From Ostreococcus lucimarinus (lineage: Eukaryota): DNA of 64,000 nucleotides. Made by a program: the position numbers and the translations under genes. This document shows positions 1-64,000 of this stretch, in pieces. The stretch lies in the NCBI GenBank assembly GCA_000092065.1, contig CP000591.1; one strand, given 5' to 3'. The notes below the pieces were generated by a model. The model had not been told where the DNA came from. It was given only the letters and a program-made list of their open reading frames with translations, and searched no databases. Position 1 is the first letter of the stretch. Every line of letters begins with the position of its first letter.

Positions 1-298
1 GAGGCGCGAATAACGCCGCACCAGGCGAGGAGGTACGTCGCGTGACGCTTGAGTTCGTCGTTTTTCATCGCGCGCGTTGTTGAGTGCGGATGCGCGCGGG
101 CGCGATGTCCCGAGGCGCGCAGAGCGCGACGCGGCGGCGCGCGCGCGGAGAAACGCGCGCGCGCGAACGGTCGCATCGCGCGCCGTCGTCGCCGCGCGAT
201 CGGGCGCGCGGACGCGCGCGTGAGGTCGGCGTCGACGCGGCGTGACGCAAAAGACGGTTCGTGTCCAGAGCTATTTTTAAGCGAGCGGTTCGACGCGA

Positions 299-1516
299 AT
301 GGCGACGCACGTCGGCGCGAACGCGCGCGTCGGAAGCGCGCGCGCGCCGGAGGCTTCGTATATGAAACCGCTGGCGCGCGCGCGAGGGGAGAGCGGCGAG
401 AGCGGAGGGACGGAGGTCGGCGGCGGCGCGACGCTCGAGCGAGGATGGACGGGCGAAGCGCCGGCGACGCCGCGGGCGAGCTTCGTTCGGCGACGGGATT
501 CGGCGCCCGTGCATCCGACCGCGGACGACGATGGCATCGATGGCGACGGTGACGGGTTCGTCGATGGCGAGGACGATGGTGAGGATCGGTCGAGTCGACC
601 GACGCCGTCCGCGCCGCCCGCGCCGAGATCCGCGGGAGCGCGTCGGCGAGCGACGCCCGACGTCGCCGCGCCGATGTCGTGTCCGGCACCGTTGCCGCCG
701 TGGGCGGACGCACGCGCGAGGCGAAAATTCACACTCGAAGCTTTGCCGAACGACGGCACGCACGCGAGATGCCACGTGCTGCGCAAGCGCGGGCCGCTCG
801 GCGTCTTTCCGACGTACGTGCTGTATTTGGACGGACGCGAGACCACGACGGCGACGCTGGGAGACGCGGTGCCCATCTTGGTCGCGCGAAAGCGTAAAAA
901 GTCGAAGTGCACGCACTACGTCATCGGGGACGACGGCGCCGAGCGTGCGGTGAATGAGGCGCACGCCAGCTACGTGGGCAAGCTCAAGGCGAATTTCATC
1001 GGCACGCACTTCGAGTTGTTAGACTCCGGTGTCAGACCGCGCGCGTGGGGCGCGCCTCGACATCTCGACGACGAAGCTGACGACGAAGAGCAAGGGCCAC
1101 CGCGTCGCGCGCTGGCGAACATTCGATACGCCGTCAACGTTCTGGGCGCCGGCGGTCCGCGCGCGCTCTCCGTGTCGCTCCTCGGCGACGACGTCGATGA
1201 TCCGAACGCCGTCGCGCACGAGCTCGAAAGCGCGCGCCCGACCTGGAATCCATCCGCGCAGGCGTACGTCTTAAACTTCAACGGCCGAGTCACGCGTCCG
1301 AGCGTGAAAAACTTCCAACTGGTTTCCAGCGGGCTCGCCGCCGCGGGCGCGCCGTCCCGAGCCGACGCCGAGTCCCGCACTCTCACGCGCGGCGTCTTAC
1401 AGTTCGGCCGCGTCGATGACGACCTATTCACTCTGGACTTTGCGCATCCCCTGAGCCCGCTCACCGCCTTCGCCGCGTGTCTCAGCGCGTTTGAATCCAA
1501 GTTCGCGCGCGAGTGA
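299..1516 (+). CDS. Tubby-like protein (Tub C-terminal domain)
   Basis: The C-terminal ~260 aa match the tubby domain, including FTLEALP, KNFQLV and the terminal ...LDFAHPLSPLTAFAACLSAFESKFARE (family hallmark ...AFAIxLSSFDxKLACE). The N-terminal ~140 aa is low complexity, so the start is uncertain (first ATG at 299). Confidence 0.75.
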   Translation: MATHVGANARVGSARAPEASYMKPLARARGESGESGGTEVGGGATLERGWTGEAPATPRASFVRRRDSAPVHPTADDDGIDGDGDGFVDGEDDGEDRSSRPTPSAPPAPRSAGARRRATPDVAAPMSCPAPLPPWADARARRKFTLEALPNDGTHARCHVLRKRGPLGVFPTYVLYLDGRETTTATLGDAVPILVARKRKKSKCTHYVIGDDGAERAVNEAHASYVGKLKANFIGTHFELLDSGVRPRAWGAPRHLDDEADDEEQGPPRRALANIRYAVNVLGAGGPRALSVSLLGDDVDDPNAVAHELESARPTWNPSAQAYVLNFNGRVTRPSVKNFQLVSSGLAAAGAPSRADAESRTLTRGVLQFGRVDDDLFTLDFAHPLSPLTAFAACLSAFESKFARE

Positions 1517-1526
1517 GAGAGCGCTC

Positions 1527-2024
1527 ATGCCGGAGCGTCCCGGGACATCGTTCAATCGCGCGCGCGCGCCTCCGGATATCGCCGACGCGGTCGCGGTCGA
1601 AGACGTCGTGCGCGTGACGTCGTGGCACGACTTCGACGGGGACGCGCGCGTCGCGCGGTCGACGATCGAGGGCGCTGGATACGGATTGTTCGCGCGGCGG
1701 CGGTTAGCGACGGGAGACGTCGTCGAGCGGGCGACGTATTCAGGCGATGTTTTGAGCTTGGCGGAGGCGTTGAAGCTCGGAGATGACGAGAAAGCGTACG
1801 TCATGGCGATGCATTTCAACGTGCACGTAGATGCGAGACGACATTATGGGTATTTGGCGCGGTACGTCAACGACGCCGAGGGGACGCCGTTTGAGACGAA
1901 TGTGAAATTCGAAAAAGATGTGGCGCAACGTCGAGCGACGCTGCGCGCGGTGAAAGACGTGGAAGTTGGGGAAGAGTTGTTCGCGGCTTACGGACGAGGT
2001 TACTGGCGCGCGAAAGTGGGGTAA
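1527..2024 (+). CDS. small SET-domain protein (putative lysine methyltransferase)
   Basis: GAGYGLFARR...GDVV, then ARYVNDAEG (NHSCxPN-like), then EELFAAYGRGYW (post-SET). I moved the start to the second ATG (MPERPG) because the first ATG at 1491 overlaps the stop of the upstream gene. Confidence 0.55.
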   Translation: MPERPGTSFNRARAPPDIADAVAVEDVVRVTSWHDFDGDARVARSTIEGAGYGLFARRRLATGDVVERATYSGDVLSLAEALKLGDDEKAYVMAMHFNVHVDARRHYGYLARYVNDAEGTPFETNVKFEKDVAQRRATLRAVKDVEVGEELFAAYGRGYWRAKVG

Positions 2025-2104
2025 TAAATATGAATTCTTTCGATGACAAAACAATCAACGCGGCGCTCCTAATAAAATACTAACTCGCGAAAAGCGGGTG
2101 AGAT

Positions 2105-4354
2105 TCAAACCATAACCATGTCGTCGGGCTTCACGACGCTTGAACGTTCCTTCTCGTCTTCCTGTGCTTGTGCCTTCCACATGGCGGCGTACATGCCAAT
2201 CTTTGTGCCGCGACTCGTACCGTCGAGCAACTCGGCGTGCGTGCCTTCCTCGACAATTCTACCTTGTTCCATGACGATGATGCGATCGCAAGATCGAACG
2301 GTGGAAAGACGATGAGCGACGAAAACCGCAGTACGACCGCGAGCCACGTCTTCGAGACTCTCTAAGATGCCTTGTTCGGTCGCGGTGTCCAACGCGCTCG
2401 TCGCTTCATCGGCGACTAGCATGCGCGGTTCGCGCAAAAACGCGCGCGCGATGGCCACACGTTGCTTTTCGCCACCGCTTAGCTTCACACCACGCTCTCC
2501 AACCATTGTTTCTCGCCCCTTGGGCATCTGTTCGATCGTCTTGTTCAAGCGCGCGCGCGTCGCCGCCATGGCCACCTCGTCGTCATTCGCCGTCGGTCTG
2601 CCGTAGCGAATGTTGTGGTCCAGCGTGTCGTTGAAGAGCACGGTATCTTGAGGGACCACGGCGACGGAGTCACGAAGAGAATCGATCTTCAAGTCACGCA
2701 CATCGTAGCCATCGATGGAAATTTTCCCGCTCGATACGTCGTACACGCGCAAAATGAGTCGGAGCAAGGTGCTCTTCCCAGAGCCGCTCGGGCCGACGAT
2801 GCCGACGGATTCACCCGGCTTGAGTTTCAAAGAGACGCCTTTGAGAACGTCGCGACCGTTGCCGTATCGGAACGTCACGTTATCTAGCTCGAGATCTGCA
2901 CCGCCCGCGTGCGCGGGCAAGGCGATTTCACCGTCGGGGATTTTCGTTTCCGTCGCCATGATGTCGAACATTGCCTCCATGTCGACGAGCGACTGACGCA
3001 ATTCTCGATAGAAGAAACCCAAAAACTGCAGAGGCGCCCAAAGCTGAAGTAAAAGTCCGTTTGCCATGACCAAGTCACCCACACGAGACGCCAATCCACC
3101 CGCAGGATCTACTTTCCACAGCCCCAACGCCGCGCACGATAAAATTGTCGTCATCCCACATGCCAAAATAACCGCCTGCCCGGCGTTCAAAAGACTCGAC
3201 GCTCGCTCGCTTCCGAGCGCAGCTTCGTGGTAGCCGCGCAGGAGTTTGTCGTACTGCTGACTTTCTAACTCTACGTTCCCGAAGAACGTCACCGTTTCGT
3301 AGTTCAACAGCGCGTCCACCGCCTTGCCGGTGGATAAACCGTCCATGTGATTGGCCAACTTTCTCTTCTCCGCGCTCACGCCCGTCATGTGCATCGTCCA
3401 CCACACGTACGCCACGAACGTGGTCAAGACGATGACGACAAAGTGCCAAGAAAACGCGTGCCAAAGCAACCCGCACACCAGCGCGAGCTCCATCGCGGTC
3501 GGTAAAAAGGTAAACACCACGGCGCGAAACACCATGCTCACCGACCGCGTGCCGCGATCGATGATTCTCTGCAGCGCCCCCGTGCGTCGCTCGAGGTGAA
3601 AGCTCAAATCTAAGTTTAACACGTGATTAAACACCTCCAACGCCACCCTGCGTCCCGAAGCTTGCGCCACTGGGGTAAACATCACCGTCCTCAGCTCCGT
3701 GGCGACGCCGCTAATCGCCTTCAAGCACCCCGAAACCAACAACGCCGCCGCCGCCGCCTTGGCCGCTTCCGTCGCCACCATCCCCGTCGCCGCCGCCGCC
3801 GCCGTACAATGATCTACCGCAACCTTAAAAAGCACCGGCACCGCCAATCCAAAGCTCTTCTGAATCACTAAAAACGTCAAAGCCGCGCACAACCGCCAAG
3901 CCGTGCCCCTCCGCGACAGCGACACCGCGAAAAGATACGGCAGCACATCCCTCAGATCGCTCGTTCGCGGCGGCGGCGGGATCGGTCCGTCCAGACTCAC
4001 GTCCCCGGCGCGAAAATACGCGTTTTCATCGCCGCTCTCGCGCGCGGGCATCGCCATCGCGGCCGCCGCGTTCGCCTTCGTCCGCGCGGATAAGCGTCCC
4101 GCGCCGCCGCGCCGTCCCGGTCCCACCGCGATCGCCCGCGTCGTCGTCCGCGCGCTCGCGCGCGACGAAACGCGCGCCCGCGCGCCGTCGGTCCCGTCCA
4201 CGGCGCGCGTCGCGCGCGTCGTCGCGTCGGGCGCGCGCCGCGCGACGGCGAAACCGCGTCGACGTGGCAGCGGCGATTCCGTCGTCGCGTCGCGCGCGCG
4301 CGCGGACGCGCCGTCGGCGCGCGCGCGCGCGGCGACGCGCGCGGCGACCATCAT
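2105..4354 (-). CDS. ABCB7/ATM1-type mitochondrial ABC half-transporter (TMD-NBD)
   Basis: Walker A GPSGSGKST, ABC signature LSGGEKQRVAIARAF and Walker B MLVADEATSALD. The ATM1/ABCB7-specific TMD motifs VPVLFKVAVD, FLPTAMELALVCG and ALLNYETVTFFGNVELESQQYD are present. The open frame runs to 4972, but the upstream ~200 codons are an Arg-rich run. The likely start is MMVAARVAARARA (4354), which reads as an Arg/Ala-rich mitochondrial presequence. Alternative starts are 4459 or 4057. Confidence 0.8.
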   Translation of the reverse strand: MMVAARVAARARADGASARARDATTESPLPRRRGFAVARRAPDATTRATRAVDGTDGARARVSSRASARTTTRAIAVGPGRRGGAGRLSARTKANAAAAMAMPARESGDENAYFRAGDVSLDGPIPPPPRTSDLRDVLPYLFAVSLSRRGTAWRLCAALTFLVIQKSFGLAVPVLFKVAVDHCTAAAAATGMVATEAAKAAAAALLVSGCLKAISGVATELRTVMFTPVAQASGRRVALEVFNHVLNLDLSFHLERRTGALQRIIDRGTRSVSMVFRAVVFTFLPTAMELALVCGLLWHAFSWHFVVIVLTTFVAYVWWTMHMTGVSAEKRKLANHMDGLSTGKAVDALLNYETVTFFGNVELESQQYDKLLRGYHEAALGSERASSLLNAGQAVILACGMTTILSCAALGLWKVDPAGGLASRVGDLVMANGLLLQLWAPLQFLGFFYRELRQSLVDMEAMFDIMATETKIPDGEIALPAHAGGADLELDNVTFRYGNGRDVLKGVSLKLKPGESVGIVGPSGSGKSTLLRLILRVYDVSSGKISIDGYDVRDLKIDSLRDSVAVVPQDTVLFNDTLDHNIRYGRPTANDDEVAMAATRARLNKTIEQMPKGRETMVGERGVKLSGGEKQRVAIARAFLREPRMLVADEATSALDTATEQGILESLEDVARGRTAVFVAHRLSTVRSCDRIIVMEQGRIVEEGTHAELLDGTSRGTKIGMYAAMWKAQAQEDEKERSSVVKPDDMVMV

Positions 4355-4897
4355 CGCGCGCGTTTCGGCCGTCGGCGACGACGCGCGCGGCGGTGTGAAG
4401 ACGCGGCTTCGCGCGGCGTTTTCGCATTTCGACGCATTTCGACGCATTTCGCGCGACATTTCAAGACGCCGACGCGTCGAACGCGCCGCTCGCCGCGCGT
4501 CGCGCTCGGACGGCGCGCTCTGTCGCGCGTCGCGCTCGGGCGCCGACGCCGAGGGCGCGCGCGCGCGCGCGCGCGGCGGACGAGAGGAAAAGCGCGAGCG
4601 CGAGACGCGCGGCGGTTTCGTGAATCGACGCGAAAATACGAAATGACGACGCGCGTCGCGGTCATCGCGGCGCGGGTCGCGCGTCAGGGAGGCGTGACGC
4701 CTTCGTCGTCGATCAGGGCGTGCGCGAGCGGACGACAGGCGTGGGCGACGCGCGGAGGGCTGGGAATGAGCGGAGGGCAAACCTGGACGGCGAACGGCGC
4801 CGTCGCGTCGCCGGCGGCGCGACGACGGACGGGACGGCAGAACGCGACGACGACGCGCGCGCTGGGAGAGCGAGGGAAGGAAAGTCGCGGTGAAAGG

Positions 4898-6562
4898 ATG
4901 GCGATGAAGTCGTCGAAGAGCGCGACGCACGTGTCGAACTTGAACGCGGCGGCGACGCAAGAGTTGAAGCATTGGTCAACGACGAACGAAGCCGAACGAG
5001 CGGAACGCGCCGCCACAAAGGTGTTTTGCAATCGAAGTCTGAACATGAAACGAATCAACGCGATTGGATTCGACATGGACTACACGTTGGCCATGTACAA
5101 GCCGGAGACGTTCGAGATGATGTCGTATTCAGAGACTAAAAAAAAGCTGGTCGAGTCGTACAACTACCCGCGCGCGTTGCTCGAGTCGTTCGAGTTCGAT
5201 CCGGATTACATGGTGCGCGGGTTGGTGGTGGATAAGAAGAGAGGGAACGTTTTAAAGATGGATCGACACAACTATGTCAAGGTGGCGTATCACGGATTCA
5301 CGGCTTTAGACACCGATGAACGGTTGGCGACGTATTGCGAGACGAGCAAGCGTCAAAGTTTTGACGGTCCCGAATTTAGCGCTTTAGACACATTATTTTC
5401 CATGGGCGAGGCCTACCTGTTCAGCCAGCTCGTGGAGGCGAAAGATTCGGGCAAGCATGGCGAGTTTTTTGAGAGAAAGACATTCATGCAAATGTACGAC
5501 GAGATACGAGCGGCGGTTGACTTGTGTCACAGAGACGGCTCGTTGAAGCACGCCGTGGCGGAAAATCCGAGCAAGTACATCACGAAGGACGCAGACTTGG
5601 TTCCTTTGCTAAAGGCTTTGCGAGCGAGCGGGAAACAAGTGTTTTTGCTTACGAACTCTCTGTGGGATTACACAAACGTCGTCATGAATTATCTCATCGA
5701 CGACAACGTTGGCGACCAAAAAAAACTCGAATGGCTCAACTTGTTTGACGTCGTTGTGACTGGCTCGGCGAAACCGGGCTTCTTCGCTAACGATTCGGCG
5801 ACGATATTCGAAGTCGACACCGCGACTGGGCTTTTGCACAACACCGACAACGGCGCACCATTGACTCCAATCGGCAGCGTGTCGGATTCGACGCACAAAC
5901 GAGCGCTCGCGAGTGGGTTGCGCGCCACGGGCAAAGGTCCGGCGAGGGTGTACCAAGGCGGTTCGTACACGCACCTTCACGCCATGCTCGGCATTGAGAT
6001 TGGCTCGAGATTGCTTTACGTCGGCGACCACATTTATGGCGATATTTTGCGAGCGAAGAAAGAGATTGATTGGCGCACGATGCTCGTCGTCCCCGAACTC
6101 GCGCACGAAATCGACTGCCTGGAACGCATGAAGGAAAAACCGCACGCGCTCAGGCGTTTGCGCACGCTGCGCGATTCTTTGGACGATCAAGTCGCGCGTC
6201 ACGCCTGGCTCGCGGCGAACGCCGCCGACCCGAAAGCAAACGAAGAGGAGTTAGAACGCGCGAGACAACTGTCGGCGACGGCGCGCACCGCGCATCGCGA
6301 GGGTATGCGCGAGTATCACAAGTCGTTTCACTATGTCTGGGGTCAACTCATGAAGGCTGGGTCGCAGAACTCTCGTTTCGCGTTTCAAGTTGAGCGGTAC
6401 GCGTGCCTGTACACGTCGCACGTGAGGAATCTGTGGGGCTACTCGCCCGAGAAGGTTTTCCGCGCCCCCGCTGACTTTTCGCCGCACGACTTGGACACGG
6501 ACTACGACTTTCACGACTTTGACGCCGCGGTTTTGGACGACCCATCGTCCATGACTTCTTAA
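4898..6562 (+). CDS. cytosolic purine 5'-nucleotidase (cN-II / NT5C2 family, HAD-IG)
   Basis: [27 protein letters not shown] aligns to human NT5C2 [27 protein letters not shown], and HAD motif I DMDYTL is present. The start is moved to MAMKSS (4898) by homology; the track ORF begins at 4643. Confidence 0.85.
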   Translation: [554 protein letters not shown]

Positions 6563-6626
6563 ATTCGTTCGTTCGGCGCGAAATTGTTGTTGTATTACGT
6601 ACATATTAATATCACATCGTTCGAGT

Positions 6627-7643
6627 TCATCGACGAATCTTCACCTTGAGCACGCGATCGTCGCCCTCGTCGTCGTCGTCGACGTCCACCGCGATCGCGC
6701 GCGCGAGATACCCATCCATGTGTTCGATCAACTCGACGCCGACTTTACACGCGAGCTTGCGCATTGCCTGCGCCGTGCCTCGATCAAGACTCTCCCCTCC
6801 CGCGCCAAACTCGGCACAAATCGTCCCTTCACGATCGACACCGACGCTCATCGTCGCCTCCGAACACGCCGTCTCCTCCTCCGTCGCGTCCACGACGCCG
6901 TGTCTTCCAATCTTCGTCGTCGTCACCACCACGCCGCACCTCGACACGTCCACGCGCGAGCACGCCTCGGGATCGTCATCAATCTCCAACTCCCCGCCCG
7001 CACCATCCTCACCCACGCCCGCGACCGTGACTTTCGGAATCTTCGTATCCGCCAACGCCGCTCGCACGCCCACGCTCAGCGCATCCAACATCGACCCTCG
7101 ATCGCACGCGCACGCGCAGTCCACCGTCAGCGTCCACCGCGCTCGCCCCGGTTTCACGCACAACGATTTCAAATCGATCCCGAACTGCTCTCGCTTCCCC
7201 ATCCCTCGCGCGATCGCCCCATCTTCATCTCCCGCTTCCTCTCCCTCGCGTCTCCGCACCGCTTCGCGTCCGATGAGCACGGATTCCAACGCTCGCGCGT
7301 ACGTCGCCCCCAGGTTTTCCGCCGCCTCCTCCCGCGCGCGTTCGTTCCCTCCCTCCCGCGTCTTCACCGTCGCGCTCGCGTCCACGCGCACGACCACGCG
7401 TCCGCAATCCTGATCATCGTCGCTCTCTCGCACCGCCGTCACGTCCGCGCGCACCGCGACGACGCACCGCGTCGCGTTCGCGCCGTCCCCCAGCGCCACC
7501 GCCGCGCTTCCGCTCGCGCTCGGCACCGCGCGCAGCGTCACGGCGCACGCGCGGTGGTCGTCCAGCGCGCGTCCGTCGTTTCGCGCGCGCGCCGCGACGC
7601 CCGCGACGACGTACGCGCGCTCGGCGCGCGACACCGTCGCCAT
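6627..7643 (-). CDS. exosome complex RNase PH-like subunit (Rrp43/Rrp42-like)
   Basis: N-terminal RNase PH fold pattern RNDGRALDDHR...GSAAVALGDGANATRCVVAVRADV (R.DGR...E.R....GSA.v..G.T.V...V). The start is taken at MATVSRAE (7643). Confidence 0.5.
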   Translation of the reverse strand: MATVSRAERAYVVAGVAARARNDGRALDDHRACAVTLRAVPSASGSAAVALGDGANATRCVVAVRADVTAVRESDDDQDCGRVVVRVDASATVKTREGGNERAREEAAENLGATYARALESVLIGREAVRRREGEEAGDEDGAIARGMGKREQFGIDLKSLCVKPGRARWTLTVDCACACDRGSMLDALSVGVRAALADTKIPKVTVAGVGEDGAGGELEIDDDPEACSRVDVSRCGVVVTTTKIGRHGVVDATEEETACSEATMSVGVDREGTICAEFGAGGESLDRGTAQAMRKLACKVGVELIEHMDGYLARAIAVDVDDDDEGDDRVLKVKIRR

Positions 7644-7822
7644 TCGTCGCGTCGCGCGATGGCGTCGAATCCGATCGCGACGACGAATCTGCACTCGGTG
7701 ACGCGTCGCGACGCGCGCGAACGCCCGCGCGACGCGACGCGGGACGCGAAAAGCGCGCGCGCGGTCGACGCCGTCGAGGCGCGCGCGCGCGACGAAAGGC
7801 GCGACGAGAGGCGCCGATCGAC

Positions 7823-8973
7823 ATGATGCTGCAGCGACCGCCGAATCGCGACCGAACGCGCGAATTCGCCGCCGTCGCGGACCGCGTGCGGAAGACGATG
7901 GGCGCGAGCGCGAGCGCGGACGATCGGACGTCGACCGTGGGCGCGGAGGGGGCGAAGACGGCGGCGGGGGGAGGGAACGCGAGCGATTTCGCCAAGGTGC
8001 GCTCGATCGTTTATTCGAGCGCGAACGCGCGACGAAGGACGACGCGGCGACGACGCGCGCGGACGAGCGTTTCGAGGACGCGCGACTGACGACGAACGCG
8101 TGAACGATGGGTCGCGACGCGAATCAGATGGCGTCGGCGATCGGGCACGGAATTCATCGAACGTCGCTGAAGCTCGAACGGCTCAATCAGCTCGCGAAGT
8201 CGTCGTCGCTGTACGACGATAAATCGAGAGAGATAGCGGAGACGAGCGCGGTGATCAAGCTGGACATTCAAGCGCTGAATGAATCCATAGTTGAACTGCA
8301 GGGCGCGGCGGCGAGGACGCGAGAGCGAGGGGAGGCGAATAAGTCGGCGAGCGATCACAGCGTCACGGTGGTGGATACGTTGAAGAATCGACTGGCGACG
8401 GCGACGAAGACGTTTAAGGAGACATTGACGACGAGACAGGCGAACATCAAGGCTGGAGAAGAACGAAGGGCGATGTTTGGCGCGAGCGCGGGACCGAGCG
8501 CGTTCGATGGTGGGTTGGACTACCTCGGCGACGACGCGTTTTCGCGCGCCATGCGAGAAGGCGCGAGCGGATTCGGCAACTTGCAGGGGAACGCGAACGC
8601 GTTCGTGCCGCGCCCGAGCGCGCCGGGCGCAGGCGTTTCTGGGGCGCCGATGATGCAAACGCAAGGTCAAATGCAGCTTTACAATCAAAACACCGCCTAC
8701 GCCGATTCGCGGCAGGAGGCTTTGCAAAACGTCGAGCGCACCATCACCGAGCTCGGCGGCATTTTCCAGCAGCTCGCCACCATGGTGAGCGAACAGGGCG
8801 AACTCGCCATTCGCATCGACGAAAACGTCGACGACACCCTGGCCAACGTCGACAGCGCGCAAACGCAGCTGTTAAAGTATTTGAACACGGTGAGCAGCAA
8901 CCGGTGGCTGATTCTAAAAATCTTCGCCGTGTTGATCTCCTTCTTTAGCTTCTTCATAGTCTTCATCGCGTGA
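7823..8973 (+). CDS. STX5: syntaxin-5 (Qa-SNARE, Sed5/SYP3), two exons 7823..7996 and 8128..8973
   Basis: Exon 1 MMLQRPPNRDRTREFAAV matches the STX5 N-terminal Sly1-binding DRTxEF motif. Exon 2 ...ITELGGIFQQLATMVSEQGELAIRIDENV...LLKYLNTVSSNRWLILKIFAVLISFFSFFIVFIA is collinear with human STX5 SNARE plus TM. Splicing FAK|MASAIGHG restores alignment to human FTLMAKRIGKD. Intron 7997..8127 runs GTGCGC...ACTGACGA...CAG. Confidence 0.85.
7997..8127 (+). other. spliceosomal intron (predicted, 131 nt, phase 0)
   Basis: Donor AAG|GTGCGC, branch-like CGACTGACGA 36 nt upstream of the acceptor AATCAG|ATG. The intron is required to join the two syntaxin-5 homology blocks. Confidence 0.75.
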
Positions 8974-9047
8974 GCGAAACGAAACATTGTCATAATTCAT
9001 TCCCCGCCTCCGCAAGCGTTGTCCGCGCGTCGTTCGCCGTCGTATCG

Positions 9048-10112
9048 ATGTCCGATTTCTCGGCGCGGTCGCCGCCGCACATCATGAAGCGCGGTTCCGA
9101 TGCCGACGACCCGCGCGCGCCCGCGCTCACCTCCGTATCGCGCGCGGTGAGCGGTGAAACCTTTCGTATACTCACTCGCGCGTCGACGTCCGCGATCGAC
9201 GTCTCCGCGCGCGACGCGAGCGGGAAAACCTTTGTCGGAAGATTGGATTTGCAACGCGCGCCGTTTGAACGTTTCGGTGAATTCGCGCGCGCAGCGCTCG
9301 GCGATCCGCGACGCGAACGCGTCGAACGCGCGTTCACGTTCACGTTCGAGCGCGCGGAGGAGAACGGGGACGAGTACGAGCTCGTGTGGCGGTTTAGGGA
9401 GGCGGAGGCGGAGGCGACGCTGGACGACGGTGCCGAGTTTGCGACGACGCGAGCGAAGACGGCGAACGACGGGAAGAATTACGGCGCCGTTCGCACGGGT
9501 GTGTGCGGTATGAGGCGCGTGGAGAGCGACGACGCGTTTTGTGATGGAGGATTCGCGTACGAGGCGTTGGGGGAGGCGTTGGAGATGGAGGCGCGACGAC
9601 GCTTCAACGCCGAGCGAGACGGGAAGAGGGCGATCGAGGCGCGCGAAAGGGCGAATGAGAACTGCGAAACGGCGCTGCGAGAGATGGATGCGTTGAAGGA
9701 GCGATTAGCGCAAAACTTTCTATCGCTTTTAAACGAGAAAAAGAAGGGCATGAGGAAAATGGCCGAAGAGTTGGAAGCCGCGAGGGCGGAGAACGACGAG
9801 TTGAAGGCTGACCTGGCGAGCGCGAGACTGGAACACTCGAAGCCCGACGTCGACGGTTTCGTGGCGGTCAAAGGCGAGCGAAGCGTCGATGCAGACGTCG
9901 ACGAGGACCGCGACGAGAGCGAGGACGAATACAACACGGATGATGAAACGGAACGAACGCGAAGGCGCGGTCGCAAACGCGACGCGTCGCAACCGTCGCA
10001 GCGAAAATCGCAGCCATCGCAGTCGCAACCGTCGCAAAAACGCGCCCGAAATGCGACGGCGAAAAAGAAATCCTTTTTAGCCGACACCTTAGCCCTGCTC
10101 GACGCCGATTAA
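9048..10112 (+). CDS. XRCC4-like coiled-coil protein (putative NHEJ factor)
   Basis: N-terminal head domain, then a coiled coil containing FLSLLNEKKKGMRKM (human XRCC4 FILVLNEKKTKIRSL), then an acidic and basic NLS-like tail. The track ORF starts with GTG at 8970; the first ATG is 9048. Confidence 0.4.
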   Translation: MSDFSARSPPHIMKRGSDADDPRAPALTSVSRAVSGETFRILTRASTSAIDVSARDASGKTFVGRLDLQRAPFERFGEFARAALGDPRRERVERAFTFTFERAEENGDEYELVWRFREAEAEATLDDGAEFATTRAKTANDGKNYGAVRTGVCGMRRVESDDAFCDGGFAYEALGEALEMEARRRFNAERDGKRAIEARERANENCETALREMDALKERLAQNFLSLLNEKKKGMRKMAEELEAARAENDELKADLASARLEHSKPDVDGFVAVKGERSVDADVDEDRDESEDEYNTDDETERTRRRGRKRDASQPSQRKSQPSQSQPSQKRARNATAKKKSFLADTLALLDAD

Positions 10113-10155
10113 CGACGACGACGTCGATCGAAACAAACATTTAGTATTCATTCGA

Positions 10156-10626
10156 TTACAACAAACCGTGCTCCGCCATGTACTTGGCCGCCGTGCCGTT
10201 ATCGTCCTCCACCAACTGCCCGTTCTTCCAGCACCCCGTCGCCTCACCGATCTTCTTATGCTTCGCGTACTCCGCCTCGACCTCGGCCTTCGTCCCTTTC
10301 CACCCTTTCGGATACCTCGACAGCGACTGCGTCCCCATCAACCGCGCCGCCTTCACCCTCAGGTTCAGCGTGTCCCAATCCGGCAGCAAATTCTCCCTGA
10401 TCGTCCCCCACTCCTGTATCCCGTACGTCTCGATCCCCTCGTACAGTTTCGCGCGCTCCTCGTCCCCCCACTTCTTCGCGCGCGTCTCGAACACCACGCG
10501 CTTCGGTTTAAAAAATTGTTGGTCTATCGATCCATCGTCGTTCAGCGCGTCCCGTCGCGTGACGCACAGCCGCATCGCGTTCGCCCACGCGACGCGATCG
10601 TTCGCTTCGTCGCTCACCGCCGTCAT
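10156..10626 (-). CDS. SANT/Myb-like domain protein
   Basis: WGDEERAKLYEGIETYGIQEWGTIRENLLPDWDTLNLRVKAARLMG is a W-x19-W-x20-R SANT-like repeat. No further assignment is possible. Confidence 0.4.
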   Translation of the reverse strand: MTAVSDEANDRVAWANAMRLCVTRRDALNDDGSIDQQFFKPKRVVFETRAKKWGDEERAKLYEGIETYGIQEWGTIRENLLPDWDTLNLRVKAARLMGTQSLSRYPKGWKGTKAEVEAEYAKHKKIGEATGCWKNGQLVEDDNGTAAKYMAEHGLL

Positions 10627-10699
10627 CGCGAGTCCGTCGCGTCCGTCGTTCGCCGTCGTCGCGCGCGCGCGTGTGCGGATTTCAAATCACATCGCGTCG

Positions 10700-10905
10700 A
10701 CGCGGCGACCGACCGACCGCACGCTCGCACTGTTTGCGCATACGCGCGTCGCGCGCAGACCTCGCCGCGCGCGTCGACGCGACCGCGCGACGCGACCGAA
10801 CGACGCGAGCGAACGAGCGACCGCGCGACCGCGCGAACGAGCGAACGACGCGAGCGAACGACGCGAGCGAACGACGCGACGAAACGACGCGACGAAACGA
10901 CGCCG
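10700..10905. repeat. degenerate 13-mer microsatellite (GAACGACGCGAGC)n in bidirectional promoter/5'UTR
   Basis: ...gaacgagcgaacgacgcgagcgaacgacgcgagcgaacgacgcgacgaaacgacgcgacgaaacgacgcc... lies between the divergent genes at 10626(-) and 10908(+). Confidence 0.6.
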
Positions 10906-10907
10906 CC

Positions 10908-11333
10908 ATGAGCAAAAAGAATAACCGAACGACGGCGGCGAATCGCGTCGAACACGCGAAGCGCGTCGAGCGCGAGGCGCTGGTGAAGAAAGAGGCGCGA
11001 CGGGTGCGAAAGATGGCGGCGATGGCGCTGGCGTCGGACGCGATGGCGGTGGACGGCGCGGGAGGGAAGGGAGGGACGGCGGGGAGGGCGAGGCTGGAGG
11101 CGAAAAACGTGCGCAAGGCGCAGAGCCTGCGCCTCGCGGGAGGGGTGCGAAAGGTGCGAGCGGGGAAGAACACGCACAAGGTGGTTCGAGGCGTGCCGGT
11201 CGGGAAGGCGAAATTGCGAAAGAATGCGGTGGTGATGGGGATTAAGATTGTGGACGCGGCGACGAAGCAGGCGGCGCTCGACGCCATAGCGGAGGCGCGC
11301 GGCGACGGCGGCGCGACGGCGATGCGAAGGTGA
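10908..11333 (+). CDS. small Lys/Arg-rich basic protein (hypothetical, possibly nucleolar)
   Basis: The ORF stays open downstream of a 13-mer microsatellite. The first ATG is MSKKNNRTT. Composition is basic and coiled-coil-like. No family was recognised. Confidence 0.3.
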   Translation: MSKKNNRTTAANRVEHAKRVEREALVKKEARRVRKMAAMALASDAMAVDGAGGKGGTAGRARLEAKNVRKAQSLRLAGGVRKVRAGKNTHKVVRGVPVGKAKLRKNAVVMGIKIVDAATKQAALDAIAEARGDGGATAMRR

Positions 11334-11435
11334 CCTGGCGTCGCGTCGTTTTTGATTCTAAGATTTGAGTGTACTATTGAGAGCTACCGCTACTGTCTAT
11401 CGCTACGATTGCGCGCGCGGCGCGCGAGCGACGCG

Positions 11436-12116
11436 TCACGCGTCTCTGTCGCACCGCAAGACGAACAACGCCTCCTCGTCCGCGTTACACGAGCTCACGA
11501 GCGAACATCGCAGACCGTCGCGACGCATGATCTCCATCACCTCCTCGGGCTCGTTCTGCGCTAATAAAATGCACAAAAACATCCCTCTCGGCGCCAACGC
11601 GCTTCGCACGCTCGGCAACAGTCGGTCGAGCACCTCGCGCCCTCGCGCGCCGCCCGCCCACGAGGCCTCGATGCCGCGCCCGCCCACTTCTTCGCTCGGC
11701 GTGACGACGTATGGTGGATTGAATACGAGCACATCGCACCCACCGGCGTCGGCGAGCGCGTCGGCGTGCGGTTCGAGCAAGTCGCCGAGCGCCGTCGCGC
11801 ACTCCGTCCCGCTCACCCCGTGCGCCTCGCACGTCGCTCGACACGCCGCGACGGCGTCGGGATTGATGTCAGACGCGCGCGTGCGCGTGACGTCGCCGCA
11901 TCCGTGCGCGCGCGCGAGCAGGGCGTTGGAACACGCGATGTAACCGCTTCCAGTACCGAGCTCTATGCAGAGTTTGGGACGCGAGCGCGCGAGCTCGTCG
12001 TCCCAGAGCGCGGCGAGGGCGTCGACGAGGAGGAAGGAGTCTTCCGCGGGAGGGTACACGCTTTCGTGCGTCGCGATCTTCGCCATGGAGGCGAGATTCG
12101 ACGGTGACGGCGCCAT
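11436..12116 (-). CDS. HemK2/N6AMT1/Mtq2-type glutamine methyltransferase
   Basis: VYPPAEDSFLLVDAL...LGTGSG...DINPDAV...VLVFNPPYV reproduces the N6AMT1 motifs, including the NPPY catalytic motif. Confidence 0.8.
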   Translation of the reverse strand: MAPSPSNLASMAKIATHESVYPPAEDSFLLVDALAALWDDELARSRPKLCIELGTGSGYIACSNALLARAHGCGDVTRTRASDINPDAVAACRATCEAHGVSGTECATALGDLLEPHADALADAGGCDVLVFNPPYVVTPSEEVGGRGIEASWAGGARGREVLDRLLPSVRSALAPRGMFLCILLAQNEPEEVMEIMRRDGLRCSLVSSCNADEEALFVLRCDRDA

Positions 12117-12209
12117 GGCCGAGGCGGCGTGTGAAGAAGGACTTTGCGGTGTCGTTTTTGTTCTCTCGCTTTGGCGAATGCTGGCGGTGGCTGCATTCCT
12201 AACGCTACA

Positions 12210-14483
12210 CTAACTATGGGTGGTGTGAACGCCGTCGCCGTCGACGAAGCGCTCGCCGCGGGCGAACGCGGTGAGCTTCGCGCGAAGGGTTTCGCTCCGC
12301 CGCTTGCGGTGCTCGACGTTTTCGACCAAGGACATCTTGGCGGAAAAGACGTTCGATTTCATGTCGATGAGTCTCGCCGCGAGACGGCGGCGCTCGGCGT
12401 CGACGGTGGCGACGTATTTGGTGGCTTCGTCTTTTGCGTCGGCGATGAGATCGGCGGCGGGTGTGTGGGCGTCGATCTCGTCCTCGAGACGGCGCGTCGC
12501 GAAGTCGCGCTTTTCGTCGAGCGCGGCGTAGAGCGCCTCGGATTTCAAACGCAATTTCGCCGTGGTTTCGTCGAAGCGACGCATTTCGTCGATTATTCGC
12601 GCACCAACGAGGTTGCGGGAGACGATCATGTCGTTGTAATCCTCGTCACGGTCAAGGGAGTGCTTTTCTCGAAGCGCAAACGCGGACGCGCATCGTTCGC
12701 GTTCTGCTTGACGCTCAAACGCCGCTGTGGTTTCTTCCACATCTTTCGCCGCGTGAGATGCGGTTGAACATAGCTCGGCGCGCGCATTGAGTTTGCACGA
12801 CACCTTATGACACATTGTTTCGAAACTTGCGAAATCGGCGAGCATCGCTTCGCGGTTGCGTTGCATGCGTTTCAACAACTCAACAGCGTCGACTTGATCA
12901 TCGCTCGGCGCGCTCACGAATTCGGAGACACCATCTGTGCCGAACGCCACGTGTGCGACGTGTTCGGGGAAACATTCTATGGCGTGCTGTCTATAGTGCT
13001 CTTTTGGAACCTTCACATCGCATCCAAACCGCGCGTGCTCGCACACAGACTCAATCATCGGGCACGTCGTCTTTTCATGTGATTCGCGTTGCTCAGCGGG
13101 CATGATGCGCCGGCACAGTGGGCATTGAAACTCCCTAGCTTTGCATCGTAGCTTGTGATCGCCCATTCTTCGTAAGCTCACTTCGCGAGTGCAGTATTCA
13201 CACGGTCGTTGTTGGTACTGACACGACGCTCTGTGCTGAGCGATGCGTTCGCGCGGCACCGTCTCTTTGCAAGTCTCTCGCGTTTCCGAATCTTCGAGTC
13301 GACACACGACGGGGTGCAACAAACATTCTGTTGCCACGTGCGCGTCGACGCCGTCGCGAGCGCCGCGCCACTTACACCGTCTATACGGACAGTGCACTTC
13401 AATTTGACCACAAATCATCACGTGTGCGCGCATCTTACGCACTTGTACCGATCGATCGCAGTCGGCGCACTTTTGAATCCTGTATTCGCACGTCGCTCGG
13501 TGCGAATCCATCGTGCGTCGCGGCACCACCGCGTGGCATTTCTCTGCCTTGTTCGTGCTCTCTGCCGGCAACGAGCACCTCATAAGCGTGTACTCGCACG
13601 TTTCCTCGTGCGCGCGCACTTTGCCCAGCGTGGAAACCGCTCGGCAGCCGTCCAAGGCGACTTTCCACACTAAATTGTCCCCACCCGCGTGCGGCGTCGC
13701 CACGTTGCAGCACATAACCGGTAACGCATCTAAGCGCATCTGCGTCTGTACGTCCAACCCAAAAAGCTTCGCGCGCGCATCTCCCTCATTTTCGCGTCCA
13801 CAAGGCGCGCAAAACAACCGCCCCTGCGCGTTCACCAACGGCTCCGCGGCAAAGTCTCTACACGTGTGACATCGCAACTCATCCGGCGGCGGCGTCAACA
13901 CCATCGTCCCCGCGCGTCGCCACCGCGTGAGCGACTCCGAAAGATGAAACCAATTATGTATCATTAGTTCCGACGTCGCCATCGTTCCCTCGGGCACGAT
14001 ACCTTCCTCTTCCGCTCGTTTCGCCTCCGCCGCGCACGCCTCCGCCGCGCTCTTCGGCGTCGTCACCGCCGTCAGCGGCCACCACTTTCCCCTCTCCTCC
14101 TCGCTCGCGTCGCTCTCCGTGTCGCTCTGATCGCGTCCATCGTGCGCCACCTCTTCGCACCGCGCGGCGTACAGTCTTTCGACGTCTTCCGCTAATAACG
14201 CGCCCTTGGCGTTGGCGATGGATTCAACAAACTTTTGCGTCGTCAGATGTTTATCGCGCCGTCGCGCGCGGGCCTCGTCCTCGCTCGAATCGCTCGATCG
14301 CGCGTCGTCGCGCGTGCGCACGGGTGCGTCTTCCACGGCGGGCGCGAGCGCGCGCGCGCCGCGGACGGCGTCGCGGCGGGGGCGGGACATCGCGGCGACG
14401 TCCCGGCCCGCGGCTCGCAGTGGCGCGTCGCGGCGCGGCGTCGCGGTTCTCTGATGGCGTTCGGGCCACTGATCGATACACAT
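12210..14483 (-). CDS. TRAF-type zinc-finger protein with C-terminal coiled coil
   Basis: An N-terminal C-x2-C...C-x2-C element (CHTCRD...CAPCG) is followed by several zf-TRAF units (H-x3-C-x-Y...C...C...H...C), then a ~250 aa coiled coil. The track start is GTG; the first ATG is 14483. A later MSRPRRD (~14393) is also possible. Confidence 0.6.
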   Translation of the reverse strand: MCIDQWPERHQRTATPRRDAPLRAAGRDVAAMSRPRRDAVRGARALAPAVEDAPVRTRDDARSSDSSEDEARARRRDKHLTTQKFVESIANAKGALLAEDVERLYAARCEEVAHDGRDQSDTESDASEEERGKWWPLTAVTTPKSAAEACAAEAKRAEEEGIVPEGTMATSELMIHNWFHLSESLTRWRRAGTMVLTPPPDELRCHTCRDFAAEPLVNAQGRLFCAPCGRENEGDARAKLFGLDVQTQMRLDALPVMCCNVATPHAGGDNLVWKVALDGCRAVSTLGKVRAHEETCEYTLMRCSLPAESTNKAEKCHAVVPRRTMDSHRATCEYRIQKCADCDRSVQVRKMRAHVMICGQIEVHCPYRRCKWRGARDGVDAHVATECLLHPVVCRLEDSETRETCKETVPRERIAQHRASCQYQQRPCEYCTREVSLRRMGDHKLRCKAREFQCPLCRRIMPAEQRESHEKTTCPMIESVCEHARFGCDVKVPKEHYRQHAIECFPEHVAHVAFGTDGVSEFVSAPSDDQVDAVELLKRMQRNREAMLADFASFETMCHKVSCKLNARAELCSTASHAAKDVEETTAAFERQAERERCASAFALREKHSLDRDEDYNDMIVSRNLVGARIIDEMRRFDETTAKLRLKSEALYAALDEKRDFATRRLEDEIDAHTPAADLIADAKDEATKYVATVDAERRRLAARLIDMKSNVFSAKMSLVENVEHRKRRSETLRAKLTAFARGERFVDGDGVHTTHS

Positions 14484-14520
14484 GATACATACAATCACAA
14501 AATGACGAACGAAGGCGCGC

Positions 14521-15360
14521 CTAATACCCGCACAAATGCTCGTCCTTGAGGATGATGCCGAAGTGCGAGGGATCGCCGCCGGCGTCCTTGGCGCGCTCGG
14601 ATTTCGCGAAGGCTTCGCGCGCGTCTCGCTTGACTAAGTCTTTCCCGATCAACGTCTCGGTCGGTTTGCCGAGCTTTTCGCAACAATAAAAGACAATTTT
14701 GGGCGTGCGCTTTTGCTCGACGACGCGCAAACCGCACGCGCGAAGCAAACGGCTCATCTTCTCTTGCGACATGCGCGTGGACGCCGTGACGCAACGCAAC
14801 GGAAGCATCATAAAGAATAATCCTTTCGGACGTAAAAACGTCGCCGTGCGCGCGATCATCTCCCCCCTGAGCTCCGCCGTGGGCACACAATTCACCACCA
14901 TGCTCGAGTGTATCACGTCGTACGATTCAGCCTCCACGGGCATGTCAAAAAAATCCAACTGTTCAATCTTCGGATGCCGCGACTTGACGTCGATGGCGCG
15001 CACGTCTAAAAATTTCGCGCTCATCAAATCCGTATTGATCGCCCCAACCTCCAAAGTCTTAAGCGCGCGCTCTCCGCGCTTCGGTCGTCGATTCTTTTTC
15101 GTCAGCACGCTAAACGTCCACTTCGCCGTTCGATGTCTCCGCGTCGTCAGCGCGCTCGCCTCTTGATACGCGTCCCGTCCCCCGATCGCTTCCAGCGTCG
15201 CCTTCGCCCTCGCCTTCGCCTCTTTCGACGCCTTCGCGTCGTCCAACACTCGCGTGACGCCGTGAAACTCCGTCGTCACCGCTCGCGCGCGCTTCATCGA
15301 CTTCATCGACGCGAACAGCGGTTTCGTCGCCTTGCGCTTTTTCCCGCGCGGCGTCCCCAT
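14521..15360 (-). CDS. Bmt2/SAMTOR-like rRNA methyltransferase
   Basis: LEVGAINTDLMSAKFLDVRAIDVKSRHPKIEQLDFFDMP...VVNCVPTAELRGEMIARTATFLRPKGLFFMMLPLRCV resembles yeast Bmt2 (LNFVP...RGEML...FL...LPLPC). The start is taken at MGTPRGKKRK (15360); the upstream ORF portion is an Arg-rich run. Confidence 0.5.
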   Translation of the reverse strand: MGTPRGKKRKATKPLFASMKSMKRARAVTTEFHGVTRVLDDAKASKEAKARAKATLEAIGGRDAYQEASALTTRRHRTAKWTFSVLTKKNRRPKRGERALKTLEVGAINTDLMSAKFLDVRAIDVKSRHPKIEQLDFFDMPVEAESYDVIHSSMVVNCVPTAELRGEMIARTATFLRPKGLFFMMLPLRCVTASTRMSQEKMSRLLRACGLRVVEQKRTPKIVFYCCEKLGKPTETLIGKDLVKRDAREAFAKSERAKDAGGDPSHFGIILKDEHLCGY

Positions 15361-15649
15361 CGGTCGTCCCGCGTCGTCCCGCGTCGTCGTCCCGCGTCGT
15401 CGTCGCGCGCGCGCGATCGTTCGTTCGTTCGCGCGTCGCGTCGCGCCGCCGCCGTCGCGACGCGTCGCGCCGCGCCGCCGCCGTCGCGCGTCGCGTCGCG
15501 AAATCACACCGCGCGCGACGCCGTCGCCATCGGCCGCGCGCGGTCGACGACCCGCGCGCACTTCGCGACGCGACCGATCGATCGGTCGCCATGGGGAGTG
15601 CGTCGCGCGCGCCGATCGCGACGACGGAATCGCGACGCGATGACGCGCC

Positions 15650-15725
15650 GACCGCGACGCGCGTTCGATCGATGGATCGATGGATGGCTCGATGGATGGA
15701 TGGATGAATGGATGGATCGCGAAGT
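15650..15725. repeat. (GGAT/ATGG)n microsatellite in divergent promoter
   Basis: cgatcgatggatcgatggatggctcgatggatggatggatgaatggatggatcg lies between the Bmt2-like(-) and annexin(+) starts. Immediately 5' is (CGTCGTCCCG)n at 15361..15400. Confidence 0.6.
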
Positions 15726-15824
15726 GCGCTCGAAATGCGCTCGAAAGCGCGCGATGACGCGATGACTGACGAAGCGACGCGCGACGCGCGATGAATAGTA
15801 TGCTCGAGCGCGCCGGAACCGACG

Positions 15825-17441
15825 ATGCGGGCGGACTTCGGACCGTGCCCGCAGGATAGAGACGGACGCGCGGCGTGGGAGTTGGCGAACGCAATCGCGT
15901 GCGAGAATACGCGAGAGATTCTGAAGCGGATCGTGCTGAACGTGCCGGTGTTTTCGAACCCGCGAGGGATGTTGAGGATGGATTACATTAAGCGCGTGAT
16001 CGTGGAAACGTACAACATGATGGGGTACGGGGATTTGAAGTCGGACGTGAAGGAGAAGACGCACGGGGACTTGGAAGATTTCATGATGTCGTTGTTGAGC
16101 GATAGATTGGATTTCGAGGCGCAGACGGTGATGCGAGCGATTAAGGGTTTCGGTACGGATGAAGCGACGCTGATCACCATTCTGTGCACGCTCGCGGAGG
16201 AGGATATCTTGCCGTTGCAAATGGCGTTTTCGTCGCGATACGAAAAGTCCATGGAACAAGCCGTGCTGTCGGAGACGAGCGGAAAGTTTAAGCGCGTGCT
16301 TTTGCTCGCCGGTTGCGATGGCGTGGGTGAATCATACGCGAAAGTCATTAATTCCGCCGTCGCTGGTCTCGGTACGGACACCAAGGCTATTATTCGCTTG
16401 ATGGTGACGGCGACGCCCGAGCAACTCGACGCGACGCGCGAGGCGTACTCTCGGATCTACAAGAAGGATCTCATCCGCGCCGTGGGAAGCGAGTGGAAGG
16501 TGAGGGGCGATTTCAAGCGAATAATCGAAGCCTTGGCGAAGCGTCACCCGGCGAACGTGAACGATGACGCCGATATCGATTACTCCGCCGACGTGCGAGC
16601 CATGCGCAACGCCGTCGAAGGCATGGGCACCGACGAAGCCGCCGTCATCGCCCTCTTGGCGAACAAGTCGCACAAGCAGATCGAGGCCTTCCGTGAAGCG
16701 TACAAGATCGAAACCGGGGAGTTGCTGCGCGAACGCATTCGCAACGAAACCACTGGTTTGTTTGAGAGCAAGCTGTTCCGCGAAACGCTCATGGGTTTGC
16801 TGACGCCGCGCGAGGAACAAATCGCCATCTACCTCGGCGAAGCGATGGCGGGCTGGGGCAACGACGATTGGGGTCTTATTTCTATGCTCGTTCATCGCAC
16901 GGAGGAAGAAAAGATGGCGATTCGCACCAAATACACCGAACACTTCGGTGGCGATCTCATCGCTGACATCCGCTCAAACTGCCGCGGCGACTACGAAGAC
17001 GCCCTCGTGGCGTGCATCTCTCCGAAGGCGCGCACGCTCGCCCGCGGTATCCGAAAGTGCATCTCTGGTTGGTTCTCGAGCACCAACAAGACCGGTCTCA
17101 TGGCGCTCATGACGCACAAGGACGACTTGATGCCCATCTTGCGCAAGGAGTTTGAAAAGGAATACAACGGCAAGACGCTGCAGGGCGTCATAAAAAAAGA
17201 GTGCGCGGGCGAGTTCGAAGCCGCTTTGGTCTCTCTCGCCTCGTACACCCCGCCCAAGGGCGCCAAGCCGTTAGGTCCGGACGACGAAGTTCCACCGCCA
17301 CCGGAATCCGCCGCGCCGCCGCAACCCGTCGGCTACGGCGCCGTCGCGCCGCCGCAAACCGTGTACGTCACGGCGCCACCCGCTGGCTACCCCCCCGGCG
17401 GGTACGCCCCGCAACCGCCCGCGCGTCAAGATTCGTGGTAA
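15825..17441 (+). CDS. annexin (multi-repeat) with Pro/Gly/Tyr-rich C-terminal tail
   Basis: Repeated endonexin folds KGFGTDEATLITIL, GLGTDTKAIIRLMV, GMGTDEAAVIALLA and GWGNDDWGLISML. The C-terminus is PPQPVGYGAVAPPQTVYVTAPPAGYPPGGYAPQPP. Confidence 0.85.
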   Translation: MRADFGPCPQDRDGRAAWELANAIACENTREILKRIVLNVPVFSNPRGMLRMDYIKRVIVETYNMMGYGDLKSDVKEKTHGDLEDFMMSLLSDRLDFEAQTVMRAIKGFGTDEATLITILCTLAEEDILPLQMAFSSRYEKSMEQAVLSETSGKFKRVLLLAGCDGVGESYAKVINSAVAGLGTDTKAIIRLMVTATPEQLDATREAYSRIYKKDLIRAVGSEWKVRGDFKRIIEALAKRHPANVNDDADIDYSADVRAMRNAVEGMGTDEAAVIALLANKSHKQIEAFREAYKIETGELLRERIRNETTGLFESKLFRETLMGLLTPREEQIAIYLGEAMAGWGNDDWGLISMLVHRTEEEKMAIRTKYTEHFGGDLIADIRSNCRGDYEDALVACISPKARTLARGIRKCISGWFSSTNKTGLMALMTHKDDLMPILRKEFEKEYNGKTLQGVIKKECAGEFEAALVSLASYTPPKGAKPLGPDDEVPPPPESAAPPQPVGYGAVAPPQTVYVTAPPAGYPPGGYAPQPPARQDSW

Positions 17442-17747
17442 TCGCGCCGCGTTCCGTCGCGTCGGCGCCGTCTTTCATAAAAACTCTTCATCCGTCATCC
17501 AACCACCGTCCGCGCGTGCGTCTCGTCACTCATCGCCTCGCGCGATCGCGGCGCTCGACCGATGCCGCCTCAGACGCGCCGCGCGCGCGCGACCGTCGCG
17601 GTGCGTCGCGCGCGTCGTCTCGCGCGACGCGGCGACGTCGAGATTCGACCGCGCGAATTCCCGCGCGACGCCCGAATCTGACGTCGCGACGCGCGCGCGA
17701 CGCGAAGACTGACGCGAACGCGCGCGCGAACGCTCGAATAGGCGACG

Positions 17748-18932
17748 ATGGTGAGCGCGATGGCGATGCTCGCCGCGCCGGCGCGCGGGAGCGAGTTACA
17801 TCGCGTGCGGATGACGAAGAGAGAGGCGCCGGAGGACGGCGGCGCGGCGTGGCGCGCGCGCGCGGAGGCGAGCGTGGAGCGATTGCGGAAGAGGTACGAC
17901 GCGAAAGAAGGGACGATGGACGCGAGCGATGAAGAACGGTCGGCGCCGAAGCGCGGGGGCGTGGATGTACACAATTACATGGATGCGCAGTATTACGGGG
18001 AGATTGAAATCGGCAACCCGCGACAAAAGTTCCAAGTCGTCTTCGACACCGGAAGCTCGAACCTCTGGGTGCCGAGCTCGAAGTGTGGATTTCTGCAGAT
18101 TCCGTGCGACTTGCACGCAAAGTTCGATTCGCGAGCGTCGGAGACGTACGAGGCGGATGGGACGCCGTTTGCGATTCAGTACGGAAGCGGCTCGTTGAGC
18201 GGATTTTTGTCCAAGGACGAAGTCAAAGTCGGCGACTTGGTCGTCCAGGGGCAGTACTTCGCCGAAGCGACGAAAGAGCCGGGGATCGCGTTCTTGTTTT
18301 CGAAGTTCGACGGTATACTCGGTCTCGGGTTCGACAACATCGCCGTGGACAAGGTGAAGCCGGTGTTCTACAACATGATGGAGCAAGGCTTGGTTGAAAA
18401 TAAAATGTTTAGCTTTTGGCTGAACCGCACGTCGACGAAGGATGGGATGCCGAGCGAGGTCGGTGGCGAGCTCATTTTTGGCGGGTCTGATCCCGACCAC
18501 TTCATCGGCGAGCACACGTACGCCCCCGTCACGCGTGAAGGGTACTGGCAAATCAAAATGGACGACTTCAAAGTCGACGGGCGTTCGTTGGGCGCGTGCG
18601 ACGGCGACGACGGTTGCCAAGTCATCGCCGATACGGGGACGTCCTTGCTCGCCGGTCCGACGGAGATCGTAAACAAGATTAACGACTACATCGGCGCACA
18701 CTCTATGATCGGCGAGGAGTGCCGATTATTGATCGATCAGTACGCCGAACAGTTTGTAGAAGACCTCGAGAACTACTCGAGCGAGCAAATTTGCGCCTCC
18801 ATCGGCGCGTGCGACGCCGACGGAGTGGAAGCGATGGAAGCCGATGACGACGATGATGTTACTTCGCATCTCGCCATCGCTCGAAAGTTGTTGCATCGCC
18901 ACGGCGATCACGATGGACACGACCACGATGGA

Positions 18933-18972
<40 letters not shown>

Positions 18973-19502
18973 GAGATGGCCGCCGCGGTCATCGCGAACA
19001 CGAGCGTCGCGGCCGCCGCGGTCCGCGTCGCCACGGTCGAGGTCCGCATCATCACGGACGCCATCCACCGCGAGGCGAGCTTGGTAAATCCTCGAGCTCG
19101 TTTGAAGGCCAAATCGCGTGCACGGCGTGCAAAACCGTCGTCAATTACGCGCAAGACATGCTCGCGCAAAACGTCACCGAGAAAATAATCGTCAACGAAG
19201 TCAAGCGCGTGTGCGATATGGTTCCTAGCGTCGGTGGCACCGCGTCCGTGGATTGCGACAACATCCCAAACATGCCCGACGTCGAATTCGTCATCGGCGG
19301 CGTCCCTTTCAAGCTCACACCCGAGCAATACGTCTTAAAAGTCTACCAAGACGGCGAGGCGCAGTGCGTGAGCGGTTTCATGGGCATGGACATCCCGAAG
19401 CCCGCGGGTCCGCTTTGGATCTTGGGCGACGTGTTTTTGGGCCCGTACCACACTGAATTCGACTACGCCAACCGTCGCGTCGGCTTCGCGCCCGCGGCGT
19501 GA
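17748..19502 (+). CDS. phytepsin-like aspartic protease (A1 family) with plant-specific saposin-like insert
   Basis: YMDAQYYGEIEIGNPRQKFQVVFDTGSSNLWVPSSKC and DTGTSLLAGP are the two catalytic Asp motifs. The PSI shows ECRLLIDQYAEQ...CASIGAC and then CTACKTVVNYAQDML...C...C. A long His-rich (HD)n tract is inserted in the PSI. A TGTAA poly(A)-type signal lies 29 nt after the stop. Confidence 0.9.
18921..18972 (+). repeat. coding (CACGAC)n hexanucleotide repeat encoding (His-Asp)n
   Basis: gaccacgatggacacgaccacgaccacgaccacgaccacgaccacgaccacgga sits inside the aspartic protease CDS and translates to DHDGHDHDHDHDHDHDHG. Confidence 0.9.
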
Positions 19503-19530
19503 GCCATTCCTCCGCGTCGCGGACGCGTCT

Positions 19531-19535
19531 TGTAA
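19531..19535 (+). other. TGTAA chlorophyte-type polyadenylation signal (candidate)
   Basis: tgtaa lies 29 nt after the phytepsin stop. Similar tgtaa motifs lie at 20131 (47 nt after the APC11 stop) and 38587 (154 nt after the CNOT4 stop). TGTAA is the established poly(A) signal of green algae. Confidence 0.35.
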
Positions 19536-19649
19536 TCACACTCCGACACGTATACATTTCAAAAGCACCAGCCAGCGCTCGTGCAACTTCCGTCGTCATC
19601 GCGACGCCCCACACGACGACGCGCGAATCTCGCGCGGTTCGCGCGGGTG

Positions 19650-20084
19650 ATGGTGGAAACGCGTTCGAGTCCTCGTCGCGCGCGCGCAGAAACCGCGTCA
19701 TCGCGCGCGGCGACGACGGAAACGACGACGGAAACGGCGCCAACGCCGTCGTCCACCGGTCTCATCTTGAACGTCAAAACCTGGCACGGCGTCGGCGCGT
19801 GGACGTGGGGCGCCGGCGACGTCGGTGACGTGTGTGGCATATGTCGCATCGCCTTCGACGGGTGCCCGCCGGACGCGAAGTTCCCAGGGGACGATTCTCC
19901 GGTGGTGTGGGGAAAGTGCGGGCACGCGTTTCATTTGCAGTGCATCACGAAGTGGTTGAGCGGGGCCAACGCGGAGGCGCCGAGGTGTCCGATTTGCCGA
20001 GGAGCGTGGGAGTTTAAGGAACTGGAGGGCGCGGACGCGAACGCGAACGCGAACGGGGGTCAGGGGGATGAGATGTCGACGTGA
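19650..20084 (+). CDS. APC11: anaphase-promoting complex subunit 11 (RING-H2)
   Basis: LILNVKTWHGVGAWTWGAGDVGDVCGICRIAFDGCPPDAKFPGDDSPVVWGKCGHAFHLQCITKWL...CPICRGAWEF aligns to human ANAPC11 from residue 2 onward. There is a ~45-aa low-complexity N-terminal extension. The first ATG is 19650; the track ORF started at a GTG. Confidence 0.8.
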   Translation: MVETRSSPRRARAETASSRAATTETTTETAPTPSSTGLILNVKTWHGVGAWTWGAGDVGDVCGICRIAFDGCPPDAKFPGDDSPVVWGKCGHAFHLQCITKWLSGANAEAPRCPICRGAWEFKELEGADANANANGGQGDEMST

Positions 20085-20207
20085 CGTCGTCGTGAGTTAA
20101 TTTGTTTAGCCTAGGTAGCCGTACAGTGTTTTGTAACGCGTAGTAACCTGATCGTACAGTACATCCGTCGGGGATTATTGATCTCACCGCGCGGGGTGAG
20201 TTTTGTT

Positions 20208-22562
20208 TTACTCTTTTATAATGTGTTGCCCGATCGCGGCCCAAGACGTGGGGCCCGCGACGGGACGGCCGATGGTGACGCGAGTCGCTGCTCGCTTGCG
20301 TCGCCACGAAGGAATGGATCCAGGAGCCGACTGCGGTGCCGCTCGAAACTGTTGCGATTTCTTTGGCATCACCGCCGCACCAGCTTTGGCGACATTTGGC
20401 TGTTCGTACCATATTTCAGTGTCTTCAACCTTGACAGTCTGCTTGGCGCTCTTTTTGGGTGCCGCCGCGCTCGAGCTCGTCGGCGCTTTACGTTTACTGG
20501 CTGCGGACACTTTACCACCCTTGGACGCCGCAGCCTCGGCGGCGTCGTTTTCAGCCTCCGAACGATAGCGCCGAGCGTCGTATATACCGTATCTCCGGTC
20601 TTCAACGACTCGCCCACCCGCCGCGTCTGCGCCGTCGTTTTGAGAGGGCGCCGACTTTGCCTTTGGTTTTGCCTTCGACTTTGAAGTGGGTTGCGGCCTG
20701 ATCTCCTCTTCGATCTCCTCGTCGTCGACCAAATCTTCGTCGATTTCTTCGTCGTCTTCGTCATCGACTTCGTCGTCTTCGTCTTCGTCGTCTTCGTCTT
20801 CGTCGCCATCCATGGTGAAACTCTTCTCTAAATCGTCGTCGTGGTCAAAAGCTGCCGACGTCGTCGCTTTCGCGTTTGCCGCCGCATTGTTGTGTGCGCT
20901 GACGAGTGCTTCGGCAAACTCTGCGTCTACGGCCTCCAACGCCAGGCGCGCGTGCACGACTGCGGCGTTCGCGGCTTCAAGCTTTTTGAGCTCGGTGAGC
21001 AACACGTGTTCAATTTCGTGCATGGGAGGTAACCCAGCCTCGGCGAGCACCTCGTTTGCAATCCTCACCGCGCGTTCCTCCTCATCTAAATCGTCGTCGT
21101 CCTCGTCGCTATCTACGAGATCTTCGTCGATTTCCTCATCGCTGTCGTCGTCGTGATCCGTGGCGTCTTCGTCCACCGCCGCCTTTGGCCTCTTTTCGCT
21201 CGGCTTCTTTTCGCTCGGCTTCTTAATGCCCCGTTTCACCGCTTCGTGCGCTTCTGCCGCGGCTTCAGCGGCACGAGCCACCTCTTCGTCGTCGTCTTCG
21301 TCCTCGTGCTCGCCAAAGTGCAAGTACTTGTCCCAGTCGGCGGTGTCTTCGCCCTCGCCGTCCTCGTAGTACTCATCCTCCCCGTGCGCGCCCACGAGCG
21401 CCTCGTGCACGCGCGCGCGCGCGGACGAGTACACCGCTTCCGCTTCTTCTACGACCGTCTTCATCCTCGCGAGTTCGCTCTCGGCGTGTTCGACTTCGTT
21501 CACCATGCCCGCGCGTTTCGCCTTGAGCTGGGTCACCACGGCGTCCACGCCGGCGTCGAATTTTGCCTTGGCCCCTGTCGATGGTCGACCGACGCCTGCG
21601 ATTTCTTCGTACTCATCGTCCTCGTCTTGATCATCATCGTCGTGCCTGTGCCCGAACCTGGCTTTGAGCTTCTCCTTGGCGCTCATCGTCGGCGCGCCCG
21701 CGACGTTTGTCGTTCCGCCGCCGCCCTTCTTCGGCAACGCGTCTCGACTCACCGCCATCGTTTTCTTCCCCCCCGCGCCCTTCTTCGCGCTCGACGCACT
21801 CGCGCCTTTACCCTTCTTCGCATTCACCGCCGCATTCGTCTTCCTCGCGCTCGCCGCGCTCGCAGCTTTTCCTCCCTTCGCGTTCGCCGCGCTCGCCCCC
21901 CTCGCGCCGCCCTTGTCCGCGCCGCGTCCCGCTTTCCCTCCCGTCGCGTTCGCCGCGTTCGCCGCCTTCACCGCGGCTTTATAAGGCACCTTCGCCGCCT
22001 CATCCACGCGCAAGTGTTGAAACTTGATCAAATTTCGCCACTTATCCTTCAATTGCACCCCCGTGCGCGACCTGCGTTCGCGCCGTTCGTCGTTCGCCCC
22101 TCGTCAGTCCCCGCGTCTCCCTCTCGCCTCGTCCGCGTCGTTCCCTCGCCCGCTCGACGCGCCTCGCGCGCGCTCGCGTCCCATCCCATCGCTCGTCCCG
22201 CGCCGTTCGTTCGCGCGTTCGTTCGCGCGCGTCGTTCGTTCGTTCGTTCGCTCGCTCGCGTCGCGCGCGCACCGCAACGCCGCGAATTCCGGATCATTTC
22301 GCATCTTCTCCCACGCCCCGATCCCGTGTTTCCGCACCGCGCGCTTCAGCGCCTGTTCCTCCGGTGCCTGCCAGTACCCTCGCACGCCGCTCGCCTCGCG
22401 CGCCGTCGTCGCGCCGTCGTCGCGCGCCGTCGCCGCCGCCCCTCGCTTCCCCGCGCGCTTCCTCGCGTCCTCCTTCGCGCGCTTCGCGCTCGCGCTCGCG
22501 CCGCGCGCCTTGCCGCTCGGCACGGGCGCGGCGTCGCGCGCGCCCTGGGCCTTGGCCGCCAT
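20208..22562 (-). CDS. telobox single-Myb protein with H1-like AK-rich tail and acidic coiled-coil region (TRB/SMH-like), exons 22562..22273 and 22071..20208
   Basis: Exon 1 YWQAPEEQALKRAVRKHGIGAWEKMRNDPEFAAL gives the first two helices of a telobox Myb domain. Exon 2 starts (R)SRTGVQLKDKWRNL, the telobox signature LKDKWRN. Downstream come a K/A-rich stretch (KAAVKAANAANATGGKAGRGADKGG...) and long D/E-rich segments. The 201-nt in-frame intron contains a TGA, which is why the track shows two abutting ORFs in one frame. Confidence 0.7.
22072..22272 (-). other. spliceosomal intron (predicted, 201 nt, phase 2)
   Basis: Minus-strand donor CG|GTGCGCGCGCGACGCGAGCGAGCGAACG, branch-like GGACTGACGAGG, acceptor GAACGCAG|G. 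Splicing joins DPEFAAL-R to SRTGVQLKDKWRNL and restores the telobox Myb domain. The intron carries (CGAA/CGTT)n microsatellite-like runs. Confidence 0.7.
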
Positions 22563-22831
22563 CCCGGCGTCGACCGCGCGCGATCGGCGACGCGTCGACC
22601 GCGCGCGAGGCGTCGGCGTCTCGCGCATTCGCCGGCGGCGGGCGCGCGATGGACGCCGTGACGTCCTTTTTTCATCCCGTTCGCGTAGTCTACAATATAT
22701 GAACGACGCGCGCGCGCGTCGAAATCCGCGCGCGCGCGGCGCGCGGCGAATGCGCGACCGGGCTGAGTCACGACCGGTCGCGAGTCGCGCGGGCGTGGAT
22801 ATTCGGACACTCGGCGTGTGCGTCGAACTGT

Positions 22832-23923
22832 ATGCGCACACGAATGCGTCGGTCGGTCGGTCGGTCGGTCGGTCGGTCGGTCGCCGCGTCCGTCAGTCAT
22901 CCGCGCGCGGCGTCGCGTCCGCGCGTCGCCGCGCGTCGGCGCATGCGCGCGTGCGCGCGCGCGGTCGCCGCGACGACGGTCGCGGTGACGGCGGTGACCG
23001 CGCTCGAGGCCGCGGCGCTGACGGCGACGTACGTGACCGCGCCCGAGGCGCGCGGACCGCGCGAGGGACTCGCGCGGTACGACGCGGCGACGACGACGAC
23101 GACGACGACGACGCGGGGGGGCGCGATGCGCGCGACGCGACGACGGCGACTCGTCGCGGTCGTCGCGGGCGATAGCACGGCGTGCGGCGTGGGATGCGGG
23201 GACGACGGACGAGGACGGACGAGGGGCGAGACGGCGGCGGGGGAGGCGGGACCGACGCTCGCGCGCGCGTTCGCGCGAGGACTCGGCGAACGCATGACGG
23301 CGGACGTCGAGTGGCGCGCGCTCGGGTTTAAGGGCGCGGACGTGCGAGGACTGAGGGATAAGCTGATACCGGCGCTGCGGGAGGCGACGGAGGGAGCGGG
23401 GGGACGCGGAGACGACGACGACGACGCGAGCGAGAGGGACGGGCGCGGGCGACGCGCGAGCGTGGACGCGGTGGTGATCATGTGCGGGCTGAATGATCTG
23501 AAACACTCCATCGTGGGGCGACGGAGCGAGACGTTTCGAACCGAGCTGAGAGAGCTGGTGAGGGAGGTGCGCGACGTCGTCGGCGACGAGTGCGTGGTGG
23601 TGCTGCCGGCGACGCCGCTCGAGGCGGCGACGCTGTTTCCGCCGCCGTTGGCGTGGGTGGCGACGCGCATGAACGATTTGTGGGACGAACAAAAGGCGCA
23701 CGTCAGTCGACTGTTCGCCCACAACGTCTTGTTCGTTTCAAAGCCGAGTTTAGACGCCATGCGGGAACGCGCGGCGAAACACACCGGGCGCGTCGCGGAG
23801 AGCATCTCGCTGATTTGCGGGGATGGTATTCACCCCAACGACGACGGTTACGACGCCTGGGCGCGACACATCGCGGATGAGTGCGTGCCGAGTCTCGAAC
23901 GCGCGTTGGCGGCGCAAAAATAG
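22832..23923 (+). CDS. SGNH/GDSL-family hydrolase (esterase/lipase)
   Basis: Block I VAVVAGDSTACG, block III VVIMCGLNDL, block V GDGIHPNDDGYDAW. The N-terminus is uncertain: 22832, MRACARA at 22943 (followed by a hydrophobic signal-like AVAATTVAVTAVTALEAAAL), or 23126. Confidence 0.65.
   Translation: MRTRMRRSVGRSVGRSVAASVSHPRAASRPRVAARRRMRACARAVAATTVAVTAVTALEAAALTATYVTAPEARGPREGLARYDAATTTTTTTTRGGAMRATRRRRLVAVVAGDSTACGVGCGDDGRGRTRGETAAGEAGPTLARAFARGLGERMTADVEWRALGFKGADVRGLRDKLIPALREATEGAGGRGDDDDDASERDGRGRRASVDAVVIMCGLNDLKHSIVGRRSETFRTELRELVREVRDVVGDECVVVLPATPLEAATLFPPPLAWVATRMNDLWDEQKAHVSRLFAHNVLFVSKPSLDAMRERAAKHTGRVAESISLICGDGIHPNDDGYDAWARHIADECVPSLERALAAQK
22848..22886. repeat. (TCGG)9 microsatellite
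   Basis: tcggtcggtcggtcggtcggtcggtcggtcggtcg lies at the 5' end of the SGNH hydrolase ORF and promoter region, divergent from the TRB-like gene. Confidence 0.7.
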
Positions 23924-24023
23924 AGGACGAGCGCGAAACAGTAGCGACGGCGGCGAGGCGGCGCGCGTATTAATTGATTATAGCCCTATGAAATCTACCG
24001 GTAGTGAAAACGCAGCGCAAAGA

Positions 24024-24923
24024 TCACGCCAAAGCCTTGGCCGCGGCGCGCGCGTTGCCGATGAAGGCGGCGATCTTCGCCGCGTCCTTGACGACGCCGC
24101 CTTCGTCGGCGACGCCGCTCGCGACGTCCACGCCGGTGGGATTCGCCGTCTCGATCGCTTGCGCCACGTTTTCGGGGTTCAGCCCGCCCGCGAGTAACCA
24201 ACCCTTGCGCGACGCCCCGCGCGGGGCTTTGAGCTTGGACCAATCGAACGCCGTCCCGCTTCCGGCGTTGACGCCGTCGATCAACAACCAGTCCACCACG
24301 CGTCGCGGCCCGCTCACGAAATCAATCGCCGCTTTCCATCCTTGCTCCCCGCTCATGCGCTTCTGTCTTTCGGCGATCAACTTTTCTTCGTCTCCTGGGA
24401 ATTTGGAGACGATTTGCCCGTTCGCGTCGGCGTTGAGCACCCAAATCGCCTTCAAGCGCATCGGCAGCGTCTCCAACGCGTCCCGCGCGCCGTCGCCGTG
24501 CAATTGCGCGTGATCGCACCCGATCGCGTCGCACACGCGCGTGATTTCGCTCGCATCTTCGTCCACGAACACCGCCACCGGAACGGCGCCCTTCGCTTTC
24601 GCGCACGCCACGATCTCTTTCGCCGTCGCCTCGTCCACCGACCGCTTCGACTTTGGCCAGAGAATCATCCCAACGAAATTCGCCCCGTGCTCGCACGCGC
24701 TCTCGCAATCGCGCACCGTGGTGATCCCGCACACCTTGACGATCGGTTTCATCGACGCTTCGTCGCTCCCAGCGCGCGCGTTCGCCGTCGCGGCGCCGCG
24801 TCGCGACGCATCTTTCGTCACCGTCACCGCTCGGGACGTTCGCCGTTGCGTCGTCGATCGCGTCCTGGGCATCGCACCGCGAGCGCGCGCGGCGCGCGAC
24901 GGCGCGCACATCATCGAAGACAT
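24024..24923 (-). CDS. phosphoribosylanthranilate isomerase (TrpF/PAI) with organellar presequence
   Basis: KPIVKVCGITT...FVGMILWPKSKR...AVFVDE...WLLAGGLNPENV are PRAI family motifs. The Ser/Arg-rich N-terminus MSSMMCAPSRAARARG is a plausible plastid transit peptide. An alternative upstream ATG lies at 25007. Confidence 0.75.
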   Translation of the reverse strand: MSSMMCAPSRAARARGAMPRTRSTTQRRTSRAVTVTKDASRRGAATANARAGSDEASMKPIVKVCGITTVRDCESACEHGANFVGMILWPKSKRSVDEATAKEIVACAKAKGAVPVAVFVDEDASEITRVCDAIGCDHAQLHGDGARDALETLPMRLKAIWVLNADANGQIVSKFPGDEEKLIAERQKRMSGEQGWKAAIDFVSGPRRVVDWLLIDGVNAGSGTAFDWSKLKAPRGASRKGWLLAGGLNPENVAQAIETANPTGVDVASGVADEGGVVKDAAKIAAFIGNARAAAKALA

Positions 24924-25111
24924 CGCGCGCGACGTTTTCGTCGAACGTTCGCGCGATTCGCGCGCGGGTCGGCGTCGTGGAGTGGCGACGTCGCGCTCGT
25001 TATCCACGTCGACGTCAGCGCGTCATCGACGGCACTCTCAGCCTCGTCGCGCGCTCGCTCGCGTCGAAAACTCGCGCGAAACTCGCGCACGTTCGTCTAC
25101 GCGCGCACACG

Positions 25112-25870
25112 ATGTCTCAGTCCGTTTCCATGACGCAGCGCGCCGCCGCGGCGCCGCGACGGGTCGCGATGCGAACGCAGCGCGGCGGCGCGGTCGCGAG
25201 AAGTTCTCGCGCCGTCGTTCGCGCGGGGCGCTTCGAAACCGAGCGCACGTACATCATGATCAAGTGCGTGCGCGACGCGCGACGCGATGCGACGCGAAGG
25301 CGACGGTGAGGCGCGCGGGAGGGGCGCGGGAGCGGCTTCAGGGTTCCAGGGTTACGCGCCGCCGCGAGGCGCGCCGCGACGGCGAAGGACGGAACGCGAG
25401 ACTGACGACGCGCGACGTTGATTCATTTAACGCGAAACGATAGGCCCGATGGCGTGCAACGCGGTCACGTCGGTGAGATCATCTCGCGATTCGAAAAGAA
25501 AGGGATGGTGATGAAGGCGCTGAAGACGTACCAGTGCCCGAAAGCCGTCGCGGAGGAACACTACCAAGACTTGTCGAGCAAGCCGTTCTTTGGCGATTTG
25601 GTCAACTACATTTGCTCCGGACCGGTGGTCGCGATGATTTGGGAAGGCCCGGGCGTGGTCAAGAGCGCGCGATTGTTGATTGGCGCGACGAACCCGCTCG
25701 AGTCGGCGCCGGGGACGATTCGCGGCGACTTGGCCGTCGAGGTCGGACGCAACGTCATTCACGGTTCCGATTCTGTGGAATCCGCCGAGCGCGAAATCGA
25801 GCTTTGGTTCGGCGATAAGGCTGGATGCGTGGACTGGCAACCGACCATCACGCCGTGGGTGCGCGAGTAA
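25112..25870 (+). CDS. NDK: nucleoside diphosphate kinase with N-terminal presequence, exons 25112..25263 and 25444..25870
   Basis: Exon 1 ends ERTYIMIK. Exon 2 continues [20 protein letters not shown]...[15 protein letters not shown]...GATNP...PGTIRGD...[22 protein letters not shown], which is the NDK active-site region including the catalytic His (NVIHGSDS). The presequence [26 protein letters not shown] suggests an organellar isoform. Confidence 0.85.
25264..25443 (+). other. spliceosomal intron (predicted, 180 nt, phase 2)
   Basis: Donor AA|GTGCGTGCGCGACGCG, branch-like GAGACTGACGACG 36 nt before the acceptor ACGATAG|G. Splicing joins IMIK to PDGVQRG as in all NDKs. Confidence 0.75.
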
Positions 25871-26008
25871 GCGGCGCGCTAGCCTCGTCTCGGGCAAAGC
25901 GATTTTTATTGTTAATACAGTGCAGTCATTCATTTCTTTGACCGAGTCAACGCGCGCGCGCGCGCGACGGCAGTGCGCCACGCGCGTGCGCGCGATATCG
26001 CCGATATC

Positions 26009-27028
26009 ATGCGTGCGATGGCTGACGTCGACGGCGCGTGCGCGCGCCTCAAACGCGCCCTTCGACGCGCAAAGTTTCCGCGAAGCAGAGCGGGAACACG
26101 AATCGACACCGAGCTGAAGAGAGGGGATGGTAAAACTTTCGTCGCCATCCTTCGCCATGCGCTGTGCGCGCGCTCAAAGCCGGTGTCCAGGCGCGTTTAC
26201 GATCGTGGGCACGATCTCGTGGGCGTCGAGTCGCCTTTACGATTCACCGAACGCGCGTTCAGGGCGACGATCGATGTGTTCGGGTACAAGCCAAAGTTGA
26301 GCGCGTCGCAATTCGCGTCCACGAACGGGTTCGCCGTGGTGAAGATGATGACGGTCATCGACGTTCTCGCGCACGTGGAGGCGATGGAAGTTAATATCGA
26401 ACGGGAAGTCGCGCGCGAAGCGTCTCGACGACGCACGAGCGGAGGTCTCACCGGGTCGTTGCTCGACGCGGGGCCGCGCCGTCGCTCGGCGCTGGAGCCT
26501 CGCTTCGCGCGGGGCCGAGTCGAGGACGAGCGTGGTGTGGACGAGTCGAACGATGCGCACGCACACACGTTCTGCGACACCGACAACTGGGTGACACGCT
26601 TGGGCGATGAGTACGACGATGTCGTATACGAAGCGCCTATTCGCGGCGTCGTGTACACCAATCCCGGATACGTCGTTCATCGCCGCGCGCGATCGCCGCG
26701 CGAACCGGTATTCGATGCGTCCGTATCGATTGATTCCTTACGCGTTGAATTCGCTGAAGTTCTTGGTAGGCTGACACGCGTAGAAAACGAACTCACCGAG
26801 GTCGCCGCGAGGTGTTTGAAGTTGGAACGCCGCGAGGCGCAAACTCTGAAGAAGGTTGACCGCGCGCCGGCCGCTTCGCGAGACGCATCGCCTTCGATTC
26901 TATCGGACTCGGTTGAAATTCGCCAAGCCGACTCACCGTCGAAGGAATCTACCGAAGAGTTCATCGCGCGGTATCTTAGAAAGTTGCGCGACGTCGTGCG
27001 AGAAGAAGAGACTCGCTTTGATTGCTGA
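26009..27028 (+). CDS. CEP44-like centrosomal/basal-body protein
   Basis: The N-terminal ~120 aa (LKRALRRAKFP...ELKRGDGKTFVAILRHAL...DLVGVESPLRFTERAFRATIDVFGYKPKLSASQFASTNGFAVVKMMTVIDVLAHV) are collinear with the conserved human CEP44 N-terminal domain (LKRSLRNL..NYP...LIKGDP...DLRF...YKP.L...QF...FAE.KI..V.D.L). A C-terminal coiled coil follows. The first ATG is 26009; the track start at 25973 is GTG. Confidence 0.5.
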   Translation: MRAMADVDGACARLKRALRRAKFPRSRAGTRIDTELKRGDGKTFVAILRHALCARSKPVSRRVYDRGHDLVGVESPLRFTERAFRATIDVFGYKPKLSASQFASTNGFAVVKMMTVIDVLAHVEAMEVNIEREVAREASRRRTSGGLTGSLLDAGPRRRSALEPRFARGRVEDERGVDESNDAHAHTFCDTDNWVTRLGDEYDDVVYEAPIRGVVYTNPGYVVHRRARSPREPVFDASVSIDSLRVEFAEVLGRLTRVENELTEVAARCLKLERREAQTLKKVDRAPAASRDASPSILSDSVEIRQADSPSKESTEEFIARYLRKLRDVVREEETRFDC

Positions 27029-27073
27029 ATTGCTAAAACAAATTGTTTGAATGTCGTCGCTGCCGCTAATGCG

Positions 27074-28243
27074 CTAATCAGATGTCGCCGTCGTCGTCGA
27101 CGCAGATTTCTCGCTGCGTCTAAAGTACATCACCATTGCCGCGAACGCGGCCACCGTGATCGCGCCCGCGAGCGCCGGTCGCTTGCGATAAAGTTGCGCC
27201 GCGCGCTCGCCGAATCCTCTCGTCGTCGGCTCCGTCGTTGGATCCGTCTGCACCATGCGCGCGCACACCTCACGCTCGCCCTCGTGCACCGCATTCATGC
27301 GTCGACGCACGCGCACGAACGCCTCGCGAATCGCTCGATCTTTGCTCAACTCCAGGGCGTCGCGAAGCGAAGTCAACGCCTCCTCGTCCCGCCCTTGCTG
27401 CTCGAGCGCCATCGCCTTGCGGTACATGGCTTTCACCGCCGTCGCGTCGAGATCCAAAGCCGCCTCTGCGTGTAGGATCGCTTCGGAGTGTCGTTGTAAC
27501 TTCGACAAGCACGTCGCCGAGTTCACGTGACACTTCACCGCCAGCGCCAAGGCGTCCTTCGCGCCGGCTCGCGCCGTCGACATGATGGTTCGCCTCAACG
27601 CCGTCGCCGCGTCCTCGTACCTCCGCAACGCCCTGGCGTAGCCATTTTCTTCTTCACCTCGAGCGAACAACGCGTTCGCTTCCTCCTTCTTCCGTTCACA
27701 ATACCTCAAAACCTCCTCGACGCTCGCATCAACGCTCGGTTTTTCCTCTCGCGTCACCGAAAGCAGCTCGACTTCCCACTCGACGTACACGTTTCGCGGC
27801 GCCGGCGAAAACGGTTCGCTCGCGAACGGCGCCCCTCCGCTCGGCACGACGATTCCCACGCGTTCGCCCACGCGCATCGTCGTCACCGCCGCCTCCACGC
27901 CCGCGCACGGCACGAAATTCACCGGCGCCGCGTCGTCCACTCTGAAAGTCAGAACCTCTCGCGGTCTCGCCGCGTCTCGAGACGTCTCGTCCCGCACGAT
28001 CGCGTCGTCCTCCACCCTTCGCGCGCGCCAGCCGTAGTGCGCGATCGTGACGACGTCGTCCGCGCGCGGCGCGCTCGCGTCGTCGCGCGTCGCGTCGTCG
28101 TCGTCGTCGTCGTCGCGCGTCGCGAGCGAGATTTTCGAGGCGTCGTCGTCGCGCATCGAGCGCACGCGCACGCGCGCGCCCGGAGGTAGGCGCGGACCGA
28201 CGCGCACGACGCGCGCGTCGACGCGATCGTCGCGAGCGGTCAT
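27074..28243 (-). CDS. FKBP-type peptidyl-prolyl isomerase with TPR repeats and C-terminal membrane anchor (FKBP38/TWD1-like)
   Basis: FKBP fold VTIAHYGW...LTFRVD...FVPCAGVEAAVTTMRVGERVGIVVPSGGAPF...VYVEWEVELLSV, then three TPR-like helical pairs. The C-terminal hydrophobic segment ALAGAITVAAFAAMVMYF is a tail anchor. Confidence 0.65.
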   Translation of the reverse strand: MTARDDRVDARVVRVGPRLPPGARVRVRSMRDDDASKISLATRDDDDDDDATRDDASAPRADDVVTIAHYGWRARRVEDDAIVRDETSRDAARPREVLTFRVDDAAPVNFVPCAGVEAAVTTMRVGERVGIVVPSGGAPFASEPFSPAPRNVYVEWEVELLSVTREEKPSVDASVEEVLRYCERKKEEANALFARGEEENGYARALRRYEDAATALRRTIMSTARAGAKDALALAVKCHVNSATCLSKLQRHSEAILHAEAALDLDATAVKAMYRKAMALEQQGRDEEALTSLRDALELSKDRAIREAFVRVRRRMNAVHEGEREVCARMVQTDPTTEPTTRGFGERAAQLYRKRPALAGAITVAAFAAMVMYFRRSEKSASTTTATSD

Positions 28244-28499
28244 CGCGTCGCGATTCGACGCGCGTTCGCGTGTGACCGCCGCGCGCGAACCGTCTCGTCG
28301 TCTCGTCCCTCGGACTCGCGTTCGCGGGCTTCTACGTTACAACGCTGAAACGAACGCGAACGACGAGCATCGCGCGCATCATCGGAAACGACGTCGCGTG
28401 TTTCCACGCTTGCGTCGTCGCTTCGTCACGGTCGCGGATCCCGTCGTTCGACGTCGCCGCCGCCGCGACTACTTCCTTCGCTACTTCACCGCTTCGCGT

Positions 28500-28868
28500 C
28501 TACTTCATGTACTTTCGCACCCCCGGGGTTTGTTTCGATTTCTCCCACCCGTATTTCATCGCGTTCGCCGCGGCTTGCTTCAGATACGCCGTGTTCGCGA
28601 TCGCCTCGTACGCGTCGGCGCCGTCGCGGCCGCGCGTCAGCGCCACCGTCTCGTGTTCTTTCCCAACCTTGAACCCGAGCTGTCGCGACGCCGCGCGCGC
28701 GGGCGCGTCGTACTGCGGGAATCCGTACTGCGTCGCGGCGCCGTCAGTCATCGCTCGCGTCGATCGTTTCGCGTCGTCGCCGTTACCTTGTAAATCACCC
28801 TCGACAGCTTCCCCGCTCTGAACAGCGCGAGGTCCTCGCGCGCGGCGATCGGACTCTTCACGCGTCAC
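28500..28868 (-). CDS. hypothetical small protein (unassigned)
   Basis: Only ORF with non-Arg-biased composition in this gap (…YEAIANTAYLKQAAANAMKYGWEKSKQTPG…). Same orientation as the flanking minus-strand genes. No family was recognised. Confidence 0.25.
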   Translation of the reverse strand: MTREESDRRARGPRAVQSGEAVEGDLQGNGDDAKRSTRAMTDGAATQYGFPQYDAPARAASRQLGFKVGKEHETVALTRGRDGADAYEAIANTAYLKQAAANAMKYGWEKSKQTPGVRKYMK

Positions 28869-29114
28869 GCGATCTGATCGTTCGTCTTGCGACCGGAACC
28901 GAACGCGCGCGGGACGACGGCGCGACGACGCGCGGTCGGGGCGGCGAATCCGAGGGCGAGCGGACGCGCGGCCATCGCGCGAGGCGACGAGTGCGGGCGG
29001 CCGGCGACGAACGCGCGGCGGACGCGCGGCGGACGCGCGACGCGACGCGACGCGACGCGAATCGCACGACGATCGCTAAAATTACTCGAATCGCACTACA
29101 CACCGCCGCACCGC

Positions 29115-29429
29115 CTACATCATGTTTTGACGTCTAAAATCGAGCGCGCGCAACTGGTAGGCGTTGCCGGTTTTGTCGCCGAATCCCTTTTGCAAGTGCG
29201 ACCGACGCCGCTTGCCCGCCTTCTCCCTCCGGCGGTTCGCCGCTTCTTCGGATAACGCCAACGCGGTGTCACCGCTCAAGCCGGGAGCGATGCGGCTGAA
29301 GCGCGCGCCGCCGAGGGCGCAGAAGGCGAGACCGAATTGCAAGCCCCAAAAACCCAACTTGAAGTATTCCTCGCTGCAACGCGCGAGGTTGGGGTCACCG
29401 GTGTAGCTGGGAGGGGCGAATTCACTCAT
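29115..29429 (-). CDS. hypothetical small membrane protein (unassigned)
   Basis: MSEFAPPSYTGDPNLARCSEEYFKLGFWGLQFGLAFCALGGARF... has one predicted TM helix plus a basic C-tail. The start is taken at 29429 because the upstream ORF part overlaps the PGAM5-like gene. Confidence 0.3.
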   Translation of the reverse strand: MSEFAPPSYTGDPNLARCSEEYFKLGFWGLQFGLAFCALGGARFSRIAPGLSGDTALALSEEAANRRREKAGKRRRSHLQKGFGDKTGNAYQLRALDFRRQNMM

Positions 29430-29635
29430 GTCGTTCGCGCGTTCGTGCGCGTTCGAGCGTTCGAGCGCGCGCGTCGACGTGTGCGGTCGAACTTCTAACG
29501 AAGTCGAGGGTTTGAGCGCGCGCACGACGCGACGCGCGCTAGAATGTCGCGCTCGATGCGCGCTGCCTACTGGTTTTACTGGAGCTAATGATGCTAAGAA
29601 TAAGAAGTCGACGCGCGCGCTCGTCGCGCTCGACG

Positions 29636-30511
29636 CTAATTGTGGGTCAACATGTCCGCCGTCATATATCCAGCGTCGCCGAGACATCGCAGCGAAACGC
29701 CGCCGTCGCCGCGGACCTCGACCCGAGTGATCGAACCGTTGTACAGACCGATGCGCAACCACGCGTCCGGTGGAAGCTGAAGCGCGCGCAAAACGGAGTA
29801 CCGAATGACGTTACCGTGACAGACGACGATTTCGTGCTCTGGCGGCGGCGGCTTCGTCGCCGCCGACGACGGCGACGGCGCTCGGTGGAACGTCTCGCGA
29901 AATCCAGCCTCGATTCGCGGAGCGTCCGTGACGTGCACGTGCTCAGCTTGCCTCCAAGTGTCCGGTTCTGGACGCACGGGCGCGCCCTCGCGAATCAATT
30001 CGCTCGATTTACGCGTCGCGTTCGGAAACGCCTCTGCTGCTATGATATCCGCCGTCTCCTTCGCCCTCACCATCGTACTGTGCGTCATCTTCACCGACGC
30101 CGTCGACGGAATGAGTTCCTTCAATCGTCGCGCCGTGAAGCTCGCTTGTTTACGACCCAAATCCGTGAGTTTGCGCTCGCCGTCCGCCGCGGCGTCGGTT
30201 TCGGGCGTCTCCTCCGTCGCCTGGCCGTGTCGCACGAGCCAATACACTTTCGTCGGCGCCGCGGACGCCGCGACGGAGTCACTTGGAGTTGGATCACCAC
30301 CGCTCGAACGCCCGTCCCAGTTCCAGTCCCAGGACGTGCGCGCGCGCGCGTCCACGATGATTTTTCGTTTCGACAACCGCGCGGCTTCCGCAGCCGCGAC
30401 CGACGGCTCGGCGCGCGCGTGCGGCGAGACGGCGACGCCTTGGACGCCTAAACCGGCGCACACGGACGCGAACGCGATCGAGGCGAGACCGCGCGCGCGC
30501 GCGCTCGTCAT
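29636..30511 (-). CDS. PGAM5-like histidine-phosphatase-family Ser/Thr phosphatase with N-terminal TM anchor
   Basis: N-terminal anchor ASIAFASVCAGLG, WDWNWDGR motif (PGAM5 WDxNWD multimerisation motif), catalytic LVRHGQ (RHG), LTDLGRKQA and the C-terminal HGNVIRY. Confidence 0.7.
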   Translation of the reverse strand: MTSARARGLASIAFASVCAGLGVQGVAVSPHARAEPSVAAAEAARLSKRKIIVDARARTSWDWNWDGRSSGGDPTPSDSVAASAAPTKVYWLVRHGQATEETPETDAAADGERKLTDLGRKQASFTARRLKELIPSTASVKMTHSTMVRAKETADIIAAEAFPNATRKSSELIREGAPVRPEPDTWRQAEHVHVTDAPRIEAGFRETFHRAPSPSSAATKPPPPEHEIVVCHGNVIRYSVLRALQLPPDAWLRIGLYNGSITRVEVRGDGGVSLRCLGDAGYMTADMLTHN

Positions 30512-30626
30512 GGGCTCGTACGAGCGTCGACGAGTGCGGGCGGTGAAAAATTCAGAAAAATTCAACGTCGTGATATTAAAGGTTAAAGGTACAGGCGCGG
30601 CCGGACGCACGGGCTAAAGACTAGGA

Positions 30627-32858
30627 CTAACTGTCTTCAAACTTTTCCACGGATGCTGTCCTCTTGGCGTGCGCCAACTCCAGTACGACGTGGGAGACGC
30701 CCGAGACGCTCAAGTCTTCGTCGATGACTTGCGGGAGGAACTTTTCTCCGAGCAAGTCCATGAGTGCGCGGTTATCGGGGTCGGTGTTGTGCACGCGGAT
30801 GGTTTTCCCGACGTCCGCGTATCGCACGTACAGTGAATTCAGCGCGGCGAGGGAGGAGTAATCCTTGATCTTGCACTTGTCCATGTAAATCACGACGTCT
30901 CGTGGATCCGGTCCCATGCGGAACGAGTTTGTAAACTCGCGATCGGTGCCAAAGAAAAGCTCCCCGTAAACTTCGTACGCCACGCGCGTTGTGCCTTTTT
31001 CGCATCCAAATATTTCTTCTTCGCGACGAATGACTCGCAAAGACCCAGTGGAGTTGTCCCACGCGTAGAATAAGCACGCGACGACGACCCCGACGCCGAC
31101 TGCGATGGCCAAGTTGGTTCGCTCGGTGACGACGGTGACTAAGATGATGATGGCGGAATCTTTCCAGCGAATGCGATCGTTCGTATCGAACCAGAACTTG
31201 CGTAGACGACGACCGGCGTAATCTTCGCGCGTGCCATCCTCCTTGCGCCCAATAATCAATCCCTTAAGATCGCCGGACATGAGCGGCAAGCACGTCCAGT
31301 CAAAGGTGTAAATGACAATCATGAACAAAACTCCCGTCAACGCGGCGAGAGGGATAAGCTCGATCACCTTGGATGCGGCGACGATGAAAATCAAGAACAT
31401 AATCGAGGCAAAAGCAGTAGATAAGCGTCCGACGCCGCCAGATTTGACGTTGATCTGCGATTGCCCAATCATGGCGTCGCCGCCCATCGCCTTGAACATG
31501 CCAGACATCGTGTTCGCAATGCCTTGCGCGATGCACTCTTGCGTGAATCTACCGGTGGCATCCGAGGTGTCGTCCAAAATTTCGTCAACGCACTGAAGCG
31601 TGAGCACGGACTCGATCAAACCCACCGCGGCGAGGGAAAACGTGATCCCGAACACGTGCGCAAAGGACTTGCCTGTGAGGTTCACGTTAGGCGTGTGGTA
31701 CAAGGGAAAGTCAACCTTCACCGGTGCGGCATCACTCACGACAGGGGTGTCCGCGTGAATCAAAGGACGATTAATAGCATGTTCCAAGAGCAAGCACCAA
31801 AGAATGGCGACGAGAGATGACGGAAGAATCTTGGTGTACTTTGGCAAGAAGTGCACGATGGCCATCGAGGTAAAGACGTAAAACAACATGAGCCAAGTTG
31901 TTCCTTCATCGAGCGTGCGCCACACCAATGAATCCTCATAGCCACCGTGGATGTCGGCGTTTTTGTTTGCCGAGAACTCGGCGAGCGTGATGGTGCCGCT
32001 GGAGTCGGTGTCGACCTGCGTCTGCAAGGCGGCGACGTACGCGTTCAAGTCGCTCGTCGACAAATCCGGAAGTTCGACGGCGTAAACCGTCGTCACCTCC
32101 GCCGTGCTGATGAGCCCATCACGATTGCTGTCGAAAACATTAAACGCAGCTTGCCAGTCTTTCTCCTTGAACACCTCCAACTGAGCCTTGAAGATGATGA
32201 TGGCCAAGCCGTTGACGAAACCCGTCATGACGGTTTGCGGAATCAGCCGCATGAGTCGTCCAGCCTGCACGATGCCGAGGACGATCTGTAACACCCCGCA
32301 CAAGATCATAATCATGAACAACCACTCTAAGCGCGCTGCGTTGGCCTGATGTCGCAAGCTCTTGCACCCAGCCGCGGCCCCTGTGCACGACGCGATTTCC
32401 CCCCACTCCAGCAGCTTCGCCTGCGGCAGCAAACCGTCCGGTTCCATGATCCTCACCGCCACCACCGCCATCGCTCCCGCGGCGCCGCTCACCATCCCAG
32501 GTCGTCCACCGATCAAAGCGGTGATGATGCCCATGAAAAACGTCGCGTACAACCCCACGACCGGGTCCACGAGCGCGACGAAGGAAAACGCCACCGACTC
32601 GGGCACCTGCGCCACAGCCACCGTGAGCCCGCTCAGGATTTCGCTCTTAAATTTCAACGGCTCGGCGCGATAGTACTCGTACGACTCTCTGAAGTATTTC
32701 GGTCCGCTCAGGAACGTGTCCGAGAACCCGATGCGGTGCGTGAGCTTTTGCATTCCATTCATGGCGGCGACTTTCTCGGCGAGCGCTTTCTCGTGCGCCG
32801 CGTCCTCAAGCGCTTGCTTGGACGGCACGTGGTGCAGAGCATCACCGTCGGGCGTCAT
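30627..32858 (-). CDS. SulP/SLC26-family anion transporter with STAS domain and an inserted EF-hand pair
   Basis: SulP signature SGLTVAVAQVPESVAFSFVALVDPVVGLYATFF, a multi-TM core and a C-terminal STAS domain (VIYMDKCKIKDYSSLAALNSLYVRYADVGKTIRV). Two canonical 12-residue Ca-binding loops, DSNRDGLISTAE and DTDSSGTITLAE, sit in one loop. The track start is TTG at 32924; the first ATG is 32858. Confidence 0.85.
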   Translation of the reverse strand: MTPDGDALHHVPSKQALEDAAHEKALAEKVAAMNGMQKLTHRIGFSDTFLSGPKYFRESYEYYRAEPLKFKSEILSGLTVAVAQVPESVAFSFVALVDPVVGLYATFFMGIITALIGGRPGMVSGAAGAMAVVAVRIMEPDGLLPQAKLLEWGEIASCTGAAAGCKSLRHQANAARLEWLFMIMILCGVLQIVLGIVQAGRLMRLIPQTVMTGFVNGLAIIIFKAQLEVFKEKDWQAAFNVFDSNRDGLISTAEVTTVYAVELPDLSTSDLNAYVAALQTQVDTDSSGTITLAEFSANKNADIHGGYEDSLVWRTLDEGTTWLMLFYVFTSMAIVHFLPKYTKILPSSLVAILWCLLLEHAINRPLIHADTPVVSDAAPVKVDFPLYHTPNVNLTGKSFAHVFGITFSLAAVGLIESVLTLQCVDEILDDTSDATGRFTQECIAQGIANTMSGMFKAMGGDAMIGQSQINVKSGGVGRLSTAFASIMFLIFIVAASKVIELIPLAALTGVLFMIVIYTFDWTCLPLMSGDLKGLIIGRKEDGTREDYAGRRLRKFWFDTNDRIRWKDSAIIILVTVVTERTNLAIAVGVGVVVACLFYAWDNSTGSLRVIRREEEIFGCEKGTTRVAYEVYGELFFGTDREFTNSFRMGPDPRDVVIYMDKCKIKDYSSLAALNSLYVRYADVGKTIRVHNTDPDNRALMDLLGEKFLPQVIDEDLSVSGVSHVVLELAHAKRTASVEKFEDS

Positions 32859-33260
32859 GACGTCGCAATCCTCGCGAAATGTCGCGTTCGCGGCGTTCGA
32901 CGCGCGGGATAGTGCCGGGGACAAGATGCAGAGTGTTTTGGATAGCCGACGCGCGCGCCGTCGCTCGTCGCGAAACGCGCGGCGCGGACGGAGCGCAGCG
33001 CGGACGCGCGGGACGCGGAACGAAGAAACGGAGCGGACGCACGTCTCGAGTTTTCAGTTTTCGCGCCCTCACCGGCGCGCGTTTTAAAATTTCAACCTTC
33101 TACCGTTCGGAGCGAGCTAAACTCCCATCCGGACCGAGACGCGTAGACGCGTCGTCGTCGTCGTCGTCGTCGCGAACGAGCGAGCGAACGAGCAAACGCG
33201 CGACGAACGGTTTACGTCCCATCTCGAGTGTTTCACGTCAACCACCGTCCGAGCGGTCGT

Positions 33261-33802
33261 TTACGCGGCGCACTTCACGCGACCCGCCTTGTTGATGGCG
33301 GAGATGCGAGCGAGCGCGGCTTTCTACGAATCGAACGCGTTTCGCGCACCCGTCAGTCATCGGATTCCGTCGCCGTCGCGCGCGCGCACCGCCTCCATCG
33401 TCGCGCGCGTCCATCCCGCGCGAACGTCCTGTCCCGCGTGTTACGCGTGTCACGCGCGTTACGCGTCGCGTCCTCCTCGAAAACCCTAAACGATCGCACC
33501 TCCAAGTCCGGTCGCGCCTTCGCCGCGATCTTCACCTCGCCCGCCTGCGACTTGAACGACCCGCACAATTTCTTCCCATCGCACGTCGCCGCCGGCTTCC
33601 CCTTCCCGCCGTCGTGCTCGCGAATATCGATCGTCTTCGCGTTCGCCAGCCCGCTCGCGCGGAACGACACCTCCGCGGTCACGTTGCCCGGTTCCGCGCT
33701 GAATCGCGCGCCGTGTCCGCTCGTCGACGCGCGCGTGAACGCGTTGTGTTTCTTCGTCACCTGCCACAGGAAGTCATCGCTCGCGGGGACGTGGGAGATC
33801 AT
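33261..33802 (-). CDS. RPL28: 60S ribosomal protein eL28, exons 33802..33500 and 33323..33261
   Basis: MISHVPASDDFLWQVTKKHNAFTRASTSGHGARFSAEPGNVTAEVSFRASGLANAKT aligns to human RPL28 ([44 protein letters not shown]). The unspliced reading frame turns to low-complexity sequence after RPDLE. Splicing gives RPDLE|KAALARISAINKAGRVKCAA*, matching [20 protein letters not shown]. Confidence 0.75.
33324..33499 (-). other. spliceosomal intron (predicted, 176 nt, phase 0) containing a telobox motif
   Basis: Minus-strand donor GAG|GTGCGATCGTTTAGGGTTTTCGAG, branch-like GATGACTGACGGG, acceptor TTCGTAG|AAA. The 5' end of the intron carries TTTAGGGTTT (plus strand AAACCCTAAA at 33482..33491). Confidence 0.7.
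33482..33491 (+). promoter_or_regulatory. telobox motif AAACCCTAAA in eL28 first intron (candidate cis-element)
   Basis: Exact AAACCCTAAA lies on the plus strand (TTTAGGGTTT on the gene strand), 8 nt inside the intron of the ribosomal protein eL28 gene. In plants, telo-boxes in ribosomal-protein gene 5' regions and introns are bound by TRB proteins (established knowledge). Function here is an inference. Confidence 0.3.
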
Positions 33803-34185
33803 CGCGTTCGCGCGTTCGCGTCGCGGAGAGACGGCGCGCGGCATCGGCGCGCGGGCGACGACGCGCTGGACCCTAATCACACTCGCGCGCGGCGCCGGAC
33901 CTCGCGTCGTTTCGCGAGACGCGTCGATCGACGCGACGCGACGCCCGCGACGCGACTTCCGCGCGCGACTTCCGAGCGAATTTTCGCGATGGCGATCGAT
34001 AAATTGATGATGATCTCGGGCGCGGGCACGGTGCGCGACGACGCGAACGCGCGAACGCGCGAACGCGCAAATTTGCAAATTCGCGATTTCATCGCGACGG
34101 CGGTGCTGACGCGACGTCGTCCGCGACGCGCGCGACGACTGACGACGCGCGGGCGCGCGCGCGATAGCTGTCCTACGGCGTGCAG

Positions 34186-34581
34186 ATGAAATTCATGCCC
34201 AAAGTGGCGAGTAAGATGTACTGGAAAGAGGTGCGCGCGACGGCGCGCGCGAACGCGAACGCGAACGACCGCGATCGATCGTTCGACTGACGGTTGGGCG
34301 TCGCGCCGCAGGGCGAACGAAACAACATCGACACCGTGCAGAGCGGATGGTTGGGCACCGTGCTCTTGGGCTCGGGCGCGCTGCAAGTCATGTCCGCGCT
34401 GGACGGCGAGTGCACGAAGAACCAAATGGGCGGCGCCGCGCTCGCGTGGGCGGTGACGCTTCCGGAATACGTCGCGCAGCGCGACGACTTCAAGGGACCG
34501 ATGCTCTACGCGAACACGGCGATGGCCACCGCGCTGACCGCGGTGCTCGTCAAGTCGTACTTGGATAAGCGGGACAAGTGA
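34186..34581 (+). CDS. small two-exon protein with hydrophobic segment (unassigned), exons 34186..34230 and 34312..34581
   Basis: Exon 1 MKFMPKVASKMYWKE is followed by an 81-nt intron with the same GTGCGCGCG...ACTGACGG...CAG signature as the homology-validated introns. Exon 2 GERNNIDTVQSGWLGTVLLGSGALQVMSALDG... keeps the frame. Predicted from splice signals only. Confidence 0.4.
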
Positions 34582-34711
34582 TCGCGATGACGACGTCCGC
34601 GCGCGGGTCGAGTCGTCGACGGCGCGAAATCAGACCGCGACGAACGCGTTCGATCCCAAAGCGTCTCGCGAGTCTACAATAAAAGTTTACTTTACGTTTG
34701 TCGCACCTCGA

Positions 34712-34724
34712 CACGTCGACGCGA

Positions 34725-34752
<28 letters not shown>
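34712..34752. repeat. (GACGC)7 microsatellite upstream of UAP1
   Basis: cgacgcgacgcgacgcgacgcgacgcgacgcgacgcgcgg lies immediately 5' of the UAP1 ATG (34760). Confidence 0.6.
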
Positions 34753-34755
<3 letters not shown>

Positions 34756-34759
34756 GATC

Positions 34760-36223
34760 ATGGGATGCGCGAGCAGTAAGTCGTCGTCGCTGACGCTCGC
34801 GCGCGCGCGCTACGCGAGTTTACCCGGACCGGAACAAAAAACAATCGTGGGCGCGCTCGAGCGCGCGGCGACGAGTGATGCGGACGCCGCGAGGCTGTGC
34901 GCGGCGTTGGCGAACGTCGAGTGCGAACGCGCGGTCGACGTGTTTCAGCGCAGCGCGCTGGCGCACGAGACGTCGACGTCGGGGACTTTGGAACCGGTGC
35001 GGTGCGATTGCGAGATCGTCCCGGGGAGCGACGACGCCGAGCGGTGGCGTCGACGCGGATTGGAGTGCGTGAAGCGAGGGAAGCTCGCGGTGGTGCTCCT
35101 GGCGGGAGGTCAAGGGACGAGATTAGGAAGCGCGAATCCAAAAGGGATGTACGACATCGGGCTGCCGAGCAAGAAAACGCTGTTTGAACTGCAGGGCGAA
35201 CGGTTGGCCAAGCTCGGCGCGCTCGCGGGCGCGCGAGCGCCGACGTGGTACGTGATGACTTCGCCGTTTACGCACGACGCGACGGTGGCGTTTTTTAAGT
35301 CGCGCGATTACTTTGGTTTAAATGCTCGAGACGTGGTGTTCTTCAAGCAAGGCACGCTGCCGTGCTTCACCGAAGATGGGGAAATCATATTGAAATCTTT
35401 CGGCGAAGTCTCCGAGGCGCCCGACGGCAACGGCGGTATTTACGCCGCGATGGCGCGCGAAGGCGTCATCGCGGACATGCGGAAGCGGAAGATCGAACAC
35501 GTGTACGCGTACTGTGTGGATAACGCCCTGGTGCAAGTCGGCGATCCAACTTTTGTGGGGTGCTGCGTCGAGCGCGAATGCGAGGCGGGCGCCAAGGTGA
35601 TCGCCAAGGCGTACCCGACGGAGCCCGTGGGCGTGTTCGCGTGTCGCAAAAACGAAGCCACCGGGGCGAAGGAGTATCACGTCGTCGAATACAGCGAGAT
35701 TCCCGAATCTTTGGCCACGGCGAAGGACAAGAAAACGGGCGAGCTTAAATTCAACGCCGCCAACATCGCGTTGCATTATTTCTCATTTGACTTTTTGTCG
35801 AGGTGCTGCTTGGACATCGCGCTCCCGCACCACGTCGCGCGCAAAAAGATCCCGTACTTGGACGTGAACACGGGAAAAACTATCGAACCATCGTCGCCGA
35901 ACGGCATCAAGCTCGAGGCTTTCATCTTCGACACGTACAAGTACGCGAAATCCGTGTGCGTCGTCCGCGGCGACCGCGCGCTCGATTTCGCCCCCGTGAA
36001 GAACGCCGAGGGCGCGGGCAAGGATTCCCCCGACACCGCCCGCGAGGCGATATTATCCCTCCACGCGCGTTGGATTTTACAAGCCGGCGGCGTCATCGTC
36101 GACGAAAACGACGTCCCCGTCCCCACCGACCGCGCTCGGTGCGAAGTCTCTCCCGCCGTCTCCTACGCCGGCGAGTCCCTCGCGTCTCGCCTTCGCGTTC
36201 GCGTCGGCGGCGTCGTCCGATGA
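34760..36223 (+). CDS. UAP1: UDP-N-acetylglucosamine pyrophosphorylase (UAP1 family)
   Basis: LAVVLLAGGQGTRLGSANPKGMYDIGLPSKKTLFELQGERL reproduces the UAP1 nucleotide-binding signature. The rest is collinear with eukaryotic UAP1. The N-terminus MGCASSK is a myristoylation-type motif. Confidence 0.85.
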   Translation: MGCASSKSSSLTLARARYASLPGPEQKTIVGALERAATSDADAARLCAALANVECERAVDVFQRSALAHETSTSGTLEPVRCDCEIVPGSDDAERWRRRGLECVKRGKLAVVLLAGGQGTRLGSANPKGMYDIGLPSKKTLFELQGERLAKLGALAGARAPTWYVMTSPFTHDATVAFFKSRDYFGLNARDVVFFKQGTLPCFTEDGEIILKSFGEVSEAPDGNGGIYAAMAREGVIADMRKRKIEHVYAYCVDNALVQVGDPTFVGCCVERECEAGAKVIAKAYPTEPVGVFACRKNEATGAKEYHVVEYSEIPESLATAKDKKTGELKFNAANIALHYFSFDFLSRCCLDIALPHHVARKKIPYLDVNTGKTIEPSSPNGIKLEAFIFDTYKYAKSVCVVRGDRALDFAPVKNAEGAGKDSPDTAREAILSLHARWILQAGGVIVDENDVPVPTDRARCEVSPAVSYAGESLASRLRVRVGGVVR

Positions 36224-36627
36224 TGACGCTCTGCCCCACCCCTCGTCGCGGTCCGTTGAATCTCTAATATTTTCGCCTTAAATTTTAGAGTTCGTTGGCG
36301 TCCCTCGCCTCTCTCCCGCTCGTCCGTCTCTCGCGCGCGTCCCGCGTCCCGCCCGCCCGCGCCCGCAGACGCAGACGCGCGGCGACCTCGAGTTCGCCGG
36401 CGATTCGTTCGGCGCGAACGAGCTGGCGTGGAGCGAGCGACGCGCGTGTGCGTCGAGTGTAGCTAATCACACACACCGCGTCGCGCCGCATCGCGCGGGG
36501 CGGTGGTCGTCGAGCGTCTCGACGACGCGCCGGGCATCGATCGACGCCGCGCCGCTCGGATTCGGATTCGAATTCGGACTCGCGTCGCGCGCTCGACGCG
36601 CGGCGCGCGACCGGCGAGCGATCGGGC

Positions 36628-38433
36628 ATGACGTCATCGATGCCCGCGCCGCCCGAGACGCCGAGGGACTGCCCGCTGTGCTGCAACGAGATGGACGCGA
36701 CGGATCGAAGGTTTCGGCCGTGCCGCTGCGGGTACCAGATCTGCGCGTGGTGCTGGCATCAATTGATGGAATTGGCGTCCAAAGACGACGCCAAGGGGCG
36801 GTGCCCGGCGTGCAGGACGGAATACGACGAGGACGCCATCTCGTTCGACGCGGTGCCGGAGGAGGAGCTGGCGGCGAACGCGCAAAGGGCGAAGAAGCGA
36901 GAGGGTAAGGCGGGCGCGGCGAACGCGAACGCGAACGGAACGAACGGAATCAAGGCGGGGAGCGGGACGGGAGCGAACGCGGCGCAGTCGCAGTCGAGGA
37001 AACACTTGCAAAACGTGCGAGTGATACAGCGTAATTTAGTCTACGTCGTGGGGTTGAGCGCGAGGTGTTGCAAGGAGGAAGTGTTGAGGAAGAATGACTT
37101 CTTCGGCAAGTACGGGAAAATCCTTAAACTGCAAGTGTCGGTGAATCGAAACGGGAGTTCGTCGTACGCGGGGAGGAACGCGGATGACACCGGGAGCGCG
37201 TACGTGACGTTTTACGAAGAAAACGACGCGATGCAGTGCATTCAACACATTGACGGGACGCCGCTCGACGGGAGGATTTTACGCGCGTGCTTCGGGACGA
37301 CAAAGTATTGCAACGCGTTTCTGAAGTATCAGCCGTGCAACAATCCGGATTGCCTGTACTTGCACGACATAGGACGAGATAACGATTCATTCACCAAGGA
37401 AGAGATGCTCGCGCACTACGGCACCAAGCACCAAAGTTTTCAAGAGGCGACGAGGGTCGCGTCCGAGAGCGGGGGGTCGACGCTGGAACGCGTGTCCAGC
37501 TTGAGTTCAATTCCGGTGCCACTGCCGACTGGAGCCGCGCGCGTGCCCCAGCCGAGAGTGGCGCCGCCCGCGCCGCCGGCGGGACCTCCGCCACCGAGCG
37601 CTATCGGCGTCGGAGTACCGGTGGCGAGCGCTTGGCCGAGTTTGGGAAGCAGCAAGGCGCCGCCGCCGGCGCCACCGCCGGCGCCACCGCCGTCCGCCAC
37701 CGCGAGCGCGGCGACGGCGTCCGCGGCGCCAAAGGTGGCATCTATTCCCGCGCCGCGCGTCCCCGCGCCGCGCACGGGCGGCGTGTGCCCTGTGCGTCCG
37801 ATGGCGTCCGCCGCTGGGGGATGGGGACAGGCGAACCAGTCTCTCGGCGTGTTCGGCGGCCCGTCCGTGGCGTCGCAAGCGAGCGCGTCGAACCCGAGCG
37901 GTGGTGCGTCGAACTCGAACTCAACCACCGCGGCGCCGAAGACGAAGAACGGCTTCGCGTTACCGCAGCCGCGTAAAGTCGCGGGCGCGTCCTCCGGGGT
38001 GCGTGGGCCGTCGCCAAAGACGGCTTCGCAGAGCGACGGCGACGCGGGCTCGGAAGCGGCGAGACCGGCGGGCGACGGGGCGGCAGGGGACTCTTTTCCG
38101 GACGCGTTATTTACGGATGCGTTCAATTCGAGCCTAGACTTTGATCCGAGTGCGGTGCTTCGCAAGCACACAGGGGCGTCGGCGGCGCCGACGTCTCCGG
38201 CGGAGCAGCCGAGAGCGTCGAGATTTGGCTTCGCCCTCGAGGCGCAATCCCCGGGGCAGTGTCCCGTGGCGCACGGTGCGGGGAAGAATGGCGAATCTAT
38301 TCTTCGTGGGATCTTGCCCCCTGGGGCGAACGTGCGCATCTCGAGCAGCACGGAATCGTTGAGTGGCGGCGAGCAGGCGCTGCCCGCGCCGAGACGCGGA
38401 CCTCCGCCGGGATTTGGAGGTTCCGAGGCTTAA
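36628..38433 (+). CDS. CNOT4: CCR4-NOT complex subunit 4 (Not4 RING E3 ligase with RRM and C3H zinc finger)
   Basis: RING: CPLCCNEMDATDRRFRPCRCGYQICAWCWHQL...GRCPACRTEY. RRM: LVYVVGLS...AYVTFYEENDAMQCIQHIDG. C3H: CNAFLKYQPCNNPDCLYLH. The C-terminal half is low complexity and Pro/Ala-rich. Confidence 0.85.
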   Translation: MTSSMPAPPETPRDCPLCCNEMDATDRRFRPCRCGYQICAWCWHQLMELASKDDAKGRCPACRTEYDEDAISFDAVPEEELAANAQRAKKREGKAGAANANANGTNGIKAGSGTGANAAQSQSRKHLQNVRVIQRNLVYVVGLSARCCKEEVLRKNDFFGKYGKILKLQVSVNRNGSSSYAGRNADDTGSAYVTFYEENDAMQCIQHIDGTPLDGRILRACFGTTKYCNAFLKYQPCNNPDCLYLHDIGRDNDSFTKEEMLAHYGTKHQSFQEATRVASESGGSTLERVSSLSSIPVPLPTGAARVPQPRVAPPAPPAGPPPPSAIGVGVPVASAWPSLGSSKAPPPAPPPAPPPSATASAATASAAPKVASIPAPRVPAPRTGGVCPVRPMASAAGGWGQANQSLGVFGGPSVASQASASNPSGGASNSNSTTAAPKTKNGFALPQPRKVAGASSGVRGPSPKTASQSDGDAGSEAARPAGDGAAGDSFPDALFTDAFNSSLDFDPSAVLRKHTGASAAPTSPAEQPRASRFGFALEAQSPGQCPVAHGAGKNGESILRGILPPGANVRISSSTESLSGGEQALPAPRRGPPPGFGGSEA

Positions 38434-38694
38434 AGCTTATATCATGATAAGTGAGCGCGCGCTTTGATGAAAGCGCGCCAGCAAGAAGCAGAACTGTGTA
38501 TTGCATTGTTGTGTTAGCCATCCATAAACAGACAGACCGTAGATACTCAGACAACGGACGACGCCTCGAGCGGCTGAGGCGTTTTTTGTAATTTCACCAT
38601 CACATTCATCAAAACGGCAACGAGATCGCGAACGACGCGTGCTGGAACGAATGATCTCGATTTCACTTAGTTCACAAGTCTACTGGTTTATTGA

Positions 38695-40275
38695 TTAACC
38701 CACGATCGCCGACGGCTTGATGAGCAGCGGCTTGGCCTGCGCCAAGTCCTCGAGCGAGGCGGCCAACTTTTGATTCGTTCTCGCGAAGAATTCACGAGCG
38801 CTCTTCGCCTTCTTTGTCTCTTCCACTCTGACCACATCCCCGTCTAAGATGACACTCATGTCACCGCAGTAAACCTCCTCACCATCCAACGCGCTCGCTC
38901 CACCCGTCCACTCCTTCACGGTGTACCCTTGTACGAACGCCTTCAAGCTCGCCTTCAGACTCTCCACGGGCGTCTCGACGAGCGCCGCGAGTTTGTCGAG
39001 CTTGATCGACGTGTACATTCGCAAGTATCCACGAAGCTTGGGAATTACGGCGTGCGTAGCGACGGAGTCCAAGAACGCCTTGAGCTGCGTCTTGTGCGCC
39101 TCGGAGTTGTCTCCGTCGCCGCTCGCGACAAACTTTGGGCACGCGTACGAAAAGAGGTCGTCGAAGACGGCGACTTCGCCGCTCGTCATCCGGTTAACCT
39201 TTTCGCTATACTTTTGGTGCAAACCCAAAGAAACGGACCCATCGAGTAAGTACTGCTGGCCCGGAACGAGCGCCATGGTGATAGCGATCAACGCGTACAT
39301 TTGTTCTTGCTTCTTCAACAAGAGCGGCAGCGCGTGCGGACGTGCGGCGCCAAACCTCAGCCGTTCGACGTACTGGATGCTTTCGTTAAAGTGACGAATG
39401 GCGTCCGTGTATCGGCCGAGCATAAAGTAGGCGAACCCGACGTGATACGAAGTCGCGACGTAGGCGCCCGGAATCTTCTTGAACAACCCATCCTTGTCCA
39501 AATCCACGGCGTCGAGCGCGGCGAGCGCTCCTTCGTAATCGCCCGTCAAAACGTGCAAGCGGCAGATACCAATCTGCGCGCAGTACCCGAGCGTGGGCAA
39601 AACGTTACTCGAATCAAGCGCGTACCCTTCGTTCGCCGCAAACGAAATCTCTCCCGCGCGCTCGCGCTCGAGCACGCGCACGATGTCGCTCTTATCCACC
39701 AGCGCCTTTAAAAAATTCAACATGCTCGTGCGATCCCAAACTTGCGCGTCCAACGCCTTGATCGCCTGTAACTCCTCGCTCGTGCGCTTCGAGCTGCCTT
39801 TAAACTGTCGGAACGACTGAAACTGATACACGAACTCATCCACCATCTCGTACAACCACACGTTCGGCAACTGCATGTTGGCGTCGCCGTGCAACAACGC
39901 GCCGAAGAGTTCGCAATAGTTTTCCCACGACCCCTTCCGTTCGTTCGCGCTCGGCGTCGTCGCTTGGTGCAGGTGTCGGTAATAAAGCTCCGCGTACAGC
40001 ATCTTAAACACCGGATCGTTCTCCGCGTACGTCGCGATCGCATCGGGCGTCGGCCACGCCGTCTTCTTGAAGAAGCGTTCGCCGATCGCCGGAAACGAGC
40101 GCTCGTACATCGTCAGCGTCTCGTACACTGCGCGGATCCGCCTCGCCGTCGGCGACGTCGTCAGTCATCGCGCGCATCGCGCACCGCGCGCCTCCTCGGC
40201 GACCGCGCCGTCCCGACGCCTCCTCCGCGCCCGCGCCGCGCGTTCGATCGCGCGCGCGCGCAAAACCTCTCGCGT

Positions 40276-40308
<33 letters not shown>

Positions 40309-40387
40309 CACCGTTCTTCTCGCGAATGTGTCGATAAAAGTACGTCACGAACTGTTTCACCGCATCCCTCGCGCTCGCGGACGCCAT
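38695..40387 (-). CDS. EIF3L: translation initiation factor eIF3 subunit L, exons 40387..40312 and 40127..38695
   Basis: Exon 1 MASASARDAVKQFVTYFYRHIREKN matches human EIF3L VIKNFIQYFHKTV. Exon 2 ...ERFFKKTAWPTPDAIA...VFKMLYAELYYRHL...LPNVWLYEMVDEFVYQFQSFRQF... is collinear with EIF3L through the PCI domain. Confidence 0.8.
40128..40311 (-). other. spliceosomal intron (predicted, 184 nt, phase 1) with (CGCGA)n run
   Basis: Minus-strand donor AACG|GTGCGCGCGCGACGCGACGCGACGCGACGCGACG, branch-like GATGACTGACGACG, acceptor CCGCGCAG|TG. Confidence 0.7.
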
Positions 40388-40389
40388 CG

Positions 40390-40392
<3 letters not shown>

Positions 40393-40430
<38 letters not shown>
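40393..40430. repeat. (GTC)11 microsatellite in eIF3L/DIS3 bidirectional promoter
   Basis: gcgtcgtcgtcgtcgtcgtcgtcgtcgtcgtcgtctga lies between the eIF3L start (40387, -) and the DIS3 start (40672, +). Confidence 0.7.
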
Positions 40431-40671
40431 TGAGGGCGGCGCGCGGTCGCGTCGGCGCGCGGCGCGGCGCGAAACCGACGGTGCGAACGCGCGATCGACG
40501 GCGCGAGGTTCGATCGCGCGCGATCATCGACGGCGCGAGGGTCATCGCCGATCGCGATCTCGAATCCGCGCCCGCATCGACGTCGCGACGAAAAAGCGCA
40601 CGCGCGACCGCGCGGGCCGGCGACGCGACGGACGACGACGCGCGCGACGACGGACGACGCCGACGCGCGCG

Positions 40672-43620
40672 ATGCACCGCGTCGGGAAGACGTTCGTCAA
40701 GACGACGAAGCGCGGGCAGGCGGTGACCAAGGTGCGACGGGAGCGGTACCTGCGCGACGACGTGTACGTCGGATGCGGGGACGCCGCCGTCGAGGCGCGG
40801 TATCGAGGACGCGACGAGGCGCTGTACGTGCTTCGACCGGAGCGCCGAGGCGCGAAAAGCGAGCGAACGATCGCGCTGATCGATTCGAACGTCGCGCTGC
40901 ATCAGATGGACGCGCTGGCGGACGCGAGGGTGACGGATGTGGTGATTTGCGCGACGGTGATGGAGGAGACGCGAAACAAGTCGCGGACGTCGTACGAGCG
41001 GTTACGAGGATTGTGTAAGGATAAAGAGAAGCGGTTTTACGTGTTTAGTAATGAGAATCACGCGGAGACGTACGCGGAAGACGTCGCGGGGGAGTCGGCG
41101 AACGATCGGAACGATCGAGCGATACGCAAGGCGGCGGCGTTTTATCGCCGAGCGATTCCGCGCGCGGCGTGCGAACGCGTGACGCTCGTGACGAATGATC
41201 GAGGAAACGCGAGAAAGGCGCGAGAGGAGAATATAGACGTGATGAGCGTGATTGAATGGATACAGTCGATCTCAAACGACGCGAGCTTGGTGGATTTGGT
41301 CGTCCCGGGCGGAGGGGCGGAGATTCCCGAGGACGAACGCGACGCCAAGCGAGCGAAGAGCGGCGGCGGCGCGAGCGCGAGCGTTTTCGAGGCGTATCTC
41401 GACGCGAATGACATCAAGGAAGGTTTAGCGAGTGGAAAATTGATCAAAGGCGGCGTTCGAACGTCTAGATATAACCCTTTTGAGGCGCACGTGATGAATG
41501 AAGGTACCGGAGAAGGCGTACTGCTGAGCGGACGCGCGGCGATGAATCGCGCCATCGACGGCGACTTGGTCGCCGTGGAAATCTTGCCCGAATCCCAATG
41601 GATTCGTCCGGGTGGTATGATCATCACCGGTACCGCAGAAGAAGACAAAGAGACGTCCTCCGCGGACGTCGACGCGAAGGACGACGCCGGCGGACTGGCG
41701 CCGGAGACTGCGGATGAAACGGACGTCGCTGTCGCGGCGACGAAGGCGTCGGGCGTCGTTCCCACGGGAAAAGTTGTAGGTATCATTCGGCGCAACTGGC
41801 GCGAACGCGGTTATGCGGCGTCGGTCGACATGGGAAGAGACGGCAAAGGTCCAACCGCAGCCGGTGGCGGCTTCGCATCGCGCGTCTTGTGCGTGCCGAG
41901 CGATAGACGATTTCCAAAGATTCGCATCCAGACGCGCCAACTCGAAGGCTTGCTTGACCAGCGCATCGTCGTCGTCATCGACGATTGGCCCGCGGATAGC
42001 ATGTACCCCGAAGGGCACTACGTCAAGTCGCTCGGATTGATCGGTAGCGTCGATGCCGAAACACAGGCACTTCTGCTCGAAAACGACGTTGACGATCGAC
42101 CGTTCGCGCCGGCGGTGTACGCGTGCGTGCCCGCCTTGCCGTGGAAAGTCACCGACGACCATCTCGCCGAACCCGGTCGCGAGGACTTGCGCGATTTATT
42201 GGTGTGCAGCGTCGATCCTCCGGGGTGTAAAGACATCGACGATGCGCTGAGCGCGCGCGATATCGACGACGAGCGCATTGAAATCGGCGTGCACATCGCT
42301 GACGTGACGTCGTTTCTGTTCCCAGACACCGCCATGGACGAAGAGGCGGCGCGTCGAGGGACGACGACGTACTTGGTGCAACGCCGTTTGGACATGCTTC
42401 CGGGAGCGCTGACGACGGACATATGCTCTTTGGTTGGAGGTCAAGAGCGCTTGGCGTTTTCGGCGTTTTGGATCGTGCAAAAGTCCACGATGCTTCCGGA
42501 TGAAACCGTCAAACCACGATTTACGAAGAGCGTCATCAAGAGCGCGGCGGCGTTGACGTACGAGCAAGCGCAGACGCGAATCGACGATGCATCTTTGAAC
42601 GATGATTTGACGCTCAGCTTGAGGCGACTTCGTGATGTCGCAAGACAGCTACGCAAGCGGCGCATGGCGAACGGCGCGCTGACATTGGCTTCGCCCGAGG
42701 TGCGATTCGAGATGGATCAGCAGTCGAGCGATCCGCTCGACGTGGGCATGTACGTCACGCGCGAGACGAATCAAATGGTTGAAGAAATGATGTTGTTAGC
42801 CAACGTCAGCACCGCGGAGCGTATTTTGCAAGCATATCCCGCGGCGGCGATGTTACGCCGTCACCCGATTCCCGAGCAGAAAATGTTTGAGCCCTTACTC
42901 AAGGCGGCCAAGGCGTGCGGCGTGGACATTGACACGCAATCCAACCGCACGCTCGCGGCGAGTCTAGACGCCGCCGTGCGACCGGAAGACGCGTATTTCA
43001 ACACGCTATTGCGCTTACAAGCGACGCGGTGCATGTCACAGGCGGTGTACTGCAGCTCGGGCCAATACGCTGGACCAGAGCGCATGCACTACGGTCTCGC
43101 CATGCCGTTGTACACGCACTTTACGTCGCCGATTCGTCGGTACGCCGACGTAATCGTACACAGATTACTGAGTGCGGCGATCGGGCTGTGTCCTCGTCAC
43201 AAGTCGTTGGAGGACTCCGATCACGTCAAATCCGTCGCAGACGTCTGCAACGTGCGTCATCGCAATTCTCAGCAAGCCGGTCGCGCGTCCGTAGAGTTAC
43301 ACACCTTGGTGTTTTTCCGCAAGCGCAAAATTGTCGCCGACGCGCGCGTCTTCAAAGTGCGCGCAAACGGACTCGTGGTTTTTGTCCCAAAGTTTGGCAT
43401 CGAAGGACCTGTGCTCTTCGTCGAGGGCGAAAATAGCGACACCGCGACTTGTACGCTCGACGAAGACGCTATGACGGTGACGCACAAAGGAAAGACGTGG
43501 AAAGTTTTCGACCGGCTCACCGTGCGAGTGGAGGTCGAACAACTCCCTGCGCATCGGAGTCGTTTGCTCATCACCATCGTTCCTGACGACACTCCGCGCG
43601 GGGAGATCGCGAGCGCGTGA
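40672..43620 (+). CDS. DIS3: exosome catalytic subunit DIS3/RRP44 (PIN + CSD + RNB + S1)
   Basis: The N-terminus MHRVGKTFVKTTKRGQAVTKVRRERYLRDDVYVGC matches human DIS3 MLKSKTFLKKTRAGGVMKIVREHYLRDDIGCG (PIN/CR3 region). The RNB catalytic region is CSVDPPGCKDIDDALS...GVHIADVTSF. The track ORF began at 39889 inside the opposite-strand eIF3L gene; the start is moved to 40672. Confidence 0.85.
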   Translation: MHRVGKTFVKTTKRGQAVTKVRRERYLRDDVYVGCGDAAVEARYRGRDEALYVLRPERRGAKSERTIALIDSNVALHQMDALADARVTDVVICATVMEETRNKSRTSYERLRGLCKDKEKRFYVFSNENHAETYAEDVAGESANDRNDRAIRKAAAFYRRAIPRAACERVTLVTNDRGNARKAREENIDVMSVIEWIQSISNDASLVDLVVPGGGAEIPEDERDAKRAKSGGGASASVFEAYLDANDIKEGLASGKLIKGGVRTSRYNPFEAHVMNEGTGEGVLLSGRAAMNRAIDGDLVAVEILPESQWIRPGGMIITGTAEEDKETSSADVDAKDDAGGLAPETADETDVAVAATKASGVVPTGKVVGIIRRNWRERGYAASVDMGRDGKGPTAAGGGFASRVLCVPSDRRFPKIRIQTRQLEGLLDQRIVVVIDDWPADSMYPEGHYVKSLGLIGSVDAETQALLLENDVDDRPFAPAVYACVPALPWKVTDDHLAEPGREDLRDLLVCSVDPPGCKDIDDALSARDIDDERIEIGVHIADVTSFLFPDTAMDEEAARRGTTTYLVQRRLDMLPGALTTDICSLVGGQERLAFSAFWIVQKSTMLPDETVKPRFTKSVIKSAAALTYEQAQTRIDDASLNDDLTLSLRRLRDVARQLRKRRMANGALTLASPEVRFEMDQQSSDPLDVGMYVTRETNQMVEEMMLLANVSTAERILQAYPAAAMLRRHPIPEQKMFEPLLKAAKACGVDIDTQSNRTLAASLDAAVRPEDAYFNTLLRLQATRCMSQAVYCSSGQYAGPERMHYGLAMPLYTHFTSPIRRYADVIVHRLLSAAIGLCPRHKSLEDSDHVKSVADVCNVRHRNSQQAGRASVELHTLVFFRKRKIVADARVFKVRANGLVVFVPKFGIEGPVLFVEGENSDTATCTLDEDAMTVTHKGKTWKVFDRLTVRVEVEQLPAHRSRLLITIVPDDTPRGEIASA

Positions 43621-43678
43621 AGAGCGGTACGAAGTAGAATATTGTACAACACGATATCAGTAGGGCTGCTACGAGCGG

Positions 43679-44383
43679 CTATGAAAAAAACGGCGCCTTG
43701 CAAACGCACGTCCGACGATTCCCTTGGCACACTCCCTCGAAGCTAGGAAATCGCTTCGAAAAGCTCGGTTCCGGGGCGATGGCTAACAGTTTTGCCTTTT
43801 CGCACGCCAACTTCTCGTCGTCGTCCTTCAACGCGTACCAATGCCTGTATAACCGCACAGATTTCACGCAATCCCCCGCGGCGTCGTGCGTCTCCGCCAC
43901 CTCCGTCGCCAACAAGCACCGCACCAAATGGTCTTGCCCGAACACGCTCCACGACTTGTACTGCGCGTTAAACACGCGCCATATCCCGCATAAATCGATT
44001 AAATCGCCGTAATCCACACCTCTGACCAATCCGAGCCACTGTTCGACGTCCTTCAGCACGCCTTGCCCGACGATGACGCACCGCGCGTCGAGCGCCTTCT
44101 TCGTCGCCGCCACCGCCTCCGCGAACGACACCCCGCGCTCGGCGAGCAACTGCTCGGTGAGTCCGGTGAGGGGGGTCAAATAACTCACCACAGGTTTCTC
44201 CTGCTTCACGTACACGTTCAACAGCGTTTGCTCCGTGCGCGCGTCGACGATTGCGATTTGCGCCACCGCTCGGTCGTTGTGCGTCGTGCCGTTGGCGACG
44301 CACTCGACGTCGATGGAGACGACGCGCGGCGACACGGCGTACGGGTCGTACGTGCGTGTTTCGTCGCGCGCGGGGGATTGCAT
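43679..44383 (-). CDS. DEDDh-type 3'-5' exoribonuclease (REX/ISG20-like)
   Basis: Exo I VVSIDVECV, Exo II IVGQGVLKDV, Exo III THDAAGDCVKSVRLY (H-x4-D). The start is taken at MQSPARDE (44383); an alternative ATG lies at 44464. Confidence 0.5.
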   Translation of the reverse strand: MQSPARDETRTYDPYAVSPRVVSIDVECVANGTTHNDRAVAQIAIVDARTEQTLLNVYVKQEKPVVSYLTPLTGLTEQLLAERGVSFAEAVAATKKALDARCVIVGQGVLKDVEQWLGLVRGVDYGDLIDLCGIWRVFNAQYKSWSVFGQDHLVRCLLATEVAETHDAAGDCVKSVRLYRHWYALKDDDEKLACEKAKLLAIAPEPSFSKRFPSFEGVCQGNRRTCVCKAPFFS

Positions 44384-44551
44384 GATGCGTGCACGGCGAT
44401 GCGCGCGCTGGGCGCGATGTGCGGGCTCGGCGTCGCGGAGCGTCGGCGCAAACGTCTGCGACAATCGGGGCGCGGTTCGCTCAAATTTCCTAGATCAATT
44501 CACATTCTACTACTGCAATAAGCCTGTTAATATCATACTATGGTGTGGCGC

Positions 44552-47500
44552 TCACGGCACCGCGGTCTCGGCTTGAATCACTTGCGTCGCCGACTCGACG
44601 GCTGGCGTCGACGCGTCGTCTTGCGCGGCCTGGGTGGAGACGAGATACGCCGAGTCCACGCCAGTCTCGCCAGCGGCGCACGACGTGGAATCGAACGCAC
44701 GGTTCGGATACGTAGGTTTCGGCGGCAATTCGACGCTTTCGGTGCCCATCAAGTCCAGGATGGAGGCGATCGCAGCGTCGAGTTGGGCGTCCTTCCCGTG
44801 AAACGTCGCCACTGGTAAGTTGGACACGAGAACGTCAGGGGTGACGCCCTTTTGCTCGATCGCCCAGTCTCCGTTGATGTACGGGCCAAAGGATGGAATG
44901 GTGAACCCCGAACCGTCCACTAGACGAAGTTCGGGGTGGCCGCTGTACCCGATGGCGCCTCCCCAAGTGCGCTCGCCGATCACCGGACCGATGCCGAGCT
45001 GTTGAATTCCGAGCGCGAACATCTCGGCGTCGCTGCTTGTTTGCTCGTCAATCAGCACGACAACTTTGCCTCTAAACGTGTATTGCATCGTCGTGTCGCC
45101 GGCACCGCTTCGTTCGGTGTCGAACATCCACGCCACGCGACGAAGACGCTCGAGCAGCCACGTGTCAATGTTTCCGCCGGCGTTGCGACGGACGTCGATG
45201 ATTAAGCCCTTCTTGCGCACGTTCGGGTAAAACTGAGCGGCGAAGTCGTCGAAGGAATTACTCGAACCGCGCCCTTCTTGCTCCATGTCTTCCAAGTAAA
45301 CGTATGCCACGTCGTCGTTGGTCTGGCTCTTCACGTACTCCCGCTTTTGAACGACAGCATCCGCGGCTTCTAAAACGTCGCACTCCTCAAGCATGAGCGG
45401 CATGACGATGATCATCTCCGTTGTCGGTGCGGGCTGCTCATTTTCGTCATCGCCCTTATGTTCCTTCCCGGCCAACTTCGCGTCAGCGTGCACATCACCG
45501 TTTTTCAACGGTCCGACACTGTGCCGCGGCTGACCCAGCGGAAGTCTGGGCGCCCCTGGGGTGGCGTGCTTACGAACCAGGCTCGCCATGTGCGGATCCC
45601 GAAGCGTCTTCGTCGCGGTGCTCGCGCCGCCGAGTTGAGACGACGCCATACCCATGCCACCACCCATCATCTGCTGCATCATGCGCAACTCTTTCATCTT
45701 TTGCAAATCCTCCTCGTCTTTTCGCTCCTGCTCCGACCGCGGCGATTTGATGACTTCGAGTAAGACTTGCATCCCAGCTTTGCCGCGAAGCAAATTCGAC
45801 AGAGGCAACTCGGTGGAGTTGACGAGAACGCCATCAATTTTGGCGATGATGTCTCCCGCCTGCAGTTTGACGTGCGAATAAAGTGAAGAACGACTCAATG
45901 ATGACTGCGGAGCCTCCAAGATCCCCGAACTTTCGTGAATGTACGCGATTTTCAAACCCAACGGTGTCATTTCGAAATTCGCGCCGAGGCACGCCGAGGG
46001 CGAACCGAGCGGAAGCACGGGATCGTCAGAATGAACGGATACGAACACGTGCAACGCGGAGAGCTCACCGAAGGCTTGGGCTAAAATGTCCCGCAACTCG
46101 CCCTTGGCAGATATTTTATATACCAATGGGCGATAGCGATCGGTGATGGATGTCCAATCGACTCCGTGCAATTTTGGGTCATAGAAGGCATCTCTCATGT
46201 TGCGCATCGCCTCCTCGTACATTTGCAGCCATTCCTCGCGAGGATTCACGATGACACCGAAAGTGTCCGGAGGGTACCAAACTTCGGCTCCACGAAGAGC
46301 GGATTCTTGATCCAATCCTGGCTGTAATACGCCCTTGGCGGACAAAAGCGCGACACCCTGTTCGGTGACGAGGGTGAAGACTTGCATGTCCCCGCTCACG
46401 ACTACCGCCATAGGATCGGGATACAACGGCAAGATTTGACGCGAGTACATGCTGTACACCGCGACGATGACCTGGTCATCTTCAACCAAGGTAAGGAGCA
46501 TCCCGCTTCCGTCGCCGATGATGTTGAAGCCCAAGTATTGGGCCTCTGGCAAGTCGGGGACAACTTGCGCTCGCTGCTCGATGTTTTTCGTCGAAATCAT
46601 CGTCGGTAACGCCTTGCCAAACTCTGCATCGAACACGCTGCCTTCAGGATTCAACTCGTCACCGATGAAAAACGGACACGTCATGCCAATACGCAACGGA
46701 ACACACATCAATCGAGACGTCTCATAAAACATCGGCTCAGCACCGCGTGCGCCGTACGGCGAACTCCCGCCCGAGGCGATTTGCTGATCGCTGAAGTAGT
46801 ACAAGTACAAGCCGTCGGGTGAAAATTTTGGACTGTGCGCGTTGTAACTCGGCGTCGTGATTCGCGTACTTTCCCCAGACGTCACATTCAACACGTGAAT
46901 GGATGAAAAATCGTTTTCTTCATCCTTGGCGAACGCGATGTACGAGCTATCGGGGCTCCACGCCAAGCCGTACACGCCCTCCGGACGGAAACCATTCAAC
47001 ATGGTGTCAATACTCGCTATGCCGTCGATATCGGCGTAAACCGACGACGCTTTGTCATCGGACTTTTCTTTCCCCAAGCCGATGCTCGCCAAGTGTAGAC
47101 TCGCACGGCGCCCCGATACGCGTCTTCCGACGCGCGCGGCGCGGCGCGCGGCGCGGCGCGCGGCGGGGCTTCTGCCCAACATTGGCTTAGGGCGCTGAGG
47201 GCCCGCGGGCGATGCATCCGGCCTGCCCGGTTTACTTTGACGTTTGGCGAGCTTCGCTGAAATTGGCTCAGGTTCCGTGGTTCGATACAACGCCGTATTC
47301 ACCGCCGTCTCCGTCAAGTTGACGAGCTTCAAATTCCCATCCGTGTCGGCGAGCAACAGGGCGGTATTGTCCGGAGAGATGGAGCTAAACTCCATGGCAC
47401 CTTTGATCTTGCCGCCGGTCGTGATCTTCGTCTCTCTCCACGGTCCACCTTCGATTTGACGCTCGAGCAAGACGTACTCGTATTCGCCCGATGCGTCAGA

Positions 47501-49324
47501 AAGCGCCAAGAGTTTGGGTTGTCCGTCTGAGCTGGCGTCGTTCACAAACTGAATGTGCTTGTATCGCACCGCCCCGCTGTAGCGAGTCACCTTTTCCACG
47601 CGTGTTCCCAAGAATGGAACGAGCGCGGAGTGAAACACCTGACCACGAATCACAAACGCGGCAAAAGCGCCATCGTTTGTCAACACAAGTTCACTGATTG
47701 ACGAGTAAGGGTCCTCAATCTCCGTCGGCATCGTTTTGCGGAACTCGCTCACAAGGGAGTATGTCAGCTCGACTTCCTCGCCGAGCGCGGGCGCGCGCGC
47801 CGTGTGCGCCGAAATTGCACGGCGGTACAGTGAACCACCGCGTCGATACACGAGCACATCACCATCGACGGTAAATTCTTGAACATCAAACAAACACTCA
47901 TTCGTGAGCTGCATCGCGAACTCGCCATCCGTCGTCATCGACCACACGTTGGCGACGCCCGACTTGTCGCTGATGAAGAAGATGAAGTTCTCGAGGCCCT
48001 TCGCGACAGAAACACTCGGACTCCATGCTCCCCGCACGCCCCACGTTTCTTCTGGCGTGAGCGGCTTCGCCTCGGAGTCGGCACGACACCATCGCCACAA
48101 GCGCGATTGTTCGCCACCTTCGTAGCGCTTTGTCGAGCTCGTCTGTCGCAACGGAACAAAGACGTAGCATCCGCCCGATTCTTTCACGCCCTCGATCGCT
48201 CTGGCAAACGGCAACGGCGACATCGCTCTAGTGTCTGGGTTGAGAGTCACCAGCTGTGTCGACGCCGACTTGGAAAACGCCGTGGAAATGAGGAGAATCT
48301 CGTTGTCCTCGGGCCAATCGGCGATGTCTTGCGTCTTGCCCCCAAACGTGACTTGCGTCGCGACGCCTCCGTCTGTCGGAGCGACGAATACGTCGTAGCC
48401 GTCGTACGTCAAGCCGAGAAACGCGATGTGCGAGCCATCGGGGGAAAGTCTGGGCACACCTTCGCGACTGTACGTCGACGACAATCGAGAGGCGACGCCG
48501 CCGTCCGCGGAGGCGATCCAAATGTTTGTCTCGCTCACGAAGGCAATCTTACCGCTCGCCATCGTCGGTAATCTGTAGTAACCCAGCACACTTTCATCTT
48601 CGCTATCCGCATCGATCAGTCGCTCGCGCGTTCGCTCGAGCACGGTTTCAACGCCCTTGATGACGAGACGCTCGTCGCGCTCGGGCTCCGTCTCGTCCGA
48701 ATACCCGTCCTGCTCGTCCCCGTACGCGTCTTCGTCGTCTTCACTCGGATACCCCGTCGTCGTCGCGTTTCGCGCGCCGGACGTCGCGTTCGACGCATCG
48801 CGTCCGAGCCGCGGCGTCCCCGACGCCGAGAACGTCCGCGCCGACGTCGGCGGCCGCGGCGCCCTTCGCAGCGCCCTGTTCTCCGCCGTCTTCGCGCGCG
48901 CCAGATCTCGTTCGTACTGCGACAACCCCAACGCCGGCGTTCCCGTCCCCGCGTCACCCAACGCCCGCGTTATCTTCATCGCCGCCTCCGCGCGCACGCT
49001 CGCCATCTCTCGCGCGTCTCTCGACCCTCTCCTGACGTCCCCAGTCGTCGCGCCCGCCGCGAACGCGCAGCACGCCAGCGCGATCGCCTTCGTCGCCACC
49101 ATCCACCGCCCGCGCGTCCCCCGTCCCGCGCTCGCGTCGTCCTCGTCCGCATCGCTTCGTCCTCGTCCTCGCGCGAGCAATCCCGCGCGCTCCGCGTCCC
49201 TCGGCGCGTCCACGCCCCGCGTCCACGCATCGCCGCGTCCCGTCGTCGTCGCCCCGCGGTCGCCCTCGCGCGTCGTCGCGCGCGCCCCGAACCCGAGTCC
49301 CGCGTCGTCGCCGCGCCGCGACAT
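44552..49324 (-). CDS. tricorn-protease-like peptidase S41 with beta-propeller and PDZ regions (1590 aa)
   Basis: C-terminal S41 catalytic region LIIDVRRNAGGNIDTWLLERL...GKVVVLIDEQTSSDAEMFALGIQQLGIGPVIGERTWGGAIG, preceded by a PDZ-like segment. Upstream are long TolB/WD-like beta-propeller repeats (…GKIAFVSETNIWIASADGG…SPDGSHIAFLG…). The N-terminus has a hydrophobic anchor WMVATKAIALACCAFAAGA. Two Arg-rich or Gly/Met-rich low-complexity insertions are present. Confidence 0.75.
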   Translation of the reverse strand: MSRRGDDAGLGFGARATTREGDRGATTTGRGDAWTRGVDAPRDAERAGLLARGRGRSDADEDDASAGRGTRGRWMVATKAIALACCAFAAGATTGDVRRGSRDAREMASVRAEAAMKITRALGDAGTGTPALGLSQYERDLARAKTAENRALRRAPRPPTSARTFSASGTPRLGRDASNATSGARNATTTGYPSEDDEDAYGDEQDGYSDETEPERDERLVIKGVETVLERTRERLIDADSEDESVLGYYRLPTMASGKIAFVSETNIWIASADGGVASRLSSTYSREGVPRLSPDGSHIAFLGLTYDGYDVFVAPTDGGVATQVTFGGKTQDIADWPEDNEILLISTAFSKSASTQLVTLNPDTRAMSPLPFARAIEGVKESGGCYVFVPLRQTSSTKRYEGGEQSRLWRWCRADSEAKPLTPEETWGVRGAWSPSVSVAKGLENFIFFISDKSGVANVWSMTTDGEFAMQLTNECLFDVQEFTVDGDVLVYRRGGSLYRRAISAHTARAPALGEEVELTYSLVSEFRKTMPTEIEDPYSSISELVLTNDGAFAAFVIRGQVFHSALVPFLGTRVEKVTRYSGAVRYKHIQFVNDASSDGQPKLLALSDASGEYEYVLLERQIEGGPWRETKITTGGKIKGAMEFSSISPDNTALLLADTDGNLKLVNLTETAVNTALYRTTEPEPISAKLAKRQSKPGRPDASPAGPQRPKPMLGRSPAARRAARRAARVGRRVSGRRASLHLASIGLGKEKSDDKASSVYADIDGIASIDTMLNGFRPEGVYGLAWSPDSSYIAFAKDEENDFSSIHVLNVTSGESTRITTPSYNAHSPKFSPDGLYLYYFSDQQIASGGSSPYGARGAEPMFYETSRLMCVPLRIGMTCPFFIGDELNPEGSVFDAEFGKALPTMISTKNIEQRAQVVPDLPEAQYLGFNIIGDGSGMLLTLVEDDQVIVAVYSMYSRQILPLYPDPMAVVVSGDMQVFTLVTEQGVALLSAKGVLQPGLDQESALRGAEVWYPPDTFGVIVNPREEWLQMYEEAMRNMRDAFYDPKLHGVDWTSITDRYRPLVYKISAKGELRDILAQAFGELSALHVFVSVHSDDPVLPLGSPSACLGANFEMTPLGLKIAYIHESSGILEAPQSSLSRSSLYSHVKLQAGDIIAKIDGVLVNSTELPLSNLLRGKAGMQVLLEVIKSPRSEQERKDEEDLQKMKELRMMQQMMGGGMGMASSQLGGASTATKTLRDPHMASLVRKHATPGAPRLPLGQPRHSVGPLKNGDVHADAKLAGKEHKGDDENEQPAPTTEMIIVMPLMLEECDVLEAADAVVQKREYVKSQTNDDVAYVYLEDMEQEGRGSSNSFDDFAAQFYPNVRKKGLIIDVRRNAGGNIDTWLLERLRRVAWMFDTERSGAGDTTMQYTFRGKVVVLIDEQTSSDAEMFALGIQQLGIGPVIGERTWGGAIGYSGHPELRLVDGSGFTIPSFGPYINGDWAIEQKGVTPDVLVSNLPVATFHGKDAQLDAAIASILDLMGTESVELPPKPTYPNRAFDSTSCAAGETGVDSAYLVSTQAAQDDASTPAVESATQVIQAETAVP

Positions 49325-49651
49325 TCGCGCTCGCGCCGATCGTCCCTCGCGCGTCGCGCGGTGCCCTTCGTCGACGTCGACGCGCGTCGATGTCTGACGC
49401 GATGGAGGGTGTTGGACGCGCGTCGTCCGTCGGCGTCGCGTATGTGTGTGTCGCGTAAAGTATGGGATTTATTTATTTGGCATCGCGACGACGTCGCGAC
49501 CCGCGGGACGCCATCGCGCGTCGCGACGACGATGCGCGCGTCGTCGACGTCGTCGTCGTCGCGATGCGCGTCGACGTCGTCGTCGCGACGACGGGGCGCG
49601 TCGATCGCGACGCGTCGGACGACGCGCGAAGGACGCTTCGGACGACGCGCG

Positions 49652-50992
49652 ATGGCGTCGCGACGACGGGACGCGCCGCGCGGGGACGCGCGCGCGAGCG
49701 CGCGACGCGAGCGGGGACGAGACATTCGAGTGACGACGACGACGTTCTACCGCGCCGAGAGCGCGCAGGGACGAGATTTAGGCGTGCTCGCGGCGCTGAC
49801 GACGAGGCGGCGGCTGGAGGTGCTCGACGCGACGTGCGCGTCGGGCGCGCGCGCGGCGAGGTACGCCGAGGCGGGCGTGCTGAAGTCGATGCACGCGAAC
49901 GACGTGAACGCGGACGTGGAAGACGTCGTGCGAGAAAATTTAGCCGACCTGCTGTCGCCCGCGAGCGAGGTGGACGTGAAGCTGACGTTCGACGACGCGC
50001 AACGCGTCTTCGCGCGCGCGTGGCTGGAGAAGACGTTTTACGACGTCGTCGACGTCGACGGCTTCGGCGCGGCGAACTTCGGCGACGCGTTGAAGTGTGT
50101 CAAGTACGGTGGGTTGTTTTACGCCACGTCAACGGACGCGCGAGCGCTGTGTGGGCAGAATCCTGAGACGTTGAGTCGGGCGTTCGGAAACGCCGTCGTC
50201 GCGCCGTCGAGACCGGGCGTGAACGAAATCGCGCTCCGCGTCTTCATAGGCGACGTCGTGCGACGGGGGGCGGCGATCGGAATATCCGCGACGCCGCTGT
50301 TTTCGTTGTTTCATCCGCACGGTCCGGTGTTTCGCGTGATGTTTCGCGTGGAAAAGGCGCGAGGCGGCGCGTACGACGCCTTCGCGTCGAATCGCGACGC
50401 CGCGATGGGCTTCGTCGGCTTTTGCGATCGATGCGGCGACACGTCCGTCGTGCGCGCGCCGTTGATCGACGTGTACGGGCACACGAAAACGATAGCGCCC
50501 GGCGACGACGACGCGACGACGCAGTGCGCGAGATGTCGCGGCGAGGGATCCGCCGAAGACACGCGAAGCGCCGCGCTCGCGATTTCGGGACCGCTTTGGT
50601 TACGATCGCTGCACGATCGCGACACCGTGCTGGCGATGATCGAGGCGGCGGACGCGCAGGGTTGGTTCGCCGCCGACGACGAATCCGACACAGGACCGGT
50701 GAAAGGACAGCTATCACTGCGCGATTTGCTCGACGCGTTTGTGGGCGAAGCCGACGCCGGGCTCGAGCGCACGCCTCACCATCTTCGCACGGATGAGCTC
50801 GGACGAAGAGGCCGAGCGAAACGCGTGCCACCGCGAGACGTGTTAATCACCGCGCTTCGCGCCGAAGGATTCGCGGCGACGCGAAGCCACATCGACCCTC
50901 GCGGCTTGAAGACGAACGCGACGATGGCGGACGTCGTCGCGTGCGCGAATCGCGTGTGCGAAGCCGTCGACGAACTCGAGGGGCGCGCGTAG
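49652..50992 (+). CDS. TRM1: tRNA (guanine26-N2)-dimethyltransferase TRM1
   Basis: FYRAESAQGRDLGVLA...VLDATCASGARAARYA...MHANDVNADV...FYDVVDVDGFGAA..F...GGLFYATSTD...CGDT...APLIDVYGHT...ISGPLWLRSLHD is collinear with Trm1. The start is moved to MASRRRD (49652); the track ATG at 49361 lies 37 bp from the opposite-strand tricorn-like start. Confidence 0.75.
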   Translation: MASRRRDAPRGDARASARRERGRDIRVTTTTFYRAESAQGRDLGVLAALTTRRRLEVLDATCASGARAARYAEAGVLKSMHANDVNADVEDVVRENLADLLSPASEVDVKLTFDDAQRVFARAWLEKTFYDVVDVDGFGAANFGDALKCVKYGGLFYATSTDARALCGQNPETLSRAFGNAVVAPSRPGVNEIALRVFIGDVVRRGAAIGISATPLFSLFHPHGPVFRVMFRVEKARGGAYDAFASNRDAAMGFVGFCDRCGDTSVVRAPLIDVYGHTKTIAPGDDDATTQCARCRGEGSAEDTRSAALAISGPLWLRSLHDRDTVLAMIEAADAQGWFAADDESDTGPVKGQLSLRDLLDAFVGEADAGLERTPHHLRTDELGRRGRAKRVPPRDVLITALRAEGFAATRSHIDPRGLKTNATMADVVACANRVCEAVDELEGRA

Positions 50993-51050
50993 AGAGTTTT
51001 AGATTTAGCGATTATTTCGTTGTTATTCAAACGGTAGCGTTACTTGTGGA

Positions 51051-52178
51051 TCACGCCGCGGCGGAGATCTGATTCCACGCGCCGTCCAAAGATTCCTTCC
51101 ACACCGTCACCGTGTTGTTCCCGTCGCTCACGGCGAGAATGTTGCCCATCGTGCTCCACGACACGCGCCACACCGGCGCGCCGAAATCGTGCAGCTCGCG
51201 CGATTGCCACGCTCCGCGCGGTTCGCTTTGAGTCCAAATGAACACCTTGCCGTCCTGCCCGCACGATGCGATGGTGTTCATGGGAAGACCCATGTTTTCG
51301 CTCCACGCGACGTCGCGCACCCAGTCGCCGTGCGCGCTCAGCGTGGCTTCGCATCCCCAAACGCGTCGCTCCTCGTCAAATCTCCAAATTTTCACCAAGT
51401 TGTCGCATCCACACGTCACTAAACGCTTGGCGTCGACGACGCTCGCGCCCCCACCCGCGCTCACCAGCGCCCCCGGCGTCGCCGCGGGCGCCCACGACAC
51501 CCCCGTGCACCCGATGGCGTGCGCGTTTGGAATCTTCTCCACCGTCCAGCTCGCTTGGCCGTCGTAGGAGATCACGGAGATCGACCCATCGCTCGACGCG
51601 CACGCCAGCTTCGCCCCGTACTCATGCGGCGCCCAAGCGATGGCGTTCACGCTCCCGTCGTGCGTTCCCGTCGGCGTCTGGTACGCCAGCGAAAACGCGT
51701 TCGGTTCCGTCTCCTTGTGCACGCGCACGTGATGATCGAAGCTCGCGCTCGCGAGCAGCGTTCCAAACTTCGGATGCGCCCACCTCGCGCTCCACACCGG
51801 TCCATCGTGTCCCGTGATCGTCGCCACGTGCGTCCCTCGCGCGCGATTCGCCTCTCCCTCGGTTCCGTTCGCGTCGCCCAGTCTCCCCCCCGCGCGATCC
51901 TCCGCGTCGCGCGCGCCGAGCGCGTCGCGCGTCCCGTTCGCCGCCGTCCCATCGCTTCGCCCGCGCGCGTTCGCTTCGCGCGTCGCGTCGCTCGATCGCG
52001 CGCCTCGTTCGCACTCGACGTCAAAGATTCGAATCGTTCGGTCGCTCGAGCACGTCGCGACGCGTCGTCCGTAGTAGTCGTACGCGCAGTCGTGCATCGC
52101 GTCGGCGTGGTGCGCGTCGAACGCGCCGTGCGTTCGCGTCGTCATCGCGAATGGTCGGTATCGCGACGCGCGAGTCAC
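51051..52178 (-). CDS. SEC13: SEC13 (WD40 COPII/nuclear-pore protein) with a ~55-aa low-complexity insertion
   Basis: HDCAYDYYGRRVATCSSDRTIRIFDV...ITGHDGPVWSARWAHPKFGTLLASASFDHHVRVHKE...SVNAIAWAPHEYGAKLACASSDGSISVISY...CGCDNLVKIW...AHGDWVRDVAWSEN...IASCGQDGKVFIWT...VWRVSWSTMGNILAVSDGNNTVTVWKESLDGAW is collinear with human SEC13 almost residue for residue. Confidence 0.85.
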   Translation of the reverse strand: MTRASRYRPFAMTTRTHGAFDAHHADAMHDCAYDYYGRRVATCSSDRTIRIFDVECERGARSSDATREANARGRSDGTAANGTRDALGARDAEDRAGGRLGDANGTEGEANRARGTHVATITGHDGPVWSARWAHPKFGTLLASASFDHHVRVHKETEPNAFSLAYQTPTGTHDGSVNAIAWAPHEYGAKLACASSDGSISVISYDGQASWTVEKIPNAHAIGCTGVSWAPAATPGALVSAGGGASVVDAKRLVTCGCDNLVKIWRFDEERRVWGCEATLSAHGDWVRDVAWSENMGLPMNTIASCGQDGKVFIWTQSEPRGAWQSRELHDFGAPVWRVSWSTMGNILAVSDGNNTVTVWKESLDGAWNQISAAA

Positions 52179-52639
52179 GGCGCGCGTCGCGGTGCGCCGA
52201 TCGCGTCCGATCGCGCATCTGGATGGATGCGCGGCGTCCGACGCGACGATGCCATCGTCGATGCATCCATCGACGCGTGAGTTCGCGGTCGTTCGCGCTC
52301 GACGGCGTCGCGTCGCGGCCGCGTCCGGATCGGTGTACGAGGCACTCGTCGACGCGCGTCGTCGTCGCCGTCGTCGTCGCCGTCGCGCGGGACGACGGAC
52401 GACGACGGATGTGGACGTGGACGTGGACGCTCGGGACGCGCGAGACGTCGCGCGAGACGTCGCGCGTCGATGCGGGCGGTCGACGCGCGCGAGCGGACGA
52501 CGCGGCGCGACGCGCGAGGGCGCTCGGACGCGACGACGACGACGACGACGCGGGACGCGCGGCGCGACGGCGTCGACGGCGTCGACGGCGCGCGGACGCG
52601 AGACGCGTCGTCGCGCGCGCGGCGTGCGTCGCGGCGGCG

Positions 52640-55417
52640 ATGGCGACGCGAAGCGCGAGCGCGTTCGGACCGCGACCGCGACCGAGGCTGTACGAGAAAC
52701 CGAAACTCCCGCGACGATTGCTCGAGGCGGAGTTGGCGCTCGGGGAACTCGCGCCGGGAGGACCGGCGGCGGCGGGACTGTTGGGCGACGGACGCTGGCG
52801 AGCGAGCGCGGGAGGAGACGACGAGGAAGGCGATGGGGAGGCGAGGACGCGCGCGACGAGGCGCGTGCGATTCGAAGAGTACGCGCTTCGAGGGGCGACG
52901 GGAACCGCGCGCGCGGGCGTCGAGCGCGATTCTCGACGAGACGCGTCGACGTCGGCGTCGGCGTCTCACGCGTACGCGTATACGGCGGAGATTCGTCCCG
53001 GCGGCGGCGACGCGAAGGCGCGCGTCGGCGTCGTGCCCGCGGATTCCATGGATTCGATGGCGGCGACGACGACGACGCCGGACGGCGGCGATTCCGTCGC
53101 GCGAGGACGCGACGGCGACGCGAGCGGGACGGCGGCGCGCGCGGCGGATTCGGCGATCGAGGCGCTGGTCGAGGAACTAAATTCCAAATCGCCCGCGCAG
53201 GAAATGTTTGAAATGTTACGGCGCGAGGGCGAACACTTTGTCAATCCGCGCACGGGGAAGAAGTTTGAGTGGGGGGACACGTGGATGCACGAGCGAGGCG
53301 GGGGCGTCGGCACCGGGCGACCGGAGTCTCGCCCGCGGCGACTCACGGCGGACGGCGCGGTGGAGGTGATGCCGGCCAAGGGCGACGCCGGGTACGCGCT
53401 CGTGCCGATGAGTTCGGACAAACAGGGATTGTTGGAATTTTACGATCGATGCAACGGTCCGAGATGGAGCAACACGCGAAACTGGGGCGTCGGCGAGCCG
53501 TGCGCAAACGCGTGGCACGGCGTCGTTTGCGTCGGCGGTCGAGTGACCGAGTTGTTGATGAACCTGAACAACGTCGCGTGCATGGGATCGCTCAACGTCA
53601 CCGCGCTCGCGACGTACGTGCACGAGCTGCGCTACGTCGATTTGAGCGATAATTTGTTCACGGGAGATTTGCCGCGAGACTTGTTTAAGATGACGCAGCT
53701 TCAGAGCCTCGTGTTGTCTGGAAATCGCATCACGGGCGCGCTTCCCGAGGACGTCGGCGCGCTGACGAATCTGCGGCACATCGACTTGTCCGCGAACGCC
53801 ATGCGCGGCGCGCTTCCCGAGTCGCTCGGCGCGTTGAGTGAGCTCAAAGTGCTGTATCTGGGCGAGTCTGGGCTCGAGAACAAAAACGACTTCGCGGGCC
53901 CGATTCCCGAGTCGTGGCGACGTTTGAAATCGCTGAAATCGTTTTCGTTAGCCGGCAACTCGAACATCGGTGGAACGTTGCCCGATTGGTTGCTCAACAA
54001 TCTGGACTCGCTCGAAGAGTTGACGCTGTCGAGATGCGGTTTGACTGGGGAAATACCGCCGAACGTCGATCAAATGAAGTCGCTTCGCGTGTTGGATCTC
54101 GGCGAAAACTCATTCAGCGGCGTCGTGCCCGTGGAATCGCTGTCGAGATTGCGACGTTTGAAGCACCTGCGTTTGGCCGGAAACGCGCTCATCGGGTCGC
54201 TCGGCCCATCCGTCGCCCATTTGCGAGAGATTGAAACCTTTGACGTGAGCTCGAACCGTTTGACGGGGGATTTGCCAAAGGAACTCTTCTCGCTGCGATT
54301 GCTAGAAATTTTGGACGTTTCAAACAACGCGTTTACCGGGACGTTGGCTCCTCCCGACGGCGCGGAGACGTCGAATTTGCGCGTCGTCGACGCCGAAAGC
54401 AACCGTCTCGTCGGCGTGCTCTTAGACGGCGAGTTCTTCAAGCGCGCGCCGCATTTGAGGTATTTGAGACTGTCGAATAACAGAATTTCCGGCGCGTTCA
54501 CCGACGGCGCGTTCGACGACGCGGGCGAACTGGTGGAGCTACACGCGTCGAATAACGATTTGCTCGGCCCGTTGCCGGATTCTGTCCGTCATTTGACAAA
54601 GTTGAAATCGTTGCGACTGAGCGGCAACGCGCGTCTGGGCGCCGGTCGTGGAATGCCCGACGCGCTGTCGGAGTGTTGGAATCTCAGAGTCGTCGAGCTC
54701 GCGCGCGCGGGCTTCGAGGGCGACATCGCGGACGATGCGTTCGCGCGCATGCGTCGATTATCTTCGCTGAATTTGGCCGAAAACAAGTTTTCGGGCAACG
54801 TGCCCGCGTCGTTGAAATCGGCTGAATTTCTGCGGAAATTGGAGATTCAAAACAACGCATTCGTCGGGGAAATTCCGTCGTGGCTCGTCGAGCTTCCGCA
54901 CCTGGAACTCGCCGATTTCACGGGCAACAAGTTCACGGGCGCGATCCCGGATTCGTTTTACGATCCCAAGACGAACTCCGTGCCAAAGCTCGAGGAGCAC
55001 AGAAACCGCCCCGCGGGCGTCGCGCGGGTCTTACGACTCGGACGTAATCCGTTGTTTTGTCCGCTTCCACCCTGGGCGCGCGCCGCCGTGGGCGCGACGT
55101 GCGTGCGAACAGAAATCACATCCATCGACCCCGCTACGGGCGCCGCGAGCGGCGGCGCCGTCGTCACGCTGCGAGGCAGCGGGATTCCCGGCGCGCGCGA
55201 CGTCGGATGCTTCTTCGGCACCGAAGCGGAGCACGTGTTCGTTCGCGCGACTTCGTTCACAAAGTCGCACGTCGCGTGCGTCGCCCCGTCCGTCGCAGAC
55301 TTGCCCAAGCCGCCCGAACGTAACGCCGCCGGGTACGCCGTGTCGGTGCGCGTGGGCACGAGCGCGTCGGGCGCGGCGACGGAATTTGGTGAATTATTCG
55401 TGTACACGACAAACTAG
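52640..55417 (+). CDS. plant-type leucine-rich-repeat protein with C-terminal IPT/TIG domain (receptor-like, no kinase)
   Basis: LRRNT-like CNGPRWSNTRNWGVGEPCANAWHGVVCVGGRV, then ~20 LxxLxxLxLSxNxLxGxLP repeats, then an IPT-like TEITSIDPATGAASGGAVVTLRGSGIP...VACVAPS. The first ~160 codons of the track ORF (from 52151) overlap SEC13 on the other strand and are Arg-rich; the start is placed at MATRSASAF (52640) but remains uncertain. Confidence 0.7.
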   Translation: MATRSASAFGPRPRPRLYEKPKLPRRLLEAELALGELAPGGPAAAGLLGDGRWRASAGGDDEEGDGEARTRATRRVRFEEYALRGATGTARAGVERDSRRDASTSASASHAYAYTAEIRPGGGDAKARVGVVPADSMDSMAATTTTPDGGDSVARGRDGDASGTAARAADSAIEALVEELNSKSPAQEMFEMLRREGEHFVNPRTGKKFEWGDTWMHERGGGVGTGRPESRPRRLTADGAVEVMPAKGDAGYALVPMSSDKQGLLEFYDRCNGPRWSNTRNWGVGEPCANAWHGVVCVGGRVTELLMNLNNVACMGSLNVTALATYVHELRYVDLSDNLFTGDLPRDLFKMTQLQSLVLSGNRITGALPEDVGALTNLRHIDLSANAMRGALPESLGALSELKVLYLGESGLENKNDFAGPIPESWRRLKSLKSFSLAGNSNIGGTLPDWLLNNLDSLEELTLSRCGLTGEIPPNVDQMKSLRVLDLGENSFSGVVPVESLSRLRRLKHLRLAGNALIGSLGPSVAHLREIETFDVSSNRLTGDLPKELFSLRLLEILDVSNNAFTGTLAPPDGAETSNLRVVDAESNRLVGVLLDGEFFKRAPHLRYLRLSNNRISGAFTDGAFDDAGELVELHASNNDLLGPLPDSVRHLTKLKSLRLSGNARLGAGRGMPDALSECWNLRVVELARAGFEGDIADDAFARMRRLSSLNLAENKFSGNVPASLKSAEFLRKLEIQNNAFVGEIPSWLVELPHLELADFTGNKFTGAIPDSFYDPKTNSVPKLEEHRNRPAGVARVLRLGRNPLFCPLPPWARAAVGATCVRTEITSIDPATGAASGGAVVTLRGSGIPGARDVGCFFGTEAEHVFVRATSFTKSHVACVAPSVADLPKPPERNAAGYAVSVRVGTSASGAATEFGELFVYTTN

Positions 55418-55472
55418 TCGCGGCGGCGCCGCCGTGGATGATGAAGAATATTGATTTGAAAGCGTTTTCCTT

Positions 55473-57125
55473 CTAAACGGCCATTCCGCCCATTTTGTTC
55501 GCAGCGCCGATCGCCGCCGCGTGCGCCGCTAATACTTCCGACACCCTACCGAGATCGCTAAGTTTGACGTCGAGTTGCTTTTCTTCGTCTTTGTCCGTGT
55601 AATCGGCGCGCAAATCCTTGATTCGCACCATGTCGTTTTCCCACTCTTGCGGCGCGACGAAGACGATGTATCGAGCGCCGATACGATTGGCGTAATCAAA
55701 AGTGCTCGCTACTTTCTTCTTCGGCTCGAGAAGCATATCCACATCCGAACCTCCGGCGCGAATCATCGACGCCGCCTTCATCGCCTTGCCCTGCATGCCT
55801 TCGTTGAACGCGGCGACGACGAACTCGATCGACTTGGGAAGCTCAGGGAGCAATCCTTTATCTTTGAGCAACTCCACGATGACGCAATCGCCGAAGCCGA
55901 AACCACACGCCGGCACCTCGGTCACGGCACCGTACAAAGAGAGCAACCTATCGTAGCGACCGCCACCGCAAATGGCGCGCAACTCCCCGGCGCGGTCGAA
56001 GCCCTCGAAGACGATGCCGGTGTAATAAGCTAAACCTCGCACGACGGATGCGTCGAAAATCAGCCAATCACCGTAGCCGTAATCTTCGGCGAGCTCGAAA
56101 AGCCTCTTCAACTCATCGATGCCGGTTTGATCGGCACCCTCGCCGCAGAGCGCCTCGAGGTCGCTCACCGTCTTGCACGCCAAACACTCTACGATTTTCG
56201 CAGCCGTCTCCGCGGGTAATCCTTGCGTGTCCACGAGCTCAGCCTTGACGGCATCGGCGCCGATTTTGTCCAACTTATCCATCACGATGCACACAGGCGC
56301 AAACTTTTCCGCGGTGATTCCGTATGAATCCAACACGCTCGCCATGACCTTGCGCGAGTTCACCTTGATGCCGACGTCGGCGGACGTGATCCCGATCGAC
56401 TTGAAGAACTCGCACACCGCGAACAACAGCTCGGTTTCTGCGCTCACAGACTTGCACCCGATGATATCCATGTTCCACTGGTAGTGCTCGCGCTTACGAC
56501 CGCGCTGCGTCGTCTCGAAACGCCAGCATTGCGGAATAGAAAACCACTTCAAAGGCAACATCATCGACTGCGCGCGACCGAGTACCATGCGCGCGAGCGT
56601 CGGCGTCATCTCGGGTCGCAACGTCACCTCCACCCCATCTTGGTCCACGAACGCGTACATTTGCTGCGTAATCTCCTCGCCGGCTTTGCGTTTATAAAGC
56701 TCCTGCCTCTCGAGCACGGGCGCGTCGTATTCCTCGAACCCGGTCGCTCGCGCAGTGGCTCGAAACTTTTCGTAAAGCCATCGCTGCAAACGAAACTCTT
56801 CGGGATACCAATCGCGCGTGCCGCTGCACGCCTCGAGCTCGACCGGCGGTGTCGTCGAGCACTGCACGCTCACGACGGCGTTTTGCCCCCGCGAGCGCTG
56901 TTCGGCGGCGGCCGCTTTGGACGCTTTCGCGGCGTCCTTCGCCGCCTTCTTGGCGGCTTTTTCGGCTTCACGCTTGAGAAGTTTCTCGCTCTTTTCACCG
57001 CTCGCCGCCGCGTCCGGGGCGACAGCGGGTTCGTCGCCTTCGGTTGTCATCGCTCGCGACTCTATTCGCGCGCCGTCGATCGAATCGCCGCGGAGTGCGG
57101 GTAAACGCGCACCGACGGATGCCAT
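55473..57125 (-). CDS. HARS: histidyl-tRNA synthetase (class II) with Lys-rich N-terminal extension
   Basis: Motif 1 region GTRDWYPEE, motif 2 VTLRPEMTPTLARM, HisA/HisB regions ...RRYDRLLS.../GGGRYD, and a C-terminal anticodon-binding domain. The N-terminal KLLKREAEKAAKKAAKDAAKASK is WHEP-like. An alternative start MTTEGDE lies at 57050. Confidence 0.9.
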   Translation of the reverse strand: MASVGARLPALRGDSIDGARIESRAMTTEGDEPAVAPDAAASGEKSEKLLKREAEKAAKKAAKDAAKASKAAAAEQRSRGQNAVVSVQCSTTPPVELEACSGTRDWYPEEFRLQRWLYEKFRATARATGFEEYDAPVLERQELYKRKAGEEITQQMYAFVDQDGVEVTLRPEMTPTLARMVLGRAQSMMLPLKWFSIPQCWRFETTQRGRKREHYQWNMDIIGCKSVSAETELLFAVCEFFKSIGITSADVGIKVNSRKVMASVLDSYGITAEKFAPVCIVMDKLDKIGADAVKAELVDTQGLPAETAAKIVECLACKTVSDLEALCGEGADQTGIDELKRLFELAEDYGYGDWLIFDASVVRGLAYYTGIVFEGFDRAGELRAICGGGRYDRLLSLYGAVTEVPACGFGFGDCVIVELLKDKGLLPELPKSIEFVVAAFNEGMQGKAMKAASMIRAGGSDVDMLLEPKKKVASTFDYANRIGARYIVFVAPQEWENDMVRIKDLRADYTDKDEEKQLDVKLSDLGRVSEVLAAHAAAIGAANKMGGMAV

Positions 57126-57181
57126 CGAACGGACAGTCTAGGGTCTAGGACTGACGGAGTCTAATCATTTCAATATCAATT

Positions 57182-59683
57182 CTACACTTTTTGACCGCCC
57201 TTCACCGGGACGTACTGTAGTTCTCGGCTGAGTTCGTCTACGTGCGCGACGAAAGGGTCTTCCAAAGCGTCGAATTGGCTGTCCGCCGACGCGCGAAACC
57301 CACCACAGTTCACCGCGTGTTCAGCCTCGACGCGGAAAACGTTCCAGATCGCCCGCCGGATAACTTCAACGGCGGACAATCCCGTGACGAGCACTTGCGT
57401 CGAAAGATGTCGCATCGGCAAACCCGGGACGGCGGCGAACAAGCCCGCCGAGCGAGCGAAAACATTGAAAACTATCGCGGCGACCCAAACCGCGCGAGAT
57501 TTTACGAGCGAACGCCTCGACAGGAATTCAACGCGCCACTTTGACTCTGGGTTGAACGTGAAAATCGACCAATCCATGAAGAAATCCCAATAAAGCGAGT
57601 AACACACGCTCGACGCCGTCGCGATATAAGCGACGATCCATGGTGGAGAGCTGTGATTGTCGCTCTGGCTCGATCGCAAAGCCCAGAAGCGAAGCCAAAT
57701 CGCGACTATGGAGCAGCCATACTTTCCGGCGTTTAGTAAGTGCGTCGACAACGCCCCGCCTCGTTTGTGCACCACAGAGTCTCTCGCCCGGCGAAAGCTC
57801 TGAATGAACCGCCAGTAGTGCGGAATCGTCGCCGCGATGACGCGAGTCGACGCCGTTTCGGATGCCAAGTGGAACGTGATCATCAAATCCGCAATCGCCG
57901 TGGACTGCGACGTGAGCTGATCGGCTATGAAGAAGTCTGGAAAAACCACATTCGTCCACGGAGTACTCATGATTCGCATCACGTGGCGTCCGATGAATCT
58001 TCGGGTCGTCATCGGGGGCTGGATAAACCAATATCGTGGATTGTCAGCCCATTCCCACGATGCCGGCACGGGCACGGCGAACGCGATGAAAAGCGCCATC
58101 GTTAGAGGTTTGACCCATTGCGTGTTCGCGTTTCCCGACGACCACAACACGGTGCTCGTCGTCAAAATGATGACGAAACAAATCCACGGCAGCACGGTAG
58201 CGATGATGGCGTACTCTGCTCGTAAACCCGTCTTACCGGCGCTCCGAAAGAAGATCAGCTCCCAGTGTACCATCAGCTTTTGCCAAACGTACACGGTGGG
58301 TCCCCACAACAGCGATTGCCCGAAAACCAGCATGGCGCCGCGAAGGGTGACAAACGCCGCCAATTCTCTCCGGCACCTATCGTCAGTGGACTGCAGACCG
58401 CACGAAACGACGAGGTACCACAGTGGAATGAGCAATGCTGGAAATGCGATACCCCAGAAGAATCCGCCGGTGAAGTAGAGAATCGGATTATCAGGCGAAT
58501 CTCGGTCCAAGTTGACCTTGGTGCCGTCGTCTTTGATGCGGTTGCCCGTACTGCGAAGCTTTTCTAGTAGTTCCACGCGTTCCTTTCGGCGAAGCGTCGC
58601 GAACGATTGCGTTCGAGTATTGAAGCGCACGAGACCGGTTTTCGTAGCCTCTATGCGGCGAATCAACGCGTGGCAGGTTAGAAACGCTTCTTCGCAAAGC
58701 TTCGCCATGGTCTTGCACTGAAACGTTGACTCTTTCAAGTCTGGCCAAAACGCGAGCTCATCGCACGTGGTACAGTATATACCGCTCGTCCGCGTGCCGG
58801 CTTCTTTATCCATTTTCTTCGTAATCTTGCGAATCGCCACGGCGTTCAGCGTGCTAAAGTTCTGAATCATGCACACGGAGTAGTAAATTTCTTTAATGTC
58901 GTGCAAGAGCGCTTTCACCGTCGTCTCTCGCGACTTCGCCGTCGACGAGGACGTATTTGTATCCACCAGCGCCTGTGCCGCGCGCTTCGCCGCCGCTTCA
59001 GACGAATCCGTAATTTTATCCTTCTCTTTGTACTTTGAGAAGAGAGCATGCAAGTCCGTACCAGAAGTCGTGGAAAGGGAGCCGTGGCGCGAGTGACGCC
59101 CTCCGGCCCTCACTGGTTTGATCTCCGTCTCGCCGCCTTGATCGACTTCGGCTTCAGATTCTCTCGGGCTCACGACTGGGGTCGCCACGTTCAAAGACGC
59201 GTCGATGACCTCAACGCGCTTTAAAGCCGTCGCGAGTGCCTTCGCTTGCATTTCGACGAGCGTCTCATAAAACGAGTTGCACCTGTTCGCCTGCACGTCC
59301 AGCGCTTGGTAAAATCTCACCAGCACTTCCGCAACGCCGTTTCCGTTGTCTTGCAGCGTGCTCTTCACCGCGAGCATGGGTTCGTAATCCATCCCGAGCG
59401 CGTCCCACAGCGTTTCCAGCGCTTCGCGCTCCCCCGGCGTCTTTTCAATTTCCACGAGCTCGGTCGTCAGCGTCGGCGCGTTGGCGTATCGATTCCACTG
59501 CGTCTCGTCCACGCTGTCTCGTCCCCGATAGTCGTCGTCCGCCGACGTCGTCCCGGCCGGAGCTTCGAGCTCGCGTATGCGCTTTTGTTCCGTCACGAGC
59601 GTCTTGAGCTGCTCGTAGTCGATGTACATCGTGTGCCACTCGCCGACCCGGTAGCGGTTGAGCGTCTTACTGAAACCAACCAT
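57182..59683 (-). CDS. SPX-EXS protein (PHO1/XPR1-family phosphate exporter)
   Basis: N-terminal SPX: MVGFSKTLNRYRVGEWHTMYIDYEQLK (MKFGK...EW...YIDY.LK). Multi-TM core and C-terminal EXS domain with LYWDFFMDWSIF (WDxxMDWG/S hallmark). Confidence 0.85.
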   Translation of the reverse strand: MVGFSKTLNRYRVGEWHTMYIDYEQLKTLVTEQKRIRELEAPAGTTSADDDYRGRDSVDETQWNRYANAPTLTTELVEIEKTPGEREALETLWDALGMDYEPMLAVKSTLQDNGNGVAEVLVRFYQALDVQANRCNSFYETLVEMQAKALATALKRVEVIDASLNVATPVVSPRESEAEVDQGGETEIKPVRAGGRHSRHGSLSTTSGTDLHALFSKYKEKDKITDSSEAAAKRAAQALVDTNTSSSTAKSRETTVKALLHDIKEIYYSVCMIQNFSTLNAVAIRKITKKMDKEAGTRTSGIYCTTCDELAFWPDLKESTFQCKTMAKLCEEAFLTCHALIRRIEATKTGLVRFNTRTQSFATLRRKERVELLEKLRSTGNRIKDDGTKVNLDRDSPDNPILYFTGGFFWGIAFPALLIPLWYLVVSCGLQSTDDRCRRELAAFVTLRGAMLVFGQSLLWGPTVYVWQKLMVHWELIFFRSAGKTGLRAEYAIIATVLPWICFVIILTTSTVLWSSGNANTQWVKPLTMALFIAFAVPVPASWEWADNPRYWFIQPPMTTRRFIGRHVMRIMSTPWTNVVFPDFFIADQLTSQSTAIADLMITFHLASETASTRVIAATIPHYWRFIQSFRRARDSVVHKRGGALSTHLLNAGKYGCSIVAIWLRFWALRSSQSDNHSSPPWIVAYIATASSVCYSLYWDFFMDWSIFTFNPESKWRVEFLSRRSLVKSRAVWVAAIVFNVFARSAGLFAAVPGLPMRHLSTQVLVTGLSAVEVIRRAIWNVFRVEAEHAVNCGGFRASADSQFDALEDPFVAHVDELSRELQYVPVKGGQKV

Positions 59684-60007
59684 CGCGAGCTGTCGTTATT
59701 AATCTATCGCGTTCGCCCCCGTCTCGCGTTCGCGCGCGCCATCACCTCAGCGCGCGCGAAAATGGAGCCCCCCGTTGAGGCGGCGGCCCCCCGTTCAAAG
59801 CGGCACCGTCGATTCGAGACTCGCTCTTTCATCACGTCGCGTCGCGTCACTACGGCGATCGCGTCGCGACGCGTCGGCGCGAAACGTCGCGCGCGCGGTG
59901 CGACGGGCGCGGGACGATCATCGCGCGCGCGTCGCGCGCGTCCGTTCGCGCGCGCGTGAAGGCGCGGAAAACCAAAAGACACACCGTTCGAGCGACGACG
60001 TTGGAAT

Positions 60008-63000
60008 ATGCGGGAACGTGCGGTGCGGGCGACGCCGCGCGCGGGGCCGTCGACGTCGACGCGGCGGCTGAAATCGTCGACGCCGTCACGCGCGTCCATC
60101 GTGCGACGCGCGCGAGGGAAAGGCGACAAGGACGATGCGTCGACGCCGACGTCCTCGACGCCCGACCCAGAAGAGTTGAAACTGGCGTTGGCGCGCGCGA
60201 GGACGCGCTTGGAGCGGTCGCGAAAGGGTCTGCCGGCGTTGGTCGAAGAGAACGAGAGCGAGGGTTTCACGTCCGATGAAGTCGTCGAGGAGTCGTCGAC
60301 GGCGGAAAACGGCGACTTGCGAAGAATCGTGTCGGACTGGTTTGGCGCGGTCGGAGGCGTCTTTGACTCGCTGAACTCCGACGACGAGGCGATGGACGCG
60401 AGAGACGAGAATCCCGCCATCGCGGCGCAAGATGATGCGTCGTCGTCGCGTGATGACGACGAAGACTCTTCGGCGCCCGTCGAGGCGGGCGGATGGTTTC
60501 GATGGAAGAGTCCATGGCGGGTGAGTGGAGTGGGCGAGTCCATCGCTACGGCGACGTCGTCGTGGATGCCGAACAAGAGTGTAGACGGTGATGGAAGCTT
60601 CGTAGTGAACACCGACGCAATCGGAGTCTCAACAGCGAGCGATGGAGCGTCATCGTCTTCAAGCGATCGAGGAGTCGAGCCGACGAACTTGCTCGAGCGC
60701 GTGCCGTTGCCGCCGTGGATTCGGCAACGCGTGGACGGTTCGAGTGATGGTGATTCATCCTCAGACGACGAGGAAGATGATGAAATGGCGTACGACACGA
60801 CGATTTCGAACGAGAACGTCGGTAGTGCGATTCGTGATGCGAGCGAGACGGCGGTGAGCGTGACGACAGCGGCGGTGGAAAAGTTGAATTCTGCGCTTCT
60901 CGGTATTGAAACCGTGGAGAAGAGCGCGGTGAAGGATGGAAGGTTTGAAAACAACGCTTCTGCACTCAAAGCGTTGCAAGAGTCGCTACGAGATGCACGT
61001 GCTTCTGCAAAAGAAGCGCGCGAGGCGAGCCAAAGTCTCGAAGAAGCCGTGCGCGAAGTGAGTCGCGCGCAAGAAGCGCTTCGAGCAGAGGGCGATTTGA
61101 AAAAAGAAGAAGCGATCAAGGCTCTTGAGGCTGCCAAGGCGGCTGTCATCCGACAAGCGACGAGCTCGAACGCGGCCGTCGCAGATGCGCTCCGGCAGGT
61201 GTCATACGTCGCCACTCGAGTCGAGAAACTGGGCTCATGGACGCTCGAAGACGACGGCGAGGCGTCGTCACGCGCACTCGACACTAGCAAGGCGCAAAAA
61301 CGCGGGGTTCGTCGAGGCCTGATGGGCGCGATCGCTAGCGCGCGTGAGAGTGCTCAAGACGCGCTCGTAGCGTCAGAACTCACGCAGACGGTCTCAAGGC
61401 TGGCTTCATTGGCCACGCAGCGCGGAGACGGCAAATCGAAGAAGTCGGAAGAGCTGAGCGAAATGGTCAAGCCCGCGCTGCAACGAGTCGTCGCGAACTC
61501 GCTCGTACCTGTCGAGAGCGACATTGAGATTGGCAGTGCGAGATTGGCGTGTTCGCTCGCGGCTTGGGTGTACTACTTACCGCAAATGCAACACGCGTTG
61601 CCTCGCAACGGTTTGAAGTTGATCACGTCATCGTTGGACGTCGAAGAAATCATTCCGTCCACTGAATTTCGCGCGGGCAAATCGCTCTTGGAGGAATCTG
61701 CGTGGCGTGCTGAACAGGCGGTTGAGGAAGCCGTAGTCGCGGCTCGAGTGGCTGCGAGTAAAGACGCCAAGCTGGAAATCGCCGCATCGAAAGCTGCAGC
61801 CGAGTCTGCCGAGCTCGCGGCGCAGGCTCTGAAGCTCGCGGCTGAATTACGCTCTCAGGACGCCCAGGACGAATCGACTAGACTCAAAGCCAGAAAGACG
61901 GCGCGAGCGGCGAAAGCGCTCGCCGTCGAGGCGCAGAAGAAGTTGGACGAAGCGAGTGCGATTGCCGAACGGAACAAGCGCAAGTTGAAAAAGTGGGCCA
62001 TGCAGCGCGAGCTCGCGGATCTTCAGTCGCAAATGCAACAAACGGTGATCGAACAACAGCGGAAAGTCGAAGCCGAGCGCGTGAGACAAGAGCGAGCAGA
62101 AAATGCATCCCTCCCTGTGAACTTTTGCGTCGCCGCACAAGACGACACCGCGACGCTGTGGGTCGTCGTCGAGGGCTCTACGAACTTTGCGAGCTGGCAA
62201 GCAAACTTGACCTTTCAACCCGTGACGTTTGAAGATCCCGCTCTCGGTGTGGAAGTTCATAGAGGCGCTTACACGGCGGCGAAGACGATGTACCGTCGAA
62301 TCGAGAAAGCAGTCAAAGAGCACGTCGCAAAGCACGGCGCGCGAGCGCGAGTGCGAATCACCGGACATTCGATCGGTGGATCGATCGCGATGATCATCGC
62401 GATGATGCTCCTCGTGCGAAACGGCGCACCTCGCTACGCCATAGCCGACGTCTGGGCGTTCGGCGCGCCGTACGTCATGACTGGCGGCGAAGCGCTCATG
62501 ACTCGACTCGGATTACCTCGTTCGTTTATTCGAATGATCATGATGGGCGACGATGTCGTGCCGCGCTCATTCTCGTGCTATTATCCGCAGTGGGCGCGCC
62601 GAGTGTTAGACAACGCGCCTGGGCCGTTCAACGTCAACACTTCTACGGCGAATTTTTTGGACGAGCAGATGTTTTATACGCCGATGGGTGACTTGTACGT
62701 GCTGCAGGCGAACAACGGTTCTGAACACCCGCTTCTGCCGCCGGGACCCGGTCTTTACATCCTCGACGGCGACGGCGTGTACGAGATGCTAGCGACGCGC
62801 GCGCGATTGGGCGAAAACGAAGACGGCGATGATGAGTCGTGGTTGAATCGTCGCCCTTCGAGCAAGCATTGGGACGAGGCGGCGGCGTACGACGTGGACG
62901 GAGACTTCTCTTCGTCCGAGGATGAGAAAGCGAACAAACTTCGAATGCATCAGCTCGCGTGTTTGACGCAATCAGACGCCGCCCTCACGGCTTCGCTCAT

Positions 63001-63301
63001 CATCAGTCACATCAAGCAAGACGAATTGCTCCCGAGCGAAGGCGGCATTGCGGAGGTGTTGAATCAGCGAGGGCGAGACGCCGCACAAAGAGTGTTGTTC
63101 AATAGCCCGCATCCTCTGAGTATTCTCAGCAAACCCGACGCGTACGGCGACGCGGGCATCATAAGTCGCCATCACAATCCGTTTCAATACGCGAAGAGTC
63201 TTTCTCTGTCGCGAAAACGGAAGCCTGGCGTCGCCGATCTGATTTCTAGCCTACCGAAAAAAAGCATCGACGGCGCGCCAGCGAGTGGCGGTCCGAGATG
63301 A
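60008..63301 (+). CDS. lipase class 3 (alpha/beta-hydrolase) with long N-terminal coiled-coil/acidic region
   Basis: Lipase_3 core GVEVHRGAYTAAKTMYRRIEKAVKEHVAKHGARARVRITGHSIGGSIAMIIAMML (GHSxGG nucleophile elbow) with downstream Asp/His region. The ~650 aa ahead of it are Ala/Glu/Lys-rich coiled coil and acidic stretches. The N-terminus MRERAVRATPRAGPSTSTRR may be a transit peptide. Confidence 0.7.
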   Translation: MRERAVRATPRAGPSTSTRRLKSSTPSRASIVRRARGKGDKDDASTPTSSTPDPEELKLALARARTRLERSRKGLPALVEENESEGFTSDEVVEESSTAENGDLRRIVSDWFGAVGGVFDSLNSDDEAMDARDENPAIAAQDDASSSRDDDEDSSAPVEAGGWFRWKSPWRVSGVGESIATATSSWMPNKSVDGDGSFVVNTDAIGVSTASDGASSSSSDRGVEPTNLLERVPLPPWIRQRVDGSSDGDSSSDDEEDDEMAYDTTISNENVGSAIRDASETAVSVTTAAVEKLNSALLGIETVEKSAVKDGRFENNASALKALQESLRDARASAKEAREASQSLEEAVREVSRAQEALRAEGDLKKEEAIKALEAAKAAVIRQATSSNAAVADALRQVSYVATRVEKLGSWTLEDDGEASSRALDTSKAQKRGVRRGLMGAIASARESAQDALVASELTQTVSRLASLATQRGDGKSKKSEELSEMVKPALQRVVANSLVPVESDIEIGSARLACSLAAWVYYLPQMQHALPRNGLKLITSSLDVEEIIPSTEFRAGKSLLEESAWRAEQAVEEAVVAARVAASKDAKLEIAASKAAAESAELAAQALKLAAELRSQDAQDESTRLKARKTARAAKALAVEAQKKLDEASAIAERNKRKLKKWAMQRELADLQSQMQQTVIEQQRKVEAERVRQERAENASLPVNFCVAAQDDTATLWVVVEGSTNFASWQANLTFQPVTFEDPALGVEVHRGAYTAAKTMYRRIEKAVKEHVAKHGARARVRITGHSIGGSIAMIIAMMLLVRNGAPRYAIADVWAFGAPYVMTGGEALMTRLGLPRSFIRMIMMGDDVVPRSFSCYYPQWARRVLDNAPGPFNVNTSTANFLDEQMFYTPMGDLYVLQANNGSEHPLLPPGPGLYILDGDGVYEMLATRARLGENEDGDDESWLNRRPSSKHWDEAAAYDVDGDFSSSEDEKANKLRMHQLACLTQSDAALTASLIISHIKQDELLPSEGGIAEVLNQRGRDAAQRVLFNSPHPLSILSKPDAYGDAGIISRHHNPFQYAKSLSLSRKRKPGVADLISSLPKKSIDGAPASGGPR

Positions 63302-63660
63302 GCGGTGAAGCCTGTGGAGTAGAATTGCGAGTAATAGGAAATGTAGCGATGAATGCGAAACGATACGGCGCACGCGCGAGAGTATATGTGCATGAAACGA
63401 AGCGCGCGACGCCTCGTCGCGCCGGGACGCGAGCGTCACAGTGCCGTTTCTCGAGCGTTTTTTAGGCGTTTTCTCGTTTGCGCGATGTGACATTCGCGGG
63501 CGAGCGCGTGAAGATACACATGCGCGAACCACACGGGGATCGCGAATGAACGATCGCGGGCTAAAAATAGAAGAAACAGGAATGCAAAAAGATTCACCCA
63601 CGTCGCCGTCGACGTCCCGCGTCGTCTCCCAGCGCGTCGCCCCTCGAACGCGCCTCCCTG

Positions 63661-63700
63661 AAACTAGGGTTAGAAACTAGGGCTGAAAACTAGGGTTAGC
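63661..63700 (+). repeat. telomere-adjacent degenerate repeats (GAAACTAGGGTTA-like 13-mer x3)
   Basis: gaaactagggtta / gaaactagggctg / aaaactagggtta lie 155 bp proximal to the telomere array. Each has a TAGGGTT core related to the telomere unit. Confidence 0.5.
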
Positions 63701-63854
63701 AGTGTCTCTGGAACATGACGCTTTCGGCGCCCTGAAAGTTGCGCGAGTAAAGGAGTCACCAAAACCACTACACTGGCGGTCGACGACGCTGGAATTTTGC
63801 GTACACGCATGAAACACGCATTTGCATCTGTGTACGCGCGCGTTTCGCGGCTTT

Positions 63855-64000
63855 TTTAGGGTTTAGGTTTAGGGTTTAGGGTTTAGGGTTTAGGGTTTAG
63901 GGTTTAGGGTTTAGGGTTTAGGGTTTAGGGTTTAGGGTTTAGGGTTTAGGGTTTAGGGTTTAGGGTTTAGGGTTTAGGGTTTAGGGTTTAGGGTTTAGGG
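63855..64000 (+). repeat. telomere array (TTTAGGG)n, ~21 copies, truncated by window end
   Basis: Perfect tandem tttaggg units from 63855, with one tttagg variant at 63862, to the last base of the window. The G-strand runs 5'->3' toward the end, as expected for a right-hand chromosome terminus. Confidence 0.95.

Follow-up and report, generated by a model that had tools for sequence, protein, structure and literature searches.

The locus described here lies on the minus strand of the 64-kb stretch of DNA that was analysed (hereafter the window). It is a real nuclear gene with two exons, most likely functional, from a green alga of the Ostreococcus clade (Mamiellales), and it encodes a telobox-type Myb protein, which in our judgement probably binds the TTTAGGG duplex. 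The coding part of exon 1 (22273..22562, minus strand) starts with an ATG at 22562 and encodes residues 1-96 and 2 nt of codon 97, covering a variable basic N-terminus and then Myb helices 1 and 2. Exon 2 (20208..22071, minus strand) runs from the last nucleotide of codon 97 to residue 717 and ends in a TAA stop codon (20210-20208). The start codon is uncertain because a second in-frame ATG is present upstream at 22628. The joined exons give a protein of 717 aa, and the junction reads ...GIGAWEKMRNDPEFAALR|SRTGVQLKDKWRNL....

Mechanical ORF finding yields two same-frame ORFs (22841-22104 and 22058-20208), just as an earlier reading made from the sequence only had described them. In exon 2 the orthologs are 47-62 % identical over the full length and 58-68 % over aligned columns, and nucleotide similarity to the orthologs ends at the exon borders. 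In the metagenome contigs examined, prokaryote-style gene callers cut the gene at the intron and, because the gene is split there, the Myb domain escapes detection wholly or in part. ORFs comprising exon 1 only were met repeatedly in many marine metagenome contigs.

The intron within the Myb coding region

The exons are separated by a spliceosomal intron of 201 nt (22072..22272, minus strand) in phase 2, which has canonical GT..AG borders (GTGCGC...ACTGAC...CGCAG) and is T-poor on the sense strand, with 5 T. The branch-site-like ACTGAC (22103..22108, minus strand) lies 31 nt before the 3' AG and contains the in-frame TGA (22106-22104) that had been noticed within the intron; CTGAC or CTCAC is found at a comparable distance in the orthologous introns. 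In the window gene the intron sits two codons before R-T-G-V-Q-L-K, and it occupies the identical codon and phase in six relatives, making seven genomes with the window: L001 (200 nt), L004 (238 nt), L005 (215 nt), L007 (330 nt), the trebouxiophyte L009 (117 nt) and O. tauri, L010 (91 nt). The intron sequences of these seven genomes are unrelated, and their lengths, 91-330 nt, represent all three residues modulo 3. The splicing proposed here is exactly that of the annotated O. tauri ortholog CEF99735.1 ("SANT/Myb domain"), which reads ...EFIALRSRTGVQLKDKW...; the annotated Elliptochloris protein and a Pyramimonas transcriptome peptide are likewise contiguous across the intron site. On these comparative grounds we regard the intron as real and its position as ancient, and the 201-nt segment proposed by the sequence-only reading is placed to the base. 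That reading had also pointed to the length being a multiple of three (201 = 3x67). Given the range of lengths among the relatives this carries no significance, and the in-frame length is a matter of chance because a 97.8 %-identical strain has an intron of 200 nt; this is the sole indel between that strain and the window gene.

Retention of the 201-nt segment, or its counterpart in which the ORFs belong to two distinct genes or to genes in decay, would leave no intact Myb protein. Divisibility of the segment by three would fit such a situation, but the intron site and phase are conserved, the lengths in the relatives shift the frame, the annotated O. tauri ortholog is spliced and both exons are strongly conserved, and we give this alternative almost no credence. 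The Logan contig L006, in which the Myb intron is absent, was set aside as cDNA evidence. It comes from another species (82 % identical) and appears to retain a downstream intron, for which reasons it is indistinguishable from an intron-less genomic copy. An origin of the intron as an introner element was also rejected, as there are no near-identical copies in the 64-kb window and the best other matches there are 70-80 % identical; the ancient position of the intron also speaks against it. These matches are low-complexity, T-poor CGAACGA-type sequence in 5' leaders and in one Sec13-like intron.

Myb domain and remaining architecture of the protein

The telobox-type Myb domain, which the intron interrupts, comprises residues 61-118 (22008..22382, minus strand) and has the recognition helix VQLKDKWRNL. 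Pfam PF00249 (Myb_DNA-binding) matches residues 61-111 across the splice junction with 29.3 bits (cut-off 24.4), and the threshold is passed only once the exons are spliced. The AF2 model has Myb helices at residues 66-79, 84-100 and 104-113, with pLDDT of 70-84 over 66-113. Matches of the domain among solved structures are to TRFa (6.5e-9, 39 bits), hTRF1 (7e-6, 29 bits), AtTRP1 (7e-5) and TRF2 (4e-4, 24 bits), which are telomere-binding relatives. In helix 3, VQLKDKWRN is aligned with VNLKDRWRT of TRFa, VMLKDRWRT of TRF1 and IDLKDKWRN of SMH, and the telobox signature V-x-L-K-D-(K/R)-W-(R/K)-(N/T) is present; the alignment of the joined domain with telobox proteins was one of the two points on which the sequence-only reading had let its proposal stand or fall. 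A phmmer search gave 46-55 bits (in one case 38) to 13 GH1-containing proteins. The informative names among these 13 are 'single myb histone' and 'telomere repeat binding factor', several others being generic or nameless. Over 49 aa the domain is 55 % identical to the Myb domain of a maize protein of SMH type (Myb+Linker_histone). The helix RTGVQLKDKWRNL.KF is invariant across six members spanning Chlorophyta, and the domain as a whole is basic (net +8). These comparisons support the earlier assignment of the Myb domain to the telobox type, with the plant TRB/SMH proteins as its best named relatives.

Next to the Myb domain is a basic, low-complexity region rich in A, K and G (residues 119-235; 21657..22007, minus strand), with 29 % A, 17 % K, 16 % G and a net charge of +20. 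Residues 119-130 (...EAAKVPYK) are conserved among the orthologs, and the remainder keeps its composition, not its sequence. This region had been called a histone-H1-like tail. The K/A-rich and D/E-rich tracts do exist as sequence features, but a Linker_histone domain (PF00538) is absent, with no Pfam match even at E<=1. AlphaFold predicts residues 138-226 to be disordered (pLDDT <50), with no winged helix, and lysine reaches only 17 %. The resemblance to H1 is a loose one of composition and not homology.

Further along the protein are four acidic D/E tracts (up to 48 % D and 24 % E) and two long conserved alpha-helices, both with AF2 pLDDT >90. The first helix (residues 270-326; 21384..21554, minus strand) is conserved in the Mamiellales orthologs, and the second (residues 427-507; 20841..21083, minus strand) contains ...AGLPPMHEIEHVLLTELKKLEAANAAVVHARLALEAVDAEF.... 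Outside the Myb domain and these two helices, disorder is predicted by AF2. The family signature motif GGRVVEDRRYGIYDARRYR (residues 582-600; 20562..20618, minus strand) is invariant in the Mamiellales orthologs and includes EDRR(F/Y)GIYDxRRY at residues 587-599. The basic C-terminal block WRRKRAATRVTIGRPVAGPTSWAAIGQHIIKE (residues 686-717; 20211..20306, minus strand) is near-invariant in the orthologs. It has no Pfam or PDB match, and its GRP core might be likened to an AT-hook. Comparison of the non-Myb parts with solved structures returned only chance coiled-coil or low-complexity matches (E >= 0.025), and helices 270-326 and 427-507 showed no resemblance in sequence to the coiled coil of TRBs.

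Chlorophyte family, telomere context and proposed function

An exhaustive profile search, with a profile built for the most part from short sequences of the Myb region, returned 3930 matches at E<=1e-3, in which the motif was then sought by regex. Many of the top matches combine an N-terminal Myb domain with EDRRFGIYDxRRY. All of the named members are chlorophytes, namely Ostreobium, Symbiochloris, Auxenochlorella ('CGL109'), Elliptochloris (WJX81_001039), Chlamydomonas (XP_001692275.1), Pyramimonas, Pycnococcus ('transcription factor MYB') and O. tauri (CEF99735.1 / XP_022840002.1, 'SANT/Myb domain'). The motif lies downstream of the N-terminal Myb domain in members from Trebouxiophyceae, Ulvophyceae, Chlorophyceae, Pyramimonas and Pycnococcus, and the Myb signature of the family, GIGAWE...R(T/S)GVQLKDKWRNL.KF, is present in the window protein. 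We assign the window protein to a separate and uncharacterised chlorophyte family and not to TRB/SMH. A literature search for 'CGL109' found no relevant paper.

The end of the window carries a terminal (TTTAGGG)n telomere array (63855..64000, plus strand) in G-strand orientation, starting at 63855/63868 and running to 64000. The array is not part of the gene, and it presumably supplies the repeat that the Myb domain recognises. It lies 41.3 kb from the ATG, which agrees with the distance of about 41 kb to which attention had been drawn. The closeness itself appears to have no special meaning: in O. tauri the ortholog stands at a similar distance from the end of chromosome 11 (about 45 kb) and its neighbouring genes are in the same order, as conserved synteny would give. 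The 64-kb window shows no enrichment of interstitial telo-boxes: AAACCCTA was observed once against 0.5 expected, and TTTAGGG and CCCTAAA occur interstitially in 1 copy each against about 2.4-2.5 expected.

In the mechanism that we consider most plausible, removal of the intron joins Myb helices 1 and 2 to helix 3. The Myb domain would then most likely bind double-stranded TTTAGGG/AAACCCTA repeats through the LKDKWRN helix and a conserved arginine of the N-terminal arm, at telomeres and at any interstitial telo-boxes. The basic, disordered A/K/G-rich segment probably supplies non-specific DNA affinity, and the two long helices probably serve self-association or partner binding, in which they would play the part of TRFH in TRF1/2 and of GH1 plus coiled coil in TRBs. 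Recruitment of chromatin partners is a probable role of the acidic tracts, the EDRRYGIYDARRY motif and the basic C-terminal block; in relatives from other green algae a PHD finger is located after the EDRRYGIYDARRY motif. DNA binding, its specificity and telomere localisation are what we infer from homology of about 55 residues, and the description of the protein as a candidate telomere or telo-box binder, given by the sequence-only reading, seems a reasonable one. A telobox is no proof of telomere function, because the Arabidopsis TRFL-group telobox proteins proved dispensable for telomeres (PMC4700174).

The Myb fold might belong to a scaffold protein and serve there as a SANT-like chromatin module in contact with histones or nucleosomes, with no sequence-specific reading of telomere repeats. 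Weak matches to CHD1 HTH/SANT-like domains in the window protein and most relatives would agree with this, as would the long acidic tracts, which are typical of histone-binding proteins, and the PHD fingers of the non-Mamiellales members. However, the match of the window protein to the CHD1 SANT-like HTH is below the curated Pfam cut-off (20.8 bits vs 27) and that to Myb_DNA-binding passes, and the domain is basic and has retained the same telobox residues in its recognition helix as TRF1, TRFa and TRB, so that we hold a SANT-like role to be unlikely. SANT domains are not known to carry these residues. A less remote alternative, to which we give less weight than to the main reading, is that the biochemistry is as proposed above and the protein is an ordinary gene regulator at telo-box-like promoter elements with no role at chromosome ends. 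The telomere repeat of Chlamydomonas is TTTTAGGG (PMC4924339), and because the Chlamydomonas members share the same recognition helix, the helix does not change with the exact repeat; its identity in algae with differing telomere repeats favours a promoter role, as do the PHD fingers in relatives. Plant TRBs offer a precedent, as most of their action is at promoter telo-boxes, together with PRC2, JMJ14 or the PEAT complex (PMC11287191, PMC10167121). Against a promoter role are the lack of telo-box enrichment in the 64-kb window and the lack of a recognisable activation or repression domain in the protein; the observations fit this role and a telomeric one alike.

Could the protein be a true TRB/SMH ortholog (Myb, GH1 and coiled coil) whose K/A-rich stretch is what remains of a degenerate H1/H5 globular domain? 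The nearest named relatives of the Myb domain are TRB/SMH proteins, the order of parts (N-terminal Myb, basic region, long helices) is similar, and Fulcher and Riha (2016) grouped telobox proteins of O. lucimarinus and Coccomyxa with Smh/TRB (PMC4700174). On the other hand, in addition to the missing Linker_histone match at E<=1, PF00538 occurs in 0/62 of the best family matches vs 13/75 of the next, and the predicted disordered residues 138-226 are not conserved in sequence among the orthologs. The site and phase of the intron differ from those in a Drosera TRB gene, a regex scan found the family signature motif in none of the GH1-containing matches, and TRB-focused studies found Ostreococcus and Chlamydomonas to have no TRB (PMC11287191). 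We consider such orthology quite improbable. A broader proposal, which we would call speculative and rather doubtful, is that the family is a GH1-less sister or forerunner of plant TRBs and the main duplex telomere-repeat binder of green algae, with the long helices replacing GH1 multimerisation. If this were true, TRBs would have arisen in early streptophytes by the joining of a linker-histone domain to this older telobox protein.

In the green lineage, the identity of the proteins that bind duplex telomere repeats is still a matter of debate. TRBs are said to begin in streptophyte algae, and the authors of that work ask for Chlorophyta to be surveyed properly (PMC12616469). The chlorophytes have an alternative in this conserved family, with its TRB-type Myb domain, no GH1, a motif of its own and an ancient intron. 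The very small genome of Ostreococcus offers a compact system in which an H1-less telobox protein could be tested at telomeres and telo-boxes.

Comparison with known telobox and H1 proteins

Like TRB/SMH proteins (AtTRB1-5, maize SMH1), its top-scoring named relatives, the window protein has a single N-terminal telobox Myb domain with the LKDKWRN helix-3 core, followed by a basic region and then a helical, possibly coiled-coil-like region. In both genes an intron falls within the Myb coding region. Unlike them, the window protein has no GH1/H1-H5 globular domain, its length of 717 aa is more than double their size of about 300 aa, and its acidic tracts, EDRRYGIYDARRY motif and conserved basic C-terminus are not described features of TRBs. 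The Myb intron of the one TRB gene examined, Drosera TRB1-like, is at DLK|DKW in phase 0, whereas the intron in the window is in phase 2 and lies 25 nt upstream of that site. Linker histone H1 likewise has a lysine/alanine-rich basic stretch behind a DNA-binding domain, but the window protein has no GH1 winged helix, and glycine (16 %) is nearly as frequent as lysine in its basic region.

The best solved-structure matches are to vertebrate TRF1, TRF2 and zebrafish TRFa, with which the protein shares a three-helix Myb domain and LKD(K/R)WR(N/T) in helix 3. In TRF1/2 the Myb domain is C-terminal and dimerisation is through TRFH; in the window protein the Myb domain is N-terminal and there is no Pfam match to a TRF/TRFH domain. 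The plant TRFL/TBP1/RTBP1/NgTRF1 proteins also have a telobox Myb domain, which binds the TTTAGGG duplex, but theirs is C-terminal with a fourth-helix extension and that of the window protein is at residues 61-118 of 717. The TRFL-type PDB chains 2aje, 2ckx, 2qhb and 2roh match at 21-26 bits, well below the 46-55 bits of TRB/SMH.

Within the chlorophyte family, a PHD finger is present in the Chlamydomonas and Elliptochloris members and a PLTxxE..NIxRN block is visible in the Pyramimonas, P0013 and Elliptochloris sequences, whereas the Mamiellales members have neither. The window gene has in common with the family the Myb signature GIGAWE...RTGVQLKDKWRNLIKF, the phase-2 intron and the EDRRFGIYDxRRY motif. 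The window protein is only 55-68 % identical to the other Ostreococcus-clade orthologs, so that it belongs to a species other than theirs and is not from O. tauri. The Mamiellales members further share its helices and its C-terminal block.

Gene structure and the intron within the Myb domain

The gene under study (minus strand, 22562-20208) is a spliced gene. From the proposed ATG at 22562, a first coding exon of 290 nt (22562-22273, with the 3' end ...GAA TTC GCG GCG TTG CG) is followed by an intron of 201 nt (22272-22072, starting with GTGCGC and ending with CGCAG) and a second exon of 1864 nt that ends with TAA at 20210-20208, all on the minus strand; together the exons encode 717 residues. 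Because an in-frame TGA lies inside the intron (22106-22104), a mechanical ORF listing gives two same-frame ORFs, and our check of the sequence agrees with the sequence-only reading of two abutting same-frame ORFs and a 201-nt intron containing a TGA. The stop that splits these ORFs is the TGA of a putative branch point, ACTGAC (22103-22108, 31 nt before the AG), which is also present in the introns of Ostreococcus tauri and of the orthologous locus L005. Since there is a second in-frame ATG 66 nt upstream (22626-22628) and the N-termini of orthologs are conserved neither in length nor in sequence, 22562 is only a candidate start. A TATA-like ATATATTG lies ~135 nt upstream of it (about 22693-22700), and a (CGAC)n microsatellite (22849-22885) occupies the divergent promoter region shared with the GDSL-lipase gene.

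The comparative case for the reality of the intron is strong. At the orthologous loci, taken from metagenomes and genomes, an intervening sequence always interrupts the identical codon in the identical phase; the split codon is followed by one residue and then R-T-G-V-Q-L-K. These introns all start with GT(G/A), end with (C/T)AG and carry CTGAC or CTCAC at a distance of 30-45 nt upstream of the AG, and their sequences are unrelated; nucleotide similarity between the window and locus L004 ends within 3-4 nt of both exon edges. In O. tauri, the annotated protein of 633 aa ('SANT/Myb domain'; CEF99735.1/XP_022840002.1) has the spliced reading ...NDPEFIALRSRTGVQLKDKWRNL..., and in P0358, another full-length model, the junction reads ...EFTALRSRTGVQLKDKW.... 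Contiguity across the site is also seen in an annotated protein from Elliptochloris and in a peptide from a Pyramimonas transcriptome. The placement of the intron inside the Myb domain, proposed from the sequence alone, was right, as the conserved site and phase and the spliced O. tauri protein show.

The alternative is that the 201-nt segment, whose length is a multiple of three, is translated. Its length in the orthologous loci varies, however, being 238 nt in L004, 215 nt in L005, 330 nt in L007, 117 nt in the trebouxiophyte locus L009, 91 nt in O. tauri (L010) and 200 nt in L001, a strain 97.8 % identical to the window. Across the entire gene, L001 and the window differ by one indel only, the loss of 1 nt from this segment in L001, which would be a frameshift if the segment were translated. 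Given the varying lengths, this deletion and the spliced annotated relatives, the in-frame length is a coincidence, and the significance earlier attached to it is not upheld. The intron is older than the split between Mamiellophyceae and Trebouxiophyceae.

The intron is T-poor (5 T in 201 nt). An introner-type repeat was rejected within the 64-kb window; a CGAACGA-like T-poor composition recurs in 5' leaders and an intron of a Sec13-like gene. A T-poor, CGAACGA/GCGAGCG-rich sense strand is common to transcribed non-coding sequence at 22072-22272, 10767-10895, 15356-15446 and 51873-52064, comprising the intron described here, two 5' leaders and one intron of the Sec13-like WD40 gene, and the observed 5' splice sites resemble GTGCG. 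Two Logan contigs, L002 and L003, which are independent assemblies of one related species, both end within the intron, 45 nt upstream of exon 2; the GC-rich low-complexity intron may break short-read assemblies. All similarity between the metagenome contig L001 (1-2051) and the window is lost upstream of 22982, through either a strain-level rearrangement or a chimeric assembly.

The Myb domain and the remainder of the protein

The Pfam match expected for a Myb domain in the spliced protein was obtained with Myb_DNA-binding (29.3 bits vs the curated threshold of 24.4; residues 61-111, spanning the splice junction), whereas Myb_DNA-bind_6 stayed below threshold (13.6 vs 22.9) and the linker-histone domain gave no match even at E<=1. 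The best matches among all solved structures are telomere-repeat-binding proteins, and VQLKDKWRN aligns with the recognition helices VNLKDRWRT and VMLKDRWRT. When the program and the database size were kept equal, 13 proteins carrying GH1, the linker-histone domain, outscored the solved structures (46-55 bits for 12 and 38 for the 13th, against 39 bits for zebrafish TRFa, 29 for human TRF1, 26 for Arabidopsis TRP1, 24 for TRF2 and about 23 for c-Myb). The informative names among them are 'single myb histone 4-like' and 'telomere repeat binding factor 1', and several are generic or nameless. A maize Myb + Linker_histone protein is 55 % identical over 49 residues (BLASTP). From these scores and this identity, the domain is telobox-type, as the sequence-only reading had it, and closest to TRB/SMH.

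The histone-H1-like tail of that reading was overstated, and GH1 is absent. The stretch concerned (residues 119-235; A 29 %, K 17 %, G 16 %) keeps its composition in orthologs but not its sequence. In an AlphaFold model, built on an alignment including 12 relatives, the Myb helices have pLDDT 70-84; the value exceeds 90 for two long helices, spanning 270-326 and 427-507, and all else is predicted to be disordered, including residues 138-226. The long acidic tracts were correctly noted: the remainder has four, besides the two conserved helices, and the ortholog alignment adds a short motif at residues 582-600, GGRVVEDRRYGIYDARRYR, as well as a basic block at the C-terminus, WRRKRAATRVTIGRPVAGPTSWAAIGQHII (686-715). 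None of these elements, nor the 'H1-like' stretch, has a match in Pfam or any solved structure.

Telomere repeats and a probable mode of action

A (TTTAGGG)n array, its G-strand running 5'->3' towards the end on the plus strand (63855/63868-64000), confirms the telomere sequence 41.3 kb from the ATG; degenerate repeats AAACTAGGGTTAG and AAACTAGGGCTG occur at about 63660-63700, ~150-200 bp inside the perfect array. The closeness to the telomere had been taken as meaningful, which overstates it. Because about 44.7 kb separate the O. tauri ortholog (locus L010; CAID01000011.2, 546114-554106), which has the same orientation, from the end of its 595,839-bp record, the distance is inherited chromosome-end synteny, and the gene-order comparison with O. 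tauri gave no evidence of a functional link to the telomere. The upstream neighbours, PRAI and GDSL lipase, are common to the window and O. tauri chromosome 11, and the downstream RING-box and aspartic protease genes to the window and other Ostreococcus-clade contigs. From these shared features, at 20208-24790 and 63855-64000, the window appears to be the corresponding chromosome end of a sister species of O. tauri.

In plants, telo-boxes are associated with ribosomal protein genes. The only interstitial plant-type telo-box of the window, AAACCCTAAA (33481-33490), lies in an eL28-like ribosomal protein gene region (minus-strand ORF 33353-34078); one occurrence vs 0.5 expected in 64 kb is not significant alone.

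The Myb domain probably reads the TTTAGGG/AAACCCTA duplex via R61 and via K105, D106 and R109, which align with R380, K421, D422 and R425 of TRF1, residues with contact roles in TRF1-DNA structures. The basic tract would add non-specific DNA affinity. Single-Myb telomere binders need self-association, provided elsewhere by TRFH or GH1; here the long helices would supply it, and the motifs and acidic tracts would recruit chromatin partners. Chromosome ends or interstitial telo-boxes would both fit as the DNA target.

A chlorophyte family and its relation to TRB/SMH

Orthologs are plentiful in marine metagenomes, where prokaryote-style gene calling cuts them at the intron; the nearest are 55-58 % identical (BLASTP), or 63-68 % over aligned columns. 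The window itself comes from a species of the Ostreococcus clade distinct from O. tauri. When 1.84 billion representatives were searched exhaustively with a profile, 3930 proteins were returned at E<=1e-3, and many top-scoring matches have an N-terminal Myb with EDRR(F/Y)GIYDxRRY downstream. The named members are all chlorophytes: Ostreobium, Symbiochloris, Auxenochlorella ('CGL109'), Elliptochloris, Chlamydomonas (XP_001692275.1), Pyramimonas, Pycnococcus/Pseudoscourfieldia ('transcription factor MYB') and O. tauri. No linker-histone domain was found in the 62 best matches, six of which carry a PHD finger; it is present in 13 of the 75 next-best, which are TRB/SMH proteins.

TRBs by definition combine a Myb, GH1 and a coiled coil, and their origin has been placed in streptophyte algae (PMC12616469); Amiard et al. 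report TRB orthologs absent from unicellular algae, Ostreococcus and Chlamydomonas among them (PMC11287191). Fulcher and Riha placed O. lucimarinus and Coccomyxa telobox proteins with Smh/TRB in a tree, with no further description (PMC4700174), so such algal proteins had already been noticed, and orthologs of our gene are already annotated, generically. The gene is a new ortholog in an uncharacterised, already sighted telobox protein family. What is new is the exact architecture without GH1, the EDRRFGIYDxRRY signature, the conserved phase-2 intron and the family's reach across Chlorophyta. Its importance would rise only if the family were a GH1-less forerunner of TRBs and the green-algal duplex telomere binder.

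Outside the Myb domain, the protein is unlike TRB/SMH proteins and is without GH1. In a Drosera TRB1-like gene, a phase-0 intron separates DLK from DKW within the Myb; it lies 25 nt away from the site used in chlorophytes, so that gene structure, in this one gene, lends no support to TRB orthology. The family Myb profile also found proteins in which 3-6 telobox-like Myb repeats stand in tandem (P0178, P0179, P0182, P0233 and others), an architecture unlike that of TRBs and unlike that of the chlorophyte family.

Follow-up and report, generated by a model that had tools for sequence, protein, structure and literature searches.

A canonical EF-hand pair inserted between TM5 and TM6 of a SulP/SLC26 transporter from Ostreococcus lucimarinus, predicted to project from its gate domain on the side away from the cytosol

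The window analysed here, a stretch of 64,000 nucleotides from contig CP000591.1 of Ostreococcus lucimarinus, carries on its minus strand a complete and intronless gene for a SulP/SLC26-family anion transporter, one loop of which is enlarged by a pair of EF-hands. The minus-strand open reading frame covers positions 30627..32924 when opened at a TTG codon, and its first ATG at 32858 yields a product of 743 amino acids which is also found in public gene calls, identical calls having been made on marine metagenome contigs. Both the in-frame extension initiated at the upstream TTG and the longer O. tauri gene model were considered with regard to an N-terminal transit peptide, and neither was found to be conserved across species. 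Scans of the window for tRNA genes and Rfam families yielded no matches. The features are given below, in the order in which they occur in the protein.

30627..32858, minus strand: complete, intronless coding sequence of the SulP/SLC26-family anion transporter, 743 aa plus stop (open reading frame listing and translation)
32358..32444, minus strand: TM3-TM4 outer loop of the core domain (aa 139-167), carrying a clade-specific insert with C158 and C165
32169..32237, minus strand: TM5, the helix with which the gate/scaffold domain begins, last residues AQLEVF (aa 208-230; AlphaFold helix)
31905..32168, minus strand: TM5-TM6 loop insert of 88 aa (aa 231-318; split of the Sulfate_transp match)
32073..32156, minus strand: EF-hand 1, helix-loop-helix (aa 235-262; PS00018, Pfam and model)
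31968..32057, minus strand: EF-hand 2, helix-loop-helix (aa 268-297; PS00018 and model)
31836..31904, minus strand: TM6, GTTWLMLFYVFTSMAIVHFLPKY (aa 319-341; AlphaFold helix)
31167..31274, minus strand: TM12-TM13 cytosolic loop insert, basic and predicted to be disordered, with RRLRKFWFDTNDRIR (aa 529-564)
30714..31049, minus strand: probable C-terminal STAS domain, cytosolic (aa ~604-715; SLC26Dg STAS alignment and model fold)

The host is a 14-TM SulP/SLC26 protein of the prokaryote-like SLC26Dg type, with a probable STAS domain. The Pfam family Sulfate_transp (PF00916) was identified in the 743-residue protein with an E-value of 2.7e-43 and 148.6 bits as compared to a cut-off of 23.2, the match being made up of two stretches between which, at profile position 134, the insert intervenes, while the sulP model TIGR00815 reached 167.9 bits and thereby stayed under its subfamily cut-off of 380. 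The AlphaFold model (pLDDT 75.5) revealed 14 TM segments in a 7+7 inverted-repeat arrangement of the UraA type, within which the half-helices TM3 and TM10 each consist of a strand and a short helix (124/129-138 and 462/464-472), and structural comparison using Foldseek gave a TM-score of 0.85 against the transmembrane domain of SLC26Dg (5iof), with all of the top matches being SLC26 structures. The C-terminal STAS domain, which had already been proposed in the first-pass annotation, is supported by alignment to the STAS domain of SLC26Dg (i-E 1.5e-5) and by an alpha/beta fold at aa 608-712 of the model; the Pfam STAS profile scored 17.3 bits here, below its cut-off of 22.6, and precomputed PF01740 matches exist for close relatives. 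The TM12-TM13 insert, basic with 10 K/R among its 36 residues, was modelled with a pLDDT below 50 and lacks a counterpart between SLC26Dg residues 349 and 356.

Ranking of the homologues placed SLC26Dg, the fumarate transporter of Deinococcus geothermalis (PDB 5da0, 5iof), at the top (5da0, E 2.7e-70), followed by BicA (1.9e-20) and plant SULTR4;1 (3.4e-7), and the NCBIfam models for DauA and BicA gave scores far short of their equivalog cut-offs. By sequence similarity SLC26Dg is the closest relative with a structure, and the sulfate or bicarbonate uptake considered earlier for this transporter is not established by such a ranking. With SLC26Dg and bacterial SulP proteins of the DauA type the algal protein shares the 14-TM, 7+7 architecture, the half-helices TM3 and TM10, a conserved AMIGQS motif at TM10 and, in all probability, the C-terminal STAS domain. 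SLC26Dg differs in that only a few residues separate its TM5 from its TM6 and in that it possesses neither the Cys-bearing insert between TM3 and TM4 nor the basic TM12-TM13 insert.

A canonical EF-hand pair resembling a calmodulin lobe is present in the SulP loop, as had been noticed on first inspection of the DNA. Loop 1, DSNRDGLISTAE, comprises aa 243-254 (numbering from the ATG; window 32097-32132) and loop 2, DTDSSGTITLAE, comprises aa 283-294 (window 31977-32012), so that both fall inside 31965-32144; loop 2 starts 40 residues after the start of loop 1, which leaves a spacer of 28 residues. Both fit the PROSITE pattern PS00018, with ligands at positions 1, 3, 5 and 12, glycine at position 6 and a hydrophobic residue at position 8. 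Upon shuffling of the whole protein 20,000 times one PS00018 match was obtained in 0.2% of the shuffled sequences and two matches in none. The check by EF-hand HMMs proposed in the first-pass annotation came out in favour of the pair, as EF-hand_1 (29.4 bits, cut-off 25.4), EF-hand_5 (28.6, cut-off 25.9) and EF-hand_6 (27.3, cut-off 25) all passed, with the pair model EF-hand_7 remaining slightly under its cut-off of 30 (27.2 bits, E 5e-6), and a search of the segment against the PDB matched calmodulin N-lobes and chains with E-values from 4.7e-9 to 1e-6. In the AlphaFold model the two helices and the short strand are located at 235-242, 252-262 and 249-251 in EF-hand 1 and at 268-282, 292-297 and 289-291 in EF-hand 2. 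Each strand covers positions 7-9 of its loop, as expected of two helix-loop-helix units that pair by way of an antiparallel beta bridge, and the strands were modelled with a pLDDT of 82-87. Superposition of the modelled insert on the EF-hand pairs of Ca2+-calmodulin, calcineurin B, CDPK3 and MCFD2 gave rmsd values of 1.0-2.0 A over 62-64 residues, and its structural matches include the ER-luminal EF-hand proteins MCFD2 and FKBP14. The match is far above chance as judged from the shuffles, the HMMs and the fold, which together rule out chance motifs as its source.

The hydrophobic blocks that were seen on either side of the EF pair are TM5 and TM6. Here, TM5 is alignable to SLC26Dg up to residue ~148-154 and to prestin up to residue 227, and TM6 to SLC26Dg from residue 149 on, which places the insertion point between SLC26Dg residues ~148 and 154, where SLC26Dg is without a counterpart. 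Following the chain, the insert consists of a beta-neck, EF-hand 1, a linker, EF-hand 2 and a conserved return segment of the form IHxGxxExxxWRTL, and it is net acidic (16 D/E versus 5 K/R). Helices TM5-7 are part of the gate domain (PMC11078650), and both alignment and model place the EF insert in this gate (scaffold) domain and not in the transport core; the first-pass idea of a Ca2+ sensor fused into the transport domain is to be corrected in this respect.

As to the side of the membrane, five TM segments precede the insert in the model and nine follow it, before the cytosolic STAS domain is reached. In the alignment to prestin, residue 228 of the algal protein corresponds to prestin 227 and residue 241 to prestin 243, the start of the insert thus corresponding to prestin residue ~236. 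Cysteine scanning of prestin revealed residues 149 and 236 to be modifiable only from the outside and residues 202 and 276 only from the inside, and the glycosylated residues of prestin are N163 and N166 (PMC3988826). The charges of the algal loops are distributed asymmetrically, with 14 K/R in 71 aa for the inside loops as compared to 9 K/R in 159 aa and a net charge of -15 for the outside loops, and N393 is the sole N-X-S/T sequon located in a predicted outer loop. Paralogous eukaryotic SulPs (P0377) carry Cys-rich inserts with N-glycosylation sequons in their TM5-TM6 loop, and sequons also occur within degenerate EF loops of relatives. From homology, TM count and loop charge (positive-inside rule) we infer that the insert loop is extracytoplasmic, opposing the cytosolic N-terminus and STAS domain.

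The second enlarged loop of the outer face connects TM3 and TM4 and belongs to the core domain. Residues 143-176 of the algal protein fall between SLC26Dg residues 93 and 94, hence the insert is without a counterpart in SLC26Dg, and it is also missing from bacterial homologues. Among the 24 members of the EF-insert family that cover this loop, 23 possess both the insert and its Cys pair, the exception being Cymbomonas P0041, and C158 and C165 probably brace the loop by a disulfide. The homologous loop of prestin is extracellular and glycosylated (PMC3988826, PMC13055199). In mammalian SLC26A5 (prestin) and SLC26A4 (pendrin) the sites of the two algal inserts are represented on the outer face by the TM3-TM4 'EC-loop' and by the TM5-TM5b/TM6 region; the EC-loop influences function, contacts the TM5-TM5b/TM6 region in models and simulations and, in modelled and simulated prestin, touches the TM5-TM5b loop (PMC13055199). 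The mammalian outer loops are short, glycosylated and free of a Ca2+-binding motif, in which they are unlike the algal insert.

Comparison across homologues, which had been suggested as a check for lineage specificity, revealed the EF insert in all of the ~26 members of one clade, made up of Ostreococcus relatives, Pycnococcus, Cymbomonas and the stramenopile Triparma, whereas sister eukaryotic and bacterial SulPs are without it, and the Cys-pair insert between TM3 and TM4 co-occurs with it in the same clade. This distribution shows the EF insert to have a single origin. Conservation within the membrane domain is lowest in the insert (27-73% identity as compared to 56-97%), and across the Ostreococcus clade all ligand positions of both loops are strictly kept. 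In the 26 family members loop 2 has retained E12 in every case, D/N3 in 25 and D1 in 24; loop 1 was lost in Pycnococcus and others, and a sister lineage (P0019-P0028), which we infer to be Bathycoccus-like, has kept the insert and lost loop ligands in both EF-hands. An insert-bearing transcript exists (MMETSP, P0043). Exhaustive search of 1.84 billion representatives identified ~7 clusters at 50% identity which span TM5, the EF pair and TM6, the matches beyond these first ~7 being dominated by multi-EF-hand proteins, and a profile of TM5, insert and TM6 run against a word-indexed database yielded nothing beyond short fragments and EF-hand proteins of a generic kind, with no new full-length architecture among them.

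The explanation favoured here, for which a probability of roughly 0.5 is assumed, is that the pair forms a Ca2+-stabilised structural cap, external or luminal, on the gate domain, which in seawater would be constitutively loaded. According to this, a small clade of algae would owe to its ancestor the gain of a calmodulin-lobe-like EF pair between TM5 and TM6 in the gate domain, and this loop would face the seawater if the protein resides in the plasma membrane and an organelle lumen otherwise. Since seawater contains ~10 mM Ca2+, the two canonical loops would most likely bind the ion constitutively, and the loaded pair would serve as a structural cap by which the gate domain is covered on its outer face. 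In the same clade the Cys-pair insert would have been gained in the TM3-TM4 outer loop of the mobile core, against which the cap probably packs. A structural role is in keeping with the fact that every clade member has kept the insert, yet the sister lineage has lost loop ligands in both EF-hands, and further with the loss of loop 1 in Pycnococcus and others and with the low conservation of the insert. However, the strict conservation of Ca2+ ligands in the Ostreococcus clade would fit a regulatory sensor as well, the ligand loss of the sister lineage says nothing of the role of an intact pair, and the pair could act as a true sensor if the protein resided in an internal membrane and the Ca2+ of the lumen varied.

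The last point leads over to a trans-side Ca2+ sensor with sub-mM to mM affinity, by which luminal or external Ca2+ would gate anion transport in a manner comparable to STIM1, the assumption being that Ca2+ loading alters the way in which the gate-domain cap interacts with the TM3-4 loop on the elevator (core) domain. This is considered rather unlikely. The topological evidence for it is identical to that for an outer cap, the ligands are strictly kept in the Ostreococcus clade with E12 of loop 2 found throughout the family, the two inserts co-occur on domains which move against each other, the equivalent prestin loops interact and affect function (PMC13055199), and luminal EF pairs do exist (MCFD2, FKBP14); on the other hand the ~10 mM Ca2+ at a marine plasma membrane would saturate ordinary EF-hands, and the sister lineage has kept the domain without the ligands. 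An extended form of the sensor, which would make this protein the first SLC26/SulP under trans-side Ca2+ control, assumes that the Ca2+-loaded gate cap clamps or releases the disulfide-braced TM3-TM4 core loop, thereby setting the elevator movement and coupling anion flux to external or store Ca2+ in picoalgae of worldwide abundance, and it is to be taken as speculative and unlikely. That the EF pair resides on the cytosolic side and couples Ca2+ signals to anion uptake, the link to Ca2+ signalling drawn in the first-pass annotation, would be suggested by the canonical calmodulin-like loops, which are typical of cytosolic sensors, and by the known Ca2+/calmodulin regulation of the SLC26 member prestin, which proceeds by calmodulin binding at the cytosolic STAS region (PMC6499820). 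This is highly improbable, as the loop connects TM5 with TM6 in a protein that has 14 TM segments and exposes its N-terminus and its STAS domain to the cytosol, as the homologous prestin position is reachable only from outside, with which the loop-charge asymmetry agrees, and as the Cys-pair and sequon inserts of relatives in the same and neighbouring loops point outward. The predicted placement of the insert on the non-cytosolic face thus renders a sensor of cytosolic Ca2+ signals unlikely and a Ca2+-stabilised outer cap more likely than such a sensor.

Degenerate loops in the inserts of relatives and the fact that no other part of the membrane domain evolves as fast as the insert would also be expected if the EF pair were an evolutionary relic, i.e., a domesticated spacer which neither needs nor binds Ca2+ and merely represents a folded loop extension. 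Such a relic is very improbable, since both loops are fully canonical (D1, D/N3, D/S5, G6, I8, E12) in the protein of the window and its closest relatives, and the retention of ligands while the non-ligand positions vary is a signature of selection for Ca2+ binding. The probability that the EF segment is an artefact, in the form of a mistranslated intron or an assembly chimera, is close to nil: the open reading frame runs on in frame without a break, many independent contigs encode identical products, other genera share the insert as protein sequence at identities down to 27%, and the P0043 transcript carries it, and the artefact was rejected on the continuous frame, the cross-genus conservation and the transcript.

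EF-hand pairs with an extracytoplasmic location are found in the EC domain of SPARC/BM-40 and in MCFD2, where they are Ca2+-stabilised structural elements, and in the luminal EF-SAM domain of STIM1, which is a low-affinity store sensor. SPARC, STIM1, MCFD2 and FKBP14 all hold their EF pairs outside the cytosol, as proposed for the algal insert, but in none of them is the pair known to form part of a loop of a polytopic secondary transporter, and the likeness is that of the generic EF-hand fold only. EF-hands fused to membrane transport proteins are found in the Ca2+-regulated mitochondrial carriers Aralar/citrin and SCaMC/APC, and in EF-hand-bearing channels and oxidases such as TPC1 and RBOH/NOX5, where they confer direct control by Ca2+ and make a separate sensor dispensable. 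The EF-hands of these proteins are terminal or inter-domain in position and face the cytosol or the intermembrane space, unlike the pair of the algal SulP, which is placed within a loop between two TM segments and, as predicted, on the trans side.

The statement of the first-pass annotation that EF-hands are not known in SulP/SLC26 transporters holds for the literature, as a search on EF-hands in SLC26/SulP proteins found no publication on the fusion, its topology or its function, and does not hold for the public databases, in which automatic annotation has already marked the fusion. There, orthologues of the same architecture, which carry the EF pair at the identical site, are listed from O. 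tauri (CEF99742.1/XP_022840005.1, 89% identity) as 'EF-Hand 1, calcium-binding site', from Cymbomonas tetramitiformis (CYMTET_3732, ~52% identity) as 'EF-hand domain-containing protein' and from Triparma columacea (GMI44972.1, ~54% identity) under the UniRef name 'Calmodulin', all of these names resulting from automatic domain transfer only. Regulation of SLC26/SulP proteins is thought to run through the cytosolic STAS domain, and a folded domain that binds Ca2+ and protrudes from an outer loop, where the scaffold meets the moving transport domain, would mean that elevator-type carriers can be regulated or stabilised by a principle new to them. It would also provide structural studies of the outward-facing side with a natural handle, and the orthologues with intact, half-degenerate and fully degenerate EF loops form a ready-made comparative experiment. 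If the substrate were a nutrient or inorganic-carbon anion, a Ca2+ dependence would bear on the physiology of picoplankton. The architecture is rare, yet it occurs in Ostreococcus and Bathycoccus-like picoalgae, which dominate many marine metagenomes, and the exact protein and close variants of it were found on hundreds of contigs.

The SulP/SLC26 transporter encoded on the minus strand at 30627-32858 carries, between its fifth and sixth transmembrane segments (TM5 and TM6), an insert of 88 residues (aa 231-318) which harbors a pair of EF hands. Residues are numbered from the ATG at 32858.

Features of the transporter gene and its neighbours
34760-36223, plus strand: UDPGP-family gene, a neighbour
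33353-33800 region: ribosomal protein L28e gene, upstream of the SulP gene
32358-32444, minus strand, aa 139-167: clade-specific TM3-TM4 outer-loop insert with a Cys pair (Cys loop)
aa 208-230, minus strand: TM5, ending ...GFVNGLAIIIFKAQLEVF, flanking the EF pair
32097-32132, minus strand, aa 243-254: EF loop 1, DSNRDGLISTAE, PS00018 match
31977-32012, minus strand, aa 283-294: EF loop 2, DTDSSGTITLAE, PS00018 match
aa 319-341, minus strand: TM6, WLMLFYVFTSMAIVHF, flanking the EF pair
31167-31274, minus strand, aa 529-564: third insert, in the TM12-TM13 cytosolic loop, containing RRLRKFWFDTNDRIRW
29636-30610, minus strand: His_Phos_1 phosphatase-family gene, immediately downstream of the SulP gene

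The first-pass annotation had described two textbook Ca2+ loops within a SulP protein, a description which holds, the hydrophobic blocks quoted on either side being TM5 and TM6. Both loops match PROSITE PS00018, and of 20,000 shuffled versions of the protein 0.2% contained one match and none contained two. EF-hand HMMs do score the segment, as EF-hand_1 (29.4, curated cut-off 25.4), EF-hand_5 (28.6, 25.9) and EF-hand_6 (27.3, 25) of Pfam were all passed, while the Pfam pair model EF-hand_7 lies slightly under its cut-off (27.2 vs 30; E 5e-6). Searched against PDB sequences, the segment matched calmodulin N-lobes over ~64 residues with E down to 4.7e-9. Within the AlphaFold model the insert comprises a two-stranded neck (231-233 and 311-313), the helices of EF-hand 1 (235-242 and 252-262) and EF-hand 2 (268-282 and 292-297) and short strands at 249-251 and 289-291 (pLDDT 82-87), i.e., positions 7-9 of each EF loop, whereby a short beta bridge between the loops is a hallmark of paired EF hands. 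A separate model of aa 205-345 (pLDDT 81.5) reproduced this fold and superposes on Ca2+-loaded calmodulin lobes, calcineurin B, the CDPK3 Ca-binding domain and the ER-luminal MCFD2 (rmsd 1.0-2.0 Å, 62-64 residues, 30-35% identity). An artefact origin of the insert is excluded for practical purposes.

Assignment of the host protein rests on Pfam Sulfate_transp (E 2.7e-43), matched in two stretches broken at profile position 134, and on SLC26Dg, a prokaryotic fumarate transporter, as best solved relative (5da0, E 2.7e-70), followed by BicA (1.9e-20), prestin (2e-13) and plant SULTR4;1 (3.4e-7). The AlphaFold model, built from a 31-sequence alignment (pLDDT 75.5, pTM 0.67), possesses 14 TM segments, with TM3 and TM10 as strand-plus-half-helix, and a C-terminal alpha/beta domain; Foldseek aligned it with the membrane domain of SLC26Dg (TM-score 0.85), every top match being an SLC26 structure. 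Pfam STAS remained sub-threshold (17.3 vs 22.6 bits), and the same region aligns to the SLC26Dg STAS domain (i-E 1.5e-5). As the NCBIfam DauA and BicA scores fall far under their equivalog cut-offs, the sulfate or bicarbonate uptake proposed in the first-pass annotation is favoured no more than that of dicarboxylates. Three insertions set the algal protein apart from SLC26Dg, aa 143-176 (TM3-TM4), ~231-318 (TM5-TM6), which is the EF pair, and 529-568 (TM12-TM13).

In SLC26 proteins the N-terminus and the STAS domain are both cytosolic and linked by 14 TMs; the mobile core is built from TM1-4 plus TM8-11, the gate or scaffold from TM5-7 plus TM12-14 (PMC11078650). Following five TMs, the EF loop would hence locate to the trans side as part of the gate domain, outside the transport core in which it had been placed earlier. 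Prestin cysteines at 104, 149, 236, 331, 389, 431 and 485 react with external reagents only and those at 202, 276, 359, 408 and 465 with internal reagents only, and the TM3-4 loop is glycosylated at N163 and N166 (PMC3988826). HMMER alignments pair aa 228 with prestin 227 and aa 241 with prestin 243, so that the insert starts at the externally accessible position 236. Predicted inside loops hold 14 K/R per 71 residues and outside loops 9 per 159 (net charge -15), the TM12-13 insert being strongly basic, a distribution that agrees with an outward insert. The conserved Cys pair of the co-acquired TM3-4 insert, Cys-rich inserts with N-glycosylation sequons at this TM5-6 site in related SulPs lacking EF hands, and sequon gain in degenerate EF loops hint in the same direction. 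Judged from homology and loop charge, the outward orientation is given a probability of about 0.85.

An exhaustive HMMER scan of aa 200-345 against 1.84 billion 50%-identity representatives found only ~7 clusters spanning TM5, EF pair and TM6, the remaining matches being generic multi-EF-hand proteins or SulPs aligned through helices only. The window comes from Ostreococcus. The family amounts to ~43 clusters at 90% identity and includes CEF99742.1/XP_022840005.1, the orthologue in O. tauri, which is 89% identical and bears the automatic name 'EF-Hand 1, calcium-binding site', as well as Pycnococcus provasolii, Cymbomonas tetramitiformis ('EF-hand domain-containing protein'), the stramenopile Triparma columacea (UniRef name 'Calmodulin') and one MMETSP transcript. 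In a neighbour-joining tree restricted to TM columns all insert-bearing sequences form one clade, with insert-less eukaryotic SulPs (Pelagomonas, P0044) as sister and marine bacterial SulPs next out. Triparma columacea (Bolidophyceae; P0038/P0188 cluster, ~54% identity) nests within this otherwise green-algal clade, a placement suggestive of transfer from one algal lineage to another, or else of an earlier origin followed by losses.

The insert is the least conserved stretch of the membrane domain (27-73% vs 56-97% identity). Both EF loops are canonical in the Ostreococcus-like group, and loop 2 alone is retained in Pycnococcus and several others. Across the family the ligands of loop 2 are almost invariant, with E12 in 26/26, D1 in 24/26 and D/N3 in 25/26 sequences. 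The sister group of the Ostreococcus-like sequences (P0019-P0028), which we infer to be Bathycoccus-like from its GC of 41-47% and the same upstream L28e gene, keeps the whole insert with zero PS00018 matches in either loop. In degenerate loops (P0019-P0026, P0039/P0040) N-X-S/T sequons (DADNSTT, NGNSTT, MNGT) replace the Gly6 region; glycosylation may have taken over from Ca2+ ligation there, which would be in keeping with a site in a lumen or outside the cell.

These data are best explained if the EF pair caps the gate domain on its outer or luminal side and is stabilised by Ca2+. Seawater contains ~10 mM Ca2+, which would keep ordinary EF hands at the plasma membrane occupied at all times; a trans-side Ca2+ sensor, the main rival, would presuppose either residence in an internal membrane or an affinity that is unusually low and appears rather unlikely, and trans-side Ca2+ gating of the elevator transporter is judged unlikely. 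Since the domain is kept with degenerate ligands in the sister lineage, its fold and not Ca2+ switching would be the conserved function. A relic lacking Ca2+ binding is very improbable, as ligand positions are selectively conserved across the Ostreococcus clade. A cytosolic Ca2+ sensor, as would couple Ca signalling to uptake along the lines of the first-pass annotation, is very improbable, the predicted topology placing the EF loop opposite the cytosolic STAS domain. Any cytosolic Ca2+ input would more plausibly enter through the TM12-TM13 insert, which is basic, predicted disordered (pLDDT <50) and contains the basic-amphipathic RRLRKFWFDTNDRIRW, resembling calmodulin-binding motifs.

The proposed cap may also meet the Cys loop on the core domain. 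Models and simulations of non-mammalian prestins show the TM3-4 'EC-loop', which is important for function, touching the TM5-TM5b loop (PMC13055199), and by analogy cap and Cys loop could plausibly touch where core and gate adjoin. Almost every member with the EF insert also has the Cys loop, which is absent from SLC26Dg, bacterial homologues and insert-less eukaryotic relatives; its conserved Cys pair (C-x7-C here, CxxC as CAGC, CVGC or CLGC in other members) may make it a disulfide-braced partner of the cap.

Both parts, SulP/SLC26 transporter and EF pair, are textbook families, and automatic annotation had already assigned the EF-hand label to orthologues. A literature search returned no paper describing their combination, nor the outer-loop position in the SLC26 fold. 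A rare, unusual architecture, whose function we infer, is found in ecologically dominant picoalgae. The TM5-TM6 outer loop, after which a conserved W..L.EG.TW motif stands, seems especially prone to lineage-specific ectodomain insertions, as two related eukaryotic SulPs without EF hands (P0377 and P0359) carry other inserts at this site; that of P0377 is Cys-rich and includes three N-X-T sequons. In the closest marine gammaproteobacterial SulPs (P0081 and P0099; Spongiibacteraceae, Halieaceae) this loop is already extended by ~20 aa (GEPGWLSGTFLEGSVIDIAWLEG), in which the EF motif is absent.

The L28e-SulP adjacency is kept in a Bathycoccus-like contig (L007), supporting orthology, and searches for tRNA and Rfam families gave zero matches across the whole window. 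Counted from a TTG the open reading frame covers 30627..32924, and from the first ATG it yields 743 aa; public gene calls recover the identical protein from numerous marine contigs that are independent of one another. Translation, and with it any targeting peptide, may begin at this ATG or further 5': at 32859-32924 (minus strand) the frame is open for 22 codons 5' of the ATG, back to the TTG (LSPALSRASNAANATFREDCDV). A 765-aa form is used by some metagenome gene calls (P0124, P0134), and the N-terminal extension varies between O. tauri models (752 vs 789 aa).

What the first reader, a model, noticed from the sequence alone, without database searches (positions are those of the whole stretch)
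33482..33491. Telobox (AAACCCTAAA) inside the intron of ribosomal protein eL28
The intron of the eL28 gene begins GTGCGATCGTTTAGGGTTTTCGAG on the gene strand, an exact telomere-unit-and-a-half. In flowering plants the telo-box AAACCCTA is a recurrent cis-element in promoters, 5'UTRs and first introns of ribosomal-protein and translation genes, bound by TRB proteins. Finding the same motif here, with a TRB-like factor 11 kb away in the window, hints that this regulatory logic predates land plants. It may equally be chance in a 64-kb window. It is the only exact AAACCCTAA outside the telomere.
Basis: partly seen in the sequence, partly recalled or inferred. Interest (0 to 1): 0.5.

Follow-up and report, generated by a model that had tools for sequence, protein, structure and literature searches.

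The report
Conserved telomere-like motif in ribosomal-protein introns
A short copy of the alga's own telomere repeat sits in the intron of a ribosomal-protein gene of Ostreococcus lucimarinus; related picoalgae keep it there, and a second ribosomal-protein gene carries one too, so it is most likely a real plant-style "telo-box" control element and not a chance match.

Summary
The motif is real. AAACCCTAAA lies at 33481-33490, one base off the stated coordinates. On the gene strand it reads TTTAGGGTTT and starts at intron nucleotide 10 of the eL28 gene of Ostreococcus lucimarinus. An RNA-derived contig confirms the intron.

One hit in 64 kb is weak evidence (0.19 expected). Two further results rule out chance.

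1. Four other Ostreococcus eL28 lineages keep the motif, two of them with one base changed, 10-22 nt into an intron that is otherwise randomised.
2. A metagenome scan for a second ribosomal-protein gene, uS11, returned 35 loci. All 16 with an intron after FNDTFV carry AAACCCTA or the variant AAGCCCTA in that intron. Neither 8-mer occurs elsewhere in those 245 kb.

The orientation in uS11 is opposite to eL28, and the distance from the splice site differs. This favours a double-stranded DNA element over an RNA signal.

The "TRB-like" gene 11 kb away has an N-terminal telomere-type Myb domain but no detectable histone H1/H5 domain, so it is not a canonical TRB. Plant-type site II partner motifs are absent. 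Binding and regulatory function are untested.

It is a new member of a known kind and moderately interesting.

The parts
33481..33490 (-). Telo-box: TTTAGGGTTT on the gene strand (AAACCCTAAA on +), one telomere unit plus three bases, beginning at intron nucleotide 10
   Evidence: Conserved in orthologues:
33477..33493 (-). Conserved 17-mer TCGTTTAGGGTTTTCGA, shared exactly with the eL28 intron of a second Ostreococcus clade (about 79% protein identity)
   Evidence: longest common substring is 17 nt, reached in 3 of 2000 dinucleotide shuffles. The rest of the intron is at random identity (0.52 against 0.49 for shuffles)
33500..33802 (-). eL28 exon 1 (ATG at 33802-33800, 101 codons)
33324..33499 (-). 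The single eL28 intron, 176 nt, GTGCGA...TTCGTAG
   Evidence: An RNA-derived contig (L001) joins 33500 to 33323. The public protein model is identical to the spliced product
33261..33323 (-). eL28 exon 2 (KAALARISAINKAGRVKCAA plus stop)
33352..33356 (-). Branch-point-like CTGAC. Apart from the splice sites and the telo-box it is the only other conserved island of the intron
   Evidence: GACTGACG is present in all lineages whose intron 3' end was recovered
33870..33876 (-). Second telomere-like heptamer, TTAGGGT on the gene strand, 68 nt upstream of the ATG. Not conserved in orthologues, so of doubtful relevance
20208..22562 (-). The 'TRB-like' gene. Exon 1 is 22562-22273, the intron is 22272-22072, and exon 2 runs to the stop at 20208. 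It has an N-terminal telomere-type Myb domain (..DPEFAALRSRTGVQLKDKWRNLIKF) followed by a basic and acidic low-complexity tail. It is a candidate reader only
63856..64000 (+). Terminal telomere array (TTTAGGG)n. It shows that the telo-box equals this organism's own telomere unit

Best explanation
The TTTAGGGTTT in the eL28 intron is a functional, selected cis-regulatory DNA element of the plant telo-box type. Shown: in Ostreococcus and in Micromonas-like relatives, ribosomal-protein genes carry a copy of the organism's telomere unit, or the one-base variant AAGCCCTA, inside an early intron 158-325 bp downstream of the start codon. Inferred: the element is read as double-stranded DNA by a telomere-repeat-type single-Myb protein. 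The Myb gene at 20208-22562 is one candidate. Also inferred: the element helps to set or co-ordinate the high, growth-linked transcription of ribosomal-protein genes. These genomes have intergenic spacers of only about 200 bp, so the intron may serve as space for the enhancer.
For: 1. The motif is exact and equals the telomere unit at the end of the same window. 2. It is a phylogenetic footprint in eL28. Five lineages (window, L009, L002-7, L024-26, L008; 77-90% protein identity) keep TTTAGGGTTTT, TTTAGGGCTTTT or TGTAGGGTTTT 10-22 nt from the 5' splice site, with indels in the spacer. The remainder of the intron is at shuffled-sequence identity between the three clades that are divergent enough to be informative. 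3. An independent gene shows the same thing. A scan for uS11 gave 35 loci, and 16 of the 16 that have the intron after FNDTFV carry AAACCCTA (groups A and B) or AAGCCCTA (groups C and D) 59-80 nt into it. There is no other copy of either 8-mer on either strand in 245 kb, and no AAGCCCTA in the window. Group C matches the window's tetranucleotide profile at r = 0.96-0.97, so it is probably the same or a sister species. 4. The uS11 variant AAGCCCTAA is the reverse complement of the variant in the L009 eL28 intron, TTAGGGCTT, so the same variant recurs in unrelated genes. 5. Orientation is opposite in the two genes (G-strand on the sense strand in eL28, C-strand in uS11), and the distance to the splice site differs (10-22 nt against 59-80 nt). 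This fits a double-stranded DNA site and not an RNA signal. 6. Seventeen uS11 loci from other GC-rich eukaryotes lack any telomere-like hexamer near the gene, so the result is not an artefact of the gene or of base composition. 7. A protein with a telomere-type Myb domain is encoded in the window. Its best matches among solved structures are zebrafish Terfa, human TRF1 and TRF2 and plant TBP1. 8. In plants, telo-boxes mark most ribosomal-protein genes and are more frequent in the first two introns than in later ones (PMC3022908; PMC3212954; PMC1794593). TBX enrichment has been reported for Micromonas commoda promoters.
Against: Only two ribosomal-protein families could be tested, so there is no genome-wide enrichment figure. 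The element lies 150-325 bp inside the gene, further downstream than the usual plant position of about -60 to +180 from the transcription start. The plant partner motif, site II (TGGGCY), is absent within 400 bp either side of the ATG in the Ostreococcus-like loci. No canonical TRB (Myb + H1/H5 + coiled coil) was found, and published phylogeny places the origin of TRB in streptophytes. A more distant GC-rich alga has the eL28 intron at the same codon without the motif. No binding, chromatin or expression data were available. The assignment of uS11 groups A, B and D to Mamiellales rests on composition and marine sample origin only.
Confidence: 0.6

Rival explanations
1. It is a chance occurrence or a neutral relic: a short interstitial telomere repeat left by telomerase-mediated repair or slippage, with no function.
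For: A single 8-mer hit in 64 kb has an expectation of 0.19. The second telomere-like heptamer upstream of the ATG is not conserved. A distant alga lacks the motif in the homologous intron.
Against: The motif is retained in five eL28 lineages while the surrounding intron is randomised. It recurs in the uS11 intron in four lineages with no background copies in 245 kb. On the gene strand, TTTAGGG occurs about twice per 128 kb of window strand, so the chance of one in the first 30 nt of an intron is roughly 4e-4 per lineage.
Confidence: 0.04
2. It is an RNA-level signal in the pre-mRNA. Candidates are an intronic splicing enhancer or silencer (a G-triplet or U-rich site, or an hnRNP-A1/Gbp1-type UAGGG site) or an autoregulatory site bound by eL28 itself.
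For: In eL28 the motif lies only 10-22 nt downstream of the 5' splice site, always with the G-strand in the transcript, and it is the only U-rich stretch there. From general knowledge, ribosomal-protein genes often autoregulate through their introns, and hnRNP A1 and algal Gbp1 bind UAGGG-type RNA.
Against: uS11 carries the reverse complement in its transcript (AAACCCUA) at 59-80 nt from the splice site, so one RNA-binding reader cannot serve both genes. Two other introns in the window lack any such element, so it is not a general splicing requirement. No Rfam family matches in the intron. An exact match to the telomere unit would be a coincidence under this model.
Confidence: 0.1
3. It is a real double-stranded DNA element but not a ribosomal-protein regulon switch of the plant kind. 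It could be a binding site for an unrelated factor that recognises CCCTA with an A-run, or a chromatin or boundary element (nucleosome positioning, Polycomb recruitment, an internal promoter) that happens to sit in these two genes.
For: The AAGCCCTA variant breaks the telomere register. Site II partners are absent. The position is unusually far into the gene, at +313 to +325 from the ATG in eL28 and in three of the four uS11 groups, which hints at a chromatin-phase constraint. From general knowledge and the listing, plant telo-boxes also recruit PRC2 and other complexes.
Against: Both genes in which it was found are ribosomal-protein genes, and none of the roughly 150 other genes sampled carries it. 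The exact form equals the organism's own telomere unit. uS11 group D has the motif at +158, so the spacing is not fixed.
Confidence: 0.2

Closest known systems
Plant telo-box (AAACCCTA[A]), the short interstitial telomere motif of ribosomal-protein, EF1A and ribosome-biogenesis genes in Arabidopsis, rice, poplar, moss and Selaginella
   Same: Identical sequence, equal to the organism's TTTAGGG telomere unit. Located in the 5' part of ribosomal-protein genes downstream of the transcription start. Plant telo-boxes are also more frequent in the first two introns than in later ones (PMC3022908; PMC3212954; PMC1794593).
   Different: Here it is intronic and 158-325 bp past the ATG, not in the 5'UTR or proximal promoter. 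There is no associated site II or TEF element. A recurrent variant, AAGCCCTA, is tolerated. The host is a prasinophyte chlorophyte, outside the lineages where enrichment has been documented. Function is untested.
TBX time-of-day element reported as over-represented in Micromonas commoda promoters (Michael et al., Wolffia genome preprint, 10.1101/2020.03.31.018291)
   Same: Same 7-mer core (AAACCCT) in a member of the same algal order, linked by orthology to night-phased protein-synthesis genes of Arabidopsis.
   Different: That analysis used upstream promoters and expression phases transferred from Arabidopsis. It did not report intronic sites, named genes or cross-species conservation. The present evidence is gene-level footprinting in introns.
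Telomere-factor control of ribosomal-protein genes in fungi: Rap1 in Saccharomyces, and Tbf1 binding TTAGGG-like sites in Candida and other ascomycetes (own knowledge, not checked here)
   Same: A telomere-repeat-binding Myb or SANT protein doubles as the organiser of the ribosomal-protein regulon through telomere-like motifs at those genes.
   Different: The fungal sites are upstream promoter elements, and the proteins are not orthologous to plant TRBs. Common ancestry or convergence cannot be decided from these data.
TRB (telomere repeat binding) proteins of plants, with Myb + H1/H5 + coiled-coil architecture
   Same: The window gene at 20208-22562 has an N-terminal Myb domain with the telomere-type third-helix signature LKDKWRN and the DPEF..L..R motif. 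Its best structural-sequence matches are telomere-binding Myb domains.
   Different: No linker-histone (H1/H5) domain was detected by Pfam. The remainder is low-complexity basic and acidic sequence. Published phylogeny finds TRBs no earlier than Klebsormidium (PMC10167121).
Intron-mediated enhancement and intron retention in highly expressed genes of compact genomes
   Same: Ostreococcus shows an excess of introns in highly expressed genes (PMC2367439). A promoter-proximal intron carrying a conserved element fits that pattern.
   Different: Intron-mediated enhancement signals in plants are diffuse and act in the transcript orientation. Here there is one discrete motif that occurs in either orientation.

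Membership tests
Plant-type telo-box cis-element | Sequence AAACCCTA(A), identical to at least one unit plus one base of the organism's own telomere repeat | tested here: met
   AAACCCTAAA at 33481-33490. The telomere at 63856-63996 is (TTTAGGG)n.
Plant-type telo-box cis-element | Located at the 5' end of the gene (proximal promoter, 5'UTR or first introns) | tested here: met
   It is in the first and only intron of eL28, 313 bp after the ATG. In uS11 it is in the first or second intron at +158 to +324. This is further downstream than the plant mode of about -60 to +180 from the transcription start.
Plant-type telo-box cis-element | Over-represented in ribosomal-protein and translation genes relative to the rest of the genome | tested here: inconclusive
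   Two of two ribosomal-protein families examined carry it. There are no other copies in the 63.8-kb window body or in 245 kb of fetched loci. The other translation-related genes in the window (eIF3L, HisRS, Bmt2, Trm1) lack an exact copy. A genome-wide test was not possible.
Plant-type telo-box cis-element | Evolutionary conservation in orthologous genes | tested here: met
   Five eL28 lineages and four uS11 lineages keep it in introns that are otherwise scrambled.
Plant-type telo-box cis-element | Topological association with site II (TGGGCY) or TEF boxes | tested here: not met
   No site II motif lies within 400 bp either side of the ATG in any eL28 locus or in uS11 groups B, C and D. The two copies in group A lie in coding sequence.
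Plant-type telo-box cis-element | Bound by TRB or Pur-alpha type proteins, and activates expression in cycling cells | not testable with these tools
   Needs gel-shift, DAP-seq or ChIP data and reporter assays.
TRB protein family (for the 'TRB-like factor') | N-terminal single Myb domain of the telomere-binding class | tested here: met
   Pfam Myb_DNA-binding at residues 61-109, E = 1.3e-6. The top solved-structure matches are Terfa, TRF1, TRF2 and TBP1.
TRB protein family (for the 'TRB-like factor') | Central histone H1/H5 globular domain | tested here: not met
   No linker-histone family was reported by Pfam at E <= 0.01 over the whole 715-aa product. The region after the Myb domain is Ala/Lys/Gly-rich low complexity.
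TRB protein family (for the 'TRB-like factor') | C-terminal coiled coil | not tested
   Heptad-like helical stretches are visible by eye, but no predictor was run.
Cytosolic ribosomal protein eL28 (host gene) | Ribosomal_L28e domain, and identity with an annotated eL28 | tested here: met
   PF01778 with E = 4e-18. 100% identical to XP_001420551.1 of O. lucimarinus.

The most novel reading that the evidence does not exclude
In Mamiellales the ribosomal-protein regulon is wired through telomere-repeat elements housed in introns and read by a telomere-type Myb protein that is not a TRB. The link between telomere factors and ribosome production would then date to the base of the green lineage, or have arisen again as in fungi. 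The need to host these elements would be one reason why ribosomal-protein genes keep introns in the most compact free-living eukaryotic genomes.
Probability: 0.35. Interest if true: 0.65.

Novelty: new member of a known kind. Interest (0 to 1): 0.5.

Why it matters
Telo-boxes are the signature promoter element of plant ribosomal-protein genes. Published work ties their enrichment to land plants and the origin of their TRB readers to streptophytes. Conserved copies in ribosomal-protein introns of Ostreococcus and Micromonas-like algae push the association deeper into the green lineage, in organisms with no canonical TRB detected here. Ostreococcus has about 8,000 genes and can be transformed, so it offers a minimal system for three questions: how a telomere-repeat reader co-ordinates ribosome production, why introns persist in highly expressed genes of compact genomes, and whether the plant and fungal (Rap1/Tbf1) arrangements are homologous or convergent.

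Tried and rejected
1. Other ribosomal-protein genes in the window. Pfam scans of about 47 ORFs found none. Small intron-split genes could have been missed.

2. eL28 relatives in viral contigs: none. uS11 and uL14 patterns in genome contigs and viral contigs: none.

3. Fishing for Ostreococcus uS19 with an O. tauri N-terminal peptide taken from a phosphoproteome supplement. The 44-aa query returned only first-exon ORFs of plants and unknown eukaryotes. The full-length masked query was swamped by animal and plant sequences. The uS19 loci fetched from those hits (L012-L023) come from intron-rich, non-Mamiellales genomes and say nothing about this question. A second proteome supplement holds no peptide sequences.

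4. A snoRNA or other structured RNA in the intron: no Rfam match, and no conservation beyond the motif and the branch site.

5. Plant-style site II partner motifs: absent.

6. A fixed distance from the ATG. The values cluster at +313 to +325 in eL28 and in uS11 groups A-C, but uS11 group D has +158, so spacing is not a rule.

7. Telomere-like hexamers near uS11 in 17 other GC-rich eukaryotes: none. These loci served as a negative control.

8. Literature searches for telo-box, AAACCCTA or TTTAGGG together with Ostreococcus found no prior description of this element. The Ostreococcus footprinting paper by Piganeau et al. 2009 is not held.

Full report
**What is at the coordinates**

The window is the end of a chromosome of Ostreococcus lucimarinus. 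The spliced eL28 product is 100% identical to XP_001420551.1, and the window ends in a (TTTAGGG)n telomere at 63856-63996.

The eL28 gene lies on the minus strand:
- ATG at 33802
- exon 1 at 33802-33500 (101 codons)
- one 176-nt intron at 33499-33324 (GTGCGA...TTCGTAG)
- exon 2 at 33323-33261

The intron is real. A Logan contig assembled from RNA (L001) joins 33500 directly to 33323, and the product matches Pfam Ribosomal_L28e.

The motif AAACCCTAAA is at 33481-33490 on the + strand, one base lower than the finding states. It is the only AAACCCTA or AAACCCTAA outside the telomere.

**Is it more than chance?**

On its own, barely. Dinucleotide-preserving shuffles give 0.19 expected 8-mers and 0.10 expected 9-mers per window. 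That it falls in the only ribosomal-protein gene found in the window is suggestive, but that observation was made after the fact (about 47 ORFs scanned). The hexamer ACCCTA is itself rare: 6 seen against about 26 expected from base composition. Two of the four non-subtelomeric copies flank eL28 exon 1.

**Test 1: orthologous eL28 introns**

A protein search found exon-1 read-through ORFs from metagenomes and sequencing runs at 77-90% identity, and their contigs were fetched. On the gene strand the introns begin as follows.

| Source | Protein identity | Start of intron |
|---|---|---|
| window | - | GTGCGA TCG TTTAGGGTTTT CGAGG |
| L009 | 90% | GTACGTGGGCGCCGTGATGCG TTTAGGGCTTTT GCG |
| L002-L007 | 79% | GTGCGTGTGGAATCG TTTAGGGTTTT CGAAAGG |
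| L024-L026 | 79% | GTACGTGAGGAATCG TTTAGGGTTTT CGAGAGG |
| L008 | 77% | GTGCGTGTGGACTCG TGTAGGGTTTT CGAAAGG |

L002, L008 and L024 belong to one clade whose introns still align (79% identity), so they are not independent of one another. The window, L009 and that clade are mutually unalignable outside the motif:
- The rest-of-intron identities are 0.52, 0.64 and 0.51. Shuffled sequences give 0.49, 0.65 and 0.53.
- The window and the L002 clade nevertheless share the exact 17-mer TCGTTTAGGGTTTTCGA, which was reached in 3 of 2000 shuffles.
- The spacer between the splice site and the motif differs by indels (9, 15 and 21 nt).

Only the splice sites, the motif and a CTGAC branch-site island are conserved. 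A much more distant GC-rich alga (L010, L011) has an intron at the same codon but no motif.

**Test 2: a second ribosomal-protein gene**

No other ribosomal-protein gene is in the window, and attempts to reach Ostreococcus uS19 failed. I therefore spent the single metagenome scan on a GC3-biased DNA pattern for the universal uS11 (RPS14) peptide PYAAMLAAQDVA. It returned 35 loci totalling 245 kb.

Sixteen loci have an intron after ..FASFNDTFV. Splicing there restores the conserved FNDTFV-HVTDLSGKET sequence, and the group C product matches Pfam Ribosomal_S11 with E = 1e-45. All sixteen carry a telo-box or a one-base variant 59-80 nt into that intron, with the C-strand on the sense strand.

| Group | Loci | GC | Motif in context |
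|---|---|---|---|
| A | L027, L048, L050, L061 | 0.58-0.60 | GCAAACCCTAAACAA |
| B | L032, L038, L039, L040, L045, L055, L057 | 0.65-0.70 | TCCAAACCCTAGACG |
| C | L031, L037, L041, L052 | 0.60-0.65 | GATGAAAGCCCTAGTG |
| D | L054 | 0.64 | GTGAAAGCCCTAACG |

Further points:
- Across all 245 kb, on both strands, there is no other AAACCCTA or AAGCCCTA. The window has no AAGCCCTA at all.
- Group C has a tetranucleotide profile correlated at r = 0.96-0.97 with the window, so it is probably the same or a sister species. Groups A, B and D correlate at about 0.87-0.89, the same as a second Ostreococcus species does. Their assignment to Mamiellales is an inference from composition and marine sample origin.
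- The variant AAGCCCTAA is the reverse complement of the variant in the L009 eL28 intron (TTAGGGCTT). The same departure from the telomere unit therefore recurs in unrelated genes.
- The 17 loci without this intron come from other GC-rich eukaryotes and have no telomere-like hexamer within -900 to +300 of the gene. They serve as a negative control.

**DNA or RNA?**

Within each gene family the orientation is constant, as expected from common descent. Between families it is opposite: the transcript carries UUUAGGG in eL28 and AAACCCUA in uS11. The distance from the 5' splice site also differs, 10-22 nt against 59-80 nt.

One RNA-binding reader cannot explain both genes, but a protein that binds double-stranded DNA can. 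Two other introns in the window have no such element, so it is not a general splicing signal. No Rfam family matches in the intron.

The position relative to the ATG is +313 in the window eL28, about +322 to +325 in the other eL28 lineages, and +317 to +324 in uS11 groups A-C. It is +158 in group D, so the spacing is suggestive but not fixed.

**The "TRB-like factor"**

A gene on the minus strand (ATG 22562, intron 22272-22072, stop 20208) encodes an N-terminal Myb domain..WQAPEEQALKRAVRKHGIGAWEKMRNDPEFAALRSRTGVQLKDKWRNLIKF... Pfam reports Myb_DNA-binding plus one weak sub-threshold HTH_CHD1_Hrp3 match over the same stretch. The best solved-structure matches are telomere-binding Myb domains: Terfa, TRF1, TRF2 and plant TBP1.

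No H1/H5 domain was detected. The rest of the protein is basic and acidic low-complexity sequence with helical stretches. It is therefore a telomere-type Myb protein and a plausible reader, but not a member of the TRB family as defined. Published phylogeny places that family no earlier than Klebsormidium. Its distance of 11 kb from eL28 has no bearing on function.

**Comparison with what is known**

In Arabidopsis and rice, telo-boxes lie mainly in 5'UTRs. They show a gradient along transcription, with more copies in the first two introns than in later ones. They mark 83% of rice ribosomal-protein genes and are paired with site II or TEF elements (PMC3022908).

Enrichment has been shown down to moss and Selaginella. 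It was not found in the brown alga Ectocarpus, and the authors argued that the associated coordination is specific to land plants (PMC3212954). A preprint reports TBX (AAACCCT) over-representation in Micromonas commoda promoters, using expression phases transferred from Arabidopsis.

The present element shares the sequence, the host gene class, the location downstream of the transcription start and the conservation. It differs in four ways:
- it is strictly intronic and further from the start
- it lacks site II partners
- it tolerates the AAGCCCTA variant
- it occurs where no canonical TRB was detected

I found no description of it in the searchable literature. One relevant paper, Piganeau et al. 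2009, is not held. I file the element as a new member of a known kind.

**Verdict**

- Observation: confirmed, with coordinates one base off.
- Interpretation: partly supported. The element is conserved and recurs in ribosomal-protein genes of prasinophyte algae. The TRB label fails a defining feature, and regulation is inferred, not shown.
- Confidence: about 0.85-0.9 that it is a selected element, and about 0.6 that it works as a telo-box-type DNA enhancer or co-ordinator of ribosomal-protein genes.
- Decisive tests: a genome-wide count in the reference Mamiellales genomes, binding assays with the Myb protein, and intron-mutant reporters in O. tauri.

Noticed in passing
window 33816-33838 (minus strand); L031 about 35 nt upstream of the uS11 ATG; L002 and L009 upstream of the eL28 ATG: Ribosomal-protein genes share a pyrimidine 'TOP-like' motif 25-35 nt upstream of the ATG. 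The copies are GCGCGCCGTCTCTCCGCGACGCG (window eL28), GCGCGCCGTCTTTCGACGACGCG (uS11 group C), GACGCCTCTTCGACGC (L002) and GCGGTCTCTTCTCGACGC (L009). Micromonas-like uS11 loci have CCCTCTTTCTGTGCGC...CAGCAGACACAACAGAA. It may be a start-site or TOP element of the ribosomal-protein regulon.
   Followed up: partly
L027, L055, L031 (uS11 groups A-C): Exon 1 of uS11 is the ATG alone, and an intron of about 110-135 nt begins immediately after the start codon. Group D lacks this intron.
   Followed up: partly
window 33870-33876: A second telomere-like heptamer (TTAGGGT on the gene strand) lies 68 nt upstream of the eL28 ATG. ACCCTA is strongly depleted in the window (6 seen, about 26 expected), and two of the four non-subtelomeric copies flank eL28 exon 1. 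The upstream copy is not conserved in orthologues.
   Followed up: yes
window 57139-57144: GACCCTAG (an ACCCTA core within CTAGACCCTAGAC) lies 14 nt upstream of the ATG of a histidyl-tRNA synthetase gene (55473-57125, minus strand). This is another translation gene, but the match is only to the hexamer core.
   Followed up: partly
eL28 window +313; eL28 L002 about +322; L009 about +325; uS11 groups A-C +317 to +324; group D +158: In most lineages of both genes the motif sits about 315-325 bp after the ATG, although exon and intron structures differ. Group D breaks the pattern. This could reflect a constraint of chromatin phase, or coincidence.
   Followed up: partly
L032, L038, L045, L055 (uS11 group B), about 138 nt upstream of the scan pattern: The next intron of group B carries a second AAACCCT heptamer (GCGAAACCCTGTC). 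Group A has GAGAAACCCGTA at the same place.
   Followed up: no
L010, L011 (TARA metagenome scaffolds): The eL28 gene of an unidentified, very GC-rich alga has an intron at the same codon position as Ostreococcus but no telomere-like motif. The intron position is therefore older than the element, or the element was lost.
   Followed up: partly
window 34236-34309 and L001: The RNA-derived contig L001 fuses three neighbouring genes, which shows overlapping transcripts in this compact genome. It also shows that a short intron of about 74 nt is spliced out of the divergent neighbour of eL28.
   Followed up: no
window 20000-22000: There is a strong AT skew (-0.38) here. It corresponds to the acidic and Lys/Ala-rich low-complexity coding region of the Myb gene.
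   Followed up: partly
window 63665-63700: Degenerate telomere-like repeats (AACCCTA on the minus strand at 63665 and 63691) lie about 160-190 bp inside the perfect terminal array.
   Followed up: no
L016, L017 position 6375: In an unidentified intron-rich eukaryote (GC 55%), AAACCCT lies in the first intron of the uS19 gene. A heptamer at this frequency is not significant.
   Followed up: no
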